Shown here: positions 1 to 64,000 of the stretch, piece by piece
Numbering within the stretch: position 1 is the first letter of the stretch
How the letters are laid out: the number at the start of each line of letters is the position of its first letter
DNA from: Acidobacteriota bacterium
GTDB lineage: Bacteria; Acidobacteriota; Vicinamibacteria; Vicinamibacterales; UBA2999
NCBI GenBank assembly: GCA_031376505.1
Contig: JANMDX010000017.1
Coordinates: 49,172-113,171, forward strand
DNA: 64,000 bases
Direction of reading: 5' to 3'
The notes under the pieces: model-generated
What the model saw: only the letters and a program-made list of their open reading frames with translations
The model's database searches: none
Told to the model about the DNA's origin: nothing
Program-made: the position numbers and the translations under genes

Positions 1-610
1 GGCCAATGGGATTCACGAGCAGGAGCGAGCAGGGCAAACGCCGGCGGCGCGCCCGGTCCAGGTCGGCGCGCAGCACGCCCTGCAGTTCGTGGCGTCCCGG
101 CAGACCCGTCAACGGGTCGGTGAGCACCGAGTACACGCAGACGATAGTCGAGGCGAGCGCGTGCGCAAAGGCCGCCACCGCGGCGGCTGGCGGCGGCGCC
201 GGCAACCGCAGGCCCACCCATCCGGCCACCGGCGAGGCCTGGCGCTGGTCTTCGGAGCGCCGTTTGTGATGGAGAAGCGCAGCCGCCGGAACGCGCGTGA
301 CGCCGCCTGCCCACAGGCTCGTGAGCAGCGGCACGGCCACCAGAAACCCCTCGCCAGACTGACTCGGAATGAGCGCATCGAGTGCTACGGGGCGCTCGTT
401 CCAGTGTCCGCGCTCAAGTACCGCCCCACTGAACTCGGCCGCCGTCTGGGGCGTCGCGAGTTCCGAGAGCGGCGCGCTGTCGCCGCTATGCACCAGCAAC
501 ACCGGTGCCTTCTGGTCCCAGGGCGTGGGCAGATAGACCGACGCCGAAGAGGCTCCGGTGTGCTTGGCCAGCAAGGCCAGTTGGGCGACGAGGCGTTGGG
601 TGCCGATCAC
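1..610 (-). CDS. GAF-like / GGDEF-type diguanylate cyclase, 5' part only (gene continues past the left edge)
   Basis: Absent from the ORF track because it runs off the edge. My minus-strand translation reads ...TQRLVAQLALLAKHTGASSASVYLPTPWDQKAPVLLVHSGD...VYSVLTDPLTGLPGRHELQGVLRADLDRARRRRLPCSLLLVNPIG. DPLTGLPxR followed by a basic helix and an LLL strand is the usual entry into a GGDEF domain, and a GAF-like segment precedes it. Third codon positions are G/C-rich. Start is GTG at 610, with an alternative in-frame GTG at 691. Confidence 0.55.
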   Translation of the reverse strand, partial: MIGTQRLVAQLALLAKHTGASSASVYLPTPWDQKAPVLLVHSGDSAPLSELATPQTAAEFSGAVLERGHWNERPVALDALIPSQSGEGFLVAVPLLTSLWAGGVTRVPAAALLHHKRRSEDQRQASPVAGWVGLRLPAPPPAAAVAAFAHALASTIVCVYSVLTDPLTGLPGRHELQGVLRADLDRARRRRLPCSLLLVNPIG

Positions 611-897
611 GAGGTTCGTAGAGTGTATCGACCGCAGCCAGCCATAATTTAATGGCTCAATCAGAAAATTTCGGTGTCGGAGGTCCGCCACTAAGCTGAT
701 ATTTCGGCGCAGTTCTAGCTGAAATCTTGACTACAGGCGACATGTGTCGGTTCATCGAGTCCAGCAGGCTCGGCGATTGGCGCGGTCGTGACTCTATAAA
801 CAACAGTGAAATAGGCACTTGTACCGTTTGACAAACCCCAGCCGCACTGCTCGGACGAAGTGGCAGGGCCCTTGCGATAAGGGAGTCGTCGCCCATC
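611..897. promoter_or_regulatory. Divergent intergenic region between the GGDEF and HD-GYP genes
   Basis: Noticeably lower GC than the flanks and no credible ORF. It contains TTGACT (about 727) and TTGACA (about 828) hexamers, but I could not pair either with a convincing -10 box. AAGGGAG lies about 14 nt before the ATG at 898. Confidence 0.3.
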
Positions 898-2868
898 ATG
901 TTCGCCACCGCCACCGCCGCGATCGCCGCCCCCGACGCCGCCACCCGTGATACCCGGGTGCTGTCGCGCTACGTGGCGGCCGTCAGCGCGCTGGGCCTGT
1001 TTGCCATTGCCCAGTCGCTGACCACGCTCACGACCGTGCCGCGCGTCACCGAGTGGCTGCTGATCTCGGCGCTGGCCGTCGCGTTCGGTCGGCTGTCGCT
1101 GCGAGTGCCGGGCGTGCCCGTGCATGCGTCGATGTCCGACACGTTCCTCTTCACGTCCGCGATGCTGTTTGGACCGGCCCCCGCCACCGTGGCCATGGCC
1201 GCCGACGGGTTCATCCTGTCGTGGCGCCGCGGCCACAGCGCCGACCGGATGCTCTTCAACGCCGCCAATCCCGCCCTGTCGTTGTGGCTGGGCGCGCAGG
1301 CATTCCTCGCCGTGATTGGCCGCTCCCCGCTGGCCGGGCAGTCGGTGTCACTCGATGGGATCGTGGGACCCCTCGCGCTGATGGCCTCGCTGCACTTCGT
1401 GCTGACCTCTGGACTCACTGCCACCGCGGCCGCGCTCGAACGCGGAGAGCACCCGTTCGAGGTGTGGCGACGGCACTTCGCCGTGCTCGGGGTGAGCCAT
1501 GCGGCCTCGGCGTCAGCCGCTCTGGCGTTGGCACTGCTCGTAGGGAAGCTCGGCGTGCTGGCACTCGCCGCGGTGGCGCCGCTCGTGGTCATCGTCTACA
1601 TCGGCTTGAAGTCGCGCTTCGGCCGCCTGGCTGATGCCGAACAGCACGTGAAGCAGGTCGACCAGCTCTACATGTCGACGATCCAGGCGCTCTCGAGCGC
1701 CATCGACGCCAAGGACGGCGTTACAAGCAGCCACATTCGCCGCGTGCAGACTTACTCGGTGGCCCTCGCCAAAGCCATGGGCGTATCGGCCACCGACGAC
1801 GTGAAGGCCATCGAAGCGGCCGCCCTGCTGCACGACACCGGCAAGCTGGCCGTGCCCGAGCACATCCTGAACAAGCCCGGCAAGCTGACCGCGGCCGAGT
1901 TCGAGGCCATGAAGCTCCACGTGGACGTGGGCGCCGACATCTTGGCCACCATCGCGTTCCCGTATCCGGTCGTGCCGATCGTGCGGGCGCACCACGAGAA
2001 CTGGGATGGCACCGGCTATCCGCGCGGCCTGAGCGGCGAAGCCATTCCGATTGGCGCGCGTATCCTGTCGGTGGTCGACTGCTACGACGCGCTCACCTCC
2101 GACCGCCCCTACCGCCCGGCCATGACGCAGGCGCAAGCCACCGACATCCTGCTCGAACGTCGCGGCTCGATGTATGACCCGGCCGTGGTCGACGGGTTCC
2201 TGGCGCTGCTGCCGTCGCTCGGCGCCGTCGTGGACATGGAGCCGAACCTGGGCCGCGCGATGCACCGGCTGGCCGCGGCGCGCGAAGCCGCGCCCGCGGT
2301 GGCCGTGGCCCCGGCCGCTCCACTGCCGTCGCGGCCGATGGCGCCACAGGCCGCCATCGAGAGCGTGTCGCGGCTGGTTGCGGGTCCGCCCCGTATCACC
2401 GACGTCGCCAGCCTGATCGCCGTGGACCTGCACGCCATGGTGCCCGCCGCCGAGTTCGTGTTCTACGTCACGTCGGCGGGCGGCGAGAAAATCGTGGCTG
2501 AGTACGCCACGCGTGCCGGCCTGCTGGCGCCCGGACACGACGCGATTCTGCTCGGCGAACGGGTCAGCGGCTGGGTCGCGGCCAATCGCCAGCAGATCAT
2601 CAACTCCGACGCGCGGCTCGACCTCGGCCCGGCCTCGGGCACGTCGTACCTCTACTGCGTGGCCACGCCGCTCATGCACGACGGGCGCATCACCGGCGTC
2701 TTGACCGCCTACGCCGATGCGGCCCTCACGGCCGAGTCCGCCCGGCGCTTGAGCGAAGTCGCGCCACAGGTGGCGCAGGTGCTGGCCGATGTGGCCCACG
2801 CGGTGCCCCTTCGTCAGGCGAAGGCGCGCCTGCACCGCCCCGACCTGCGGGTCGCGGCCAGCCGCTGA
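898..2868 (+). CDS. Membrane-anchored HD-GYP domain phosphodiesterase with C-terminal GAF-like domain
   Basis: 656-aa ORF with hydrophobic N-terminal segments. HD-GYP signatures are HDTGKLAVPEHILNKPGKLT and HHENWDGTGYPRGL. The C-terminal roughly 170 aa look GAF-like. Confidence 0.85.
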   Translation: MFATATAAIAAPDAATRDTRVLSRYVAAVSALGLFAIAQSLTTLTTVPRVTEWLLISALAVAFGRLSLRVPGVPVHASMSDTFLFTSAMLFGPAPATVAMAADGFILSWRRGHSADRMLFNAANPALSLWLGAQAFLAVIGRSPLAGQSVSLDGIVGPLALMASLHFVLTSGLTATAAALERGEHPFEVWRRHFAVLGVSHAASASAALALALLVGKLGVLALAAVAPLVVIVYIGLKSRFGRLADAEQHVKQVDQLYMSTIQALSSAIDAKDGVTSSHIRRVQTYSVALAKAMGVSATDDVKAIEAAALLHDTGKLAVPEHILNKPGKLTAAEFEAMKLHVDVGADILATIAFPYPVVPIVRAHHENWDGTGYPRGLSGEAIPIGARILSVVDCYDALTSDRPYRPAMTQAQATDILLERRGSMYDPAVVDGFLALLPSLGAVVDMEPNLGRAMHRLAAAREAAPAVAVAPAAPLPSRPMAPQAAIESVSRLVAGPPRITDVASLIAVDLHAMVPAAEFVFYVTSAGGEKIVAEYATRAGLLAPGHDAILLGERVSGWVAANRQQIINSDARLDLGPASGTSYLYCVATPLMHDGRITGVLTAYADAALTAESARRLSEVAPQVAQVLADVAHAVPLRQAKARLHRPDLRVAASR

Positions 2869-2895
2869 CGTCCCGTCGCGCTGGAGCCCCGAACA

Positions 2896-4260
2896 CTACG
2901 CCGTCGTCTGCGTCTGGCGCACGGTCGCGAGCACCGCGGGAATCGTGTCGGCCACAATCGACACGAGGCGATCGAGATCCGCGTCGGTCGTCACGAGCGG
3001 AGGGGCGATGCAGATGCAGTCCATGACCGCGCGCGTGTAGAGCCCCCGCTCGAGCATCCCGTCCATCAGCCTCTGGCTCACGCCGAGCGCCGGCGCGTGG
3101 AGCTGCCTGGTCGCCTTGTCGGCCACGACCTCGACGGCCGCCATCATTCCCAGTCCCCGCACGTGTCCCACGCCGTCCATCGACTCGAGCTCGCGGAGTG
3201 TCGCGAGCAGCCGCGCGCCGCTGACCTTGGCGCGCTCGACCAGGCCCTCGCCTTCCAGGATGTCGAGATTGGCGAGCGCCACCGCGCAGCACGTGGGGTG
3301 CCCCGAGTAGGTGAACGCGTGCATCCAGCGTTGTCCCGGCGGCACGCCGTTGATTACCGCACGAATCCGGTCCGAGACGCCGATGCCCCCGAGCGGCACG
3401 TACCCGCTCGTGATGCCCTTGGCAAACTGCATGATGTCGGGTTCGACGCCGTAGTGCTGCAGGCCAAACCACGTGCCGGTGCGGCCGAAACCGGTGATGA
3501 CATCGTCGGCAATGAGCAGCACGTCGTACTGATCGCAAATCTGGCGGATACGCGGAAAGTAGTCGGCCGGCGGGATGATCACGCCACCGGCGCCCTGCAC
3601 GGGCTCGGCGATGAACGCCGCCACCGTGTCGGGCCCTTCCTCGAGGATCGCCTCCTCGAGCTTGTTGGCAGCCGCCACGCCCAGACTCACGCTCGTGTCG
3701 GTGTGCAGGAAGCGGTAGGGATCGGGCGCCTCGATGTGGCTGAAGCCTGGCGTACGCGGTTCGAACATTGGCCAGAACGCCGGCAGTCCCGTGGCGCTCA
3801 TGGCCGCCAAGGTCAGGCCGTGATACGCCCGATGCCGCGAGATGACCTTGATCTTGTCGGGCTTCCCGAGCGCTTTCCAGTAGAAGCGCGCGGTCTTGAA
3901 CGAGCTTTCCGACGACTCGGCGCCCCCGCTCGTAAAGAAGAACGTGTTGATGGAGGGATAGACGAGGCCGCTCAGCCGCTCAGCCAGCCGGATGGCCTGC
4001 TCGTTGGTGCCGCCGGCATACGCGGAGTGGAACGCGAGCATAGCCATCTGCTTCTGCGCCGCATCCGCGAGCTCGCGCCGGCCGTGCCCGATGTTCACGT
4101 TCCACAGCCCAGCCAGGCCATCGAGGTACTCGCGTCCCGTGGAGTCGGTGATGCGCGCGCCGTCGCCCTTGACCCAGACGCGGGTGCCGGCATGGGCCGA
4201 CGGGTGATGGAGCGGGTGCATCAGATGAGCCTGGTCGGTGGCAAGCGAGGTCGTCGGCAT
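2896..4260 (-). CDS. Class III (omega) PLP-dependent aminotransferase
   Basis: 454 aa. Motifs FFTSGGAESSESSFK, FIAEPVQGAGGVI, DDVITGFGRTG and FAKGITSGY (PLP lysine) are typical of the class III aminotransferase family. Confidence 0.9.
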   Translation of the reverse strand: MPTTSLATDQAHLMHPLHHPSAHAGTRVWVKGDGARITDSTGREYLDGLAGLWNVNIGHGRRELADAAQKQMAMLAFHSAYAGGTNEQAIRLAERLSGLVYPSINTFFFTSGGAESSESSFKTARFYWKALGKPDKIKVISRHRAYHGLTLAAMSATGLPAFWPMFEPRTPGFSHIEAPDPYRFLHTDTSVSLGVAAANKLEEAILEEGPDTVAAFIAEPVQGAGGVIIPPADYFPRIRQICDQYDVLLIADDVITGFGRTGTWFGLQHYGVEPDIMQFAKGITSGYVPLGGIGVSDRIRAVINGVPPGQRWMHAFTYSGHPTCCAVALANLDILEGEGLVERAKVSGARLLATLRELESMDGVGHVRGLGMMAAVEVVADKATRQLHAPALGVSQRLMDGMLERGLYTRAVMDCICIAPPLVTTDADLDRLVSIVADTIPAVLATVRQTQTTA

Positions 4261-4293
4261 GGGGGCTACTCCGTGGGCCCGATCCTACCGTCA

Positions 4294-5460
4294 TCACGAA
4301 GGCGCGGACAACCCCGGACGGGCCGTCAGCCGGAATAGCACGTTGCCGAATCGTCCAGGCGCGTCGCTACGGCACGGCACGGCCTCGAAGCCGAGGCGGC
4401 TGAACACGGCGAGCCACTCATCGCTGCGCCGGTAGCACAGAGGTTGCCGCCACGAGCCGGTGACCACCGCCTTGAGGCGATTGCCCGCCCGCACCATCAG
4501 GAAGCGCCGTCCGGCCGAAGCATCGGCCTCGCGTACGAGAATGACGCCGCCGGGCGCGAGCTGGCGCCGGGCATGGCCGAGCACGGATTCCTGATCGGCC
4601 GGCGGCATCATCTGCAGCACGTCGAGGAACAGCATCGCGCCGCAGGGCGGATACGCGAACGTGCGGGCATCGCCCTCGACGATCAGGGCGGCGCCAGCGG
4701 TGGCTTCTCTGGCCAGGTAGGCCATCCGCGGCCTGGACTCCACGCCAATGAGCTGGCTGAACACCGGCGGCGCCGGCAGGTCAACGGGCCAGGTACCGGC
4801 GCGGTCGCGGCGCGCGGCCTCGATGAGCAGGGTCAGCATCAACCCCTGGCCGCACCCCACGTCCACCAGCACGCCGCCCGACGGCAGCACGCCGCCAAGC
4901 AGTACGTGCCGATACGCCGGATCGCTCCGGAGCTTGGCGCGCGCGAACTCCCAGCCCGTGATGCTCGAGGCGAGGTAATGATCCGCGGCCACGAGGACCA
5001 CGTCGTCGAAAGGCCCTGGCCGCCGGCCGCCGCGCAGAGCTGCGTGGGTGAGAGCGGCGGCCGTGCCCCCCAGCACGACGCCAACTACCGCGGCGCCGAC
5101 CAGCAGGTCAAGGCCGAACGACCATGGGTCGGCTCCCCGGAGTGACTGCACCGTGAGCGCGTGGAGGTGCCCGCGCCTTAGCAGCGCGCCGACCTGCACC
5201 TCCGCCAGCACCAGCAGAGGGAGCACGAACGGATTCGAGATGTTGGCGGCGAGGTAGACGGTGAGCCGGCTGACCCCGAACATCAGCGCGATGACGTACG
5301 ACAGCGGCAAGTGGAATCCGTAAAATGGCGTGCAGCCAATGAACACGCCGACGCCGACCGCGACCGAGTGCCGTCCGGGCGTGTTGCCTTCGGTGCGCAG
5401 CTGGTAGAGGAATTGGCGCAGCCGGGACAACCCGGGCTTCGGAAGAGTGGATTTCAGCAT
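4294..5460 (-). CDS. DUF2062-like membrane domain fused to a class I SAM-dependent methyltransferase
   Basis: 388 aa. The N terminus (HSVAVGVGVFIGCTPFYGFHLPL plus further TM segments) matches the DUF2062 pattern. The C-terminal half has SAM motif I, VLVDVGCGQGLM, and a post-I acidic residue. Confidence 0.7.
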   Translation of the reverse strand: MLKSTLPKPGLSRLRQFLYQLRTEGNTPGRHSVAVGVGVFIGCTPFYGFHLPLSYVIALMFGVSRLTVYLAANISNPFVLPLLVLAEVQVGALLRRGHLHALTVQSLRGADPWSFGLDLLVGAAVVGVVLGGTAAALTHAALRGGRRPGPFDDVVLVAADHYLASSITGWEFARAKLRSDPAYRHVLLGGVLPSGGVLVDVGCGQGLMLTLLIEAARRDRAGTWPVDLPAPPVFSQLIGVESRPRMAYLAREATAGAALIVEGDARTFAYPPCGAMLFLDVLQMMPPADQESVLGHARRQLAPGGVILVREADASAGRRFLMVRAGNRLKAVVTGSWRQPLCYRRSDEWLAVFSRLGFEAVPCRSDAPGRFGNVLFRLTARPGLSAPS

Positions 5461-5533
5461 CGCGCCCTGGGTTATCGACTCGCTTTCGCTTGCGGTAGAA
5501 TCTCACAGCGACGGCCGAGTGACCAAGACGAGC
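5461..5533. promoter_or_regulatory. Divergent intergenic region with a candidate -10 box TAGAAT (5496-5501) for the chorismatase operon
   Basis: TAGAAT sits 32 nt upstream of the ATG at 5534. The -35 region is weak (TTATCG-like). If real, this promoter argues for the 5534 start over the GTG at 5447 used by the ORF track. Confidence 0.3.
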
Positions 5534-6427
5534 ATGAGTGGGTTCACCGCAGAAGACATTTGTGACCTCCCGCACGATTCACTGCCGCTTCCCGGCTGGG
5601 TGCGTGACTTTGCCGTTCGGCCCTCCGTCCTGGTGAGCGCGCACTTCGACGCCTCCCTGACGATGACGACGGCGGCGTTCGAAGCTGGCGTCGCTGACGC
5701 CTACCGCTCGGTGTTCCGCCAGCTCGAGGCAGACCCGTCGGTGCGGCCCGTGCGGTTCTGGGCCTTCATCCCCAGCATTCACCTTGACCTCGGCGGCGGC
5801 ATCGATCGCTACAAGGCGTTCAACACCGCTCGGTACGGCGCGTTCGCGGCGCACTTCGGCCAGGCGACGTTCTTGGCCGGGTCGATTCCTACGGCCTCGG
5901 CGGTCGGTGTCGACGGCCAGCGCTTCCAGTTGCACTGCCTGGCCACGACCGAACCCGGAGTGCCGGTGGAGAACCCGCGGCAGGTGCCGGCCTACCAGTA
6001 CTCACGCAGGTTCGGCCCCCTGCCGCCCTGCTTCGCGCGCGCCACGCTGCTCGCCGGCGACAGCGACCGCCCGGTGCTGCTGGTAGGCGGCACGGCCAGC
6101 ATCGTCGGCGAGGACTCGGCGCACGACGAAGACTTCTCGCGTCAGGCGCAGGAGACTTTGATGAACCTCGCCAGCCTGGTCGCGTCGGCCGAAGGGCGTC
6201 CGCTTCCGGTCAGCGGCGCCGACCTGCGGCCCATGCTGGCCAAGTATGACGAGATCCGCATCTACTGTCCGCGCCCGGAAGTCCGAGGCGAGATCGTCAA
6301 TCTCGTCTGCACAAACTTTTCGGCCGCCCGCCGCGTCGAGATGGTACGCGCGTCGCTCTGTCGAGCCGAGCTGCTCATCGAGATTGAGGGCCTGGCACGT
6401 CCGACCCGCGTCCACACCCGCGCGTAG
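5534..6427 (+). CDS. FkbO/Hyg5/XanB2-family chorismatase (hydroxybenzoate-forming)
   Basis: Family-typical blocks are VRFWAFIPSIHLDLGGGIDRYKAFNTARYGAFAAHFG and the C-terminal YjgF/RidA-like block LLVGGTASIVGEDSAHDEDFSRQAQETLMNLASLV. The ORF-track start (GTG 5447) would abut the divergent gene, so I prefer ATG 5534. Confidence 0.75.
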   Translation: MSGFTAEDICDLPHDSLPLPGWVRDFAVRPSVLVSAHFDASLTMTTAAFEAGVADAYRSVFRQLEADPSVRPVRFWAFIPSIHLDLGGGIDRYKAFNTARYGAFAAHFGQATFLAGSIPTASAVGVDGQRFQLHCLATTEPGVPVENPRQVPAYQYSRRFGPLPPCFARATLLAGDSDRPVLLVGGTASIVGEDSAHDEDFSRQAQETLMNLASLVASAEGRPLPVSGADLRPMLAKYDEIRIYCPRPEVRGEIVNLVCTNFSAARRVEMVRASLCRAELLIEIEGLARPTRVHTRA

Positions 6428-6460
6428 CGCTGCCGGCACCGCGAGACAAGGACGGAGACG

Positions 6461-9409
6461 TTGCCCGACCACAACCGAACACAGTGCAGCGCAGGCTGGC
6501 TCCTCACGTGCCTGCTCGCGCTGGTGCCGGCACTGGCGTCGGGCCAGGCCCCGCCCTTGGCGAGCCTGGGTTTCCACGAATCCCTGGACGGCGACCCGGT
6601 GCTGCATTCGGCCCTCGCCCTGATCAAGGCTGGCACGCTGCGCACGCCGTTCACGGTCGTGATCGCCGTGCCCCGTAGCGCTGTCGAGCCGCAACCGGGC
6701 ATCTTCGAGTTCGCGGCGCTGGATCGACGGATAGGCCTCTACCGCACCACCGAAGGCGCCGAGATTCTGTTGGATTTGCGGGCGAGTGACGCCGACGTCG
6801 CCGCCGTGACCGCCTGGGGCCGATACGTGCGCGAAGTGGCGACGCGCTATGGGGCGTCAGTGCGCGGCTACGTGATCCGCGCCGATGCGGCGGTCGGTGG
6901 CCCGCGCGATGCCGGCTTCGTCTTGAAATCGGCGGCGGTCAACGTCAAGGCCGTCGACGCCGACGCTCTGGTGATGTTTGGCGCCTTCGCGGCTACCGAC
7001 GAGGCCCAGCTGGTCGCCCTCTTCGACGACGACCTTGGCGCCTATGCCGATGCGTTCGGGCTGACCGCGGACGCCGTCGCGGCCGGCCTGCCGGCGGTGA
7101 TCGACCGACGTGACCCGACTGCCACCGTCGTGCTGCTCGACGAGCCGCTCGGCGCAGAGAGTCCCGCGGCCGCTGCCCGCCTGCTGAGCCGCCATGTCGA
7201 TCTGCTCGGCACGCGCGTGTCCGGCGCGGTCTACGCGGCGTCTGCCGTCGTGGCCGCCGGCGCGCTGGCGCCGGTCGCGCCACTCAGCTACCTCTTCTCG
7301 CAACCAGTCACGTCGCTCGATCTGCAGGCCCTGCACGTGACGATCCTGCGTAATGGGCAAGACGTCACGCCCTTGGTGCGCCATCGCCTGCTCTTCGGAC
7401 TGAAGACCGGCGCGAGCTACTTCGTCTACTCCGCCAGCGAGGGTCCGCTCGAACTTCGGCTCACTGAACGCACGGGCACGCGGCCGGTCATCGCCGACGG
7501 CCTGCGTGGCACGCGGCAGCCCGTGACCACGTTCGCCTACGACGCCGGCAGCGCCACGGCCCGCGTCGGGCTCCCGGCCGCGGCGACGCCGCTCGTGGTC
7601 GACTGGAGCGACGGTACCGATTCGGTGCTGCTCGACAACCAGGAGGTGTCGTCGACCCGGTTGCCGAGCGTCGGCGAAATCGTGGCACGCAATCAGCAGT
7701 CGCAGACGGCGCAAGACGAGGTGCTGCGTAACTACGTCGCCAATGCCCTGATGGAGCAGAGTTTTCGCACGACGGCCGCCGATCCCGGCTTTGACGTCGT
7801 GACCGAGAACCGGTTCTTCGTCGAGGGCAAGTCGGTCGAGTGGGAAGAGCGGAGCTTCCGCCTGAACGGCACGAAGTGGGGCGCCAACCGTCCACCGTTC
7901 CCGCTGCTGCAGGCCGAAAAGGTGCTGTCGCTGCCGCTTGATCTGCGGCTGAGCACCGACTACCGCTACCGCCTCGACGGGGTCGAAGACGTCGACGGCC
8001 AGCCGGCCTTCGTGCTGCGCTTCGACCCGATTGACGCCTCGCGGTCGCTCTATCGCGGCAGCGTCTGGATCGACCGCACCACATTCCTGCGCGTGAAGGT
8101 GCAAACCGTTCAGACCCGGCTCTCTTCGCCCGTGCTCTCGAGCGAAGAGATTCAGTACTTCGGCACGGCCGGCGTCATCGGCGGACGGAACATCCAGCTC
8201 CTCACGAGACTGGTGGCGCGCCAGACCATGCTCGTGGCCGGTCGCAGTCTCGGAGTCGAGCGCGAGATCCGCTTCGACGGCTTCCAGCTCAATGCGCCGG
8301 AGTTCGACACGATGCGCCAGGCGTCGCGGACCAGCGACAACGTGATGTACCGCGACACCGAGCAAGGCCTGCGCTATCTCGTCAAGAAGGACGGAGCGCG
8401 CGTGGTCGCGGACACCACGACCACCTCGGCCAAAGCACTCGCGCTCGGTGTGACCTACGACCCGTCGTTCGACTTCCCCATCCCCCTCGGCGGCATCAAC
8501 TACCTCGACTTCGACTTTCTGGGCAAGGACAGCCAGCTCGCGGTGATCTTCGGAGGCGTGCTCGCACTCGTCAACGTCCAGCATCCAAAGCTGATCGGCG
8601 ATCGCATCGACGCCAGCCTGGATCTCTTCGCCATCGCCGTCCGCGGCAACGACCGCACCTACGGCGACGGCGGCGAACGCCCCGGCGAGCGCCTGGTGTC
8701 ATTGCCCTTCTCGACTGGACTCAATGTCGGCTGGCAAATGACGCAGTTCCAGCGCCTGTCGGCGAACTACCAGTTCCGCTTCGACCATTTCAGCAAGGAC
8801 GAACTGACCGCGGCGACGTTTGTCGCGCCAGACTCTACCGCCACGAGCGGCGTGGGGTTGATCTGGGACTGGAAGCGCGCGGGCTATTCGCTGGTTGCGG
8901 GCGCCACCGGCTACCTGCGGGCCTCGTGGCGGCCGTGGGGCGATCCTTCCGAGTTCGAGCCGTCACAACGCGACTACGTGAAGTATTCGGCGAGCCTGAC
9001 CAAGGACTTCCTCTTCGGCATTCACAAAGTGCACTTGAACACCGCCTACTACGGCGGGCGCGATCTGGATCGTTTCAGCAAGTACCAGTTCGGGTTCTTC
9101 GATGACAACCGCATCCACGGCGTGCCGGCCTCCGGCGTGCGCTTCGCCGACCTCGGCATGTTTCGCGGCTCTTATTCGTTCAACCTGTTCGAGCAGTACC
9201 GCCTCGACCTGTTCATCGATCAGGCGATCGGCCGCGACCGCGCAGTCGCCCAGACCTGGCAGTCGGTCACGGGCCTGGGCCTGGGTTTCAATATGCGTGG
9301 CCCCCGCGGCACGCTGCTGCGCGGCGATTTCGGCAAGAGCTTCCTGCCGTCCCGGTACCGAGAGCCGGGTTCGGTTGTGTTCCAGGTGCAGGTCTTGAGG
9401 CCGCTGTGA
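6461..9409 (+). CDS. Large secreted/outer-membrane protein: N-terminal domain of unknown function, central LolA-like module, C-terminal Omp85/surface-antigen-like beta-barrel
   Basis: 982 aa. TTG start preceded by GGAG. Signal-peptide-like N terminus LLTCLLALVPALASGQA. Central block VDGQPAFVLRFDPIDASRSLYRGSVWIDRTTFLRVKVQTVQ fits the LolA-like lipoprotein-sorting pattern. The last roughly 300 aa show alternating-hydrophobic strands with Gly/aromatic turns (GGINYLDFDFLGKDSQLAVIFGG, FRGSYSFNLFEQYRLDLFIDQ). Domain calls are by eye only. Confidence 0.6.
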   Translation: MPDHNRTQCSAGWLLTCLLALVPALASGQAPPLASLGFHESLDGDPVLHSALALIKAGTLRTPFTVVIAVPRSAVEPQPGIFEFAALDRRIGLYRTTEGAEILLDLRASDADVAAVTAWGRYVREVATRYGASVRGYVIRADAAVGGPRDAGFVLKSAAVNVKAVDADALVMFGAFAATDEAQLVALFDDDLGAYADAFGLTADAVAAGLPAVIDRRDPTATVVLLDEPLGAESPAAAARLLSRHVDLLGTRVSGAVYAASAVVAAGALAPVAPLSYLFSQPVTSLDLQALHVTILRNGQDVTPLVRHRLLFGLKTGASYFVYSASEGPLELRLTERTGTRPVIADGLRGTRQPVTTFAYDAGSATARVGLPAAATPLVVDWSDGTDSVLLDNQEVSSTRLPSVGEIVARNQQSQTAQDEVLRNYVANALMEQSFRTTAADPGFDVVTENRFFVEGKSVEWEERSFRLNGTKWGANRPPFPLLQAEKVLSLPLDLRLSTDYRYRLDGVEDVDGQPAFVLRFDPIDASRSLYRGSVWIDRTTFLRVKVQTVQTRLSSPVLSSEEIQYFGTAGVIGGRNIQLLTRLVARQTMLVAGRSLGVEREIRFDGFQLNAPEFDTMRQASRTSDNVMYRDTEQGLRYLVKKDGARVVADTTTTSAKALALGVTYDPSFDFPIPLGGINYLDFDFLGKDSQLAVIFGGVLALVNVQHPKLIGDRIDASLDLFAIAVRGNDRTYGDGGERPGERLVSLPFSTGLNVGWQMTQFQRLSANYQFRFDHFSKDELTAATFVAPDSTATSGVGLIWDWKRAGYSLVAGATGYLRASWRPWGDPSEFEPSQRDYVKYSASLTKDFLFGIHKVHLNTAYYGGRDLDRFSKYQFGFFDDNRIHGVPASGVRFADLGMFRGSYSFNLFEQYRLDLFIDQAIGRDRAVAQTWQSVTGLGLGFNMRGPRGTLLRGDFGKSFLPSRYREPGSVVFQVQVLRPL

Positions 9410-10155
9410 AGATCGTGCCGGTTCGCCCCCACCCCACCCTCGCAAGGTACTACGCCACCGACGACGATCGCGCCGGCATGGTGCGGAGCCTGTTCGACTC
9501 CAGCGCACCGCACTACGAGTGGGTGTGCTGGTTCATGTCGATGGGCACGGGCGAGAAATACCGCGCGGACTGCCTGGTGAACGCGGGCCTCACGACCGGC
9601 ATGCGGGTGCTGGACGTGGCCACGGGCACGGGTCTGGTGTTGCGCTCGGCCGCCGCGCTCGTCGGTCCGATCGGCGCCGCCATCGGCCTCGATCCCAGCC
9701 CGGGCATGTTGCGCGAATGCCGGTCGAAGTGCGCCGCGCCGGTGGTGCAGGGACGCGGCGAGCACCTGCCATTCCCGGCCGCGAGTTTCGACATGGTGAG
9801 CATGGGCTACGCCTTGCGCCACGTGTCGGATCTGAGCGTGCTCTTTGCCGAATACATGCGGGTGCTCACGCCGGGTGGTCGAGTCATGATCCTCGAGATC
9901 ACCGAGCCGCGCTCGGCGCCGACCCGCTGGCTCAATCGCTTCTTCCTGCAAACGGTCGTGCCGGGCGTGGCTCAGCTCAGCACCGGCCGGCCCGAGGCGC
10001 GGCGCATGATGGACTACTTCTGGGACACGATCGAGAACTGCGTGCCGCCTGAGACGATCCTGGCGGCACTGCGGGACGCGGGCTTCGACGGCGTCACCCG
10101 CAACGTCAGCGGTGGCGTGCTGAGCCAGTACCTGGCGACCCGCCCCCTCACCTAG
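9406..10155 (+). CDS. UbiE/MenG-like class I SAM-dependent methyltransferase
   Basis: 249 aa. GTGA overlap with the upstream stop. SAM motif RVLDVATGTGLV, and LPFPAASFDMVSMGYALRHV is typical of the UbiE family. Confidence 0.85.
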   Translation: MKIVPVRPHPTLARYYATDDDRAGMVRSLFDSSAPHYEWVCWFMSMGTGEKYRADCLVNAGLTTGMRVLDVATGTGLVLRSAAALVGPIGAAIGLDPSPGMLRECRSKCAAPVVQGRGEHLPFPAASFDMVSMGYALRHVSDLSVLFAEYMRVLTPGGRVMILEITEPRSAPTRWLNRFFLQTVVPGVAQLSTGRPEARRMMDYFWDTIENCVPPETILAALRDAGFDGVTRNVSGGVLSQYLATRPLT

Positions 10156-10913
10156 GCGTCCTTCAGAATCTGGGCGCGCTTGACCTTGTACTCCTCCGGC
10201 GTGATGAGCCCCTTCTTGAGGAGGTCATCGATCTGGCGCAGCCGCTGCTCGATGGATTCCGTCGCGGGCGCGGGCGCCGCTGTTCCAGCCGCGCCATGTG
10301 TCGCGGTGCCGGATCGCCAGGCAGTCTGCAGTGACGCATCGGCGAGCACCTTGGCGAAGGCCTCGCGCAGGGCGTCGCTGAGCACTTCCGAGCAGTTGGC
10401 GCCGCTGCGCGCACGGCCGTAACGACTGGCGGTGCCCACCGAGGCCCCCTCGGCCAGCACGGCGCCCGTGCGGTCGGTCATCGTATAGGCGAAGTGCACC
10501 TGGGCCGTGTAGGTCGATCCCACGGCCTTGTTGCTCTCATCGACGCGGAAGAGGGTCAGCCGCACCTGGAGCTGGCGATTGGCCGCTGAGTCGCGCTGCA
10601 CGCGCTGCGCATCAGCGAGTTGCTTGACCACCTGCTCGACAAACGGCGGTACCTCGATATTGGAGCGAATCGGAAACGGTCGATCGTCGTCGTCCGTGCC
10701 GGCTCCGAGCACGAGCCGATCACTCAGCTCACGGTCGTCGGTGAGGCGCAACCCGATCGGCTCCCCGAGCAGCGACGGCGGCAGGGCCACGGCATTCTCG
10801 CCCCCGCCGCCTTGCGGCGAGAACTTCAGAGTGACGGTCAGACCGGCCTGCGCGGCGGCAGATCCGGCCGCGAGCACGACCGCGAGAACGGCGACGCCGA
10901 GAATCACGCGCAT
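10152..10913 (-). CDS. Secreted protein with C-terminal SHOCT domain
   Basis: Start trimmed to MRVILGVAVLAVVLAAGSAAAQA (type I signal-peptide-like). The C terminus IEQRLRQIDDLLKKGLITPEEYKVKRAQIL matches the SHOCT short oligomerisation motif. The body has no motif I recognise. Confidence 0.55.
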   Translation of the reverse strand: MRVILGVAVLAVVLAAGSAAAQAGLTVTLKFSPQGGGGENAVALPPSLLGEPIGLRLTDDRELSDRLVLGAGTDDDDRPFPIRSNIEVPPFVEQVVKQLADAQRVQRDSAANRQLQVRLTLFRVDESNKAVGSTYTAQVHFAYTMTDRTGAVLAEGASVGTASRYGRARSGANCSEVLSDALREAFAKVLADASLQTAWRSGTATHGAAGTAAPAPATESIEQRLRQIDDLLKKGLITPEEYKVKRAQILKDA

Positions 10914-10966
10914 GTCGAGCCTCCAATCAGGCAGCCCTTGAACTCTAGACGAGTCCCGCCTGCGGC

Positions 10967-11866
10967 TCAATCATCAAGTGCTGTCGGCTCGACGGTCGCC
11001 GCCGGCAGAATGGTCCCGAGCGCGGCGGACCGCAGGCCGTGCTTGGCCATTCGCTCGAGCACGCGCGACAGGGCGTCGAGCACGACGGGGGCACCGGTCG
11101 CGGCGCGCGCCGACCGGCCGTCGTGCAGCAGCAGGATGTCGCCAGTGGCCAGGTTCTTCACGAGTCGCTTGGCCACGAGCTGAGGGTCGCGGGTGACGGT
11201 GTCGAAGCCGCGCCGGGTCCACGAGACCAACGACAGCCCTTCCGCGGTCAGCACCGCAGGGAGCCACGGGTTCTGCATGCCGGCCGGCGCCCGGAAGAAT
11301 CGCGGCGGCGCCGCCCCGGCCGCAGTCAGAGCGACTTGCCCGCCGTGGACCTCGGCGCGTAGCGCCGCCGTCCGCCCCAACGCGAATCCCGCGTGGTGGC
11401 TGAAGGTGTGATTCTCGATGCCGTGGCCGCGCGCGCCAATGGCGGCGATGAGCTCGGGGTGCTGCTGTGCCCGACGCCCGATGCAGAAGAACGTGGCGAC
11501 GGCGCCGGCCTGCTCGAGCAGCGCGAGCACGCGCGGCGTCACGTCGGGATCAGGTCCATCGTCAAAGGTGAGCGCCATCACCCCTGGGCGCGGGCTGGGC
11601 AGCCTGGTGATGTTGGGACCGAGCAAGCGACTTCGCGGCGCCATCCCCGCCGCGGCAATGGCCGCGTGATTGGCGACCAGCGCGCCAAGCGCGAGCGGCC
11701 ACGAGTTGGGCGAGACGGCCAGCGTGACCACCGCGGCCGAATGCACGCCGGCGCTGGCGAGAATCAGCGGCGAGTGGTGCCAGAACCCCGGCCTACCGCG
11801 AACGGTGCGCGTCACGGATCTCCGCCAGCCACTCCGGATCGACCTTGCCACGAGCCGAATAGACAA
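10967..11866 (-). CDS. Membrane-anchored polysaccharide deacetylase (NodB/CE4-type)
   Basis: NodB motifs ALTFDDGPDP, GHGIENHTFSH, and LLLHDG near the C terminus. N-terminal TM segments are present. The listed start overlaps the ligase 3' end by 74 nt; an in-frame GTG at 11815 is an alternative. Confidence 0.8.
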   Translation of the reverse strand: MSIRLVARSIRSGWRRSVTRTVRGRPGFWHHSPLILASAGVHSAAVVTLAVSPNSWPLALGALVANHAAIAAAGMAPRSRLLGPNITRLPSPRPGVMALTFDDGPDPDVTPRVLALLEQAGAVATFFCIGRRAQQHPELIAAIGARGHGIENHTFSHHAGFALGRTAALRAEVHGGQVALTAAGAAPPRFFRAPAGMQNPWLPAVLTAEGLSLVSWTRRGFDTVTRDPQLVAKRLVKNLATGDILLLHDGRSARAATGAPVVLDALSRVLERMAKHGLRSAALGTILPAATVEPTALDD

Positions 11867-13250
11867 TCCGGTCGACGATCAGGATGCTGCGCGGCACCTG
11901 GTGGTCCGCCAGCTTGGTCCGGCACCAGGCGCTGACCGCCTCGTACGACACGCGTCCGGGGGGGGCCGCCACAATCGCACACACGAACTCCTGCGCACCC
12001 GGCGAGCCGACGCCGGTGACCACGACGTCGTCCACCCCGTCGAGATCGCGCACGACCTGCTCTACTTCCAGCGGGTCGACCTTCAGGCCGCGCACGTTGA
12101 TCGCGCGGTTGGCCCGGCCAAGCAGCGCCAGCTCGCCGTGGCGCAGCGCGCCGAGGTCGGCGCTCTCAAAGCGGCCCGCCATCAATCGGGCGTCCGGCGT
12201 TGGTAGATAGCCGTCGCCAACTGCGGGCGACTGCACGATGACCAGCCCGGTGGCGTCGGGCTCGCCGGCGAGCGAGGCGAACGAGAGGAGGACGTCGCGC
12301 ACCGGGGTGCCCACCGTGCCGCGTTCGGCCGCCTCGCCGGTGCGGTCGTAGCAGATGCCGCCACATTCGCTCGATCCGTAGAAGGTATGGATCGGCTGCC
12401 CGTAAGTGCGGCGGAACTGGCTTGCCACTGCGGACGGCAGCGTGGCGCCGGCCGACACCACCAGGCGCACGGTGTCGGCCCAGGGCGGCGGCACGCTCAT
12501 CGCCAGCAGTGCCCGCACGTAGGCCGGCACGGTCGGCACAATCGTCGCTCCGCAGCGCACCGCCGCGTCGAGCGGATCGAACGGCGTCGTGCCCTGGGGT
12601 ACGATCAGCGTCAGGCCGCGCACCAGCGCCGAGAGGGCGAGAGTCGTGAATCCGTAGGAGTGCGAGAACGGCACGGCAGCGAGCAGCCGATCATCGGCCC
12701 GAAAGCCCATGGTGTCGGCCAACGCGGATTCGTCAGCCAGCGCGGAGGTCGACCTCGTGGCGACCCCGCGCGGCGTACCACTGGACCCTGACGTCAACTT
12801 GACGACGGCAATATCGGGCAAATACGCCGGCGCGGTCGCGGCGTCGTGGTGGGCGATCGTGAAGTCGTCCGCCGAGGCCGGCCAGCCCGCCTGGCACTCC
12901 AGCATCGCCACGGCCCCGAGTTCCGCCGCGGTACGTCGCCGGGCCTCCCGAGGGGCATGCGCGTCGAGCAGGAGCGCCGCATGGCCTGCAAGGCGCACCG
13001 CCAGGAAGCCCGCCAGAAATGCGGGACCGTTAGCGGCCGCCAGAGCCACGAGCCGGCCGGACTCCGGCACGACTGCCGCCACTCGCGCCGCCGCACCGGT
13101 GGCCAACTCCGACAGGTCCGCGAAGGTGCACTGCGCCGCAGGCGACACGACCACCGCGTCAGCGGGTCGGTTCCTCACGCTTCGCAGAAATGCGTCGACG
13201 ATCGCGTCGTCGCGGACCGACGGCGGGCGCGGGCTCGAAATAGCTGTCAA
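11793..13250 (-). CDS. AMP-dependent aryl/acyl ligase (adenylate-forming; XanA2/ApeH-like role)
   Basis: AMP-binding motif LTSGSSGTPRGV, YGSSECG, and C-terminal ARGKVD. I place the start at TTG 13250 (LTAISSPRPPSVRDDAIVDAFL...), because the ORF-track start at 13421 would run through the divergent halogenase start. The start remains uncertain. Confidence 0.75.
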   Translation of the reverse strand: MTAISSPRPPSVRDDAIVDAFLRSVRNRPADAVVVSPAAQCTFADLSELATGAAARVAAVVPESGRLVALAAANGPAFLAGFLAVRLAGHAALLLDAHAPREARRRTAAELGAVAMLECQAGWPASADDFTIAHHDAATAPAYLPDIAVVKLTSGSSGTPRGVATRSTSALADESALADTMGFRADDRLLAAVPFSHSYGFTTLALSALVRGLTLIVPQGTTPFDPLDAAVRCGATIVPTVPAYVRALLAMSVPPPWADTVRLVVSAGATLPSAVASQFRRTYGQPIHTFYGSSECGGICYDRTGEAAERGTVGTPVRDVLLSFASLAGEPDATGLVIVQSPAVGDGYLPTPDARLMAGRFESADLGALRHGELALLGRANRAINVRGLKVDPLEVEQVVRDLDGVDDVVVTGVGSPGAQEFVCAIVAAPPGRVSYEAVSAWCRTKLADHQVPRSILIVDRIVYSARGKVDPEWLAEIRDAHRSR

Positions 13251-13286
13251 GAACGGTATACTAACTCGCGCTTCGGCGGTGGACCA
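13251..13286. promoter_or_regulatory. Very short divergent region; candidate promoter TCGAAA-N16-TATACT (-10 at 13257-13262) for the halogenase/PKS operon
   Basis: TATACT lies 24 nt upstream of GTG 13287. GGTGGA lies 3 nt before the start codon as a possible Shine-Dalgarno. The -35-like hexamer lies inside the ligase 5' coding end. Confidence 0.3.
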
Positions 13287-14603
13287 GTGACCCCTCAACC
13301 TTGGGATTTTGACGTCGCGGTCATCGGGGCGGGGCCGGCCGGCTCCTCTGCCGCGACCACTTTGGCCCGTCGCGGCCATCGCGTGCTTGCGCTCGACCGC
13401 GAGTCGTTTCCGCGCTACCACATCGGCGAGTCACAGCTCCCCTGCCTCAACGACCTGCTCGACACACTCGGCGTCACGCCGGCCATCGCCGCTGGCGGAT
13501 TCGTGCCGAAATGGGGCGCCAACTTCACTACGGCCGACGGCAGCGTCGAACGCTACGCCGATTTTTCCCGGGCCGTCGATGTGGCGCAGCCGCAGACCTA
13601 TCAGGTGCGCCGCGAGGAGTTCGACCATCTCCTGCTGCAACACGCGGTCGCGTCCGGCGCCACGGTGAGGCAGGGGTGCCACGCGGACGACGTGGTATTT
13701 GCACCCGACGGCGTCACGCTCACATATTCAGAGGCCGGACGGTCGACCACGGTACGGGTCGGCGGGGTCATCGACGCGTCGGGCCGCTTCGGCTTCCTGA
13801 GCCGCCGGTTCGGCACGCGCGTGCACGACCCGCTGCTGCAGAACATCGCCGTACATCGCCAGTACACCGGGGTACCCCGCGCCAGCGGTCGGCGCGCCGG
13901 TGATATCCGCATGGTGACCCGACCGGATCGGGGCTGGTTCTGGTTCATCCCGATCAGCGACACGGTGATGAGCGTGGGCGCCGTCATTCCCAAGACCATC
14001 TACAACTCCAGATCGCGCGGCACGCCTGACGAGAGCCTGGACGACTTCGTCGGCGAGACGCCGGCGGCCGCCGCGCTGCTGGCCAACGCCGATCCGGTCA
14101 GCCCGGGCCGCTTCGAGGCCGACTACTCGTACCTGCACAGCCAGCACGCGGGTGACCGGTTTCTGATTGTGGGCGACGCGGGCGCCTTCCTTGATCCGAT
14201 CTTCTCGACCGGCGTCTTGCTGGCCATGCAGAGTGGCATCGAGGCCGCCGAAGAGATGAGCGACGGCCTGCGTGCCGGCGACCTGCGGCGCGCGCGCTTC
14301 GGCGCATACGAGACGCGGCTGGTCACGCGCTACAAGTACTTCCGCCGGTTCGCTGCCGGATTCTACGACCCCGCGTTCCGCGACTTGTTCTTCAGCCCGT
14401 CAGCCCGCTTTGGCATGTACGAAGCTGTGCTCTCGGTGATCGCCGGGAACTGGCGGCCGAGTCTGGCCATGCGGCTGCGGCTCGCTTGTTTTTTCCTGTT
14501 GGTTGGGATCCAGCGGTGGCTGCCGATCGCGCCCCGACTCGTGGTCGTGCCCATCCCGCGTCCGGACTCACCGGCCGCATCCACCTTCCCTTCGCAATCG
14601 TGA
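13287..14603 (+). CDS. Flavin-dependent halogenase
   Basis: Start trimmed to the GTG at 13287 (VTPQPWDFDVAVIGAGPAGSSAA, GxGxxG). The halogenase hallmark WxWxIP is present as GWFWFIP. The FAD-contact motif GDAGAFLDPIFSTG is present. Confidence 0.8.
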   Translation: MTPQPWDFDVAVIGAGPAGSSAATTLARRGHRVLALDRESFPRYHIGESQLPCLNDLLDTLGVTPAIAAGGFVPKWGANFTTADGSVERYADFSRAVDVAQPQTYQVRREEFDHLLLQHAVASGATVRQGCHADDVVFAPDGVTLTYSEAGRSTTVRVGGVIDASGRFGFLSRRFGTRVHDPLLQNIAVHRQYTGVPRASGRRAGDIRMVTRPDRGWFWFIPISDTVMSVGAVIPKTIYNSRSRGTPDESLDDFVGETPAAAALLANADPVSPGRFEADYSYLHSQHAGDRFLIVGDAGAFLDPIFSTGVLLAMQSGIEAAEEMSDGLRAGDLRRARFGAYETRLVTRYKYFRRFAAGFYDPAFRDLFFSPSARFGMYEAVLSVIAGNWRPSLAMRLRLACFFLLVGIQRWLPIAPRLVVVPIPRPDSPAASTFPSQS

Positions 14604-14927
14604 GTGCGAATGCCTTCGAGGGCCAATGACATGTTGAACGAGGTGGAACTGCGCCAGGAACTGAAGGCGTTGATCGTGCAGACGCTGCGCTTCGAAGGTC
14701 TGACCGCCGACCGTCTGGCAGACGATACGCCGCTCTTCGGCGAGGGCCTGGGCCTCGACTCGGTCGACGCCCTGGAACTGGTCGTGGCGCTCGAGAAGGC
14801 CTATGGGATCACGATCCGCAGTCACGAGGTCGACAAGTCCGTGTTCACGTCAGTCGACAGCCTGGGAAAGTTCGTGGCCCGCACCCTGGTGGCGGCGAGC
14901 ACTGAGTCGGCCGTGAATGCTCAGTAG
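14604..14927 (+). CDS. Acyl carrier protein
   Basis: The phosphopantetheine site GLGLDSVDALELVVALEKAYG carries the DSxD/A motif. An alternative ATG start lies at 14631. Confidence 0.85.
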   Translation: MRMPSRANDMLNEVELRQELKALIVQTLRFEGLTADRLADDTPLFGEGLGLDSVDALELVVALEKAYGITIRSHEVDKSVFTSVDSLGKFVARTLVAASTESAVNAQ

Positions 14928-16167
14928 TCCAGGGCGGCAGCAGCGCCGGGTCGTGGTCACGGGGCTCGGCGCCGTTACACCCGCCGGCTGGGGGGTCAAG
15001 GCCTTCGCTCAGGCCATCCTGTCGGGCCGTACCACCATCGGCGGTTTCACGCGCTTCGATCACGTGGCACAGCGCACGCACATCGCCGGCGAGGTGCCCC
15101 CTGAGCCGCCGACGTTGCGACGCGTGCGCGGCTGGCACCGGCTCTCGAATACCGATCGCTTCGCCGTGGGCTCGGCGCTCGAAGCCAGCCAGCAGGCCGG
15201 GCTGGCGTGGCCGCTGGCCGATGCCGATGCCGCCGTCTTCTTTGCCAGCAGCACCGGCGGCCTGCTCGAGACCGAACGGTTCGTGCACGCCCTGTTCGAC
15301 CCCGGCGTCGCCACGGCCACTCGGGGATTGCTGGCGTCGTACTCGCTCAGCTCACCGGCCGAGGCGATCGCCCGTCGCCTGGGCGTGACGGCCGCGGTCG
15401 AGACGGTGTCGTCGGCGTGCGCCGCGAGCGCCCTGGCCATTGAACAGGCCTTGCGAGCCATCCGGCGCGGCGAGGTCGAGGTCGCGTTCACGGGCGGTTC
15501 CGATTGCCTCTGCGTCACCACCTACGCCGGCTTCAATGCGCTCCGCGCGGTCGATGAGCATCCGTGCCGGCCGTTCCGAGCCGACCGGGCCGGACTGTCC
15601 CTCGGCGAAGGCGCCGCCGTGCTCGTGCTGGAGTCCCTGGATCACGCGGTGGCGCGCGGCGCTGCGCCTTTGGCCGAACTCATGGGCGCCGGCGCGTCCT
15701 GCGATGCCAGCCACATGACCGCCCCCAATCCCGACGGCTATTGGGCGGCCGAGGCCATGCGGCGCGCGCTCGCCGACGCCGGCCTTGACAGCTCGGCCAT
15801 CGACTTCCTGAACGCGCACGGCACCGCCACGCCGCTGAACGACGCGGCAGAGGCCGCCGCCATCGGCCTGGTCTTCGGCGATCGCGCGCACGCGGTACCG
15901 GTCGAAGCCACCAAGGGGGTGGTTGGCCATCTGCTCGGCGCCGCTGGTGCCGTCGAGGCCGTGGCCACCATCGTAAGCCTTCGGGCGGGCACGCTGCACC
16001 CCACCCCGGAGAGCGGGCCGGTCGATGACGCGCTCGGAGTCGACCTCGTCCTCGGCCGTCCGCGGACGTCGAGTACCCTGCGCACGGCCATGTCCGCCAA
16101 CCTGGGTTTCGGCGGCGCCAACGCCGCGCTCGTCCTGCGCCGGTGGAGCGAGGAGAGCGAGTCGTGA
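14917..16167 (+). CDS. Beta-ketoacyl-ACP synthase (KS-alpha-like, catalytic)
   Basis: 416 aa. Active-site Cys in VSSACAASALAI, and the His-His pair in NAHGTATPLND and VGHLLGAAG. The ATG overlaps the ACP 3' end by 11 nt. Confidence 0.9.
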   Translation: MLSSPGRQQRRVVVTGLGAVTPAGWGVKAFAQAILSGRTTIGGFTRFDHVAQRTHIAGEVPPEPPTLRRVRGWHRLSNTDRFAVGSALEASQQAGLAWPLADADAAVFFASSTGGLLETERFVHALFDPGVATATRGLLASYSLSSPAEAIARRLGVTAAVETVSSACAASALAIEQALRAIRRGEVEVAFTGGSDCLCVTTYAGFNALRAVDEHPCRPFRADRAGLSLGEGAAVLVLESLDHAVARGAAPLAELMGAGASCDASHMTAPNPDGYWAAEAMRRALADAGLDSSAIDFLNAHGTATPLNDAAEAAAIGLVFGDRAHAVPVEATKGVVGHLLGAAGAVEAVATIVSLRAGTLHPTPESGPVDDALGVDLVLGRPRTSSTLRTAMSANLGFGGANAALVLRRWSEESES

Positions 16168-17390
16168 GCGACCGGCTCGAGCGGGTCGTCGTCACCGGGG
16201 TCGGTGTGGTGGTCGGCGCGTGCTGCGGCATCGACGCGCTGGCCACGGCCCTGCACGCGTCGTCGTCGCTGGCGGCCGGCGTGGAGTCGCGATCGCCGTA
16301 CCATGGTGAGGGGTCGGCCACGCAGGGGGTGTTGTCGATCGGCGTGGACCTGTCGCCCTGGGTGCCGGCCGCGACCGGCCGCCGCATGGGCCGCCCCTCT
16401 CGCTTCGCGGCCGCCGCGGCCCGCATGGCCGTGCTCGATGCCGGCGGCGCGGCCGTCGATGACCCCACGTCTACCGTCGTGATGGCGACCGCCTACGGCG
16501 CCATCGAAGCCACCGAGCACCTGCTGCGCGTCGAGCGTCGCGAAGGTCCAGCCATGGTGTCGCCGTTCGGCTTCACCGAAAGCGTGGCGAATGCGGCGGC
16601 CGCGCACATCGCCATTGCCACCGGGGCGCACGGTCCGAACCTCACCATCGTCCAGCGCGAAGCCGGCGCGCTCACGGCCGTGGGCCGCGGCGCGCTGGAA
16701 GTGGCGTCGCGCAGGTCGCGCTGCGCCCTGGTCGGGTGCGCCGAAGAAATGCCCCCGATCCTGCACGCGTTTCTCGACCGCTTCAACGCGCTGGCGCGAG
16801 GCACAGCCACGATGACCGAAGCCGCCCGGCCCTTCGACCGGCGCCGGAACGGGTTCATCGCGGCCGAAGGCGCCGTGGTGCTGGTGCTGGAATCAGAACG
16901 CGAGGCGCGGGCCCGAGGCGCGCGGATCCGTGCCGTCATCCGCGGGTTTGCCAGCGCCTTCGATCCCACGGCCGGCCGCCTCGGCTGGGGCCGAGGCCAT
17001 GTTGCACTCGGCGGCGCGCTCACGCGACTGCTCGAGCGCACCTCAACCGATCGCAGTCGAGTCAGTCGCGTCGTGTCCGGCGCCTCGGGGTCGATCGCCG
17101 GAGATCGACTGGAAGCCCACGTGCTGCACGAGGTCTGGCGGGGATCGACGTTGCCGCCCATACTGGCGCCCAAGGGCCACACGGGGGAATACGGCGGCGG
17201 ATTCCTCGCGGCCGCTGTGCTCGGCGCCACGCAACCGAACGCCGGTCCGACCGTCGGCTTCGACGAAGTCGACCCGGACCTCGACGTGACCCCGCACGGC
17301 GGCGGCGAGCTGCCGGCGTCCGATGTGACCCTGGTGACCAGCCTCGCCGCCGGAGGCGCGGCGTCGTGGTTGCTGCTCGAGGCCGTCTGA
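16164..17390 (+). CDS. KS-like partner lacking the catalytic Cys (chain-length-factor / ApeC-like)
   Basis: Thiolase-fold KS pattern (VVVTGVGVV, VSPFGFTESVANAAAAHIAI). The position aligned to the KS active site reads IVQREAG, with no Cys. The His motif positions read SGASGSIA and KGHTGEYG. GTG 16164 gives a GTGA overlap with the KS stop; the ORF track starts at 16143. Confidence 0.8.
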   Translation: MSDRLERVVVTGVGVVVGACCGIDALATALHASSSLAAGVESRSPYHGEGSATQGVLSIGVDLSPWVPAATGRRMGRPSRFAAAAARMAVLDAGGAAVDDPTSTVVMATAYGAIEATEHLLRVERREGPAMVSPFGFTESVANAAAAHIAIATGAHGPNLTIVQREAGALTAVGRGALEVASRRSRCALVGCAEEMPPILHAFLDRFNALARGTATMTEAARPFDRRRNGFIAAEGAVVLVLESEREARARGARIRAVIRGFASAFDPTAGRLGWGRGHVALGGALTRLLERTSTDRSRVSRVVSGASGSIAGDRLEAHVLHEVWRGSTLPPILAPKGHTGEYGGGFLAAAVLGATQPNAGPTVGFDEVDPDLDVTPHGGGELPASDVTLVTSLAAGGAASWLLLEAV

Positions 17391-18061
17391 TGCGCATCGC
17401 CGTGGCCATTCCCGCCTACGACGCGGTCCACACGGTCGGAGCCGTGGTGGCGCGCACCCTGGCCCTGGTGCAGGATGTACTCGTCATCGACGACGGCTCG
17501 AGCGACGGCACCGCCGAGGCCGCGCGGGCGGCCGGCGCGCAGGTGCATCGCCTGAGCGAGAATCACGGCAAGGGCAATGCCCTCAGGGAAGCGTTCGCGA
17601 TCCTGTTCGCGCGTGGCTTTGCGGCCGTCGTCACGGTCGACGCCGATGGTCAGCATGTGCCGGAAGAGATTCCCCGTCTGCTCGCCGCCGCGCACGACGC
17701 CGATCTGGTGCTGGGCACCCGCGATCATCTGTTCGCCGAGATGAGCCCGGTGCGCCGCACCGCCAACCGTCTTTCGTCACAGGCCATCTCGATTGCGGCC
17801 GGGCGCTACATCTCGGACGTGCAAACCGGCTTCCGGCTCTACACGAAGGGGCTGGTTGATCGCACCGGCTTTCCGGAGTCGCGCTTCGAAGCCGAAAGTG
17901 CGGTGGTCGTGCGGGCCGTGCGGCTCGGCCTGCGGGTGAGGACCACCCCGGTGCGTCTTGCCGTGGCGGATGGACGGGCGTCGAGCCACTTTCGTCCCCT
18001 GGTAGACAGCCTGCGGATTGCCGCCGCGGTGGTGCGGGCCCGCACCGAGAGACGGCGATGA
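17390..18061 (+). CDS. Glycosyltransferase family 2
   Basis: Internal ATG at 17390 overlaps the upstream TGA. N terminus MRIAVAIPAYDAVHTVGAVV...VLVIDDGSSDGT...ENHGKGNAL and the VDADGQH DxD-type motif are present. Confidence 0.85.
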   Translation: MRIAVAIPAYDAVHTVGAVVARTLALVQDVLVIDDGSSDGTAEAARAAGAQVHRLSENHGKGNALREAFAILFARGFAAVVTVDADGQHVPEEIPRLLAAAHDADLVLGTRDHLFAEMSPVRRTANRLSSQAISIAAGRYISDVQTGFRLYTKGLVDRTGFPESRFEAESAVVVRAVRLGLRVRTTPVRLAVADGRASSHFRPLVDSLRIAAAVVRARTERRR

Positions 18062-18786
18062 CCGCGGCCGTCACCCTCGTGACCGGCGGCTCGCGCGGCA
18101 TCGGCAGCGCGATCGTCCGGCTGCTCGTGTCCGAAGGCCGCCGGGTGGTGTTCACCTACCGCGCGGACGTGGCCGCGGCCCGGCTCGTAGAAGAGGAAGG
18201 CGGCGGGCGGGCCCACGGGCTGGCCCTGGATCTCGTCGATCGCAACGCCCCAGACGCCGTGGTCCGGCACGTCGAGGCCACAATGGGCCCGATCGACGGC
18301 CTGGTCTGCAACGCCGGCATGACCTTCAACGCGCTGGCGGCGATGACCGCCGATCGCGACTGGGACCAGACGATCGACGTGAACCTGGGCGGCGCCTTCC
18401 GGACCTGCCGTGCCGTACTGGCGCCCATGGTGCATCGCCGGCACGGCGCCATCGTGCTGATGTCGTCGCTGGCGGCCGTGGCTGGCACCCCGGGGCAAGC
18501 GGCCTACGCGGCCTCCAAGTCGGCGCTGATCGGCCTGTCCCGCACGCTGGCGCGCGAGGTGGGACGACGGAACATCCGGATTAATGCCGTACTGCCGGGC
18601 TTCGTGGCCACGGACATGACCGCGGGCCTGGCCCCGCAGGACGTGCAGCGGCTGCGCGGCCACGAGTGCCTGCCGGCCGGCACCTCGCCCCTCGATGTCG
18701 CCCACGCGGTGTCGTTTCTGCTCTCTGAACGGTCAGCCGCCATCACCGGGCAGTGCCTGGTGGTCGACGCGGGAAGCTCGGCCTGA
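18058..18786 (+). CDS. 3-oxoacyl-ACP reductase (SDR, FabG-like)
   Basis: TGGSRGIGSAI cofactor motif, NAG, and catalytic YAASKSAL (YxxxK). ATGA overlap with the GT2 stop. Confidence 0.9.
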   Translation: MTAAVTLVTGGSRGIGSAIVRLLVSEGRRVVFTYRADVAAARLVEEEGGGRAHGLALDLVDRNAPDAVVRHVEATMGPIDGLVCNAGMTFNALAAMTADRDWDQTIDVNLGGAFRTCRAVLAPMVHRRHGAIVLMSSLAAVAGTPGQAAYAASKSALIGLSRTLAREVGRRNIRINAVLPGFVATDMTAGLAPQDVQRLRGHECLPAGTSPLDVAHAVSFLLSERSAAITGQCLVVDAGSSA

Positions 18787-18787
18787 A

Positions 18788-19735
18788 ATGGCCACGTCCA
18801 GTCGCCTCGCCGCGCCCCACGCCCCCGTGGTCGGCCTGTCGCAACGCCTCTTGGGGCGCTTTCACGTCACCGGCGTGTTCTGGTACCAGTTCCCCCACTG
18901 GTGCGTATCGCACCTGCCGCTGTGGACGCATCGCGGCGGGATTCTGGTGTTCAGTGCATTCTTCTTCGTGGTGCTCGGCCGGATCCGTCGCGCCATCGCC
19001 GCCAATCTGGATCCGGTGCTCGGTCCCACCACCGGGTTGGCGCGGCTGCGGCGCGCGTTCACCACGATGAAGGAATTCGCGCGCTGCCTATCGGAGCGCT
19101 ACGCGAGGCTCGCCGGCACGCCGCGCGGCCCCTCGCGGGTCGAGGGCCTGGACCACTGGCTGCGCGTCCGCGACGCCCATCGCGGTGCGGTGCTGGTAAC
19201 GGCGCACATCGGTCCCTGGGAGAGCGCGACCCTCGAGGGGGTCTCGGGCGTGAGCCGTCGCATCCACGTGGTGCGCGAGGCCGAGATCGATCCGCGGGCA
19301 CAGGCGTTCGTGCGCCGCCTCCTGAGCAAGGCCGGCGACAACTACGTGGCGCACTTCGCCGGCGAAGATCCCAGGCTCGTGCTCGAGCTCGTCGAGGCGC
19401 TGCGCGCCGGAGAGATCGTGGCCCTGCAGGGCGATCGGCCACGCGCCAGCGGGCGCAACGTGACCGTGCCGATGTTCGGCCGGCCGATGCCGCTGCCGGT
19501 GGGACCGGCCATCCTGGCGCGGGCCGCCGACGTGCCGCTCGTGCCGATCTTCAGTTTCCTCGACGACGACTTTGGCCTCCGCGCAGTGGTGCGGCCGCCG
19601 ATCGCCGTGAGCCGGACCGACGACCGCGACCGCGATGTGCTGGCGGCGGTCACCCAGATCGGCGCGGAGATCGAATGGGCGATCCGGCAGCAACCGCACC
19701 AGTGGTTCTGCTTCCGCCGCCTCTGGGACGCGTAA
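18788..19735 (+). CDS. LpxL/HtrB-family lysophospholipid (lauroyl-type) acyltransferase
   Basis: Start trimmed to the ATG at 18788. An N-terminal TM segment is present. The acyltransferase HX4(D/E)-type block is VTAHIGPWES, and overall length and pattern match the lipid A biosynthesis acyltransferase family. Confidence 0.7.
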   Translation: MATSSRLAAPHAPVVGLSQRLLGRFHVTGVFWYQFPHWCVSHLPLWTHRGGILVFSAFFFVVLGRIRRAIAANLDPVLGPTTGLARLRRAFTTMKEFARCLSERYARLAGTPRGPSRVEGLDHWLRVRDAHRGAVLVTAHIGPWESATLEGVSGVSRRIHVVREAEIDPRAQAFVRRLLSKAGDNYVAHFAGEDPRLVLELVEALRAGEIVALQGDRPRASGRNVTVPMFGRPMPLPVGPAILARAADVPLVPIFSFLDDDFGLRAVVRPPIAVSRTDDRDRDVLAAVTQIGAEIEWAIRQQPHQWFCFRRLWDA

Positions 19736-19747
19736 GCCGATCGGCGA

Positions 19748-20497
19748 TCAGCGGGCGGCGGGTGGCGCCGCTTCCAGGCGCCGCCGCGCCGCGGGGTTGG
19801 CCAGGTCGAAGAGATCGTCGGGCACTGGCCTCGCCTGCAGGCTCACGATCTCGACGTCGGCGACGGCGCCCTTGCGGAGCTCGTCACGCACGGTGAAGCG
19901 GCGCGCGTGCAGCACCGGCAGCAGGGCCCACTCGGCGTACTCGATCACGCTCGCGGCCTTGCCGCTGCTGAGGCGGTACTCGGTGCTTACCGGCCGGGCG
20001 TCACGGTTGCGCACCACGTGGCGGAGCGACGGGAAGATCGCGGCGCCCGTTGCCCGCAGCTCGAACGCCGTCAGCGGCTGGCCGTCGTCGGTCTGTCCTT
20101 CCTCGACGGCCTCGAGGCGATAGTCGCGCTGCAGCCGCACGCCGAGGATTTCATCGAGATTGACGCCGCTATAGACCCGGTAGGCCAGATTCAACTTCAC
20201 GGGCTGCCTGGCATCCGGCGTCAACAGCCACATGTCCGGTCCGCGCCGCAGCAGATACCGGCCGCGCTCGCTGGCATCGAGGAACCGGACCAGCAGCCGG
20301 TCGGTGCCGGTGCGCCACACCTCGATCTCGTGCGGTTTGCGGTCGCGCCGGTTGGTCAGCACCAGGCGCGCCACGAAGGCCTCGGGCGCGCGCGCCCCGA
20401 CGTCGCTGTCGCGGAGCCGCTGGTCATGTAGCGCGGTGGAACTCGCCACACGCCACTGGAGCGCGGCCGCCAGCGCCAGGAACAGCCACTTCAACAT
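19748..20497 (-). CDS. LolA-like outer-membrane lipoprotein-sorting / lipid-carrier protein
   Basis: 249 aa with a signal peptide (MLKWLFLALAAALQ). Pattern LLVRFLDASERGRYLLRRGPDMWLLTPDARQPVKL...SGVNLDEILGV...DY is typical of the LolA-like family. Confidence 0.7.
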   Translation of the reverse strand: MLKWLFLALAAALQWRVASSTALHDQRLRDSDVGARAPEAFVARLVLTNRRDRKPHEIEVWRTGTDRLLVRFLDASERGRYLLRRGPDMWLLTPDARQPVKLNLAYRVYSGVNLDEILGVRLQRDYRLEAVEEGQTDDGQPLTAFELRATGAAIFPSLRHVVRNRDARPVSTEYRLSSGKAASVIEYAEWALLPVLHARRFTVRDELRKGAVADVEIVSLQARPVPDDLFDLANPAARRRLEAAPPAAR

Positions 20498-20536
20498 GGG
20501 GCGGGCCCGAGACGGTGCCGGTGGTCGATGGCGCGC

Positions 20537-21778
20537 TCAGACATGACCAAGGGCATCCACGATGCGCAGCCTGACCAGTCGAAGGATGGCGGGCACCGCC
20601 GCGACCGACAGAATCATCGCCATGACGACCATGGCCCACAGGAAATCGCCCGGTAGCATCATCAATGCCAGGTCGACCGGATCGACGGCTCCTGGCGGCG
20701 GCGGCATCTTGATGCCGAGCAGATCGAGGCCCGCCGACACAGCCACAGCGATCGCGCAGCCCACGGCGCCGCCGCCGAGCGCAAGCCAGTTCGCCTCGAG
20801 CATCATGAGCGCCGCCAGTTGACGCCGAGTCGTACCGATCGCGAGCAAGGTGCCGAACTCCCGGGTGCGCTCGAGCATCGACATGAGCAGGGTGTTGGCG
20901 GCCGAGAGCACGACCAGCAGCGCCACGATCGTACCGAGGAACACGAAGATTCCGAGATAGAGTCCGCGCACCTGCTGGTAGAACGGCGCGCGCACTTCCC
21001 AACCGAGCACCGTGAGCGGCTGGCCGCGTCCGCTCAGCGCGGTCTGAAGGGCGGCCTCGACGCGTCCCGCCTGCGCGTCGTCGGTCAGCCCGACGACGAG
21101 CGAGGTGACGAGGGGCGTACCCAGCACGCGCTGCGCGGTGCGCAGATGCACTTGCAGCATGCGCGCGTCCAGTTCCTGGAGGCCTGTCGAGAAGAGGCCG
21201 GTCACCCTGACGTCGACGGCGTTGAGCGAGCCGTCCACGGTCGAGACGATCACGGTCATCGTGTCGCCCGGACTCACGCCGAGCGCGCGCGCCAGGCCGA
21301 CCCCGACGATGGCAGCGTCGGCGCCCTGCGCCGGAGGGGCGTCGGGCAGGCCCGAGCCCGCGCGGAGCCGCGTCTCGATATCCATCTCGCGCATCCGCTC
21401 GGGCTCGTTGCCCGCGCCCACAAACGAGGCCGTGCGGTCGTCGTGGGTTGCCACGCCGGCAAACTGGATGACCGCGCCCGCGGCGCGCACCTGCGGCTGC
21501 GTTTCGATCGCCGCGCGCACGTCGGCCCACTGGTTCATGCCCGGTGGACGGCCGGCCCGCTCGCCGGGCAACACCGACTCGGCCAGGTCCGCCGCTGGGA
21601 TGACTTCGATGTGCCCCAGGCCTCCGTGGATAATGGCCTCGCTCAGCCCGTCGAACGAATAGCGCACAAACCCCGCCGTCACGAGCAGGCCGGCGCTGCC
21701 GGCGGCCACGACCAGTACGGCCAGCAGGGTGCGGCGGCGATTGCGAGCGAGATTGCGCAAGGCGATGAGCGGCAGCAT
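20537..21778 (-). CDS. ABC transporter permease, FtsX/MacB/LolCE type
   Basis: Start trimmed to MLPLIALRNLARNRRRTLL, giving an ATGA overlap with the ATPase stop. It has a large periplasmic loop and a C-terminal FtsX-like block LERTREFGTLLAIGTTRRQL. Confidence 0.85.
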   Translation of the reverse strand: MLPLIALRNLARNRRRTLLAVLVVAAGSAGLLVTAGFVRYSFDGLSEAIIHGGLGHIEVIPAADLAESVLPGERAGRPPGMNQWADVRAAIETQPQVRAAGAVIQFAGVATHDDRTASFVGAGNEPERMREMDIETRLRAGSGLPDAPPAQGADAAIVGVGLARALGVSPGDTMTVIVSTVDGSLNAVDVRVTGLFSTGLQELDARMLQVHLRTAQRVLGTPLVTSLVVGLTDDAQAGRVEAALQTALSGRGQPLTVLGWEVRAPFYQQVRGLYLGIFVFLGTIVALLVVLSAANTLLMSMLERTREFGTLLAIGTTRRQLAALMMLEANWLALGGGAVGCAIAVAVSAGLDLLGIKMPPPPGAVDPVDLALMMLPGDFLWAMVVMAMILSVAAVPAILRLVRLRIVDALGHV

Positions 21779-22485
21779 CACGGCGCCTCGGCCCGGCGGT
21801 CGGACACGATCCGGCCGTCGGCCAGAGTGACCACTCTCGGCGCCCGCGCCATCACGGCGTGGTCGTGCGTCGCCAGCACGAACGTCGTGCCCAGGCCGCG
21901 GTTCAGATCGAAGAGGAGCTGCACGATCTGCAGACCGGTGACCGAGTCGAGACTCGCCGTGGGCTCGTCGGCCAGGATGACGACGGGGTCGTTGACCAGG
22001 GCCCGGGCGATGGCGACCCGCTGCCGTTCGCCGCCCGACAGATGATCGGGCCGGTGTGCCGAGCGATGGCTCAGGCCGACCGCCGCGAGCGCGCGATCCA
22101 CGCGCGCCCGCCGGGTGGTGCGTGGGGCGCCGCTCAACCACAAGCCGTACTCGACATTCTCGTAGGCGGTCAATACCGGCACCAGGTTGAACGCCTGGAA
22201 CACGACGCCAAGTTTGAGCCTGCGGATGGCACTGCGCTCGTCCTCGGAGAGCGCGGCCAGGTCCGTGCCGGCAAACACGACCTGTCCGTGATCCGGCTGG
22301 TCGAGGCCGGCCATGAGATGCAGCAAGGTCGACTTGCCGCTGCCCGACGGACCCGCGAGCACGACAAACTCACCAGCGGCCACAGCGAGGTTGACGCCGA
22401 CCAGCGCCGGCACGTGGACCCGCCCCTGGGCGTACGTCCGCGACACCTCGTGAACGGCGAAGACAGGGGTCGCCTGATCGGACAT
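21778..22485 (-). CDS. ABC transporter ATP-binding protein (LolD/MacB type)
   Basis: Walker A GPSGSGKST, signature LSGGERQRVAIARAL, Walker B ILADEPT. Start trimmed to MSDQATPVF, giving an ATGA overlap with the upstream stop. Confidence 0.9.
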   Translation of the reverse strand: MSDQATPVFAVHEVSRTYAQGRVHVPALVGVNLAVAAGEFVVLAGPSGSGKSTLLHLMAGLDQPDHGQVVFAGTDLAALSEDERSAIRRLKLGVVFQAFNLVPVLTAYENVEYGLWLSGAPRTTRRARVDRALAAVGLSHRSAHRPDHLSGGERQRVAIARALVNDPVVILADEPTASLDSVTGLQIVQLLFDLNRGLGTTFVLATHDHAVMARAPRVVTLADGRIVSDRRAEAP

Positions 22486-22925
22486 CACGACGCGACCGGC
22501 GGCCCGGCGGCGTAGGTGCTCAGCGTGGCGGTGACGCGCTCCACGCCGTCGAGGCACACCCGGATCCGGTAGACCGCCAGGGGCGAGGCCATCGCCATCA
22601 CGTGCGCCGTCACGTCGAGCGGCGTGTTCACCGGCAATGTGTCAGATACGAACCGCGCGGCGCGGACTCGCACCAGCCGGCCGCGCGCCGGGCCGGACGG
22701 GTCTTCAGCGCGCCGTGTCATCGTCTCCATCGCGGCCGCGGCCTGAGCGCCGAGTTCGATCGCCAGGAAGGCCGGCGCCTGGCCATGGCGGACAAGCGGG
22801 TGGGCGGCCAGGATCTCGCCGACGGCCGTCACCGAAGTCTCGTCGCAGCGCACCACCGCCGTCAGGAGTCGCGCCGTGCCGGTGTGAGGCAGGAGCTCCC
22901 GCAGCGGCACGGGCACGCGGCTCAC
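22485..22925 (-). CDS. Hot-dog fold dehydratase (ApeI-like 3-hydroxyacyl-ACP dehydratase)
   Basis: GTG 22925 gives a GTGA overlap with the upstream stop. LLPHTGTARLL...FLAIELGAQAAAAME matches the pattern of the second dehydratase found in aryl-polyene clusters. Confidence 0.55.
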   Translation of the reverse strand: MSRVPVPLRELLPHTGTARLLTAVVRCDETSVTAVGEILAAHPLVRHGQAPAFLAIELGAQAAAAMETMTRRAEDPSGPARGRLVRVRAARFVSDTLPVNTPLDVTAHVMAMASPLAVYRIRVCLDGVERVTATLSTYAAGPPVAS

Positions 22926-23344
22926 CGGTCCGTCCACGGGCCCGCAAACACCAGGACGCCGCGACTGGCGGCGTCGCCCTGGCACAGGATCTCGAACCGC
23001 CGTGACGAGGACTCGCCCCCTGTGGTGATCGCCACATGGCACTCGTCACCGGGCAGCAGCGGTCGCATGAACCGCAGGTCTTCCACACCGACGAGCGCCG
23101 GCAGACCGGGATTCAGCAAAGTGCATGCCTCCATGGCGACGGCGATATGAGCGACGCCCGGTAGCACTGGGTCGTCTTCGAAGTGGCCGGAGAAACAGGG
23201 ATCGCTGGTCGCCACCGTGAAGTGCCACGACTCTGACGGCACGCCGGCGATGAAAGTCGACTTGCGGTCACTGGGTTGCAGAAATCGCATGGCCGCAGGG
23301 TCATGCGAGTCTGCCATATTCGCCCAGGTGAGTCGAGCCGGCAC
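22922..23344 (-). CDS. FabA/FabZ-like beta-hydroxyacyl-ACP dehydratase
   Basis: The FabZ active-site region is FSGHFEDDPVLPGVAHIAVAMEACTLL (His and Glu present). 140 aa. Confidence 0.7.
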   Translation of the reverse strand: MPARLTWANMADSHDPAAMRFLQPSDRKSTFIAGVPSESWHFTVATSDPCFSGHFEDDPVLPGVAHIAVAMEACTLLNPGLPALVGVEDLRFMRPLLPGDECHVAITTGGESSSRRFEILCQGDAASRGVLVFAGPWTDR

Positions 23345-23365
23345 GCCGCCGCGACACGTGCCGGG

Positions 23366-24376
23366 CTAGTCGGCCGCTGGCACGCTGAGCAGCAGGCGGC
23401 ATCCGCCGCCGTCGAGCGGGCCGATGTCGAGCGCGCCGCCGTGGGCGATCGCGATCCGCCGCGCCGCCGCGAGCAGCAGTGCGCCGGAGGCACCAGCCGG
23501 ATGCTCGCGCCAATCGGCGTCGAAGAAGCGCGCGTAGGACGAGGCTGGCAGGCGCACTGCCGACTGGGCAATCTCGAGGGTCCGGGCGGCGGTGTCGTGA
23601 CGCGGCGTCAGCGTGACGACGACCTTGCGCGCATCGCCCCGGCCTTCGATGACATCCCGCATAGCTGCCAGCGAGGCCCCCACGGCGGTCGTCAACAGGC
23701 GCTCGTCGCCAAAGACCGGACAGACGCCCTCTGGTTCGGGAATGGCGGCGGCGCCGCCGCTCAACCGGCTCTCGGGCGCGAGCGCCTCGACCACCGAGCG
23801 CAGCACGCCAACCAGATCCACCTCGTCGAGCGCCGGCATCGGATCGGTCTGCATGACGACCGCGGCGTCGGCCAGCCACCGGCCGCGCGTCGCTTCGGCG
23901 CGCGCCAGCTCGATCGCGACCCGGTCGCGCAGCGGACGGCCTCGCAGCGGCACGTCCCGCAGCGCCGCCTGAATGGCGTCGAAGGCGTCGGCCATCGACA
24001 CAGCCGCTGCGACCAGCGACAGCGGCGCGAGCGCCGCCGTGCCGTCGGACGGCAACGCCGCTAGCGCGGGCTCTGCCGTCACCGCAGGCGCCTCGACCGC
24101 CGCGGCCGACGCTGGCGCCGACGCGGAGCGACCGACCAGGGCTTCCACATAGTGCGGCTCATGCCGCATCCGATAGGACGGCGGCAGGCCCTCGCGCACG
24201 GTCGCGCGCGCAGACGGCGGATCGCCGAACTCGTCGCCGTCGGCGTTGGCATCGCCGTCGGCGTCGTCGGCAACGTCGTCATCGAGATCGTCGGTCGAGC
24301 GGGCGGCACTCAAGGGCACGCCAAGGTCTCTTGACACACGAACGAACGGGGGCACGTACACCGGGGACTCAGACAC
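23366..24376 (-). CDS. Hypothetical protein: acidic N-terminal tract and histidine-kinase-like ATPase C-terminal region
   Basis: 336 aa, GTG start. N terminus has DDLDDDVADDADGDANADGDEFGD. The C terminus AAARRIAIAHGGALDIGPLDGGGCRLLLSVP resembles the G2/ATP-lid end of HATPase_c. I saw no obvious phospho-accepting H-box. Confidence 0.4.
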   Translation of the reverse strand: MSESPVYVPPFVRVSRDLGVPLSAARSTDDLDDDVADDADGDANADGDEFGDPPSARATVREGLPPSYRMRHEPHYVEALVGRSASAPASAAAVEAPAVTAEPALAALPSDGTAALAPLSLVAAAVSMADAFDAIQAALRDVPLRGRPLRDRVAIELARAEATRGRWLADAAVVMQTDPMPALDEVDLVGVLRSVVEALAPESRLSGGAAAIPEPEGVCPVFGDERLLTTAVGASLAAMRDVIEGRGDARKVVVTLTPRHDTAARTLEIAQSAVRLPASSYARFFDADWREHPAGASGALLLAAARRIAIAHGGALDIGPLDGGGCRLLLSVPAAD

Positions 24377-24413
24377 GAAGGGAGCCTCGCCATCTAGAAT
24401 TCGCGCGGCTAGT

Positions 24414-25871
24414 TTACATCACGGGCGCGCGAATCCCTCGGCCTGGACGCGCGTTGGTGATGCGCCCTTGGTCCACAACGAGCACGCCGCCCACAATCAC
24501 GTACGGAATTCCGGCAGACGGAATGGAGGCATCCTCGTACGTCGCTCGATCGATCACCGTTTGGGGATTGAAGATCGCGAAGTCTGCGTCGGCCCCGACT
24601 TTCACGCGTCCCTTGGCAGACATCGCGGGCGTGCGTCGCTCCAAGCGCTGCGCGGGCCTCAACGTCATCCGCGCGAGGGCGTCCATCAGGCTCAACGCGC
24701 GCTCGTCACGGACGTACTTGCCGAGTACTCTGGCGTACGAGCCCGACGTGCGCGGATGGCCGCGGCCGTTCTCGATGAAGCCGTCACTGGCAATCATCGC
24801 GAGCGGGCTCGCAATGGCGGCGCGGGTCTGCGCCTCGGATCGCCCGTGGATGATGATCGTGCCGCCTTCGGCGCGCGCCTTGGCGAAGCTGACGCGCGTG
24901 AGGCGCTCGCCCGTGCGCACGAGCTGATGCAGCTGGAATTTCTCGTCGGGCCACGTCTTCCAGTCGTCAAAGAGCGCCGACTGGATCTCGGTCATGCCTG
25001 CGCCGTACGGATACGCCTCGGTCGTCACGTCCTGGCCCGCATCGCGTGCGGCCTGAATCGCGGCGAGAAACTCTTCGAGCTGGTCGCCGGCCACTGAGTT
25101 CACGTGCACCAGATGAAGCGCCACCCCCGCCGACTTCGCGGCGGCGATGGTCTCCTTCAAGCCGGTGATGTCACCGCGCATGTGGATGTGCGCCGAGGCG
25201 TTCCCGGCGGCGGCCACCCGGAACATCCGCTCGAATTCGGCCATGGGCGCGCCGGGCGTGTAGGCACTGCCGAAGCCGACGGCCACGGCGCCCTGGGCGA
25301 GCCCCTGCTTCAAGATGGACTCCATCTCGGCCATCTGGGCCTCGGTAGCGGTGCCGCTGCCCCCGATTCCGGCCGGCAGCAGGCCCGTGCCCGGGTCGCC
25401 CAGGACCTTCATGCGCGCGGGGATGTGGCCCACCGACACGCCGTAGTTCACGATCTGACCAGCCTTGCGCGCGTCGTACCAGGCTGCGACGTCGCCCGTG
25501 CCCACTTCGAGCTCGAAGGCTGACGTCACGCCGTCGCGCACCATCATCGCGTAGGACTCTTCCTGCTGGCCGTGCTCGTGCAGGTCGATGAAGCCCGGCG
25601 CCACGACATGGTTCGCGGCATCCACGACCCTCGTGCCCTGGAGCGGCGTCTCGGAGATCGTTGCGATGCGGCCGCCCTGAATGCCCACGTGACGCACGCC
25701 ATCGAGGGCCGACTCCGGATCCATCACGCGGCCGTTCGCGATGACCAGATCGTAGGTGGGCGCCGCGGGCGCTGGCGGAGACGAGGAACACCCCGCCAGC
25801 AGAAGGCAGAGTGAGGGGACCAGGGACCGGGGACTGGGGATTCGGCAGCGTGACAGCGTGACAGCGTGCAT
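24414..25871 (-). CDS. N-acyl-D-amino-acid deacylase (D-aminoacylase) family amidohydrolase, probable lipoprotein
   Basis: DLVIANGRVMDP...GFIDLHEHG metal-binding start of the amidohydrolase fold, with the C-terminal pattern of D-aminoacylases. The N terminus carries a lipobox, LLLAGCSS. Confidence 0.8.
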   Translation of the reverse strand: MHAVTLSRCRIPSPRSLVPSLCLLLAGCSSSPPAPAAPTYDLVIANGRVMDPESALDGVRHVGIQGGRIATISETPLQGTRVVDAANHVVAPGFIDLHEHGQQEESYAMMVRDGVTSAFELEVGTGDVAAWYDARKAGQIVNYGVSVGHIPARMKVLGDPGTGLLPAGIGGSGTATEAQMAEMESILKQGLAQGAVAVGFGSAYTPGAPMAEFERMFRVAAAGNASAHIHMRGDITGLKETIAAAKSAGVALHLVHVNSVAGDQLEEFLAAIQAARDAGQDVTTEAYPYGAGMTEIQSALFDDWKTWPDEKFQLHQLVRTGERLTRVSFAKARAEGGTIIIHGRSEAQTRAAIASPLAMIASDGFIENGRGHPRTSGSYARVLGKYVRDERALSLMDALARMTLRPAQRLERRTPAMSAKGRVKVGADADFAIFNPQTVIDRATYEDASIPSAGIPYVIVGGVLVVDQGRITNARPGRGIRAPVM

Positions 25872-25916
25872 GTGTCTCCTTCGCGGCCTAGTCCCTAGTC
25901 CCTAGTCCGTAGTCCC
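25813..25916. repeat. Micro-repeat tract: GGGAC(C/T)N heptamers (25813-25840), CAGCGTGA octamer x3 (25846-25868), TAGTCCC heptamer x4 (25889-25916)
   Basis: Read directly from the sequence. The tract spans the 5' end of the D-aminoacylase gene and the 47-nt gap to the upstream M20 gene stop. Related units recur at 35794-35880 and 52719-52768. Confidence 0.75.
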
Positions 25917-25918
25917 TG

Positions 25919-27328
25919 CTACCTCGCCCGCGCGAGCTCCATGACCACGTCGCGCTGGAAGCGCACGAACCGGTGCAGCTCCGAGATCAGGATCCGCTCC
26001 TGATCGCTGTGCGCGCCGAAGCCTTTCTGACCGTCCTCAGAATCAGTCGCCGGGCCGATGCCGTAGCACTGCGGGCCCTTCGCGCGAATGTTCGACATGT
26101 CGGTCGCGCCCGTCCCCATTGTGGGCAGCGTCACCGTGTCGTAGTGCTTCGTGATCTGGGCCTCGATCGCGGCAAAGGCCTCGGTGTTGAGGCGCGAGCC
26201 GCCGGCGGGCCGGTACCGGTCGCGCGCCCAGCGCACTTCCACCTTCGGGTCGTTCACCACCTTGCGCACCTGGTCGAGGAATTTCTCTTGGTCCTCGTCT
26301 GGATGCAGGCGCACGTCGAGTGTCGCTTTGGCTTCCGATGGGATCACGTTGTAGCGGAAGCCGGTCGACAGAATCGTCGGCACGAGCGAGGTGTGCGTCA
26401 TCGACCAGTGCTGAGGCTCGTTCACGAGCAGCCAGTCCTCGGCCGGCCCGTGCACCTTCGGATCGGGGTTGAGCAGTGCGCGATACCGCTGCGCCACGGC
26501 CGGCTCGGAAATTGTCGTGAGCTTCTTGAAGTACGCGGCGGTCGTCTCATTGAGACGCAGCGGCGGTCTCCAGGCGCCAATCTTCCCCACCGCGGCCGCC
26601 ACGCCGAGCACGGCGCTGTTCTGGTTCGGCACCGAGCCGTGGCCGGCCGGTCCCGTCACGATGAGCTCGATCGGCCGCGGCTCCTTCTCGGTCGTGCCGA
26701 TGTTGGCCTGCACGACCTTGCCGCCACGCCGCACCACCCCGCCGCCCTCGGCCAGGCAGAACTCGGCGTCGATGGCGTCGAAGTGGCTGTCGGCCATGAA
26801 CTGCGCGCCCACGTCGGGGGCGCCTTCCTCGCCCGACTCGGCCAGCAGGATCACGTCGCGGTCGAGCGACGTCTTGGCGCGGTGCAACTGCAGGATCAGC
26901 ATCAGGCCGGCGACCAGGTTGTCCTTGTCGTCCACCGTGCCGCGGCCGTAGACGTAGCCCCCGTCGACCACGCCTCCAAAGGGCGGGAACGTCCACTTCT
27001 TCGGATCGACCGTGACGACGTCGGTGTGACCGAGTACCAGCACCGGCTTCTTCTTGCCGTTCCCCGTGATGCGCACCACGAGGTTCGGGCGCGACGGGTC
27101 CTTGGCAAACACCTGATACGGAATGCCTTCGGCGTCGAGCACCTCCTTCAGGTACTCGACCGCGCGAACTTCGTTCCCCGGAGGGCTGCTGGTATCGAGC
27201 TGCAGCAGAGCCTGGAAGTGCTTGAGCGTCTCGGCTTCGAACGCGGCCAGGTCGGCCGCCGGTTGCGCGTGGGTTGCCGAGGTCAATGCGGCCATCACAA
27301 GGCTCGAGCACAGCAGTCGCAGTCTCAT
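25919..27328 (-). CDS. M20/M25/M40 family metallopeptidase (secreted dipeptidase-like)
   Basis: Signal peptide present. LGHTDVVTVDPKKWTFPPFGG and DDKDN motifs, and a GEEG-type block (ESGEEGAP). Confidence 0.85.
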   Translation of the reverse strand: MRLRLLCSSLVMAALTSATHAQPAADLAAFEAETLKHFQALLQLDTSSPPGNEVRAVEYLKEVLDAEGIPYQVFAKDPSRPNLVVRITGNGKKKPVLVLGHTDVVTVDPKKWTFPPFGGVVDGGYVYGRGTVDDKDNLVAGLMLILQLHRAKTSLDRDVILLAESGEEGAPDVGAQFMADSHFDAIDAEFCLAEGGGVVRRGGKVVQANIGTTEKEPRPIELIVTGPAGHGSVPNQNSAVLGVAAAVGKIGAWRPPLRLNETTAAYFKKLTTISEPAVAQRYRALLNPDPKVHGPAEDWLLVNEPQHWSMTHTSLVPTILSTGFRYNVIPSEAKATLDVRLHPDEDQEKFLDQVRKVVNDPKVEVRWARDRYRPAGGSRLNTEAFAAIEAQITKHYDTVTLPTMGTGATDMSNIRAKGPQCYGIGPATDSEDGQKGFGAHSDQERILISELHRFVRFQRDVVMELARAR

Positions 27329-27412
27329 CGTTCACCCCAAGTAGGCGGCCCCGAGGCCGCGCCCCATGGTACACGGTCAGCCGGACGCTTATGTTGGCAG
27401 GCGCGCGCACGC

Positions 27413-28354
27413 TCAGACCGCGTCGACGGGCACATCGCCGACGCCCCACCAGCGCTCGAACCGCGGCGTGACCCAGAGCACCCAGGGCACCAGGGCCGCT
27501 CCCGCCAGCAGGTCCACGACCCAGTGGTGCCGCAGGTACACCGTCGATACGAGCAGCGGGACCACGAACGCCAGCAGAATGGGAAAGAACCAGCGGAGGT
27601 GGCGCCACGCATAGACCAGGCTCAAGCAACTCACGGCCGCATGCAGGCTCGGAAAGGCTGCGCGAGCCGCGTGGTTGGGCACCATCTCGATGAGCGCCTG
27701 CTGGAAGTCGGTAATCGGTCCGCCCCGGAGCGTGACCGAGAACAACCCGAGCGACTCGAAGTACAGGCGCGGCGGTGCGGCCGGGAACATCACGTAGAGC
27801 ACATAGCCCGAGTAGAAGCAGATGATGGTGCCCAGCAAGACGTGCCGGGCCTGCGGGCGCCGTCCGGTGAACCAGAGCAGCATCACGACCGACGGCGCCA
27901 CCACGTAGAAGTTCGCGTAGAACAGATTGAAGAACTCCGTGCGGCCGCGCGTGATGTACTGCTCGGCCCACACCACCGGCTGCCCGCCAAACAGCCATTG
28001 CTCCGCCGCCGCAAGATGCGAATGAATGTCGTGGGGGTTCACGAAGCGCACGGTGTCGTGCAGGTTCGTGTAGACCGCAATGCACATCACAAACGGCAGT
28101 GCCATGCGCGCGAACTCGGCTGCGCCGCGCGCGCGCGACCCGGCCGACGCGCGGTGCAGGTACCGCTGAATCCACAGCACCGCGACGGCCAACAATGGCA
28201 CCACCGCCAGGCGCACCAACCCGCCCTCGATGCGGCGCGAGCTGATGCCGTGTGTGGCCAGGTCGACGTTGGCGTAGACGGTGACGATGGCCGACACGAC
28301 AAAGCCCAGCACGAGCAGGCCTTCTTCGGGGCGAAGTCGTCGCAGCAGGCGCAT
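27413..28354 (-). CDS. PAP2-superfamily membrane protein of the AUR1/inositol-phosphorylceramide-synthase-like subgroup
   Basis: Polytopic membrane protein. C-terminal PAP2 motifs FPSLHAA and RHHWVVD. The overall layout resembles the phosphotransferase (not phosphatase) branch. Confidence 0.6.
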   Translation of the reverse strand: MRLLRRLRPEEGLLVLGFVVSAIVTVYANVDLATHGISSRRIEGGLVRLAVVPLLAVAVLWIQRYLHRASAGSRARGAAEFARMALPFVMCIAVYTNLHDTVRFVNPHDIHSHLAAAEQWLFGGQPVVWAEQYITRGRTEFFNLFYANFYVVAPSVVMLLWFTGRRPQARHVLLGTIICFYSGYVLYVMFPAAPPRLYFESLGLFSVTLRGGPITDFQQALIEMVPNHAARAAFPSLHAAVSCLSLVYAWRHLRWFFPILLAFVVPLLVSTVYLRHHWVVDLLAGAALVPWVLWVTPRFERWWGVGDVPVDAV

Positions 28355-28437
28355 CCCGTGCAGGGTACCACCGCCGGGCGAGTTGAGTCGTGGCAGCGCC
28401 GGAGGTCCGGCGCTGCGGTTGAGGGCGGGCGTGTAGT

Positions 28438-29754
28438 CTAGCGCCAGCTTTCGGCGCGCGATGCGCCGTCGGGGCGGTGCGGACCCTTGCGGTGCGGCTT
28501 GGCCGCGCCCGGACGCCCGCCGAAGCGGGCCGGAGCCCCGCGATGGCCGCCAGGGCCCTTCGGCGCCCGCGGACCGTCGAAGGCACGAGGCGCCGCGGCG
28601 CCCTCGGCGCGAACCGGCTGTGGTCGCACCGTGAACCCGGGCATCGTTGCGCGCTCGATCGCGGCCGGCAGCAATTTCTGAATGTCGTGCAGCAGGTCGC
28701 GCTCGGCATTCGACGCCAGCGAGATGGCTTCGCCGGCCAGGCCCGCGCGACCGGTGCGGCCGATGCGGTGGATGTAGTCCTGGGCCACGAGCGGCAGATC
28801 GAAGTTGACGACGAGCGGTAACTTCTCGATATCGAGACCGCGCGCCGCCACGTCGGTGGCGACAAGCACCGAGACGTGCCCCGCCTTGAAGTCGCTGAGG
28901 GCTCGCTTGCGGGCCCCCTGCGTCTTGTCGCCGTGGATGACGGCCGTGCGAAGGCCGGCGCCTTCAAGGAAGCGGCCGACGCGGTCGGAGCCGTGTTTGG
29001 TGCGGCAGAACACGAGCGTCTGACGCAGCGGGCCCGTCGTGAGCACGTGCGCAAGCAAGTCGCGCTTCTGCTCCTGCGGCACCGCATACACGCGGTGCAC
29101 GACGGTGGAGGCCACGACGTGTTCGGGCGCAACGTCGATGCGCACCGGGTCGAGCGAGAACGTCCTTGAAATCGCGACGATCTCTTTGGAGAGCGTGGCC
29201 GAGAGCAGCAGCGTCTGCCGGGTCTTCGGCACGGTGGTCATGATCCGCTTGAGCGGCGGCAGGAAGCCCATGTCGAGCATCCGGTCGGCTTCGTCGAGCA
29301 CCACGATTTCCACGGCCGTGAGGTCGATGGTGCGGCGATCGAGATGATCGATGAGACGGCCAGGGGTGGCCACCACGATGTCGATGCCGCGCCGCAGCAC
29401 TCGCACCTGCGGCATGATCGGCTCCCCGCCCACCATGGTCATGGTGCGCAGGCGAGTCGCCTGGGCGAAGCCACGCAGGGATTCCTGCACCTGTAAGGCC
29501 AGTTCGCGGGTGGGCACGAGCACGAGGCCGCGGGGCTTGGGACCCTGCCCGTGGTCGGCCGCCGCGAGGCGCTCGATCATGGGCAGGCCGAACGCAGCGG
29601 TCTTGCCGGTGCCAGTTTGAGCGCGGGCGAGTACGTCCTTGCCCTGGAGGGCAACGGGAATCGTCTGGGACTGCACGTCCGTGGGCGTCTCATAGCCCAG
29701 GCGCGCAAGCGGGCCCGTCGTTCGGGGCGACAGCCCCAGTGCGGTAAACGGCAT
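28438..29754 (-). CDS. DEAD-box ATP-dependent RNA helicase (RhlE-like, basic C-terminal tail)
   Basis: Q-motif region, AQTGTGKTAAF, VLDEADRMLD, SAT, HRIGRTGRAG, and an Arg/Gly-rich tail. Confidence 0.9.
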   Translation of the reverse strand: MPFTALGLSPRTTGPLARLGYETPTDVQSQTIPVALQGKDVLARAQTGTGKTAAFGLPMIERLAAADHGQGPKPRGLVLVPTRELALQVQESLRGFAQATRLRTMTMVGGEPIMPQVRVLRRGIDIVVATPGRLIDHLDRRTIDLTAVEIVVLDEADRMLDMGFLPPLKRIMTTVPKTRQTLLLSATLSKEIVAISRTFSLDPVRIDVAPEHVVASTVVHRVYAVPQEQKRDLLAHVLTTGPLRQTLVFCRTKHGSDRVGRFLEGAGLRTAVIHGDKTQGARKRALSDFKAGHVSVLVATDVAARGLDIEKLPLVVNFDLPLVAQDYIHRIGRTGRAGLAGEAISLASNAERDLLHDIQKLLPAAIERATMPGFTVRPQPVRAEGAAAPRAFDGPRAPKGPGGHRGAPARFGGRPGAAKPHRKGPHRPDGASRAESWR

Positions 29755-29830
29755 TCAACAACACTCCTGAAAATTGCCTGGAGCGTCGTGTGCCGCCCGA
29801 GGTCGAAAGGTAGTTACGAAGCGCCTGCGC

Positions 29831-30025
29831 TTACGGCAGGGGCTTGTCGTTCGGGGGCGCGGTCTCCCGCACCACCAGCCCGGTCGCGACTTCTTCGCGA
29901 GCCGTGGTGGTATGGCGATGCCCGGCCGGCACACGGGGCGTGCTGCCCTTGATGAGCTGCTCCGTGCGCAAGGCGCAGACGACGACGAATTCAAACGCCG
30001 ACATATGGCCTGGACGCTCAGTCAC
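29831..30025 (-). CDS. Possible RNA polymerase omega subunit (small ORF)
   Basis: 64 aa. FEFVVVCALRTEQLIKG...TTAREEVATGLV resembles the RpoZ helix pattern (RyelvliaakRArqL...ialeEia.G). GTG start, with an alternative ATG at 30004. The similarity judgement is weak. Confidence 0.4.
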   Translation of the reverse strand: MTERPGHMSAFEFVVVCALRTEQLIKGSTPRVPAGHRHTTTAREEVATGLVVRETAPPNDKPLP

Positions 30026-30187
30026 GACTCACGCTCCAAAGGCCGCGGAACCAGTTGGCGCAGACAGAGGCCCACGTCATTCAGGTAAAGACTCGTTGCT
30101 TTGGGTAGAAGCGCAACCGCGGCAGCCAGCGCGCGCAAAGAACCGAGAGGCTCAGTATAGCGCATCTGTCGAGCCAACGCCGGGCAG

Positions 30188-30814
30188 ATGCTCGAAACGA
30201 GCGCCCTGACGTATGCTGGTGGTCCCGCGGCGAGGCTTCGCCGCCTGCGAAGGAGTCGGCGCGTGGCGAAGTGGACACGGTGGATTGGCGCGGTCGCCAG
30301 CATGCTTGCGGCCCTGGTCGCGGTCGCGGTCGCGGCCGACCGGATTTTCACGAACCCCAAGCCCGACGCGCATCTGCGGGCCCTTTTTCCGAAAGCTGCG
30401 GCGTTTTCTGCCCTCGGTGGCACGCCCGTGCACTTCAAGGCCTACGGCGCCGACCCCAAGACGACACCGAATCCGCCGTTGCTCGGGTATGCCTTCTGGA
30501 CGACCGACCTCGTGCCCAACGAGTACGGCTACCACGGCCCGATCCACGTGCTGGTCGGCCTGGACCTCACCGGCAAGATCTCCGGGATCGTCGTCGACTA
30601 CGACTCGGAGCCCTACGGCTACTTCTCGGTGCAACCGGCCGAATTCGCCGCGCAGTTTGTCGGCATGAGCGTCCGCGCGCCCTTCAAGGTTGGCGTGGAC
30701 GTGCAAGCGGTGTCGCGCGCATCGATCTCGATTGCCAGCGCAACGCGCGCCATTCGCGACAGCTCGCGCATCATGGCCAAGACGTTCCTGAATCCCGCTG
30801 ACGTCAAGCCGTGA
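30188..30814 (+). CDS. Membrane-anchored FMN-binding domain protein (NosR/NirI N-terminal-like)
   Basis: N-terminal TM segment. FMN_bind-like C-terminal block ISGIVVDYDSEPYGYF...VDVQAVSRASISIASATRAI (compare DAVSGATxTS, the flavinylation site region). Confidence 0.65.
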   Translation: MLETSALTYAGGPAARLRRLRRSRRVAKWTRWIGAVASMLAALVAVAVAADRIFTNPKPDAHLRALFPKAAAFSALGGTPVHFKAYGADPKTTPNPPLLGYAFWTTDLVPNEYGYHGPIHVLVGLDLTGKISGIVVDYDSEPYGYFSVQPAEFAAQFVGMSVRAPFKVGVDVQAVSRASISIASATRAIRDSSRIMAKTFLNPADVKP

Positions 30815-31698
30815 TGCAGCCGGCCGACGCCTGGGGCTTCGAAGAAGAAGCCGTCGAAACCTGGGGCGACCTGCTGTCGGCGCAGGGCGTAGATCTTGCC
30901 ATGCTGGCGGCGTTCCTGCTGCTGGCGTACGTGAGCTTCCACCGGAAGAGCGTGGCACTGAAGTACGTCGCGCTCGTGGCGTCGGTGGCCTACATGGGCC
31001 TGGCGAAGAGCTACTTGATATCGATCACCAACATCTTCAGCGTGCTCGACAACAGTTGGCCGATCTTCAAGCACAACCTCGCGTGGTACCTCTTCTTCGG
31101 CGTCACCGTGGCCTCGACCGTGCTCTGGGGCCGCTTCTACTGCGGACGCGTGTGCGCGTATGGTGCGTTCACGCAGTTGATGGACGCGGTCCTGCCGTCG
31201 TCGTGGCGCGTCGAGGTGCCGAAAGCCATCGAGCAGCGCGCCAGTTGGATCAAGTTCGGCCTGCTTGGCAGCGTCCTTGCCTACTACCTCGTGACGCACA
31301 ACACGATGGTCTACCGCTACGTCGAGCCCTTCTGGATGTTCGGCCTCTCGGAGTCGGCGGCCCTGTGGGCCGGGCTGAGCGTGCTGCTCGTGGCCACGGT
31401 CTTCGTGCGCAATCTCTACTGCCGCTTCCTGTGTCCGGTAGGCGCCACGCTGGGCCTCGTCTCGCTCCTCACCGTCTTCAAGATCAAGCGCTGGTCGGAA
31501 TGCAGCACGTGCAAAATCTGCGAGAAGACCTGTGAATGGGGCGCCATCCAGGGCCCGAAGATCCTGGTCACCGAGTGCGTGCGATGCGACGACTGCGAGC
31601 GCGTTTACGCCGACGAAGCGAAGTGTCCTCACTGGCGCATCCTCGACTACAAGAAGCGCAAGGCCGGCATCATTCCGCTCACCCCGGTCCGCGGCTAG
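30811..31698 (+). CDS. NapH/MauN/NosR-type polytopic 4Fe-4S ferredoxin membrane protein
   Basis: CxxCxxxP-type motifs RFYCGRVCAYGAF and LYCRFLCPVGA. C-terminal ferredoxin cysteines CSTCKICEKTC and CVRCDDCERVY. 4-nt overlap with the upstream gene. Confidence 0.8.
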   Translation: MMQPADAWGFEEEAVETWGDLLSAQGVDLAMLAAFLLLAYVSFHRKSVALKYVALVASVAYMGLAKSYLISITNIFSVLDNSWPIFKHNLAWYLFFGVTVASTVLWGRFYCGRVCAYGAFTQLMDAVLPSSWRVEVPKAIEQRASWIKFGLLGSVLAYYLVTHNTMVYRYVEPFWMFGLSESAALWAGLSVLLVATVFVRNLYCRFLCPVGATLGLVSLLTVFKIKRWSECSTCKICEKTCEWGAIQGPKILVTECVRCDDCERVYADEAKCPHWRILDYKKRKAGIIPLTPVRG

Positions 31699-31704
31699 CG
31701 TCGG

Positions 31705-31910
31705 GATCCCGCCGCGGCGCGCGCGCCGACGCCCACGCCCACCGAGCTCCGGCGCGTGGAGCGACGCGGCATCTCCCTGAGGCTCACCTTCGCTCCGGCT
31801 TGGCGGGACGTCCTGCCGCCGGGTCGACATGCCCCCGAGACCACGGAGGACCGCCAGAGCAGCCGGGGCTCAGAGTTCGCCTCACGGAGACACCACGCCG
31901 CCCCACGCGC
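31705..31910. repeat. Direct repeat copy A (non-coding)
   Basis: It shares with copy B a block of about 75 bp (GATCCCGCCGCGGCGCGCG..CCGACGCCCACGCCCACC..GAGCTCCGGCGCG....GCGACGCGGCATCTCCC). It also shares GGGACGTCCTGCCGC and a block of about 57 bp (CCCGAGACCACGGAGGACCGCC.GAGCAGCCGG.GCTCAGAGTTCGCCTCACGGAGAC). A few substitutions and indels separate the copies. Confidence 0.75.
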
Positions 31911-32115
31911 GCGCGGACCGAGGCCGTCGAGACGCCATGTGCCGGCGACCCGACGGCGGCGAACGCGGCAGTCGAGGGGGCGCGGCATCTCCTGACGGCG
32001 AACTCTGAGCCCCGCGAGCGTTGCCGGTCACCCAGCTAGGCGGAGCCCTTGGCAGCTTGTGTCACGTCAGCCCGGCATCGCGGAGCGAAGGTGAGCCGGA
32101 AGGCGATGCCGCGCC
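31763..32115. repeat. About 353-bp imperfect palindromic element: roughly 35-bp terminal inverted repeats and an inner 17-bp perfect inverted repeat (MITE-like or structured RNA candidate)
   Basis: GGCTCACCTTCGCTCCG (31781-31797) is perfectly inverted at 32081-32097. The pairing extends with mismatches to 31763 / 32115 (GCGCGGCATC.CC). GGGGCTCAGAGTTCGCC (31865-31881) is perfectly inverted at 31997-32013. Confidence 0.5.
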
Positions 32116-32127
32116 CCGTCGGCGGCA

Positions 32128-32376
32128 GATCCCGCCGCGGCGCGCGCCGACGCCCACGCCCACCGCGAGCTCCGGCGCGAGGGGCGACGCGGCATCTCCC
32201 CTCGGCTCAACCGGGGTCCCCGCCGCGCGGGCTCGGCGCGGGGGGGTGGAAACTTCGGTCCGGCCTGTCGGGACGTCCTGCCGCAGAGCGGAACAGCACC
32301 CGAGACCACGGAGGACCGCCCGAGCAGCCGGCGCTCAGAGTTCGCCTCACGGAGACGCCGCCCCGCCCCACGCGCC
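32128..32376. repeat. Direct repeat copy B (non-coding), with an extra insert of about 45 bp relative to copy A
   Basis: See copy A. The start of B is 423 bp downstream of the start of A. Confidence 0.75.
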
Positions 32377-32646
32377 AGTCCGTGTCGCCCCACTCCCGCT
32401 GTGACACAGGCCGCGGGTTGATGCGGTGGGGGTCGTCGAGGCGAAATCGGAGCCCGCGCCGCTGCGCTTTCTGACCCGCCATCCGCACCGGGAGTCCGAG
32501 TGACGCGGACGAGAGGCGACTAGCGGGCGTCGTTCGTATGTCGAACAAGTCAGCGCAAGGTGCGGGTTGGCCGGCGGGGCGACGTGTGAGCCGCGAGGAC
32601 CCCCACCGCGTCTGCCCGCGGCCACGCGCCGCAGGCGCGTCGCTCG

Positions 32647-33708
32647 CTACGGCGTCGGTGGGTGGTGAATGGTCACGCGGCCGGTAAGACCGCTCGAGAT
32701 GCGCACCTGATTGTCGGCGGTGACGATGACGGCTTCCACGTCAGGCAACGCCTCGACGAGCGCCATGCCGCGCTCGGGCCCGAGGATGAAGACGCCCGTC
32801 GACAGCCCATCGGCCAGGGTGGCGTCTCGCGCGACGATCGTCACGCTGCGGCAGCCACGCGCGGGCTGGCCCGTCGCGGGGTCCAGGATGTGGTGGTAGC
32901 GCACGCCGTCCTGCACGAAGAACCGCTCGTAGTCCCCAGACGTGCTGACGGTCCCGTCCTCCACCTCCACTGAGGCAAAGGGCTCGCCGCCAGGCCCTCG
33001 CGGGTCCTGGATGCCCAGCCGCCACGGCGTGGGGCCGCTCGTGTCGCCGGCGGAACCAGCCGCGTAGAGGTCGCCGCCGGCCTGCACCATGAAGTCGCGG
33101 AGGCCCGCCGCCCGGAGGATCGCCACCCCCCGGCCCACCGCGTAGCCCTTGCCGATGCCGCCCAGGTGCACGCGCACGCCGGACCGCGTTACGAAGGCCG
33201 TGCCCGAGCCGTCGTCAACGACCACCGCGCGGTAGTCCACGCGCGGCAAGCGCGCCGCGACCTCGGCCGCCGTCGGCACGCGGTTGTCCATGTCGTGGTC
33301 GAACTTCCACACCTCGGCCAGCGCGCCAAACGTGATGTCGAACTTCCCCTCGGTCCAGGCGCTCACCTGGGCGGCAGCACGCAGCACCCGGCGCGTGTCC
33401 GCGTGCACCGGCACCGCGGCCACGCCCGCCGCCTGGTTCATGCGCGTCACGTCGCTGCCCTCGCGCCACACGCTCAGCAGCGCCTCGAGCCGTTCGAACT
33501 CCGCTCCCACGGCGGCAAAAGCCGCGCGGGCCGCCGGCGCATCGGCGGTCCAGGCCGTGAGGTACAGGTCCGAGCCCATGGCCACGCGCCGCTCGTCCAC
33601 CATTCGTGGCACGGCCGCGGGCGGCTCGGCGCCACACCCCACGAGCGCCGCGAGCGTACCGGCCACGAGCGTCACGCGAATCACGCTACTCTCCCGCATC
33701 TTGGGCAT
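32647..33708 (-). CDS. apbE: FAD:protein FMN transferase (ApbE family), lipoprotein-like
   Basis: 353 aa. Lipobox-like LVGCGA. ApbE family blocks MGSDLYLTAW, GGIGKGYAV and HHILDPATGQPA. Confidence 0.85.
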   Translation of the reverse strand: MPKMRESSVIRVTLVAGTLAALVGCGAEPPAAVPRMVDERRVAMGSDLYLTAWTADAPAARAAFAAVGAEFERLEALLSVWREGSDVTRMNQAAGVAAVPVHADTRRVLRAAAQVSAWTEGKFDITFGALAEVWKFDHDMDNRVPTAAEVAARLPRVDYRAVVVDDGSGTAFVTRSGVRVHLGGIGKGYAVGRGVAILRAAGLRDFMVQAGGDLYAAGSAGDTSGPTPWRLGIQDPRGPGGEPFASVEVEDGTVSTSGDYERFFVQDGVRYHHILDPATGQPARGCRSVTIVARDATLADGLSTGVFILGPERGMALVEALPDVEAVIVTADNQVRISSGLTGRVTIHHPPTP

Positions 33709-33763
33709 ATGCTAATCGGCGTCCGGCGCCAGCTTGCGCCGGTCGTCACCGGATGATCATCAC

Positions 33764-35776
33764 ATGCTCATGCTCCGCAGGCTCTGGCCCGTCGCCGTGG
33801 TCGCAACCCTGGCCGTCGCCGCACCCAGCGAGGCCGATGTGACGCGCCTCGAGATCACGCGCCGCGACGCGGTGCAGAACGGCAAAGCGTTCGGGGCCGC
33901 GGGAGCGTACGAGAAGCTCAGCGGGACGGTCCACTTCGCACTGGATCCGAAGGCGCCGCGCAACCTCGGCATCGTCGATCTGCCACTCGCGCCCGTCAAC
34001 GCCGCAGGACTCGTCGAGTTCTCCGCCGACTTCTACCTGCTCAAGCCGGTGGACCCGACGCGCGGCAACGGGCGACTGTTCTATGAGGCCGGCAACCGCG
34101 GCACCAAGCGCATCCTGCCCGTGTTCCAGGGCGGACTCGGTGCCGACGATCCCACCAGCGCGGCCGACTTCGGCAACGGCGCGCTGATGCAGCAGGGCTT
34201 CACGCTGCTGTGGATGGGATGGCAGTGGGACGTGCCGGCGGGCCGGATGCGCATGGCGATTCCGGTGGCCACCGACGCGGGTCGCACCATCACCGGCCTG
34301 GTGCGGGGCAACTTCATTCCCGGCCCCAACGCCACCGTAGCGTCGGTAGCCGATCGCGGGCACGACGCCTACCCGGTGGTCGATCCCGAGGGCGCCGGCC
34401 ACGTCATGTACGTGCGCACGCTGCCTACCGACGCCCTCACGGTCATCCCGCGTGCCCGCTGGCGGTTCAACGGCCCGGGCACGGTCACCCTTGATGGCGG
34501 CTTCGAGGCCGGGCGCATCTACGACGTGGTCTACCGCGCGCGCGATCCGCGCGTGGTCGGCGTGGGTCTGGCCGGCACGCGGGATCTCATCAGCTTCTTC
34601 AAGCACGCGACGCTGGCGCAAGGGAACCCCTCGCCGGGTATCCGTCACGCCATCGGCTGGGGCGTCTCGCAGACGGGGCGGTTCTTGCGGCACTTCGTCT
34701 ATCAAGGCTTCAACGAAGACGAAGGCGGCCGCATCGTGTTTGACGGCGTGTTCGATCAGGTGGGCGGCGCCGGCCGCGGCAGCTTCAACCACCGCTTCGG
34801 CCAACAATCGCGCGACCAGCTCCAGCACTTCAACATCCAGTACCCGGTCGACATGTTCCCCTTCACCGACGACGACCAGACCGACCCGGTGACCGGCGCC
34901 ACCGACGGCCTGCTGACCCGCGCCCGGCGCACCAACACCGTCCCGAAGTTCGTGCACCTGCTGACCAACTCCGAGTACTTCAATCGCGCCGGCTCGCTCG
35001 TGCACACCGACGTGACCGGCACCCGCGACGTGCCGCCGCCCGACACGAGCCGCATCTACATGGTGGCGTCGGCGCCGCACATCGTGGGCGCGTTCCCGCC
35101 GGTGCCGTTTGCCGACGCGGACTTCGTCGGGCGAGCCGACATGAACCCGCTCGTCTACACGCCCGTGATTCGCGCGGTCTTCCGGGCCCTCGACGCCTGG
35201 ATTAACGACGGCACGCTGCCGCCGCCCAGTCGCTACCCGACGCTAGCCGACGGCACGCTGACCTCGCCCGAGCAGGCCGGCTGGCCAGGCGTGCCCGGGT
35301 TCGCGCTGCCACACTCGCCCATGACGACCTACCGCCTGGACCTCGGCCCCGAATGGGCCAAGGGCATCGTCTCCAAGGAGCCGCCTGGGCTCGGAGCGGC
35401 GTTTGTGAGCCGGGTGCCGGCCGTGGACGATGCCGGCAACGGCCGCGGTGGCATTCGGCTGCCACAGATTGCCGTGCCGCTGGCGACGCACACCGGATGG
35501 AACTACCGTCTTGCGTCGATTGGCGCACCCGACCGGCTCGCCAGCGAGATCGGATCGTATCTGCCGCTGCCGCGCACGCGGGCGGACCGCGAACGCACGG
35601 GCGACGCACGCCGTTCGATCGCGGAGCGGTACGCCAGCCGCGACGACTATGTGGGCCGCGTAGCGCTGGCCGCGGTGGCCCTGGTGCAGGAGCGGTACCT
35701 GCTGGCCGAGGACGTGCCCGACATGCTGGCGCAGGCTGCCGCGCACTACGACTGGGCAACAGGCGCGACGCGGTAG
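33764..35776 (+). CDS. Secreted protein of unknown function (possible alpha/beta-hydrolase-like fold)
   Basis: Start trimmed to MLMLRRLWPVAVVATLAVAAPSEA (signal peptide). About 670 aa. I did not identify a catalytic motif with confidence, so the call is a weak family impression only. Confidence 0.35.
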   Translation: MLMLRRLWPVAVVATLAVAAPSEADVTRLEITRRDAVQNGKAFGAAGAYEKLSGTVHFALDPKAPRNLGIVDLPLAPVNAAGLVEFSADFYLLKPVDPTRGNGRLFYEAGNRGTKRILPVFQGGLGADDPTSAADFGNGALMQQGFTLLWMGWQWDVPAGRMRMAIPVATDAGRTITGLVRGNFIPGPNATVASVADRGHDAYPVVDPEGAGHVMYVRTLPTDALTVIPRARWRFNGPGTVTLDGGFEAGRIYDVVYRARDPRVVGVGLAGTRDLISFFKHATLAQGNPSPGIRHAIGWGVSQTGRFLRHFVYQGFNEDEGGRIVFDGVFDQVGGAGRGSFNHRFGQQSRDQLQHFNIQYPVDMFPFTDDDQTDPVTGATDGLLTRARRTNTVPKFVHLLTNSEYFNRAGSLVHTDVTGTRDVPPPDTSRIYMVASAPHIVGAFPPVPFADADFVGRADMNPLVYTPVIRAVFRALDAWINDGTLPPPSRYPTLADGTLTSPEQAGWPGVPGFALPHSPMTTYRLDLGPEWAKGIVSKEPPGLGAAFVSRVPAVDDAGNGRGGIRLPQIAVPLATHTGWNYRLASIGAPDRLASEIGSYLPLPRTRADRERTGDARRSIAERYASRDDYVGRVALAAVALVQERYLLAEDVPDMLAQAAAHYDWATGATR

Positions 35777-35793
35777 GAAGACGCGCGTCGCGC

Positions 35794-35865
35794 AGCGGCT
35801 AGCGGCTAGGCTCTAGCAGCGAGCGAGCCGCAGCGGGACAGCGTAGGGACAAGCCGCTAGCCGCT
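35794..35865. terminator. Candidate bidirectional terminator / palindromic repeat between convergent genes
   Basis: AGCGGCTAGCGGCT (35794-35807) has a perfect reverse complement, AGCCGCTAGCCGCT, at 35852-35865 (14-bp stem, 44-nt loop). It is embedded in CTAG-rich heptamers (TAGCGGC, TAGGCTC, TAGCCGC, TAGTCCC). There is no U-tract. Confidence 0.4.
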
Positions 35866-35882
35866 AGTCCCTAGCCGCTGTC

Positions 35883-37235
35883 CTAGAGCATGAAGCCGAC
35901 GTCTTTGGTGGCGAAGTTATTGAGTGTCGGGAAGGTGGCGGCCAGTTCTCCCGGCGAGGCGCCGAACCACTTGCCAAGGGTGGCCCCGAACTGCGAAGTG
36001 CTGATTTTGGGAATCCACGCCCCGCGGTTCCCCGAGTCGTCCGGCCCGCCGAGCGCCAACTCGGGCTGCTGTCCGTAGATGCCGCCGCGCACCGCGCCGC
36101 CAAGCACGAACTGCTGGTTGCCCCACGCATGATCGGTGCCCGTGCCATTAGGCTGCAGGGTGCGACCGAAGTCCGACTGCGTGAACGCGGTCACGTTGTT
36201 GGTCAAGCCGATTTCTTCCGTGGCGAGGTAGAAGGCCGCCATGGCCGACGACAGCTCGCGCAGCAGCCCAGGGTGATTGCCATCCTGCGACGTGTGCGTG
36301 TCGTAGCCGCCCATCGAGCAGAAGAACACCTGGCGGCCGGGCCCAATCTGCGAGCGCATCTTGATGAGTTTGGCGACCTCGCGCAGTTGGGTGCCGAGAT
36401 TGTTGCCGGGAAACACCGTGTTGATGGTCGTCGTCGTGCCCGCAAGCGTCGCGGCCAGCTGCAAACCATCGGCAAACGAGTCGTTGGCTGCTGCCCGGAG
36501 CGCGCTGCCACCGTCCATCGCCAACATCGCCGACACCGCCGCTTTGCGGGCGTCGGCCGCCGACTGCGGAGAGATAGACATGCCCGAGAGTCCCAGGCTC
36601 GCGCCCGGAGGAATCACGTTGGGCGCGCCGCCGCCGCTCTGCAGAAACATTGCGGGCGACGAGACCGACACGGCGCCGAGCGTGTCGTTCACCCCGAACA
36701 CATCGAGCAGCCGGCCGCCCCAGCCGCCCGACGTCAGGTTCTGCGACGAACCCGTCTGCGCCTGCAGCGCCTGGTCCGAGTGCGAGAACAGATTGGCCGG
36801 CGCCAGCAGGCCCTGCTGGTACTCGGCGCGGGTCAGTGGCCGCTCGAGCGAGCCCGTGTTGAGCACGATGGCCAGCTTGCCGAGACCGAAACCGCTGTTC
36901 AACTCCGTGAGGTTGTTGTTGAGCGCGTACTGGTTGCCGGAGGGGTCCACGATGGGCGAGAGCAGCCGGCTCGGTGTCAGCGCCACTCCGGCGCGCAGGG
37001 AGGTGTAGGCCGTGAACCTCGCCGCGTCAATGGGCACGACCATGTTGTTGCCATCGTTGCCGCCAAACAGGAACACGCATACCAGGGCCTTGTAGTCGGT
37101 GACCGCGGGGGCGGCCGACGCGTCGGTGACGAACCAGGAACGGCTGGGGCCGAAACCCAGGCCGGTGAGACCAAGCGTCGCGAGGCGCGAGCTCAGCTTC
37201 AGGAACTTGCGTCGTGCGGGCGTATGCGTATGCAT
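35883..37235 (-). CDS. DUF1501 family protein (sulfatase-like fold) with Tat signal
   Basis: Twin-arginine N terminus ARRKFLKLSSRLATLGL. The DUF1501 pattern includes LVCVFLFGGNDGNN and GGYDTH. Confidence 0.85.
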   Translation of the reverse strand: MHTHTPARRKFLKLSSRLATLGLTGLGFGPSRSWFVTDASAAPAVTDYKALVCVFLFGGNDGNNMVVPIDAARFTAYTSLRAGVALTPSRLLSPIVDPSGNQYALNNNLTELNSGFGLGKLAIVLNTGSLERPLTRAEYQQGLLAPANLFSHSDQALQAQTGSSQNLTSGGWGGRLLDVFGVNDTLGAVSVSSPAMFLQSGGGAPNVIPPGASLGLSGMSISPQSAADARKAAVSAMLAMDGGSALRAAANDSFADGLQLAATLAGTTTTINTVFPGNNLGTQLREVAKLIKMRSQIGPGRQVFFCSMGGYDTHTSQDGNHPGLLRELSSAMAAFYLATEEIGLTNNVTAFTQSDFGRTLQPNGTGTDHAWGNQQFVLGGAVRGGIYGQQPELALGGPDDSGNRGAWIPKISTSQFGATLGKWFGASPGELAATFPTLNNFATKDVGFML

Positions 37236-37260
37236 GGCGTGTCTCTCGGAAAACGAACAG

Positions 37261-39693
37261 CTAAGGAATCACGACGGTCTGGAACGCCGTGGCGGGACCG
37301 GACCCGCAGGCGTTGACCGCTCGCACGCTCAAGACGTAGGTGCCGGGCGGGGCCGCGGCGGCGAACCCGCGGGCGGGCGTCGGGAACGCGCCGCTGTAGG
37401 TGCCCGACACGAGAATCTGATACCCGGTCGCCGGGGTGCCGCCAGATGGGGCATCCCAGGCCATGATCACCGCGTTGCCGGAGCGAATCGCCGAGTAGTT
37501 CATGGGCACGCGCGGCAGGGCGCACGTCGTGGTCGGCACACTCACCGACACCGACCCCGACTGGCTGCTGGCACCCGCGCCGTTCACCCCACGAAGCCGG
37601 AGCGTATAGGTGCCGTCGGGCAGGTTGGCTACGGAGAACTCCTCGCTGAGCGGCATGGGCACCGAGGCCGTGATGGCTCCGGTCGCGTCGAGCATCAGGC
37701 TGGTGGGCTCCCCGCCCGCGTAGGAAATCTTCCACGCCATGAAGAGGGTCCGGCCCTTCACCCCTGCCTGTACATTGGTTGGCGGTGCCGGCGTCACCGG
37801 CACGTTCACGTTGACCCGGATTTCGTTCCCCGGCAGGCTCAACTCGCCGCCGTTCATGGCCCGCAGGCGCAGGTAGAACGTGCCGGTCGGTGCCGGAAAG
37901 GTGAAGGTGGTCGCCGCACTGCCGGTCGGCACCGAGGCCAGCACGGCGCCCGGCGTCAGGCTGCCCTCGAGCAGATAGTTCGACGGCGTCGGGCCGAGCG
38001 CCGGCGGATTCCACTTGAGCATCATCATGTTCCCGTACTGACGCTCGACGACGAGGCCGGTGGGCGGCTGCACGTTGGTCGGAATCACGCCTCCGGCGCT
38101 GAAGCCGTTGCCGTAGACCGAGTACTCGCTGGAAATCGCCGCCAGATACAACGCGCCAATCGCGCGCTGGCTCGGGTCCGACGCGGGTACGGCATTGGTG
38201 GCCGTGATGAGCAACGACCGCAGCTGGCTCGACATGCGGCCCATCATCAGGCGCTGGTTCACCAGGTCGACCAGTGCAGCCGAATCCCCCGCGACCGTGT
38301 TGAAGAGCGTGCGGTCGATCGCATACGCGGATCCGTACTGGCCCGTGATGATGCCGTAGATGAAGTTGGCTCGCTGAATCGCCAACGCGGGCGGATACAG
38401 CTGGAACTCTGGCCCGAAGATCGTCGGCTGATTGGGCAGCGTGGACGTCAGGGCGTAGAAGCTGAAAACCGTCTGCGGCGTCAGCACGCGCTGGCTGAGA
38501 TTCGAGAACACGAACTGGAAGCTGTCGGGATTGCCGATCGTGGCGCCCAGCGCCCGGCCAAAGCCGATCACGTGCAGCACGGGGTCCTTCAGACGTCCGT
38601 GGATCGCCAGGGTGGGGCTGAGCGCCTCGGGGTCGAGCAGAATGGCCTGGATGACCGCGCGCAGGTCGCCACGCACGCCGGCGCCGTTGTTCAGGAACAC
38701 GTTCACGATCCGGCTGACAAAGGCCGGCGAAGGATTGCTCGTGACCATCGACCGGATCAGCCGTGTGACCACGAAGGGCGGCAGGTTCGGGTGGTTGAAG
38801 ACGCTGTCGATCACCCACTCAATCTCCTGAACCGCCGTCAGGCCCGCAGGCACGACCACGCCGCTCAGCAGCGTCTTGGATCCGGAGTCATGGCGGCTGG
38901 CCGTGGGCGTCGGGATCAGGTCGCCCACGAAGTACTCGGGATTCGAATTGGAGGGGGTCGACCCCGGTTTGGTTGGATACGTCCAGCCGGTCAGCGCACG
39001 CGCAAACTCGGCAATGGTCGCCTGGTTGTAGGTCGGGATCGGCTGCCCCGCGTTGTCGAGCTTCTGGGTGCCGTCGTTGTTCAGCTGCCACACGCCCACC
39101 GAGAAGAGCTGCAGCAGCTCGCGAGCGTAGTTCTCATTGGGCGAGGTCGTGGCCGACGCGGCTCGATTGAAGACGTTGTCGAGATACTTGCCCATGGTAG
39201 GGCTGAACGACACGTCACGCAGCAACGTGCGGTAGTTGCCGAAGGCGTTGCGCGACAGCATTTGCACCCACGGGGTCAGCTGCTCGCCGGTGCCGACCTT
39301 GTTGGCCGACACCACGATGATCTGGCTCAGCGCAAACATCGCGCGCTGGCGCACCTGATCGGGCCCGGTGGCCATATTCAGGTAGACCTGGGCGCGCAGT
39401 TGGTTGCTGTCGAGCCCAGCGGGCAACGGGCTTTCGGGCAGCTGAAACTGGTTGGTCAGCCACGCCTGCGGTCCCATCCCCTGCACGGCGGCCACGTCGA
39501 GGGCGGTGGGGCCGAAGGTCGACTGCTCGAGGAAGTGCACGGCCGTCGTGGCGTCGGTGCCCTGTGCAAAACCGTGCCCTACGTACAAAATCTGGACGAG
39601 GCCCGTCAGGATTGCAATGTGGCGCCAGCCTGCCAGCGGGCGGCGTAGCCGGCTCGAATTCCCTGGATTTACACGCGTTCTCGGCACGTTCAT
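37261..39693 (-). CDS. DUF1800 family protein with three C-terminal FN3/Ig-like repeats
   Basis: 810 aa. The N-terminal roughly 540 aa follow the DUF1800 pattern (HFLEQSTFGPT..., NENYARELLQLFSVG). The C-terminal 269 aa form three modules of about 85-90 aa, each ending in (F/T)Y(L/T/V)L(R/S)(L/V)R(A/G)(M/V)N. Confidence 0.8.
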   Translation of the reverse strand: MNVPRTRVNPGNSSRLRRPLAGWRHIAILTGLVQILYVGHGFAQGTDATTAVHFLEQSTFGPTALDVAAVQGMGPQAWLTNQFQLPESPLPAGLDSNQLRAQVYLNMATGPDQVRQRAMFALSQIIVVSANKVGTGEQLTPWVQMLSRNAFGNYRTLLRDVSFSPTMGKYLDNVFNRAASATTSPNENYARELLQLFSVGVWQLNNDGTQKLDNAGQPIPTYNQATIAEFARALTGWTYPTKPGSTPSNSNPEYFVGDLIPTPTASRHDSGSKTLLSGVVVPAGLTAVQEIEWVIDSVFNHPNLPPFVVTRLIRSMVTSNPSPAFVSRIVNVFLNNGAGVRGDLRAVIQAILLDPEALSPTLAIHGRLKDPVLHVIGFGRALGATIGNPDSFQFVFSNLSQRVLTPQTVFSFYALTSTLPNQPTIFGPEFQLYPPALAIQRANFIYGIITGQYGSAYAIDRTLFNTVAGDSAALVDLVNQRLMMGRMSSQLRSLLITATNAVPASDPSQRAIGALYLAAISSEYSVYGNGFSAGGVIPTNVQPPTGLVVERQYGNMMMLKWNPPALGPTPSNYLLEGSLTPGAVLASVPTGSAATTFTFPAPTGTFYLRLRAMNGGELSLPGNEIRVNVNVPVTPAPPTNVQAGVKGRTLFMAWKISYAGGEPTSLMLDATGAITASVPMPLSEEFSVANLPDGTYTLRLRGVNGAGASSQSGSVSVSVPTTTCALPRVPMNYSAIRSGNAVIMAWDAPSGGTPATGYQILVSGTYSGAFPTPARGFAAAAPPGTYVLSVRAVNACGSGPATAFQTVVIP

Positions 39694-39782
39694 GCGCCCT
39701 ACCTCGTTCGAAAGCCAGGCCGAAGGACCCGGCGACGAACCTCTCTAAGGCAGGAAACATGCCACCTCAACTGGCGGCGCGG

Positions 39783-40295
39783 TTAGCCGTAGTACTGCCG
39801 GTACCGCCCGCGACGGAACAGCCAGCCGCCGAGGGGCCCTAGCCAGTTGAGCACGTGATACATGAAGCCGAGATCCATCAACTCGATCAGATTGCCGTCG
39901 AAGTCCCTGATGAAGAAGAACGAGTGGCCACGCGGCGACCGTTCGGGCGCCGTCACGATGTCGACGCCCTGCGCCTTCAGGCGGTCGTGCCACATCTGTA
40001 AGTGCGTGACATTGAAGGAGAAGTGCGTCAGCCCGATCCGGTTCCAGGGGACGGCGACGGGTGGTTGCGCGGGCTCGAACGCGAAGATCTCGAGCACGCC
40101 CCCGCCCGGCACGCGAATCCAGCCGATCTTGCAGGCCGGTGCTGGGCCGTCGACGCCGAAGAACCCGCGCACGCGGTCGGGCGGTGTGTCGGCCACGCCC
40201 ACGAGCGGGCAGCCAAACAGGTTCGAGTAGAACTTCACCGCGGCATTGAAATTGGAGACGGTGATACCGACGTGGCTGAAGGTGCGTGCGCGCAT
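39783..40295 (-). CDS. VOC (glyoxalase/bleomycin-resistance/dioxygenase) family protein
   Basis: Start trimmed to MRARTFSHVGITVSNFNAAVKFYSNLFGCPLVG. A second beta-alpha-beta-beta-beta module has LTHFSFNV. Confidence 0.8.
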   Translation of the reverse strand: MRARTFSHVGITVSNFNAAVKFYSNLFGCPLVGVADTPPDRVRGFFGVDGPAPACKIGWIRVPGGGVLEIFAFEPAQPPVAVPWNRIGLTHFSFNVTHLQMWHDRLKAQGVDIVTAPERSPRGHSFFFIRDFDGNLIELMDLGFMYHVLNWLGPLGGWLFRRGRYRQYYG

Positions 40296-40421
40296 GGCGC
40301 AGATGGTATCAGGGCCGCGGCGCCTACAAACGGCGGCCCGGTCCAACGAGGTCCGGTGGAAACCCTCGGTTCCGGGACTGCCTCGGTTCCAGGACATCAG
40401 CGGAGTCATGGGCCGGACCGG

Positions 40422-43085
<2,664 letters not shown>

Positions 43086-43183
43086 CGCATCGCGATTCTA
43101 TGCCGACCGGGCGCCGCCCGCAGCGTCCGCAAGTACTGGCCGGGCCAGGCCGCCAGGCGCTTCGCCCGGCACGGCGCGACGGT

Positions 43184-43519
43184 TCAACCCAGTTCGAGCA
43201 CCGAGACGTCGGACTGCGCGTCGAACTCGACGATGTCGCCTCGGCGGCGGCGGATTAACGCGGCGATCTCCTCCGTCGTGCAGTTGCCGAGCCGAACCCA
43301 GACGAACTTGGGCGGCGCACCCCGAAGCAACACCATCCGATGGAAGTCCTCGTCCTTGCTCACGACGAGACACCCATGCTGCTGCGCCAGGGCCCAGACG
43401 AGTTCATCCGGGGCCCGCTGGTAGCCCATCGTCCTGATGTGGAGGGCCTCTGGGAAGACATCGGCCAGCACGTGGCACAGCGTCTCCGATAACTGCTCGT
43501 CGAAGAGGAGCCGCGGCAT
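43184..43519 (-). CDS. DUF5615-family PIN-like putative toxin
   Basis: Start trimmed to MPRLLFDEQLS...; pattern LVVSKDEDF. It begins 1 nt after the DUF433 gene stop, the usual DUF433/DUF5615 pairing. Confidence 0.65.
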   Translation of the reverse strand: MPRLLFDEQLSETLCHVLADVFPEALHIRTMGYQRAPDELVWALAQQHGCLVVSKDEDFHRMVLLRGAPPKFVWVRLGNCTTEEIAALIRRRRGDIVEFDAQSDVSVLELG

Positions 43520-43520
43520 G

Positions 43521-43748
43521 TCAGGCCGCCGGGGTGCTGGTGGTTCGCCGCTCGCGCTCCGCCGCATAGGCCAGGCAGGCACGGATGTCCTCAGGCGTCA
43601 GCTGCGGAAAGTCCCCCAGCACCTGGTCGATCGACATGCCCCCGGCTAAGTATCCGAGCACGTCGCCAACCGTGATACGCGTCCCGCGCACACACGGCTT
43701 GCCAAAGCGCACGGCCGGGTCGAGCACGATGCGGTCGAGAGGAACCAT
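43521..43748 (-). CDS. DUF433-family putative antitoxin
   Basis: 75 aa. DPAVRFGKPCVRGTRITVGDVLGYLAGGMSIDQVLGDFPQLTPEDIRACLAYA is the canonical DUF433 pattern. Confidence 0.8.
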   Translation of the reverse strand: MVPLDRIVLDPAVRFGKPCVRGTRITVGDVLGYLAGGMSIDQVLGDFPQLTPEDIRACLAYAAERERRTTSTPAA

Positions 43749-43797
43749 ACCCCTGAGTGTATTCCAGGGGCGCGTCTCATCGGACGTCGACCAGTGA

Positions 43798-43896
43798 TTA
43801 CCAATTGGTCACCAGCGTCAGCGGGCGCACACGCTCTGGTTCGGTCTCGATGACGGCAGCGGCCCGCGCCTCCTGCTCGAAGCGCGCCCGCCGCGC
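43798..43896 (-). pseudogene. Possible remnant of a paralogous Ser/Thr kinase gene
   Basis: It reads ...RRARFEQEARAAAVIETEPERVRPLTLVTNW*. The first part is a 40/40-nt identity to kinase codons 53-65 (42891-42930 versus 43855-43894). The ending LVTNW echoes the kinase C terminus GVITNW. No kinase domain lies between them. Confidence 0.3.
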
Positions 43897-43932
43897 TGGT
43901 GACCGCGCGGGACCTTCTGCTACGCTGCTCCC

Positions 43933-44487
43933 GTGACCGGCAAGCAGTTCTTCGACTGGCAGACGGGCGGTGGCACCAATGACGTCATGCGCCTGGTCGA
44001 CTGTCTCGAACGCGCGGACGTGCCGTGGTGCGCGATCGGGGGCGTGGCGGTGAACCATTGGGCCACGGAGCCGATGGTGACCCAGGACGTCGACTTCGTC
44101 GTCGCCGCCCAGGACATCGATCGCGCCGTGGCCATCCTCGAACAGGCTGGCTTTCGTGCCGAACGCTTCGACTGGTCCGTGAACTTCAAAGGTCAGTCCG
44201 CGGTGAGCCTGCAGTTGAGGGCCGAGGCGTTCTACCGCGATTTCCCGGCCCGCGCGGTGGCAGCGGACGTCCACGGCATCCTGCTGCGAGTGGCCTCCCT
44301 TCCCGACACGCTCGCCGGCAAGATCAAGGCGTGGTCGGAGCCGGCGCGACTGCCGAGCAAGCGCCTCAAGGACTTGACCGATATCGCCAGGCTTTGTGAG
44401 ACACATCCCGGTCTGTGGAGCACGCTGCCTGACGCGGTGAAGGTGCACGTGCCCGCGCCAGACGGACCGGGACGTCGGCGCGAATAG
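43933..44487 (+). CDS. Nucleotidyltransferase-fold protein of unknown function
   Basis: 184 aa with G/C-rich third positions. WCAIGGVAVNHWATEPMVTQDVDFVV resembles the hG(G/S)...DxD core of the minimal NTase / AbiEii-like fold. The call is tentative. Confidence 0.4.
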   Translation: MTGKQFFDWQTGGGTNDVMRLVDCLERADVPWCAIGGVAVNHWATEPMVTQDVDFVVAAQDIDRAVAILEQAGFRAERFDWSVNFKGQSAVSLQLRAEAFYRDFPARAVAADVHGILLRVASLPDTLAGKIKAWSEPARLPSKRLKDLTDIARLCETHPGLWSTLPDAVKVHVPAPDGPGRRRE

Positions 44488-44494
44488 CGTCGGT

Positions 44495-46018
44495 TCAGAG
44501 GGCCGTGTCGCGGATGTGGTCCGCGGCGCGCAAGGCCTGCGCCACGATCGTCAGGCCAGGGTTGACCGCCGCCGACGATGGGAAGAACGACGCGTCGATG
44601 ACAAACAGGTTGTCCACGTCATGGGTGCGGCAGAACTGGTCGAGCACCGACCCGCGGGGATCGGTGCCGAAGCACAGCGTGCCGCACTGGTGCGTGGTGT
44701 TGGTGGTCTTGTGCGAGTGAGTCATGACGACCCAGAAGCCGAGCCGTTTCAGCACGCGCGTGGTCTCGGCTACGAGTTGCCGATGGGGGACGAGGTTGTT
44801 TGGCTGGTAGTGCAGCACGACGCGCCCGTCCCGCCCGACCGTGACGCGATTATCCGGACTCGGCAGGTCCTCGGACATCGCCAGCCAGTCGACGCCGCGC
44901 GCCACCCACGCGTCGTAGGCCGCCGTGGGGATGCCCGGAACGATCGTGTCGCCGACGGCCTTGGCCATCACACCGTGGGTGCGTCCCTGCGACTGAATGT
45001 GGCCGAGCGGATAGTCGGCACCCGGTCCCCGGAAGTAGTAGTCGTTGATGGCCACCGTCTTCTGGAACACCGCGTCGTTCGGGCGAAACGGATGGAAGCC
45101 CTGCATCATCGTGGCCAGGTGGGCCATGTAGCGCCGGCCCACGAGTCCCGACGAGTTCGCCAGGCCGTCTGGATGGCGGTCGGTGGCCGATCGCAACAGC
45201 AGCGCCGCGGAGTTGACCGCGCCGCACGACACGACCACGAGCCCGGCCTCGACCCGCACCACCTCGCCGTCGCGCTCCACCTCCACCGCGGTGACACGCT
45301 GGCCCGACGGGTCCGTCAGCAGACGCCGCGCCGTGCTTCGAGTCCAGAGATCGACCGTGTCGTGGCGCACAGCCGGTGCGACGCAGCACACCTCGGCATC
45401 GCTCTTGGCACCCAGGCGACACGGAAAGGAGTTGCAGGTGTTACACAGCACGCAGCCACCAGCGGCGCCGGGGTTGAGCACCCCGAGCGGCAGGTGCGAA
45501 GGTTGCAGCCCCATCGCCCGCAAGTCGTCGACGATCCGCTGCACCGCGGGTGCGTGCGGCACGGGCGGATGGGGGAACGGACCACGTGGCGGATCGGTGG
45601 GATCCTCGCCGGTCGCTCCGCGCACGCCGTACAGCGCCTCCGCGCGGTCGTAGTACGGGGCAAGCGTGTCGTAGTCGATGGGCCAGGCCGGCGACACGCC
45701 GTCCAGGTGCGCCAGCTCGCCGAAGTCCTCGCGGCGCAGCCGGTAGAGCACGCTGCCCCAGAACTTCGTGTTCCCGCCAACGCAGTAGTGCGTATAGGGA
45801 TTGAACTCCACGCCGCGGTCATCGAGCCAGCGCTCGCTGGACCGGTAGCGCAGGTCCTTCCAGACCGCGCCAGGGTCCCAGTTCTCCGCTTCGCGCGGCA
45901 CATAGTCGCCACGCTCGAGCAAGAGGATCCGCGCGCCACTCGACGCCAGGGACTGGGCCACCGTGCCACCGCCCGCCCCGGAGCCGATGATGACGACGTC
46001 GTACGCCGTCGCCGTCAC
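44495..46018 (-). CDS. GMC family FAD-dependent oxidoreductase
   Basis: YDVVIIGSGAGGGTVAQSL FAD motif and C-terminal GMC signature region (NPGLTIVAQALR). GTGA overlap with the upstream gene. Confidence 0.9.
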   Translation of the reverse strand: MTATAYDVVIIGSGAGGGTVAQSLASSGARILLLERGDYVPREAENWDPGAVWKDLRYRSSERWLDDRGVEFNPYTHYCVGGNTKFWGSVLYRLRREDFGELAHLDGVSPAWPIDYDTLAPYYDRAEALYGVRGATGEDPTDPPRGPFPHPPVPHAPAVQRIVDDLRAMGLQPSHLPLGVLNPGAAGGCVLCNTCNSFPCRLGAKSDAEVCCVAPAVRHDTVDLWTRSTARRLLTDPSGQRVTAVEVERDGEVVRVEAGLVVVSCGAVNSAALLLRSATDRHPDGLANSSGLVGRRYMAHLATMMQGFHPFRPNDAVFQKTVAINDYYFRGPGADYPLGHIQSQGRTHGVMAKAVGDTIVPGIPTAAYDAWVARGVDWLAMSEDLPSPDNRVTVGRDGRVVLHYQPNNLVPHRQLVAETTRVLKRLGFWVVMTHSHKTTNTTHQCGTLCFGTDPRGSVLDQFCRTHDVDNLFVIDASFFPSSAAVNPGLTIVAQALRAADHIRDTAL

Positions 46019-47016
46019 GCCTGCACCGTCAGTGCCACGGGGCTCAGGGACGCGTAGATCTGCTCCATCAGACGCTGGTCGTCCATGGCGCGTTCGAGGC
46101 TCATCTCGGGTGCCCGCCGCTCGGCAATTGCCGCGGCGAAGTCGCGGTACATCGCCCGATAGCCGCGGATGTCGCGGAAGCCCGGGAAGTGAACGCGCGG
46201 CAGCCCTCGGCCCCGCGTGAGCACGAAGACGCCGTTGGACTCGAACGTGATGACCCCCTGCCGGCCAAAGAGCTTCGACAAGCGCAGTCCGCGAAACAAC
46301 GACGGCACCTCGCGCGAGTAGTAGAGCGCGCCGACGGCCTGGTTGTCGTACTCAAAGGCCACCATCATGCTCTTGGCGCGGCGGTCCGGGCCCTCGCGCG
46401 AGATCGACGGCCGGTAGCCGCGCACCGACACGATGCGGGGACCGAGACTACCGGCCACGTGCAGCCAATGGATACCTTCCTCGAAAAACGCATCGCCACC
46501 CGCCATCGCCTCGTCGTTGCGCCAGTCGTCGGCGGTCTTCAAGCGGTGCGCAATCGTCGTGAAGTGCGCAAAGACCATGTCGCCGATGTGACCCTCGCGC
46601 AGCAACCGGCGCAAGGTCACGGTGAGCGGCTTGTAGTGGTCGTTCTCGCCGACGAGCACAACCCGGCCGGCCAGGTCTCGCGCCTCGCGGACCGCCTCGA
46701 AGTCGGCCAGCACCGGGAAGGCGGGCTTCTCCACCAGGACGTGCTTGCCCGCCGCCAGCGCCTCGAGCACGAGCGCACGGTGAAACATGGGCGGCACGGC
46801 CACGACCACGCCGTCCACGGCCGGGTCTGCCAGCGCCTCGCGGTAGCTGCCGTATGCCGCATCGCCGCCGAACTCTCGTCGGTACGCCTCGGCCTTGGTC
46901 AGGTCGCGGCTGGCGTAGCGCGGGCGGATGGCGCCACCGAGCGCGCGCAGATGCCCGCTGTGCACGCGCGCGATGAAGCCACACCCGAGGAAGGCGAGCG
47001 TCAGCGGGGATGCCAT
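46015..47016 (-). CDS. Gfo/Idh/MocA family NAD(P)-dependent oxidoreductase
   Basis: LAFLGCGFIARVHSGHL Rossmann start and the EKP motif (HVLVEKPAF). Confidence 0.9.
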   Translation of the reverse strand: MASPLTLAFLGCGFIARVHSGHLRALGGAIRPRYASRDLTKAEAYRREFGGDAAYGSYREALADPAVDGVVVAVPPMFHRALVLEALAAGKHVLVEKPAFPVLADFEAVREARDLAGRVVLVGENDHYKPLTVTLRRLLREGHIGDMVFAHFTTIAHRLKTADDWRNDEAMAGGDAFFEEGIHWLHVAGSLGPRIVSVRGYRPSISREGPDRRAKSMMVAFEYDNQAVGALYYSREVPSLFRGLRLSKLFGRQGVITFESNGVFVLTRGRGLPRVHFPGFRDIRGYRAMYRDFAAAIAERRAPEMSLERAMDDQRLMEQIYASLSPVALTVQA

Positions 47017-47121
47017 CGGAGGAAACGGTGGGAGGCCAAGCGCTGCTCAGAAGTGTATACCGTCAGCGATGCTTGCGGGCCGGCCCGGCCTCTCGGTATG
47101 CTCACAGCCCCTGAGGAGGCC

Positions 47122-48015
47122 ATGCCAATGAAGACCGCCGCTGATTTCGATCCCGACGTGCTGATCCTGTTTGATGCCTACGTGCACGGTGCGCTTGACC
47201 GGCGGGGCTTTCTCGACAAGGCCGCGAAGTACGCGGTGGGCAGCGTCACGGCTGCCGTGCTGCTCGAGCAGCTGAGTCCGAAATTCGCCGAGGCCCAGCA
47301 GGTGGCGAAGGATGACGCGCGCCTCAAGGCCGAGTACGTCGAGCTTGCCTCGCCGCAGGGCTACGGCAAGATGCGCGGCTACCTGGTCCGCCCGGCCAAG
47401 GCGGCGGGAAAGCTTCCCGGAGTGCTGGTCGTGCACGAGAACCGCGGGCTGAATCCCCACATCGAAGACATCGCGCGGCGCGTCGCGCTCGACAACTTCG
47501 TGGCCTTCGCGCCCGACGCCTTGACGCCCCTTGGCGGGTATCCCGCCGGCGGGGAGGACGAGGCGCGGGCCTTGTTCGGCAAGCTCGAACAGCCCAAGAC
47601 ACGCGAGGACATGGTGGCGGCGGCCGGCTTCCTGAAGAACCACGCGGAGTGCACCGGCAAGATTGGGGTCGTGGGCTTCTGCTACGGCGGCGGCATCGCG
47701 AACTTCCTGCCCACACGGGTGCCAGAGATCCTCGCGGCGGTGCCGTTTTATGGGGGACCGGCGGCAGCCGACGACGTGCCCAAGATCAAAGCGCAGTTGC
47801 TCATCAACTACGCCGGCAACGACGAGCGTGTCAACGCGTCGTGGCCCGGCTACGAAACGGCGCTCAAGGCCTCCGGCATCAAGTATGAGATGCACATGTA
47901 CCCGGGCACCGAGCACGGGTTCAACAACGACACGACGCCGCGCTACAACAAGGACGCGGCCGGACAGGCGTGGACTCGCACCATCGGCCTGTTCAACGCC
48001 ACGCTCCGCACGTAG
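47122..48015 (+). CDS. Dienelactone hydrolase family protein with Tat-like signal
   Basis: Trimmed to ATG 47122; ATG 47128 is equally possible, as GAGGAGG lies at 47113-47119. RRGFLDKAA Tat-like motif, VVHENRGLN, and nucleophile region VVGFCYGGG. Confidence 0.85.
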   Translation: MPMKTAADFDPDVLILFDAYVHGALDRRGFLDKAAKYAVGSVTAAVLLEQLSPKFAEAQQVAKDDARLKAEYVELASPQGYGKMRGYLVRPAKAAGKLPGVLVVHENRGLNPHIEDIARRVALDNFVAFAPDALTPLGGYPAGGEDEARALFGKLEQPKTREDMVAAAGFLKNHAECTGKIGVVGFCYGGGIANFLPTRVPEILAAVPFYGGPAAADDVPKIKAQLLINYAGNDERVNASWPGYETALKASGIKYEMHMYPGTEHGFNNDTTPRYNKDAAGQAWTRTIGLFNATLRT

Positions 48016-48027
48016 GACCGCGCGCTA

Positions 48028-49644
48028 ATGTCTCCCGGGATCGGCGGTCAGACCTGCCGTCTGGCCGTCGCCCTCACGCTTGCCGCGCTCGCGGCGTCGA
48101 GTCCGGCAGGGGCGCAGTTCGACCCCGCACGCGTCGCGCCTGAACCTGCGGCTGTGGCCGCCCGATTCAGCGATCCAGAGGTGGCCTACGCCACCCCGGC
48201 CTTCCGCTCCGGCCGTCGCGACTTCCCTGCCCACGCCGAAGTCCTCGACTTCGTGCACGACCTGGCCGCGCGCGCGCCCGCCCACGTCCGCGTCGAGATC
48301 GTCGGCGACTCGCAACAGGGCCGCCCCATCGCGCTCATCGTCCTGGCGGGTCCTGACGGCGTGTCGGCCGCGTTGCCCACGGTGCTGGTGCTCGCGCAAC
48401 AGCACGGCAACGAACCGGCCGGCGGCGAGGCGGCCCTGGCGCTAGCCGAGCGGCTCGCAGGACCAGATGCCGCGCTGCTCGACCGCGTGAACGTGCTCGT
48501 CGTGCCCCGCGCCAATCCCGACGGCGCCGAGCGCTTCGCCCGCACCACGGTCAGCGGCACCGACGTGAACCGCGACCACCTGCTGCTGCAGACGCCCGAG
48601 GCGCGGGCTCTGGCGGGCGTGGCGCGGCGCTACCGGCCCGACGTCGTGCTCGACCTGCACGAGTTCACCGTTGGGGACCGCTGGGTGAAGAAATACGGCG
48701 TCGTCCAGAAGTACGACGCGCTCATCCAGGCCGCCACTGTCGGCAACCTCCAGCCGGCCATTGCGGCCGAAGCGGAGCGGCGCTTCGTGGCGCCCGTAGG
48801 TCGCGCGCTCGCCGAGGAGGGGCTCTCGAGCTTCGCGTATCACACGACGTCGCAGGACCCCGCCGACAAGGTCGTCTCGATGGGCGGTGTACAACCCGAC
48901 ACCGGCCGCAACGTGTACGGCCTGCGCCAGGCCATCAGCCTGCTCATCGAGACCCGCGGCGTGGGCATCGGCCGGGCGCACTTCGCGCGTCGCGTGCATA
49001 CCCACGTGCGGGCGGCCCTCACCGTGATCGGCCAGGCGGCCAGCCGCGGCCCCCGCCTGGTGGCGCTCACGCGCGCCGCCGACGTCGCGGCCGCCGCGCA
49101 GGCGTGCCTGGGCTTGCTCACAATCCGCGCCGAAGCCACCTCCGCCACGCGCGCCATGACGTTTCTCGACGCCGTCACCGGCCTCGACCGCCCCCTCGTG
49201 GTGCCGTGGCGCTCGGCCAACACGCTGCGCGTCACGGGCTCGCGCCGGCGGCCCTGTGGCTACCTGCTCGCCGCGAGCGAGACCGAGGCCGTGAGTCGGC
49301 TGCGGATGCTGGGCGTCCGGGTGCAGGCCGTGGCCCTCGACGCCCCCTGGATCGTTGAGCGATACGAGATCGTCTCGACCACGGATGGCGCTCGTCAGGA
49401 CGCGCGTGGCCCAATCGACGACGGCGCCGCCGTTCGGGTGTACGGCGTGCGCACGCGCCGTCGCCGCGAGGTCGTGCCGGCAGGCAGCTGGTATGTGGAC
49501 CTGGCGCAACCGCTTCAGGCGCTGGTCGCCGCGGCCCTCGAGCCAGACTCGCAGAACAGCTACGCGGCTAGCGCCCTCATCGACCTCAGTGCGGGCGGCC
49601 TACTTCGCGCGGCGGCGCCGCCGCCGGCCGCCGCGCTGCGCTGA
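48028..49644 (+). CDS. M14 family zinc carboxypeptidase, secreted
   Basis: Signal peptide present. Zinc motif QQHGNEPAGGEAAL (HxxE), NPDG and DLHE. Confidence 0.8.
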   Translation: MSPGIGGQTCRLAVALTLAALAASSPAGAQFDPARVAPEPAAVAARFSDPEVAYATPAFRSGRRDFPAHAEVLDFVHDLAARAPAHVRVEIVGDSQQGRPIALIVLAGPDGVSAALPTVLVLAQQHGNEPAGGEAALALAERLAGPDAALLDRVNVLVVPRANPDGAERFARTTVSGTDVNRDHLLLQTPEARALAGVARRYRPDVVLDLHEFTVGDRWVKKYGVVQKYDALIQAATVGNLQPAIAAEAERRFVAPVGRALAEEGLSSFAYHTTSQDPADKVVSMGGVQPDTGRNVYGLRQAISLLIETRGVGIGRAHFARRVHTHVRAALTVIGQAASRGPRLVALTRAADVAAAAQACLGLLTIRAEATSATRAMTFLDAVTGLDRPLVVPWRSANTLRVTGSRRRPCGYLLAASETEAVSRLRMLGVRVQAVALDAPWIVERYEIVSTTDGARQDARGPIDDGAAVRVYGVRTRRRREVVPAGSWYVDLAQPLQALVAAALEPDSQNSYAASALIDLSAGGLLRAAAPPPAAALR

Positions 49645-49710
49645 GTGGAGCGAGGCACGTTGCCAGGTCGGGGCGATGCCGCACGCAGCCTCCCTGGGTA
49701 CAATCACCGG

Positions 49711-50430
49711 ATGCCCCACCTGAACGCGCTCGGACAACTCATTGGCGACGATCTGCCGGGCTGGCAGCCCCCGCCTCGCCCGACTCGCTCCGCCATCGCC
49801 GGCCGGTGGGTGCGGCTCGCGCCCCTCAATCCCGACGCGCACGCCCGCGCCCTGTTCGAGGCCAACGCGCTCGACGCCGAGGGCCGCAACTGGACCTACC
49901 TGCCGATTGGTCCATTCGCGGCGTTTGGCGACTACGACGCCTGGCTCAGAAAGGTCGCGACAGCCGACGACCCGCTCTTTTTCACGCTCGTGGACCAGGA
50001 CCAGGAACGTCCAATCGGCGTCGCGGCGTACCTGCGCATCGACCCGGCCGCGGGATCGATCGAGGTGGGCCACATCAACTTCTCACCGCTGGCCCAGCGC
50101 AGCCGGATGGCCACTGAGGCGATGTACCAGATGATGCGGCACGCCTTCGCACTTGGCTACCGGCGCTACGAGTGGAAGTGCGACGCGTTGAACGCGCCGT
50201 CGCGGGTGGCGGCGGAGCGGTTCGGCTTCACCTACGAAGGGCTGTTCCGCCAGGCCACCGTCTACAAGGGTCGCAGCCGCGACACGGCCTGGTACTCGAT
50301 CGTCGACCACGAGTTCCCCGCCGTCGAGGCGGCGTACCAGGCCTGGCTCGCCGACGACAACTTCGACGAAGCGGGCGGCCAGCGACGGCGCCTCGCCGAC
50401 CTCGTGGCCGACGCACGACGTGCGCGCTGA
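49711..50430 (+). CDS. GNAT family N-acetyltransferase (RimJ/RimL-like)
   Basis: Trimmed to ATG 49711. IEVGHINFSPLAQRSRMATEAMYQMMRHAF...YRRYEWKCDALNAPSRVAAERFGFTYEG matches the acetyl-CoA binding core. Confidence 0.8.
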   Translation: MPHLNALGQLIGDDLPGWQPPPRPTRSAIAGRWVRLAPLNPDAHARALFEANALDAEGRNWTYLPIGPFAAFGDYDAWLRKVATADDPLFFTLVDQDQERPIGVAAYLRIDPAAGSIEVGHINFSPLAQRSRMATEAMYQMMRHAFALGYRRYEWKCDALNAPSRVAAERFGFTYEGLFRQATVYKGRSRDTAWYSIVDHEFPAVEAAYQAWLADDNFDEAGGQRRRLADLVADARRAR

Positions 50431-50512
50431 GACGCGGGGCGCGACCACGTGCGGCGAATGTCACGAGGTGTCTCGCCCTGCCCACACTGAGGGCCGGGTA
50501 TTCTACAGAGCT

Positions 50513-52717
50513 ATGCTGCGTGTGACCGGGTTCCACCCTTTTGTCCGTCTCGTCCTCGTCCTGCTCATCACCGCGTCTGGGGCCGCCGCACAGACACCCG
50601 AGGTGATGACCTCCGGCCGGCGCACGATGACGGCCGAGCGGATGCACGACGGCGAGCACGTCGTACTCGACGGCGTGCTCGACGAGCCGGTCTGGGGCCG
50701 CGCACCGGATGGCGGTGAGTTCATCATGCAGGACCCGGTGCTCGGCGGCACGCCGACCGAGCGCACCGAGGTGCGCATCGCGTTCAACCGCGACCATCTC
50801 TACATCGGCGCGACCCTGTTTGACTCGGAGCCCGACAAGCTCAAGGGCAACACGATGAAGCGCGACGAGTTCCTCAGCGCCGACGACCGGTTCATGTGGA
50901 CGATCGACACATTCCTGAACCAGCAGACTGGCTACTTCTTCGAGATGAACCCGGCGGGCCTCATGGCCGACGCATTGATGGGACCCGGCGGCACGAACGC
51001 GCGTGAGTGGGACGGCATCTGGAACGCCCGCGTGCTCCAGAGCGCCCTCGGCTGGGTGGTCGAGATCGACATCCCCTTCCGCACCCTCGCCTTCGATCCG
51101 AACGCCCCTGCCTGGGGCATCAACTTTCAACGGACGGTGCGACGGAAGAACGAGGAGCTGCTCTGGACCGGGCATCAGCGCAACCAGGGCCTGCGACGGA
51201 TGGCCACCGCCGGCCTGCTGCTGGGGCTGACCGACATCACGCAGGGCATCGGCCTCGAGTTGAAGCCCTATGCCTCTGGCAACCTCGCCGATGCGCCCGG
51301 CCGGTTGCCGGCGGTGGCCAGAAACGGCGAGGCCAACATCGGCGGCGAAGTCACGTACAACTTCACGCCGAGCCTGCGCGGCGTCGCCACGGTCAACACG
51401 GACTTCGCCGAAACCGAAGTAGACCAGCGGCTCGTCAACCTGACACGTTTCCCGTTGTTCCTCCCGGAACGTCGGACCTTCTTTCTCGACGGCGCCACCT
51501 TCTTCGACTTCCAGAACCGCGCCTTCTTCTCGCGCCGTATCGGCCTCGACGCGCGTGGACAGCCGCAGCGCATCGACGTCGGCAGCAAGGTCACCGGCCA
51601 GGCCGGCCGGCAGGACATCGGCGCGCTCTACGTGCGCACGGGCGACGACGGCGGCGCGCTCGGGGAGGACTTCCTCGTGCTGCGCGCCCGTCGCCGCCTG
51701 CTGCAGCAGTCGTATGTGGGCGCCATCTACACCGGCCGGGCCACGCGTGGCCAGGACGCGGTGGGGACGCGCCACACCCTGGGCGCCGACGTTCGCCTCG
51801 CGACCCGGTCCTTCCGCGGCAGCAAGAACCTGGAGTCGAACGCCTACCTGTTGCGTGCGCCCGATCCCCAGGGCCGCGGCCAGGACCTGTCATGGGGCGG
51901 GGCCGCCTTCTATCTGAACGACGTGTGGGAAGGGGGCCTCGGCTTCAACGAGGTGCAGCAGAACTTCGATCCGGCCGTGGGCTTCACTCCGCGTCGAGGC
52001 TTCCGCCAAATGTTCCCGTTCCTCAATTTCAGCCCGCGGCCGTTCAAGCACCCACGCATTCGCCGCTACAGCTTCGGCGTCAACACCGATCTGGTCACCG
52101 ACATGCAGAACGACTGGGTGACCCGCGCGATCAACGTCCGCCTTGGCCGGGTGGAGCTGCACACGGGCGACAGCATCGACGTGAACGCCGTGCCGTCGTT
52201 CGAGCGCCTGGAACGGGATTTCCCCATCAGCCCGGGCATCACGTTGCCGGCCGGCCAGAGCTACTCGTTCAACCGCTACAGCGTGGCACTCAACACCGCC
52301 AATCAGCGCCTCCTCGCGCTCCGGCCGAGCGTCGAGTGGGGCGGCTTCCTGTCGGGCACGCGCCGCAAGATCGGCGTCGACCTCGGCATCCGGCCACGAC
52401 CGGGGGTCACGATCAGTCTGGCCAATGAGTGGAACCACGTGGCGCTTGCCGAAGGCGCCTTCTCGACCCGTCTACACCGGGTCATCGCCGACACGCAGTT
52501 CAATCCGTTCATGTACCTGGTGAACAACGTGCAGTACGACTCGGTGAGCCGGGTGCTGGGCTGGCAGTCGCGGTTCCGCTGGATCGTCAGGCCGGGTAAC
52601 GACGTGTTCGTCGTCTACACGCACAACTGGATCGACGACGGCCTCGACCCCAACGACCGATTCCGTACGCTCGATCGGCGAGGCGCCGCCAAGGCGGTCT
52701 ATACCAAGAGATTCTGA
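50513..52717 (+). CDS. Secreted CBM9-like / DUF5916-type protein (carbohydrate-binding N-terminal domain plus beta-rich C-terminal domain)
   Basis: Trimmed to MLRVTGFHPFVRLVLVLLITASGAAAQ (signal peptide). DGVLDEPVWGRAPDGGEFIMQDP...TEVRIAFNRDHLYIGATLFDSEP matches the CBM9-like family pattern. Confidence 0.55.
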   Translation: MLRVTGFHPFVRLVLVLLITASGAAAQTPEVMTSGRRTMTAERMHDGEHVVLDGVLDEPVWGRAPDGGEFIMQDPVLGGTPTERTEVRIAFNRDHLYIGATLFDSEPDKLKGNTMKRDEFLSADDRFMWTIDTFLNQQTGYFFEMNPAGLMADALMGPGGTNAREWDGIWNARVLQSALGWVVEIDIPFRTLAFDPNAPAWGINFQRTVRRKNEELLWTGHQRNQGLRRMATAGLLLGLTDITQGIGLELKPYASGNLADAPGRLPAVARNGEANIGGEVTYNFTPSLRGVATVNTDFAETEVDQRLVNLTRFPLFLPERRTFFLDGATFFDFQNRAFFSRRIGLDARGQPQRIDVGSKVTGQAGRQDIGALYVRTGDDGGALGEDFLVLRARRRLLQQSYVGAIYTGRATRGQDAVGTRHTLGADVRLATRSFRGSKNLESNAYLLRAPDPQGRGQDLSWGGAAFYLNDVWEGGLGFNEVQQNFDPAVGFTPRRGFRQMFPFLNFSPRPFKHPRIRRYSFGVNTDLVTDMQNDWVTRAINVRLGRVELHTGDSIDVNAVPSFERLERDFPISPGITLPAGQSYSFNRYSVALNTANQRLLALRPSVEWGGFLSGTRRKIGVDLGIRPRPGVTISLANEWNHVALAEGAFSTRLHRVIADTQFNPFMYLVNNVQYDSVSRVLGWQSRFRWIVRPGNDVFVVYTHNWIDDGLDPNDRFRTLDRRGAAKAVYTKRF

Positions 52718-52718
52718 A

Positions 52719-52768
52719 TAGCGGCTAGGTTCTAGCGGCTAACTCGAGCACGCTGTCACGCTGTCACG
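52719..52768. repeat. Micro-repeat tract between convergent genes: TAGCGGC/TAGGTTC/TAGCGGC heptamers then CACGCTGT octamer x2.5
   Basis: Read directly from the sequence. The octamer is the reverse complement of the one at 25846-25868, and the heptamers match those at 35794-35880. Confidence 0.7.
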
Positions 52769-52772
52769 TTGC

Positions 52773-54536
52773 CTACTGCAGGACTGGCGAGGTGTCGCCA
52801 GGCAGCAGCAGTTGGCGATGCGCCCAGAGCGGCGCGATGCCGTTGGCCATCACCTGCTCATGGAACTCGCGCAGGTTGAAAGCCGCACCGCGCGCGGCCT
52901 TCACATCGGCGCGCAGCTTCAGCAAAGCCAGCTTCCCCAGGAAGTAGCCGCCGTAGGTGGGGTCGTAGGTGCCGCGCTCGGCCTCCTGCCGCGCGGCTGG
53001 CACCGGCAGATGGGCCCGCGTCTCGAAGAGCGTGGCCGCCTGCTCGACGGTCCACACGCCGGTGTGTTGCTGAATGCCCGAGATCAGCCGGCAGATCCGC
53101 GTGAGCGCCTCGCTCGCCTGCGCCATGCGGTAGCGCGGGTCGGCGGCGCGGAAGCCTTCGTCGAGCATCATCTGCTCGGCGTAGTGGGCCCACCCGTCTT
53201 GCCCGGACGAGGGCTGCGGGAAGGGGTTGAGGCCGATCCAGATGCGGCGGATTTTTCCCGGCGTCTCGCGCATGAACACGCTGTGCACGTAGTGCCCGGG
53301 CATCACTTCGTGCGCGCTCATCACGGTGAGGGTCGGGATGTTGAACTTCTGCAGCCACGCGTCCTGGCGCGCGGCATCCCACCCGGCCTGCGCGTCGGTC
53401 ACATAGAAATAACTCTTCACCGGCGTGAGCTCGAGCGGCGGCGACGAGTGCATCGACGCCAAGCCCAGGTCGAACGGCGGCGCGGCCGCCACGATCACGC
53501 GCTCGCTCGGCGGCAGCGTGACGAGCTGCTTCTCCACCACGAAGGCCTGCAGCTGGTCGACGGCCTGCTGGGCCGCCGGCACGAGTTCGCCCCGCGCCGG
53601 ATGATTGGCAAGCACGTCCTTCCACACCGTCAGCGCCGGACGCTTCGGGTCGGCCTTGGCGGCCGCGGCGACGAACGCGGCCTCCTGCACCACGAGCTCG
53701 CGCTCGCCGATCGCCAGGAGCTGCGCGGCGGACAGGTCGATCAGCTCCTCGGCCCGGTAGCGCGCCTCGAGGTTGTCCTTTCCCACCGCATACGGGGCGT
53801 TGGCCGTGGGCAGGCGTTCCTGCTCGAACCACGCGACGAAGGTGTCGATCTCGCTCGCGGCCGACGACGTGGCGGCCAGCAGTCCGCCTTTGAGCGTGGT
53901 GTCCGTGAGGCCGGCGAAGGCGAGCGGAACATCAGCCGTCAGCATCCCCGATGCGCCACGCAACATGCGCACGCCGCGCTCAGCCATCACCTTCGGCGGC
54001 GCCGTGATGTTCGCGCGAGCAGCGGCCAGGAGCGACGGCACGCCGCGCAGCTTCGCGATGATCCGCCGCGCGCGCACGTCGGCGGGCGACGACTCCATCG
54101 TCATCAGGTTGTGCACGCCGTCGGACATGGCCGCGGCGTAGAGCATCAGGTTCTTTTGCCAGTTGCGGTTCGCCTCGAGCTCGAGCAGCCAGCCGTCGAT
54201 GAGGCCAGCCGCAATCCGGTGATCCACGCGTTGGTCTGGCGTGAGCGGCTCGACCGGAATCGCGGCCAACCGCGTGCGCAAGCCCTTCCACGCCTCGACC
54301 TCGGCCATGATGGCCAGCGCGCTGAAGTCCTCGAGCCGGTCGTCGTGCAGGTGCAGGCCGTTTCCGGCGGCAATCGACGGATGGCGTTCGGCGAAGTGGG
54401 CCAGGAACGCGTCGACGAACACCTCGAACCGTTCGGGCGCCGGGGCCGGATCGGGGGCCGGCGCGCACGCCGGTAGAGACAACAGCAGCACGACGATCGA
54501 TGATCGGCACACAGCGTATCGGGACATGCCACGCAT
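52773..54536 (-). CDS. DUF885 family protein (lipoprotein)
   Basis: Lipobox LLSLPACA. The DUF885 pattern includes the metallopeptidase-like HEVMPGHYVH. Confidence 0.85.
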   Translation of the reverse strand: MRGMSRYAVCRSSIVVLLLSLPACAPAPDPAPAPERFEVFVDAFLAHFAERHPSIAAGNGLHLHDDRLEDFSALAIMAEVEAWKGLRTRLAAIPVEPLTPDQRVDHRIAAGLIDGWLLELEANRNWQKNLMLYAAAMSDGVHNLMTMESSPADVRARRIIAKLRGVPSLLAAARANITAPPKVMAERGVRMLRGASGMLTADVPLAFAGLTDTTLKGGLLAATSSAASEIDTFVAWFEQERLPTANAPYAVGKDNLEARYRAEELIDLSAAQLLAIGERELVVQEAAFVAAAAKADPKRPALTVWKDVLANHPARGELVPAAQQAVDQLQAFVVEKQLVTLPPSERVIVAAAPPFDLGLASMHSSPPLELTPVKSYFYVTDAQAGWDAARQDAWLQKFNIPTLTVMSAHEVMPGHYVHSVFMRETPGKIRRIWIGLNPFPQPSSGQDGWAHYAEQMMLDEGFRAADPRYRMAQASEALTRICRLISGIQQHTGVWTVEQAATLFETRAHLPVPAARQEAERGTYDPTYGGYFLGKLALLKLRADVKAARGAAFNLREFHEQVMANGIAPLWAHRQLLLPGDTSPVLQ

Positions 54537-54610
54537 GGTAGTGCATCAGCGGCCGGGCGTCGGGCCGGGTGCGAGCGGCGGGCCGTCTCGGCGACCGTCC
54601 GGGCCGCCCG

Positions 54611-55327
54611 TCAACCGCGGCGAAATCGTCGGAACGTGGCCACCGCGACGAACCAGTCGCGCGCGCCGATCTTCTTCCCTTCGGCCTTGCTCCGGGGGAA
54701 GTAGCTGATCGGCACTTCGACGATCTGACGGCCCTGCGCCAGCATCTTGGCCGAGATCTCGTGGTCCAGTTCGAAACCGCTCGTCTCGAGCGAGACGGAC
54801 CGAATGGCCTCGTGGCTGAACAGCTTCAGTGCCGTGACCGTGTCGGTGAGGTAACGACCCGTGCACAGCCAGCAGGCCACGCTCAAGCTGCGCCCGCCAA
54901 GGTACGCCGCCCACGACTGTCCGGGATGCCGCCCCGTGCTGAAGACGCCGGCCCCGGGCCGCCGCATGTAGCGGCTGCCGTAGACCACGTCCACGCCGCG
55001 ATCGAGCAGCGCGTCGAGCATGGGCACGTAGTCGTTCGGGTCGTACTCGAGGTCCGCGTCCTGGATGATGACGAAGTCGCCGGTGGCGCGCGCAATCCCG
55101 GCCCGTACGGCCCCGCCCTTTCCGCCGTTCTTCGTGAGGCGCACCAGCGTGACGCCGGGGACGGCCGCGGCGATGTCGGCCGTGCGATCCTTGGAGCAGT
55201 CATCGACCACGATAATCTCGGTGGCGAGCCCGCGCTGCGAGAGATCGACCGCGGCCACGCGCTCTAGCAGGGCGGCAATGAACCGCTCTTCGTTGTAGGC
55301 CGGGATGACGACGCTAAGCGTGGGCAT
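54611..55327 (-). CDS. Glycosyltransferase family 2 (polyprenyl-phosphate sugar synthase-like)
   Basis: LSVVIPAYNEE, VVDDCSKDRT, QDADLEYDP (DxD), and C-terminal EVPISYFPRSKAEGKK typical of the DPM1/GtrB-like branch. Confidence 0.8.
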   Translation of the reverse strand: MPTLSVVIPAYNEERFIAALLERVAAVDLSQRGLATEIIVVDDCSKDRTADIAAAVPGVTLVRLTKNGGKGGAVRAGIARATGDFVIIQDADLEYDPNDYVPMLDALLDRGVDVVYGSRYMRRPGAGVFSTGRHPGQSWAAYLGGRSLSVACWLCTGRYLTDTVTALKLFSHEAIRSVSLETSGFELDHEISAKMLAQGRQIVEVPISYFPRSKAEGKKIGARDWFVAVATFRRFRRG

Positions 55328-56063
55328 GGCGCAGGTGCGACTCCATCAGGGTCAGGTCTTCAGGTGTGTTGACGCCGAGGGCTTCGATGGCGGAGGCGGC
55401 GGCGAACGTCTCGACGCGCGTACGCGCGGCCGCCCACGGCACGAAGGGCAGAAAATTTCGTTCGCGGCTCTCCGCGCCCACCACGGCCGACTCGGGCGCC
55501 GCCAGATAGGCGGGCAACCACTGCAGGCATGCGGTTCGCGACAGGCGGAACAACCCGATGTCCGACTCGCCCACGGCGGGCATCTCGTCGCCCTCGCGTC
55601 GCTGTAGCACGCGTGCGATGCGGCCGCCCGCATCGCGCGCGTAGTGCACATAGGGCGGCGCCGTCGTCATCGTGGGCATCACGACGTCCGTGCCAGCGTC
55701 GTGCGCGACGAGGCGGGTCACGGTCGCCGCGGTCACGCCGATCTGGTCGCACCACGTCACCACGACCTGATCGGCGTGGCCTGCCGCCACGGGCGGCAGA
55801 CCGCACACGACGGCGTCGAGCATGCCGGTCGGCGTCTCCTGCACCACGATCTCTGCGGGCAGCGCCCAATGGCGGCTGTGCGCCTCGAACCGCTCGCGGT
55901 GCTCGGGGTGGACGACGAGCACGACGCCCTCGACCACGTCGCCGTAGAGACCGACGAGGTGATCGATCATCGGTTGCCCGTTGACGGGCACGAGGGCCTT
56001 CGGCAGGTCGGCGCGCAAGCGCGACCCGCGGCCGGCAGCGGGCACGAGCAACAGGCGGCGCAT
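55314..56063 (-). CDS. MobA/GlmU-like NTP-transferase (nucleotidyltransferase)
   Basis: LLVPAAGRGSRLRADLPKALVPVNGQPMIDHLV is the signature N terminus of sugar-phosphate / MobA-like nucleotidyltransferases. 14-nt overlap with the downstream GT2. Confidence 0.75.
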   Translation of the reverse strand: MRRLLLVPAAGRGSRLRADLPKALVPVNGQPMIDHLVGLYGDVVEGVVLVVHPEHRERFEAHSRHWALPAEIVVQETPTGMLDAVVCGLPPVAAGHADQVVVTWCDQIGVTAATVTRLVAHDAGTDVVMPTMTTAPPYVHYARDAGGRIARVLQRREGDEMPAVGESDIGLFRLSRTACLQWLPAYLAAPESAVVGAESRERNFLPFVPWAAARTRVETFAAASAIEALGVNTPEDLTLMESHLRHAHA

Positions 56064-56064
56064 G

Positions 56065-58056
56065 CTAGCGTCCGGTCACCAGGCGAGCCAGCCAGCGCAG
56101 ACCCTCGCCCACCGTGGTGCGTTGCTCGATCTCGGTCGAGATCGGGAAGAACTGGACGGGCGTCTCGATGAGATCGGCCTTGGCCGCGAGCAGGCGGTTC
56201 AACACGCGGTGGTTGAAGCCGGAATCGGCCGGGTCGCCGCCGGCGCCGAGCACGAACGAGGTGCGCACGGCGCGAATGCCCGACAACGTGTCCGACACGT
56301 AGCGGCCGAACCGGAGGAGATACGCGAGGCTCAGCAGATGACTGCCCAGGTAGCTCACCTGCCCGAGCACCGGATGGTTGCGGTAGCGCTCGCGGTACGA
56401 CGCGCGGATGTCCTTCACCGACAGGCGGCGGCTGCCCCACACCGCGTCGAGCCGGCGGTTCGTGAGCAGCGACGCGATGTTCACGATGTCCTCGCCCCGG
56501 TACATCCCCGACGAGTCGCACAGCAGGACGTAGTCGCTGCCAAGGGCCTCGGTCGCCTGGCGGAAGCTCGCAGCCGGAGAGGTGCCGGGCGCGGCGACGT
56601 TCATCACGTCGCACGGCATGAGCTTGCAGAAGTCCGCATCGAGCTGTTCCTTGCTGTGGTAGAGCACGGTGATGGCCGGCTCGAGCTGGTCGAGTCCCGC
56701 CCGCACGGCCTCGAGCAGCGTCTGGCACACCTTGTCGACCGACCCGGTCGCCAGCAGCCACACGACCACGCGCTGGCGCTCGGGCCGCGCCACGAGGCTC
56801 TCGACAAACGGGCCGAGCACCTTGTTTGCGTCGTGCCGGCCCGTGCTGCCGTCCTCGTAGTTGGCGACGCGCACCAGGCGGGGATCCTCGAGCGCCTCGA
56901 GCCGGCCGAGCGGCACGTAGGGGCGATCGACATCGGCGCTGCGGCTGTCGTTGAGCAGGTAATGGGAAATGAGTCGCGGTGTGCGGATAGCCAGGCGCCC
57001 GCGGTCCTTCAGGTAGTGCACGGCGCGCTCGATGATCTCGACGGCACTCGCATCAGCCGTGTCGGCGTCTTCGTGCAGGTTGGTCACGAGCAGCTTGATC
57101 GCGCGCAGGTTCGACGCAATGGCCGTGCCCAGCCCGGGCGTGAGGTATGACGGCAACAGCGACGAGTGCTGCGTGCCCGGGGCATAAATGATGAGATCGG
57201 CGTCGCGAATGAGTTCAAGCACGCGCGGGTTGAGGGCCGGCATGACGGCGCGGTCGCGCAGGAACGCCTCGATGCGATCGAGCGGTGCCTCGGCAAGGGC
57301 GGCGCGTTCCTCGGCCGTCACTTCCCGGTCGAGGAGCGCGATGTCCCGAATCTTGTGGCGGTGGCCTGCCGCCACGATGTCGGCTTCGCTGGCCAGCAGG
57401 TGGTAGGCGTCGTCGACCGCCACGAGGAACGCGTTGGTGCCATCCGTGACGTTCTGCACCATCTCGGGCGGGACGCCGAGCAGCGCGCAGTAATCGGCGA
57501 CGCCGTCGTTGAAGTGCCGCCCCGCGTGCAGAAAGCTCCCCGCGAAGACCAGGTTGCCGAGGGCGCAGTCGGCAAACGGCAGCGATCGGCCCGAGCTCGT
57601 CTCTTCGTCGAGAAAGTGCCGTAGCCGCGTCGAGACCGCGCCGCGCGACGCCGGAGCCACGCGGGTCCACTCGTCGAGCCACTCCTGCTGCCAGGGCGCT
57701 GCCGCAGCCATGCCGCCCGTGGCAAGCAGCGCGATGAACGCCCGCCCCTCGTCGTTCCCGATGCCGGCGGGCAGGCGGCGATCGAGCAGGTGCACCAGCG
57801 GCGCGGGCGCCGACGACAGCGCGTGTGCCAGATTCGACGCGTTCTTTCGAAAATCCGATGGCCCCAGGCAATCGCCGAGCAGACGCCGAACGTCGCCCGT
57901 CGACGCGCCGTCGTCGTAGCCGTTGATGACCAGAGCGAGCCGCACGCGGTCGTTGGCAACCAGTTGGCGCGACAATGCGCCCGACCCCCGTCCGCCCGAG
58001 AACAAGACGACGTGGACGTGGTCGCGGGGCTCACCGGACGGTGCAGGGGGACGCAT
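56065..58056 (-). CDS. Fusion protein: CofD/YvcK (UPF0052)-like N-terminal domain plus GT2-like C-terminal domain
   Basis: 663 aa. The N terminus VVLFSGGRGSGALSRQL...LALVINGYDDGASTGDVRRLLG...GPSDFRKN...LIIYAPGTQHSSLLPSYL follows the CofD-family pattern. The last roughly 230 aa (VVVWLLATG...YVLLCDSSGMY...ETPVQFFPIS) look like a divergent GT2 fold. Confidence 0.6.
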   Translation of the reverse strand: MRPPAPSGEPRDHVHVVLFSGGRGSGALSRQLVANDRVRLALVINGYDDGASTGDVRRLLGDCLGPSDFRKNASNLAHALSSAPAPLVHLLDRRLPAGIGNDEGRAFIALLATGGMAAAAPWQQEWLDEWTRVAPASRGAVSTRLRHFLDEETSSGRSLPFADCALGNLVFAGSFLHAGRHFNDGVADYCALLGVPPEMVQNVTDGTNAFLVAVDDAYHLLASEADIVAAGHRHKIRDIALLDREVTAEERAALAEAPLDRIEAFLRDRAVMPALNPRVLELIRDADLIIYAPGTQHSSLLPSYLTPGLGTAIASNLRAIKLLVTNLHEDADTADASAVEIIERAVHYLKDRGRLAIRTPRLISHYLLNDSRSADVDRPYVPLGRLEALEDPRLVRVANYEDGSTGRHDANKVLGPFVESLVARPERQRVVVWLLATGSVDKVCQTLLEAVRAGLDQLEPAITVLYHSKEQLDADFCKLMPCDVMNVAAPGTSPAASFRQATEALGSDYVLLCDSSGMYRGEDIVNIASLLTNRRLDAVWGSRRLSVKDIRASYRERYRNHPVLGQVSYLGSHLLSLAYLLRFGRYVSDTLSGIRAVRTSFVLGAGGDPADSGFNHRVLNRLLAAKADLIETPVQFFPISTEIEQRTTVGEGLRWLARLVTGR

Positions 58057-58074
58057 ATGTGAACGGAGCGGCCG

Positions 58075-59382
58075 CTACGCGCGTGCCTGCCAGCTCGGCG
58101 CACGATACGTGGCGAACCACTGCTGTCTATGATGCGCGAGGAAGATCGCCGTCAGCAACAACGGCAGGCTCTTGACGCAGGCCAGCAAAGTAGGGAGCGC
58201 AACGCCGTCGGCGGGCACGAACGTGCGAATCACGTTGATGACTACGATGTTCTGCACCACGCAGGCACCCAAGGCCGCACAGAGCAGCAGCCGCGCCTGC
58301 GGCGACAACTGCCCCCGCACGGCCAGCAGGTAGGTCCACAGCGGCAGCAGCAGCGCGAGATAGTGTTCCCACACCACCTGCGACAGCAGCAGGGCGCCGG
58401 TGATGGCCAGCAGCATGTGGCAATGACGTCGCGCGGCCGCCGGCGCATCGAGCGTACGGGCCTGCCACGCGGTGTACCCCACGAGGCCCGCCACGACCAG
58501 CTTCGCCAGCAGCACGCCGGCGTTCACCGGCGCGACCCAGGCCGGCCCGGCCGCCTTCAGGCTCTCGCCGACGACGTAGAGCGAGCTGTTGAACGGCCAG
58601 CCAAAGCCGCCCTGGGCGCCCCGGCGTACCACATCGAGGAACTCCAGGTGCAGCGGAATGCCGATCCAGGCTACCGCCCCAAGCGCCGTGGCGCCGCCCA
58701 CGACGGCCAGGGCCACAGGCACGCGCCACGTCGATGGCACGAGCAGCCACGCTGGCACGAGGGCAAAGGCCGGCTTCACGAGACAGGCGACGACCGTCGT
58801 CGCCGCCATCGCCCAGACGCGGCCGCGCACATGGGCGCGCAGCGCCAGCGTGAACAGCAGGAGCACGAACGGCGTCGTCTGCCCGCCTACGCGGTAGATG
58901 GCCCAGATCGGCTGGAACACGAGCACGCCCGCGGCCACACCGAGGGTGAACCGGTCGCGGGCCGCAGAATCAGGACCCGCGTGAGGACGATGTTCGAGCA
59001 CGAGGAGCCAGAGCGCGACCATCCACGCCACCGTTCCACATAGCTTGAAAAGGGCAAGCGCAACCAGGGGAGGCAGCAGCGCCAGGGGCACGTAGAAGTA
59101 CGCCGACAGCGGGGGGCTCCAATACGCCATGCTCCCCTGTGGCTGCGCTCCGTCAATCAGGCGATCCGGATGATAGATGTCGGCTAACTGACCCGCAGCG
59201 GCACGTCGGCCGGTGTCGTAGAAGTTGGCGAAATCCCAGCCAGGCCCGGCGGGCACCAGCACTCCCACCGCGGCCAGAACGACAATCAGGAACGTGATCC
59301 ACCGAAGGGCCGGTCCGCCAGCGGGCAGCATGGCGCCGGCCGGTGCGGAGAGCGAAGGTGCTGTGGTGGCAGGACCGGACAT
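58075..59382 (-). CDS. Polytopic GT-C type glycosyltransferase (DUF2029 / GT87-like)
   Basis: 435 aa, about 10 or more TM segments. The first periplasmic-loop motif WDFANFYDTGRRAAAGQLADIY resembles the D..Y...A.....G...Y loop of polyprenyl-phosphate-sugar-dependent GT87 enzymes. Confidence 0.55.
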   Translation of the reverse strand: MSGPATTAPSLSAPAGAMLPAGGPALRWITFLIVVLAAVGVLVPAGPGWDFANFYDTGRRAAAGQLADIYHPDRLIDGAQPQGSMAYWSPPLSAYFYVPLALLPPLVALALFKLCGTVAWMVALWLLVLEHRPHAGPDSAARDRFTLGVAAGVLVFQPIWAIYRVGGQTTPFVLLLFTLALRAHVRGRVWAMAATTVVACLVKPAFALVPAWLLVPSTWRVPVALAVVGGATALGAVAWIGIPLHLEFLDVVRRGAQGGFGWPFNSSLYVVGESLKAAGPAWVAPVNAGVLLAKLVVAGLVGYTAWQARTLDAPAAARRHCHMLLAITGALLLSQVVWEHYLALLLPLWTYLLAVRGQLSPQARLLLCAALGACVVQNIVVINVIRTFVPADGVALPTLLACVKSLPLLLTAIFLAHHRQQWFATYRAPSWQARA

Positions 59383-59467
59383 GGGGCTACCCCGTCACGC
59401 GAGGCATGCCCATTATCGGCAGATTCTGCGGAAGTGATTAGCGCGCCGAGTCTGGTACGGCGCTCTT

Positions 59468-61015
59468 CTAGAACATCGACGACTTGAGCCGGGCCGACAC
59501 TTTCGCCAGTCCCTTCACCGACGGCGTGCGGTTGGGCGTGCGCAGCAGTGACTGCTCGAACGCCGCCGCGGCGTCCTTGTCGCGGCCTGCGTCAGCCAGT
59601 AACTCGGCGTACAGCTCAAACGCCGGCTTGATCGGATCTGGCGGACCCGACGGCGCCTCCATCGTCAGTTCCACATCCGCGGCGCCCTTGGCCAGCGCGA
59701 GCGCTTCTTCTTTCTGTCCCTTGGCCCAGCGGATGATCGCGCCAAGTTCCTTCTCGCGGACGGCGTGCGGACGCACCGCATAGGCGTTCGGGCCGCCTTG
59801 CGCGCGTTCGCGAATGGCCTTGAGCTGCGCCTCGGCGGCGTCGGCCGTGGCCAGGTCGCCGAGCTTCGCGGCGCTGACCCCCACGATGTAGATCCAGGTC
59901 GCCGAGCCCTGTGACGGGCCCATGTTCATACCCGGCATGGCGGCGTGGTCGCCGGCGGCGGCGGGCACGGCCGCGGCAGGAAGCTCGAGCTTCTCCCACT
60001 GTCCCGCCTCCTGGATGTGACGCGCGCGCATCCCCAGGTAGCCGTCCTTGATGCCGGCGTTCATCGGATTGCGGTCGGCCGCCTGCCTGGCGAGCTCCAC
60101 CGTCTTTTTCGACTCGGCGAAATCCCCGAGCATCTGATGCGCGTAGCCGAGCCAGCCGAGCGTGTGGAAGTCCTCGCGGCCTTCGGCCAGCTTCATCTTC
60201 GCATTCAGATCGATCGCCGCCTTGTAGGCCACGATGTTCGACTGCTTCACCTGCTCCCACATCCCACGCTGCACATAGATGTGCGACGGCATATGGAGCG
60301 CGTGCGCGGCCGACGGCGCGATCTTCGCGTAGGCGTTGGCGGCTTCGAGCGCCAGCGGCGCGTGGTCGGGGTCGTCGAACGAGTGAATGATGAAGTGTGC
60401 CGCGCCGGGATGGTTCGGGTTGGCCTTGAAGATCTTCTCTGCAATCGACGCCGCGAGCGCCTGCCGGCGGTACCCCGCATCGCCGGGGCGCACGCTGCCG
60501 AGGAGCGACAGGGCGTAGAGCGTGCCCACTTCGTTGTCGTCGGGATACTGCTCGTACATCCTCGCCATCGCGGCGGCGTAAGCGAGGTCGCGAGCCAGCT
60601 TGTCGCCCGGCGCGAAGTAGAGCACCTGCTGGGCCTCGAGAAATGCTTTCTCCTTCGGCAGCTTTGCCTTGGCCAGCCGCGCCTCGTGGGTCGGCGCAAG
60701 GCGGTCGAGCGCCTCTTTCGCCTTCGCGATGTCCTGCTGCGCCCACAGCGGATGGTTGTGGCTCATGGCCTCGCCCCAGTAGGCCATCGCAAACTGCGGG
60801 TCAGCCGCCTCAGCCTGCTTGAAGGCCACGGCCGCTTCATCGAACTGGAAGTTGTGGAGGGCCTTGACGCCAGTGAGGAACGCGTCCTGCGCCGCCGCGG
60901 CCCCCGAAGTGGGAAAGCTGATCGACCCGAACTGCTGGGTAGTCGGCCGTGCCGACAAGCAGAGCAGCGCCACCGCTCCAACCACAAACGCCGAGGTCGA
61001 ACGCACACGAACCAT
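59468..61015 (-). CDS. Secreted tetratricopeptide-repeat protein
   Basis: Signal peptide present. Repeated A..Y/W...G helical pairs (FKQAEAADPQFAMAYWGEAMS, and others). Confidence 0.65.
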   Translation of the reverse strand: MVRVRSTSAFVVGAVALLCLSARPTTQQFGSISFPTSGAAAAQDAFLTGVKALHNFQFDEAAVAFKQAEAADPQFAMAYWGEAMSHNHPLWAQQDIAKAKEALDRLAPTHEARLAKAKLPKEKAFLEAQQVLYFAPGDKLARDLAYAAAMARMYEQYPDDNEVGTLYALSLLGSVRPGDAGYRRQALAASIAEKIFKANPNHPGAAHFIIHSFDDPDHAPLALEAANAYAKIAPSAAHALHMPSHIYVQRGMWEQVKQSNIVAYKAAIDLNAKMKLAEGREDFHTLGWLGYAHQMLGDFAESKKTVELARQAADRNPMNAGIKDGYLGMRARHIQEAGQWEKLELPAAAVPAAAGDHAAMPGMNMGPSQGSATWIYIVGVSAAKLGDLATADAAEAQLKAIRERAQGGPNAYAVRPHAVREKELGAIIRWAKGQKEEALALAKGAADVELTMEAPSGPPDPIKPAFELYAELLADAGRDKDAAAAFEQSLLRTPNRTPSVKGLAKVSARLKSSMF

Positions 61016-61076
61016 GATGTCCTCCGGAGTATCAGCGCCGAGATGCCGCGGTACCGCGCAGGCGCCGTCGCCTAGC

Positions 61077-61844
61077 TTACACCCGACCGCGACGGCCCCT
61101 GCCCACGCGCAGTTCCAGCAGCCGGGCCGGGCCTTCAGTGACCACCGCCAGCCGCGACCGGCTCACAAACGCCAGGCCTTCGGGCCGTTCCTTGTCCTCG
61201 AGCGGCAGGTCAAAGGTGGACACGAGCTGCAGGGCGCCGCCCTCCAACCGTAGCACGGCGAGCCGACGGCTGGCCTCCGACAAGACGACCAGCAGGCCGG
61301 TCACGGGATCGACTGCCACGTCGGCGAGGTCGTCGAGCGCGTCCTTGGCCGCCCGCGGCAGCTTCAGCTCATGGATCTGCGAGAGATCCGCCAGCGAGAA
61401 CACACACACGCAGCGCGGCTTGTGCTCGTGCACGGCGACGAGCGCGGCGCGGCGGGTGCCCGTGAACCTGGCGGGCAGATAGGCCACGCCCTCGAACCCC
61501 TTGTTGGCGCGCGAGCCCGGCCGCCTCAGGCGCCCGACCCGCCGCACGGCCGGCCGCGCGCCGCGCACCGCCAGTTCCACCAGCACACCGCTCTCTTCAG
61601 AAATCGCCCACACGACAGTGCCCGGCTCGTTGGCGGCAATGCCTTCGAGGTCTCCCAACGCGGGGTGCAGATCGGGTCCGGCCCAGAGGGTGGCCGTGGC
61701 GCCACGGAGCCGGTAGATCCCGAGGTCGTCTTCCACGATCAGGAGCCCGGCACGCGATTTGGCCACGCCGCTGGCGCCCCGCAGTGGCAGGGACCGCACC
61801 GAGGCGAACGCAAAACGCAGCGAATCGGTGGTGGACGGCGGCAT
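61077..61844 (-). CDS. Hypothetical beta-propeller-like protein (YjiK/SdiA-regulated-like impression)
   Basis: 255 aa with repeated (F/L/P)EG(I/V/L)A blades (LEGIAAN, FEGVAYL, PEGLAFV). Weak call. Confidence 0.3.
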   Translation of the reverse strand: MPPSTTDSLRFAFASVRSLPLRGASGVAKSRAGLLIVEDDLGIYRLRGATATLWAGPDLHPALGDLEGIAANEPGTVVWAISEESGVLVELAVRGARPAVRRVGRLRRPGSRANKGFEGVAYLPARFTGTRRAALVAVHEHKPRCVCVFSLADLSQIHELKLPRAAKDALDDLADVAVDPVTGLLVVLSEASRRLAVLRLEGGALQLVSTFDLPLEDKERPEGLAFVSRSRLAVVTEGPARLLELRVGRGRRGRV

Positions 61845-61934
61845 GCGGGGCTGGCGCGACGCCGCGTGGACAGCGGTGGTCCAGGACGTCTTGCTCCTAT
61901 ACTCTACACACTCAATTTCCCTGGGAGCCTATCG

Positions 61935-63758
61935 ATGCGCACACGCACCCTGTTCACGGCGTCAGCATTCGTGCTCGCGGCCGGCACCGCGCTGGTCGTC
62001 GGCCAGCAGCAAGCGGCCGAGGCGCCCGCGTCGAGCCGGCCCGCGATGACCCGGCCCGCCGTGGCGGGACGCCACGGCCTGGTCACAAGCGGGCATCCCA
62101 TCGTGTCGTCGGCCGGCCTGCAGATCCTGCTCAAGGGCGGGAACGCGTTCGATGCGGTCGCGGCCGTGGGCGCCATGGCCGCGCTCGGCGAACCTGAAAT
62201 GAACGGCATCGGCGGCAACGGCTTCATGACCGTCTTTCACAAGGCGACGGGCAAGGTCTGGTCGCTGTCGATGGCGGGGGCGGCCCCCAAGGCGCTCGTG
62301 CCCGCCGAGATGACGCCCGACCTGCTGAACGCGGGCATGAAGGCGGGCATCACGCCGGGCAACATCGGCGGCTATCTGTCGATCATCGAGCGCTACGGCA
62401 CGATGACCCTCGCCGAGGTGTTCGCGCCGGCTATTGAATACGCCGAGCAGGGCTACCCAATCGATCCGATGCTGGCGCAATCGATCGCGCGCGGCGCCAA
62501 GAACCTGTCGCAGTACCCCACGACCGCGAAAATCTTCATGCCGAACGGCGTGGCCCTCAAAGCCGGCGACTTGCTGAAGAATCCCGACTACGCCGCCACG
62601 CTCCGCAAGCTCGTCGAGGCCGAAACGCAGGCCAAGGCCAAGGGCGCCACGCGCGAGGCCGCGATTCGCGCCGCGTTCGACCGGTTCTACAAAGGCGACA
62701 TCGCGCAAGAATTCGAGCGTTTCTTCAAGGCCAACGGCGGCGTGCTCACGGCCGCCGATTTGGCGGCCTACGCGCCGCAGTGGACCGAGCCGCTGCACAC
62801 GGTCTACCGCGGGCACGACGTCTACAGCAACCCGGCCACTTCGCGCGGCGGGTTCGAAGTGCTCATGGGTGCCAACCTGATCGAGGCCGTCGATCTGAAA
62901 GCGGCCGGCGCCAACTCGGCCGCCGCGCTGCACGCGGTGATCGAGTCGATCAAGATCTCGAAGGCCGACATCTACCGCTACGTTGCGGACCCGGCATTCG
63001 TGAAAGTGCCGACGGCCGGCCTGATGTCGCGCGAGTTCACGACCGCGCGCCGCGCGCTGTTTGACCCCACCAAGGCCATTGCGTATCCGCCGCCCGGCGT
63101 TCCCGATGGCAGTACCGCCACCTCGCAACGCGCGGCGGGTCCGGCCTTCGATGAGGCCTACGACCCCGAGCAGCACACCACCTCGTTCTCGGTGCTCGAC
63201 CGCTTCGGCAACGCCGTGGGCGTCACGCCGACGCTGGGCGGACTCTTCGGCAGCAATGTCGTGGTCGGCAACACGGGGCTGCTGCTCAACAACGGCATGC
63301 GTCTCGGCTCCACGTCGCCCTACCCCACCGACGTCAACTACGTGGGCGCGGGCAAGATTCCCGTGCTGAACAACTCGCCGGTCGTCGTACTGAAGGACGG
63401 CAAGCTCGCCTACGTGTTCGGCACGCCCGGCGGCGAGACCATCGGGCAAACCGAGTTCCAGGTGCTGCTCAACCTCGTGGACTTCGACATGCCGGTGCAG
63501 GCCGCCATCGAGGCGCCGCGTCTGTCGCTCGACGCCAAGCCCAACTTCTACAAGCCGGGCGCCGCGATCACGGTGCAGATTGAAGGGCGTGTGCCCGCGG
63601 CCACGATTGCCGCGCTGAAGGCCATGGGTCACATCGTGGAGGTGCTGCCCGGCTGGGGCAGCCTGGGCCACATGCAAGTCATCCGCGTCGACCAGAAGAC
63701 CGGCGCCATGACGGCCGGCGCCGACCCGCGTCGCACCGGCTACGCGATGGGGTACTGA
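61935..63758 (+). CDS. ggt: Gamma-glutamyltransferase
   Basis: Trimmed to MRTRTLFTASAFVLAAG (signal). GGNAFDAVAAV, autoprocessing Thr region EQHTTSFSVLD, and GTPGGETIGQ. Confidence 0.9.
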   Translation: MRTRTLFTASAFVLAAGTALVVGQQQAAEAPASSRPAMTRPAVAGRHGLVTSGHPIVSSAGLQILLKGGNAFDAVAAVGAMAALGEPEMNGIGGNGFMTVFHKATGKVWSLSMAGAAPKALVPAEMTPDLLNAGMKAGITPGNIGGYLSIIERYGTMTLAEVFAPAIEYAEQGYPIDPMLAQSIARGAKNLSQYPTTAKIFMPNGVALKAGDLLKNPDYAATLRKLVEAETQAKAKGATREAAIRAAFDRFYKGDIAQEFERFFKANGGVLTAADLAAYAPQWTEPLHTVYRGHDVYSNPATSRGGFEVLMGANLIEAVDLKAAGANSAAALHAVIESIKISKADIYRYVADPAFVKVPTAGLMSREFTTARRALFDPTKAIAYPPPGVPDGSTATSQRAAGPAFDEAYDPEQHTTSFSVLDRFGNAVGVTPTLGGLFGSNVVVGNTGLLLNNGMRLGSTSPYPTDVNYVGAGKIPVLNNSPVVVLKDGKLAYVFGTPGGETIGQTEFQVLLNLVDFDMPVQAAIEAPRLSLDAKPNFYKPGAAITVQIEGRVPAATIAALKAMGHIVEVLPGWGSLGHMQVIRVDQKTGAMTAGADPRRTGYAMGY

Positions 63759-63791
63759 CGCCGACGGCGCTCTACACCTCGAGGACTACTC

Positions 63792-64000
63792 GTGAGCGTG
63801 TATTTCAAGATTGTGCGGGCCGTCGCCGGGTGGGGCGATCCCATCAGCCGCGACCTCAGCCGGTCGGGCGACCTCTTCGTCGCCCAGTTCCGGCTGGGGC
63901 TGCTCGTGCTGCTGTCGCTCGTGCCGATCACCACGTCGCTGGCCAACCCGCACCTGGTCGAGAACTGGCTTGGCTTGGCGACTATTGCGGTGGCACTTGG
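63792..64000 (+). CDS. Membrane protein, 5' part only (runs off the right edge)
   Basis: Not in the ORF track. From the GTG at 63792 it reads VSVYFKIVRAVAGWGDPISRDLSRSGDLFVAQFRLGLLVLLSLVPITTSLANPHLVENWLGLATIAVAL, with G/C-rich third positions. The function cannot be determined. Confidence 0.4.
   Translation, partial: MSVYFKIVRAVAGWGDPISRDLSRSGDLFVAQFRLGLLVLLSLVPITTSLANPHLVENWLGLATIAVAL

Follow-up and report, generated by a model that had tools for sequence, protein, structure and literature searches.

In this study, we found that a fusion protein consisting of a YvcK/CofD-superfamily domain and a GT2-like domain, a stand-alone nucleotidyltransferase (NT) and an intact stand-alone GT2 form a conserved core, cytoplasmic or peripheral in location, that travels together across phyla, and that the polytopic membrane partner of this core varies. 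The fusion of a YvcK/CofD-type domain with one resembling a glycosyltransferase represents a widespread and unstudied enzyme. The operon described here lies in a 64,000-nucleotide stretch of an Acidobacteriota genome (hereafter the window, to which all coordinates refer).

Organization of the operon

Four open reading frames (ORFs) were found on the minus strand at the positions given by the first-pass annotation (Table 1). Direct reading of the junctions revealed an 18-nt gap between the GT87 and fusion genes, a 1-nt gap at 56064 between the fusion and NT genes ('TAG C ATG') and a 14-nt overlap at 55314-55327 between the NT and GT2 genes ('ATGCCCACGCTTAG'), all as previously annotated. The four genes form a single translationally coupled operon. 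Since homologues of all four exist in other genomes at 40-85% identity, the ORFs are real genes. The initial domain calls were borne out overall, by Pfam for GT87, CofD, NT and GT2 and by BLASTP and Foldseek for the fused GT2. Family alignment supported the ATG at 58056 as the start of the fusion gene; public gene calls place it 27 codons too late, thereby losing an invariant GGRGS motif.

Table 1. Features of the operon and the basis of their assignment (window coordinates)
Feature	Coordinates	Strand	Basis
GT87 (DUF2029/PimE-type) polytopic GT-C-like glycosyltransferase	58075..59382	-	Pfam PF09594
Soluble/peripheral fusion protein, 663 aa: YvcK/CofD-superfamily domain, then DPM1-type GT2-like domain	56065..58056	-	
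N-terminal YvcK/CofD-superfamily domain, about residues 14-420	56797..58017	-	Pfam, NCBIfam, PDB sequence matches, Foldseek
D48-D49 of NGYDDGxSTG motif, putative catalytic/metal site of N-domain	57910..57915	-	Invariant in 62 sequences
C-terminal GT-A (DPM1/ArnC/GtrB-like) domain, about residues 428-663	56068..56775	-	BLASTP, Foldseek, invariant motifs
Degenerate 'DXD' segment D514-S-S-G-M-Y519 replacing DADL(Q/E)(H/Y)	56500..56517	-	Alignment via GT2 to PfDPMS D89ADLQH94
Stand-alone GlmU-uridyltransferase-like nucleotidyltransferase, 249 aa	55314..56063	-	Pfam, orthologue profile, invariant residues, neighbourhood
Translational-coupling junctions, fusion/NT and NT/GT2	55314..56064	-	Read directly from sequence
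Intact DPM1/PpgS/AglJ-type GT2, 238 aa, putative polyprenyl-phosphate glycosyltransferase	54611..55327	-	Pfam, PDB match, motifs
Canonical D90-A-D92 (DXD) of stand-alone GT2	55052..55060	-	Aligned to PfDPMS DADLQH

Distribution and conservation of the module

Relatives of the fusion protein were numerous (more than 1,800 word-index matches; 334 clusters at 50% identity and E<=1e-30), and the fusion occurred in 410 loci of species-representative genomes, with carriers in Acidobacteriota, Gemmatimonadota, Nitrospirota and Proteobacteria. No published description of a YvcK/CofD-GT2 fusion family was found in the literature, in agreement with the first-pass annotation, which knew of no described pathway with this combination.

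Analysis of the 4 kb around the fusion in 55 loci from species-representative genomes with enough flanking sequence showed the NT gene in 54 and a GT2 orthologue in all 55, across several phyla. That the three genes adjoin so regularly (54-55 of 55 loci, in several phyla) is far beyond chance. As a specificity control, the fusion was found in none of the 76 loci that had GT2 paralogues only (<=44% identity), whereas it was found in the loci with a GT2 of at least 46% identity and upstream sequence present (L086, L087 and L088). Co-conservation, proposed as a check of the four-gene arrangement, thus held for these three genes but not for GT87, which only 20 of the 55 loci (36%) have upstream of the fusion and which lies outside the core. 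Loci lacking GT87 had other polytopic, partly GT-C-like membrane proteins in its place, and some large polytopic family was near the fusion in 48 of 55. GT87 would thus serve this locus as periplasmic transferase, a role for which the module can exchange its protein. In 20 of 55 loci, a HAD protein of the beta-phosphoglucomutase family was encoded nearby.

Single polypeptides containing NT, CofD-like and GT2 domains were observed in five 50%-identity clusters (P0147, P0148, P0156, P0162 and P0170) and in L086. Another cluster combined HAD, NT, CofD-like and GT2 domains (P0213), a further one joined the CofD-like and pseudo-GT2 domains to a 9-TM domain (P0129), and locus L168 repeated the gene order HAD, NT-CofD-GT2, GT2. 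Such fusions in other lineages indicate that the NT, CofD-like and GT2 activities belong to one pathway, and that NT and CofD-like domain are linked in function. Together with co-conservation, they support the general idea of the first-pass annotation, namely coupling of an NT/CofD-like pair with glycosyl transfer via polyprenyl phosphate, unconnected with F420.

Domains of the fusion protein

No TM segment was predicted in the fusion protein. Its N-terminal domain matched Pfam CofD (PF01933, E 6.8e-16, residues 16-371), YvcK-type PDB chains exclusively (2ppv, 2hzb and 2o2z) and, by Foldseek of the predicted model, YvcK (E 5e-14, TM 0.73) ahead of CofD/FbiA (about E 1e-6, TM 0.5-0.6). The only NCBIfam matches were CofD_rel_GAK (2e-20) and YvcK (2.4e-16), both far under their cut-offs (60 bits for the YvcK model, cut-off 196), and the CofD/FbiA family model was not matched at E<=0.01. 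Thus, sensitive searches agreed on the CofD superfamily, and the label 'CofD/YvcK-like' was correct in this respect but not with regard to closeness to CofD, as the domain is nearer to YvcK/GlmR in both sequence and modelled fold. A helical insert of roughly 65 residues is predicted at about residues 95-160, and segment 370-408 is conserved, with low model confidence there. Three invariant aspartates, D48, D49 and D68, are the putative catalytic residues; mapped by motif, without superposition, they match residues needed in GlmR and metal ligands of FbiA. In this mapping, D48-D49 correspond to D40/D41 of GlmR, whose mutation together with N198 lowered activity about 100-fold (PMC10128056), and the Asp pair of FbiA that binds the catalytic metal (PMC7253369).

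The C-terminal domain gave no match with the Pfam GT2 profile. It was recognized by BLASTP against the neighbouring stand-alone GT2 (E 8e-15, 25% identity) and by Foldseek (ArnC 9asc, DPMS 5mlz and GtrB 9nye), and has invariant W540-G-S-R543-R544-L-S, D589 and R646-T647. In this clade, DADLQH is changed to (D/E)SSGMY (FESSGMY or CDSSGMY), the metal ligands D91 and Q93 of P. furiosus DPMS (PfDPMS) corresponding to S516 and M518 in an alignment through the stand-alone GT2. Equivalents of DPMS E12, D39, D91 and Q93 are lost, whereas those of R117 (R543) and D89/H94 ((D/E)514 and Y519) are retained. By these alignments, this clade has lost the metal and nucleotide-sugar motifs and retained those on the lipid-phosphate side. 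On the other hand, xxxDGEY or QDADLEY is still present in most other CofD-GT2 fusions. Since most of the wider family retains the motifs of an apparently active fused GT2 domain, the idea of a pseudo-GT2 serving as a lipid-sugar binding module is limited to this clade.

Partner enzymes

The NT matched Pfam NTP_transf_3 (E 6.7e-21), and a profile of 30 orthologues aligned over its full length with the pyrophosphorylase domain of GlmU (E 8.8e-24); RmlA and IspD followed at about 1e-8. This confirmed the call of a MobA/GlmU-like NTP-transferase. CofC/FbiD was absent among the 60 matches listed for this profile, and the NT had no CofC Pfam match. The proposed 'CofC/CofD-like logic' therefore stood with respect to the coupling of an NT with a CofD-like domain, fused elsewhere, but not with respect to a CofC-like NT. 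Because the NT is GlmU-like and not CofC-like, its substrate is probably a sugar-1-phosphate rather than a small phospho-acid. PAAGxGxRL..K, Q75, D106, E157 and N232 are invariant, and no TM segment was predicted.

The stand-alone GT2, also without predicted TM segments, matched Pfam Glycos_transf_2 (E 3.1e-34) and, as its best solved relative, PfDPMS (5mlz, E 1.6e-20, residues 4-221). It retains all catalytic and acceptor motifs (PAYNE, DDxSxD, QDADLEY and GSRY), in accordance with its annotation as DPM1/GtrB-like; Q89-D-A-D-L-E-Y95 is invariant in 22 orthologues, and alignment columns are on average 70% identical between phyla. GT87 matched PF09594 above the gathering score (E 2.6e-12, 47.5 bits, cut-off 25; profile positions 4-236 of 237) and had about 9 hydrophobic/TM segments, as expected for the polytopic DUF2029/GT87-like GT-C enzyme originally proposed. 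W49-D50-F-x-N-F-Y-D56, after its first TM helix, is invariant in 17 orthologues, and no PDB chain was matched by sequence.

Proposed function and alternative explanations

Our best explanation, which we favor tentatively at slightly below an even chance, is a conserved envelope-glycosylation module using a polyprenyl-phosphate carrier, in which the fusion would carry out CofD-type phosphotransfer onto a lipid-linked intermediate. The NT would convert a sugar-1-phosphate to an NDP-sugar, and the beta-phosphoglucomutase-family HAD may supply or trim the sugar phosphate in a third of lineages. The stand-alone GT2 would load the sugar onto polyprenyl phosphate at the inner membrane face. The fusion would dock at the membrane via its GT2-like domain, which in this clade keeps that side of the pocket where lipid phosphate and sugar bind but has lost the metal and nucleotide side. 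Its YvcK/CofD-like domain would act on an NDP-activated compound passed on by the NT, most likely by phosphotransfer with NMP leaving. After flipping, GT87 would move the (modified) sugar to a periplasmic or surface acceptor. From CofD chemistry we infer that the product may carry a phosphodiester-linked substituent. The Ara4N and DPA pathways offer a precedent for modifying a sugar while it is lipid-linked, and an NT directly fused to a CofD-like domain parallels CofC/CofD of the F420 pathway. The CofC/FbiD product EPPG is unstable (PMC7253369). Several observations speak against this explanation. The N-domain is closer to YvcK/GlmR, a family for which binding of UDP-sugars, stimulation of GlmS and uridylyl transfer have been reported (PMC5482804, PMC10128056), but not phosphodiester formation; the sugar-1-P-uridylyltransferase-like NT might just feed the GT2, leaving the CofD-like domain without a dedicated donor; the operon has no flippase gene; and the pseudo-GT2 idea is clade-limited, the fused GT2 being apparently active in most of the wider family.

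The proximity of the N-domain to YvcK/GlmR also fits an ordinary three-component glycosylation system, which we consider rather unlikely. Here the NT would make an NDP-sugar, the GT2 a polyprenyl-P-sugar and the GT-C enzyme would transfer it; the fusion would add no glycan chemistry but act in the manner of GlmR/YvcK, as a regulator that binds UDP-sugars, as an accessory nucleotidyltransferase or as a scaffold, and its dead GT2 domain would form hetero-oligomers with the active one. GlmR indeed binds UDP-sugars and has uridyltransferase activity (PMC5482804, PMC10128056), a GlmU-like NT and a beta-phosphoglucomutase-family HAD would be enough to feed a GT2, the fused domain has no metal ligands in this clade, and the related ArnC and GtrB were solved as oligomers according to PDB entry titles. 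However, a second nucleotidyltransferase would be redundant beside an ever-present, sometimes fused NT, the usual yvcJ/whiA context is absent around the operon, and the wider family mostly has a fused GT2 that looks active. The degenerate domain is also very strongly constrained, and its invariant SSGMY, WGSRRLS, D589 and R646-T647 favor ligand binding or catalysis over a mere scaffold.

Alternatively, the fusion might be a new kind of lipid-carrier-loading enzyme, in our view an improbable reading, in which polyprenyl phosphate attacks the NDP-sugar beta-phosphate to give polyprenyl-PP-sugar and NMP (phosphoglycosyl-transferase chemistry), or free polyprenol attacks to give polyprenyl-P-sugar with retained anomeric configuration, the GT2-like domain being the lipid site. 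The CofD/FbiA acceptor directly attacks the NDP-X beta-phosphate and NMP leaves (PMC7253369). In addition, the NT adjoins or is fused to the CofD-like domain, the C-domain has lost its donor site but still has a counterpart of R117, the DPMS residue that positions the lipid phosphate, and neither the operon nor its flanks contain a classical phosphoglycosyl transferase (PGT) gene. Yet GT-C enzymes of GT87/PMT_2 type use monophosphate-linked donors, the minimal operon lacks enzymes to extend, flip or ligate a PP-linked glycan, the ever-present intact DPM1-type GT2 would already make polyprenyl-P-sugar, and most relatives keep the fused GT2's own donor site. A divergent CofD/CofC pair making F420 or a related deazaflavin cofactor might be suggested by the assignment of the N-domain to PF01933 and by the adjoining NT, but this appears highly improbable: the CofD/FbiA model is unmatched, YvcK-type structures are much closer, the NT is GlmU-like throughout, and the domain is always GT2-fused among glycosyltransferases and polytopic membrane proteins. 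As noted in the first-pass annotation, no F420 genes occur nearby, that is, among the 13 genes annotated around the operon (nine ORFs scanned plus precomputed Pfam matches).

Comparison with known systems

Like the lipid-carrier/GT-C glycosylation systems GtrA-GtrB-Gtr(type), ArnC-ArnT, mycobacterial Ppm1-PimE and PpgS-Rv3779, the module has a GT2 of DPM1 type in which every catalytic motif is kept, its operon also encodes a polytopic partner of GT-C type (GT87, to which PimE belongs), and the expected logic is loading in the cytoplasm followed by transfer in the periplasm. It differs from them by an obligatory third partner, in which a second GT2-type domain is attached to a YvcK/CofD-superfamily enzyme, by a GlmU-like NT of its own, the absence of a GtrA- or ArnE/F-like flippase gene from the operon, a GT2 without membrane anchor and an exchangeable GT-C partner.

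With CofC/CofD (FbiD/FbiA) it has in common the pairing of a nucleotidyltransferase with a CofD-superfamily domain, an invariant acidic motif whose position corresponds to that of the metal ligands in FbiA, and the proposed step (NDP-X + acceptor -> acceptor-P-X + NMP), which would be CofD chemistry. In contrast with CofC/CofD, the N-domain is nearer to YvcK in sequence and modelled fold, the NT is GlmU-like, Fo and F420 genes are absent from the neighbourhood, and the GT2-fused domain occurs in a context of envelope glycosylation. YvcK/GlmR (UPF0052; Firmicutes and Actinobacteria) provides the best structural and sequence neighbours, with GGxG, DDGxS(T/S)G, GNL and PG(S/T)xxxS in common and a link of both to nucleotide-sugars; unlike YvcK/GlmR, the fusion carries the helical insert and a GT2 domain of roughly 240 residues, and adjoins a polyprenyl-phosphate GT2 instead of yvcJ/whiA.

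Finally, LicC/LicD, Stealth hexose-1-phosphate transferases and PglC/WecA phosphoglycosyl transferases are functional analogues alone, with no sequence or fold relationship to the fusion. In these systems, NT-made NDP-X is used with release of NMP to form phosphodiester or diphosphate links in envelope glycans. If the CofD-like domain does a LicD/Stealth/PGT-type job, it would represent an independent, undescribed solution to phospho-X transfer onto glycans or lipid carriers.

Organization of the four-gene operon

Reading of the ORFs in the window revealed that the four minus-strand genes proposed by the first-pass annotation are present exactly where it had placed them (see the table below), and its junctions were upheld when read from the DNA: the first and second genes lie 18 nt apart, the second and third are separated by 1 nt ("TAG C ATG"), and the third and fourth overlap by 14 nt ("ATGCCCACGCTTAG"). 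This spacing suggests that the three downstream genes are translationally coupled. The encoded proteins are a polytopic GT87 protein, a fusion of a YvcK/CofD-type N-domain with a GT2-like C-domain, a stand-alone nucleotidyltransferase (NT) and a stand-alone DPM1-type GT2. The G+C content of the window is ~69%, and the nearest relatives of its proteins (77-83% identity) come from uncultured Acidobacteriota/Vicinamibacterales. Neither sigma-70-type promoters nor intrinsic terminators were found above background. No further copy of any module component was detected elsewhere in the window by tblastn; thus, the four genes appear to be a minimal version of the system.

Two flanking genes, the upstream one for a secreted TPR-like protein and the downstream DUF885 gene, were considered as additional members and rejected: for both, conservation does not extend beyond the closest relative (L001). 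Further upstream, the long ORF of a gamma-glutamyltranspeptidase gene overlaps an SdiA-regulated/phytase-like gene by ~470 nt. Since the Pfam match of the former begins at residue 251, its true start is probably near 62.1 kb.

Coordinates of the operon genes and of other features in the window and in homologous loci (L numbers)
Feature	Sequence	Position	Strand	Remarks
GT87, polytopic GT-C-like	window	58075-59382	-	Pfam GT87 E 2.6e-12, 47.5 bits vs cut-off 25, nearly full profile
Fusion protein	window	56065-58056	-	663 aa, without TM segment; residues 16-371 = Pfam CofD
NT	window	55314-56063	-	NTP_transf_3 protein, 249 aa; GlmU-uridyltransferase-like
DPM1-type GT2	window	54611-55327	-	238 aa; Pfam GT2 E 3e-34
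Conserved segment of fusion	window	56836-56947		residues 370-408
Start region missing from P0001	window	57976-58056		27 codons
Secreted TPR-like protein	window	59468-61015		515 aa
DUF885 protein	window	52773-54536
Gamma-glutamyltranspeptidase, long ORF	window	61371-63758	+
SdiA-regulated/phytase-like protein	window	61077-61844	-
In-frame TAA	L086	1276-1278
Radical SAM	L083	15838-16992
Radical SAM	L165	1173-3319; 12673-14193
Radical SAM	L168	3913-6368
Radical SAM, 386-aa family	L079	6304-7464
Sulfatase superfamily with N-terminal TM block	L084	6713-8548
Sulfatase superfamily with N-terminal TM block	L027	2130-4028
Decaprenyl-phosphate phosphoribosyltransferase homologue	L083	19804-20760		above NCBIfam cut-off

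Membrane protein, stand-alone glycosyltransferase and nucleotidyltransferase

The first gene has the features expected of GT87 proteins: a match to the Pfam model, a polytopic layout (~9 hydrophobic segments) and a conserved acidic motif in the first extracytoplasmic loop, where an invariant WDFxNFYD follows the first TM helix. PDB searches with its sequence and profile returned zero matches, including to solved GT-C structures.

The stand-alone GT2 appears to be a putative polyprenyl-phosphate glycosyltransferase, judging from its motifs and its similarity to dolichyl-phosphate mannose synthase (DPMS) of P. furiosus (5mlz). Its residues 4-221, the whole catalytic domain, align with DPMS (E 1.6e-20), and every donor-site and acceptor-phosphate residue of the latter is kept (E12, D39, D89, D91, R117, R131 and S135 in DPMS numbering). 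The motifs PxYNE, DDxSxD, DXD(L)(Q/E) and GSR(Y) are all present and invariant in 22 orthologues, and similarity extends to the interface-helix region. Identity of this protein across phyla is 60-70%.

With regard to the NT, a profile built from 30 orthologues matched the GlmU uridyltransferase domain in the PDB end to end (E 8.8e-24), whereas RmlA and IspD scored near 1e-8. The invariant residues K22, Q75, D106, E157 and N232 align with the catalytic and sugar-binding residues K25, Q76, D105, E154 and N227 of GlmU. The left-handed beta-helix acetyltransferase domain at the C-terminus of GlmU is absent from the NT, and the NCBIfam GlmU models gave 57-65 bits, below their cut-offs of 367-666. 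No CofC/FbiD chain occurred among the best 60 of 90 PDB matches to the NT profile, and the CofC Pfam model did not match at E<=0.01.

The YvcK/CofD-GT2 fusion protein

The N-domain of the fusion protein matched Pfam CofD (PF01933) with E 6.8e-16 and 58.7 bits against a cut-off of 30. Its NCBIfam matches were solely CofD_rel_GAK (73.5 bits vs 340) and YvcK TIGR01826 (60.1 vs 196), and no model named CofD or FbiA matched at E<=0.01. The PDB chains found by the profile of the fusion family were of the YvcK type only. In the AlphaFold model of the fusion (pLDDT 79.7), the top Foldseek matches of the N-domain were the YvcK/UPF0052 structures 2hzb, 2o2z and 2ppv (2hzb: E 5.5e-14, TMt 0.73), whereas CofD 3c3e (E 1.3e-6, TMt 0.59) and FbiA 6uvx (E 2.2e-6, TMt 0.50) were far weaker. 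Thus, on the predicted fold and the family and PDB profile searches, the N-domain appears to be closer to YvcK/GlmR than to CofD/FbiA. It has both the YvcK fold and the YDDGxSTG motif, which is invariant in the family, as are the acidic residues D48, D49 and D68. By motif, D48/D49 are equivalent to D40/D41 of GlmR, which are needed for activity (PMC10128056); D48/D49 and D68 also lie in motifs corresponding to those of the metal-binding Asp pair D45 and D57 of FbiA (PMC7253369), an equivalence by motif only. In contrast with YvcK/GlmR, a single domain of ~320 aa in a yvcJ-yvcK-whiA context, the protein studied here has two domains and lies among GT87, NT and GT2 genes.

Two further observations concern this protein. 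Residues 370-408 (PYVPLGRLExLEDPRLVRIGNYEEGxTGRHDA) are among the most conserved of the family, yet have pLDDT <50, and may form a mobile loop that becomes ordered on substrate, partner or membrane. In addition, the public gene call (P0001, 636 aa) places the start 27 codons after the ATG at 58056 and lacks the invariant VVLFSGGRGS motif; the deposited start is therefore probably wrong.

The C-domain matched ArnC, DPMS and GtrB in Foldseek searches with the AlphaFold model. When it was aligned to the stand-alone GT2, and via the latter to DPMS, the DADLQH segment of DPMS was found to be replaced by (D/E)514-S-S-G-M-Y519, which implies the loss of both metal ligands (D91 to S516 and Q93 to M518). 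PxYNE (LLATGS instead) and DDxSxD are also missing, whereas the domain keeps its fold and the GSR motif. R117 of DPMS, which positions the lipid phosphate, has an invariant equivalent in R543; WGSRRLS, D589 and R646-T647 are invariant as well. In the wider CofD-GT2 family (~85 full-length representative clusters), most members keep xxxDGEY or QDADLEY together with PxLNE. The FESSGMY/WGSRR clade to which the window belongs is probably a derived minority of this family.

Distribution and genomic context of the module

The fusion family comprised >1,800 word-index matches, 334 clusters at 50% identity (E<=1e-30) and 410 loci in species-representative genomes. Hosts included Acidobacteriota, Gemmatimonadota (Gemmatimonadales), Nitrospirota (Nitrospirales), Calditrichaceae/Calditrichota-like bacteria and several proteobacterial lineages, and all records among the best 80 of the 410 loci were metagenome-assembled genomes. 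Synteny was counted by tblastn in 55 loci with >=4 kb on both sides of the fusion. Within 4 kb of the fusion, the GT2 orthologue was found in all 55 loci and the NT in 54, whereas GT87 was a neighbour in only 20. A beta-phosphoglucomutase-family HAD gene lay between fusion and NT in 20 of the 55 loci. In 48 loci, the fusion had one or more large polytopic membrane families as neighbours, and these partners included PMT_2 GT-Cs, an AftB-like family and several families without annotation. As a negative control, metagenome contigs were scanned with the GT2 profile; the matches listed were mostly paralogues at 35-44% identity, and the 76 loci among them with GT2 relatives at <=44% identity lacked both fusion and NT. 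On the other hand, metagenomic loci with GT2 at 46-69% identity and upstream sequence do carry both. Taken together, the synteny counts and the paralogue control suggest a conserved core of fusion, NT and GT2. GT87 appears, from gene neighbourhoods, to be one of several interchangeable membrane partners.

Domain fusions were also observed. NT, CofD-like domain and GT2 form one polypeptide in five representative clusters (P0147, P0148, P0156, P0162 and P0170) and in metagenomic contig L086. P0213 (1,148 aa) extends this to HAD-NT-CofD-GT2; its GT2 domain is of the QDADLEY type, like the stand-alone GT2, and the gene immediately upstream encodes a 9-TM protein. Locus L168 has the gene order HAD, NT-CofD-GT2, GT2. 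P0129 (1283 aa) joins CofD-pseudoGT2 to a C-terminal 9-TM domain of an unannotated family, members of which are the usual neighbours of the module in Vicinamibacterales. These fusions suggest that HAD, NT, CofD-like domain and GT2 work together in a single pathway at the membrane. P0129 is a single instance, for which a gene-calling artefact is possible. In the low-GC contig L086, a lone in-frame TAA interrupts the fused frame while family homology continues through it without a break; possible explanations are an error in sequencing, a pseudogene or recoding of the stop codon.

Several other genes recur near the module. Radical SAM genes, often with SPASM or B12-binding domains, lie beside it in distant lineages, and a 386-aa radical SAM family was present in 22 of the 55 GTDB loci; a methyltransferase gene is also nearby in L165 and L168. 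The radical SAM neighbours hint at further modification of the sugar or carrier. Sulfatase-superfamily proteins with an N-terminal TM block adjoin GT87 or the fusion in 9 of the 55 loci; they have an EptA/LtaS-like architecture and weak matches to phosphoethanolamine transferases. In Blastocatellia loci, the module lies within a larger island that also encodes a decaprenyl-phosphate phosphoribosyltransferase homologue, PMT_2 GT-Cs, a Wzx-like flippase, a polysaccharide deacetylase and a PRK07208-type FAD oxidoreductase, a gene set reminiscent of the mycobacterial DPA pathway.

Relationship to known systems and possible function

The Gtr, Arn, Ppm1/PimE and PpgS/Rv3779 systems also pair a DPM1-type GT2 with a GT-C. 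However, the module differs from them in its obligatory YvcK/CofD-GT2 fusion and dedicated NT, in having no flippase gene and in its exchangeable GT-C. The small GtrA-like membrane protein that completes the three-component Gtr system was found neither in nor beside the operon, where GT2 and GT-C are present. By the models of the respective families, the module proteins do not appear to be members of CofD/FbiA, YvcK/GlmR, GlmU or CofC. No paper on the fusion architecture and no characterised member came up in our literature search, which also covered CofD/YvcK-like genes of glycan clusters. The nearest mention was an island of Mycoplasma fermentans PG18, possibly clostridial, with a GT2 synthase, a split CofD-family gene and an NDP-nucleotidyltransferase (PMC11658790), which could be a remote counterpart of the association described here. 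We regard the operon as a variant of lipid-carrier/GT-C glycosylation with an uncharacterised, widespread enzyme architecture.

The first-pass annotation had proposed a CofC/CofD-like pair coupled to polyprenyl-phosphate glycosylation. The coupling of an NT and a CofD-like domain to such glycosylation is well supported by comparative genomics (co-inheritance and fusions); the NT itself is GlmU-like rather than CofC-like. In the proposed mechanism, the NT would make an NDP-sugar, GT2 would make a polyprenyl-P-sugar, and a GT-C would use this donor outside the membrane; the CofD-like domain, docked via the GT2-like domain, would carry out an NMP-releasing phosphotransfer from the NT product onto a lipid-linked intermediate. 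The system-level reading as a lipid-carrier glycosylation module is quite probable, while the specific phosphodiester step is tentative and less likely than not; the two taken as a single statement fall slightly short of an even prospect.

The phosphotransfer step is suggested by the chemistry of CofD/FbiA, by the fusion of NT and CofD-like domain in one chain, an arrangement resembling the CofC/CofD pair, and by the retained lipid-phosphate/sugar side of the pseudo-GT2, and a phosphodiester product is plausible by analogy. We consider it possible, though rather doubtful, that the YvcK/CofD-like domain represents a new class of membrane-interface phosphotransferase, which would use an NDP-sugar or other NDP-X produced by the NT and join sugar-1-phosphate or phospho-X, with release of NMP, to a polyprenyl-phosphate-linked sugar or directly to the carrier, giving a phosphodiester-bridged or diphosphate-linked donor for GT-C delivery to the envelope. 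On the other hand, the phosphotransfer step is weakened by the closer affinity of the N-domain to YvcK/GlmR and by the possibility that the NT does no more than supply GT2. The fusion might instead be a GlmR-like regulator, an accessory nucleotidyltransferase or a scaffold, a reading that we also hold to be somewhat unlikely. That it is a new carrier-loading enzyme, producing polyprenyl-PP-sugar, or else polyprenyl-P-sugar from polyprenol, seems quite improbable. A part in F420 biosynthesis was rejected as very improbable on the family scores, on the order of structural matches (YvcK first), on the GlmU type of the NT and on the genomic context: as the first-pass annotation had noted, no F420 genes are nearby, the cofC/fbiD, cofE/fbiB and fbiC/cofGH families being absent by Pfam and NCBIfam from the annotated neighbourhood of the operon (13 genes) and from the related loci examined.

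In this module, a protein of the YvcK/GlmR-CofD superfamily, which is poorly understood, stands alongside a dedicated nucleotidyltransferase, a polyprenyl-phosphate GT2 and enzymes of the GT-C type, a concrete biochemical setting open to testing. Should the domain prove regulatory, it would add a new example in which the sensing of nucleotide-sugars is coupled directly to the loading of lipid carriers. Should the CofD-type reaction be confirmed, the fusion would be a new enzyme class that forms a phosphodiester or diphosphate on lipid-linked sugars, and would offer clues to the envelope glycans of abundant soil phyla and a lead on the chemistry open to YvcK/GlmR proteins; a new phosphotransferase of this kind would also give the YvcK/GlmR branch of the CofD superfamily its first clear catalytic paradigm.
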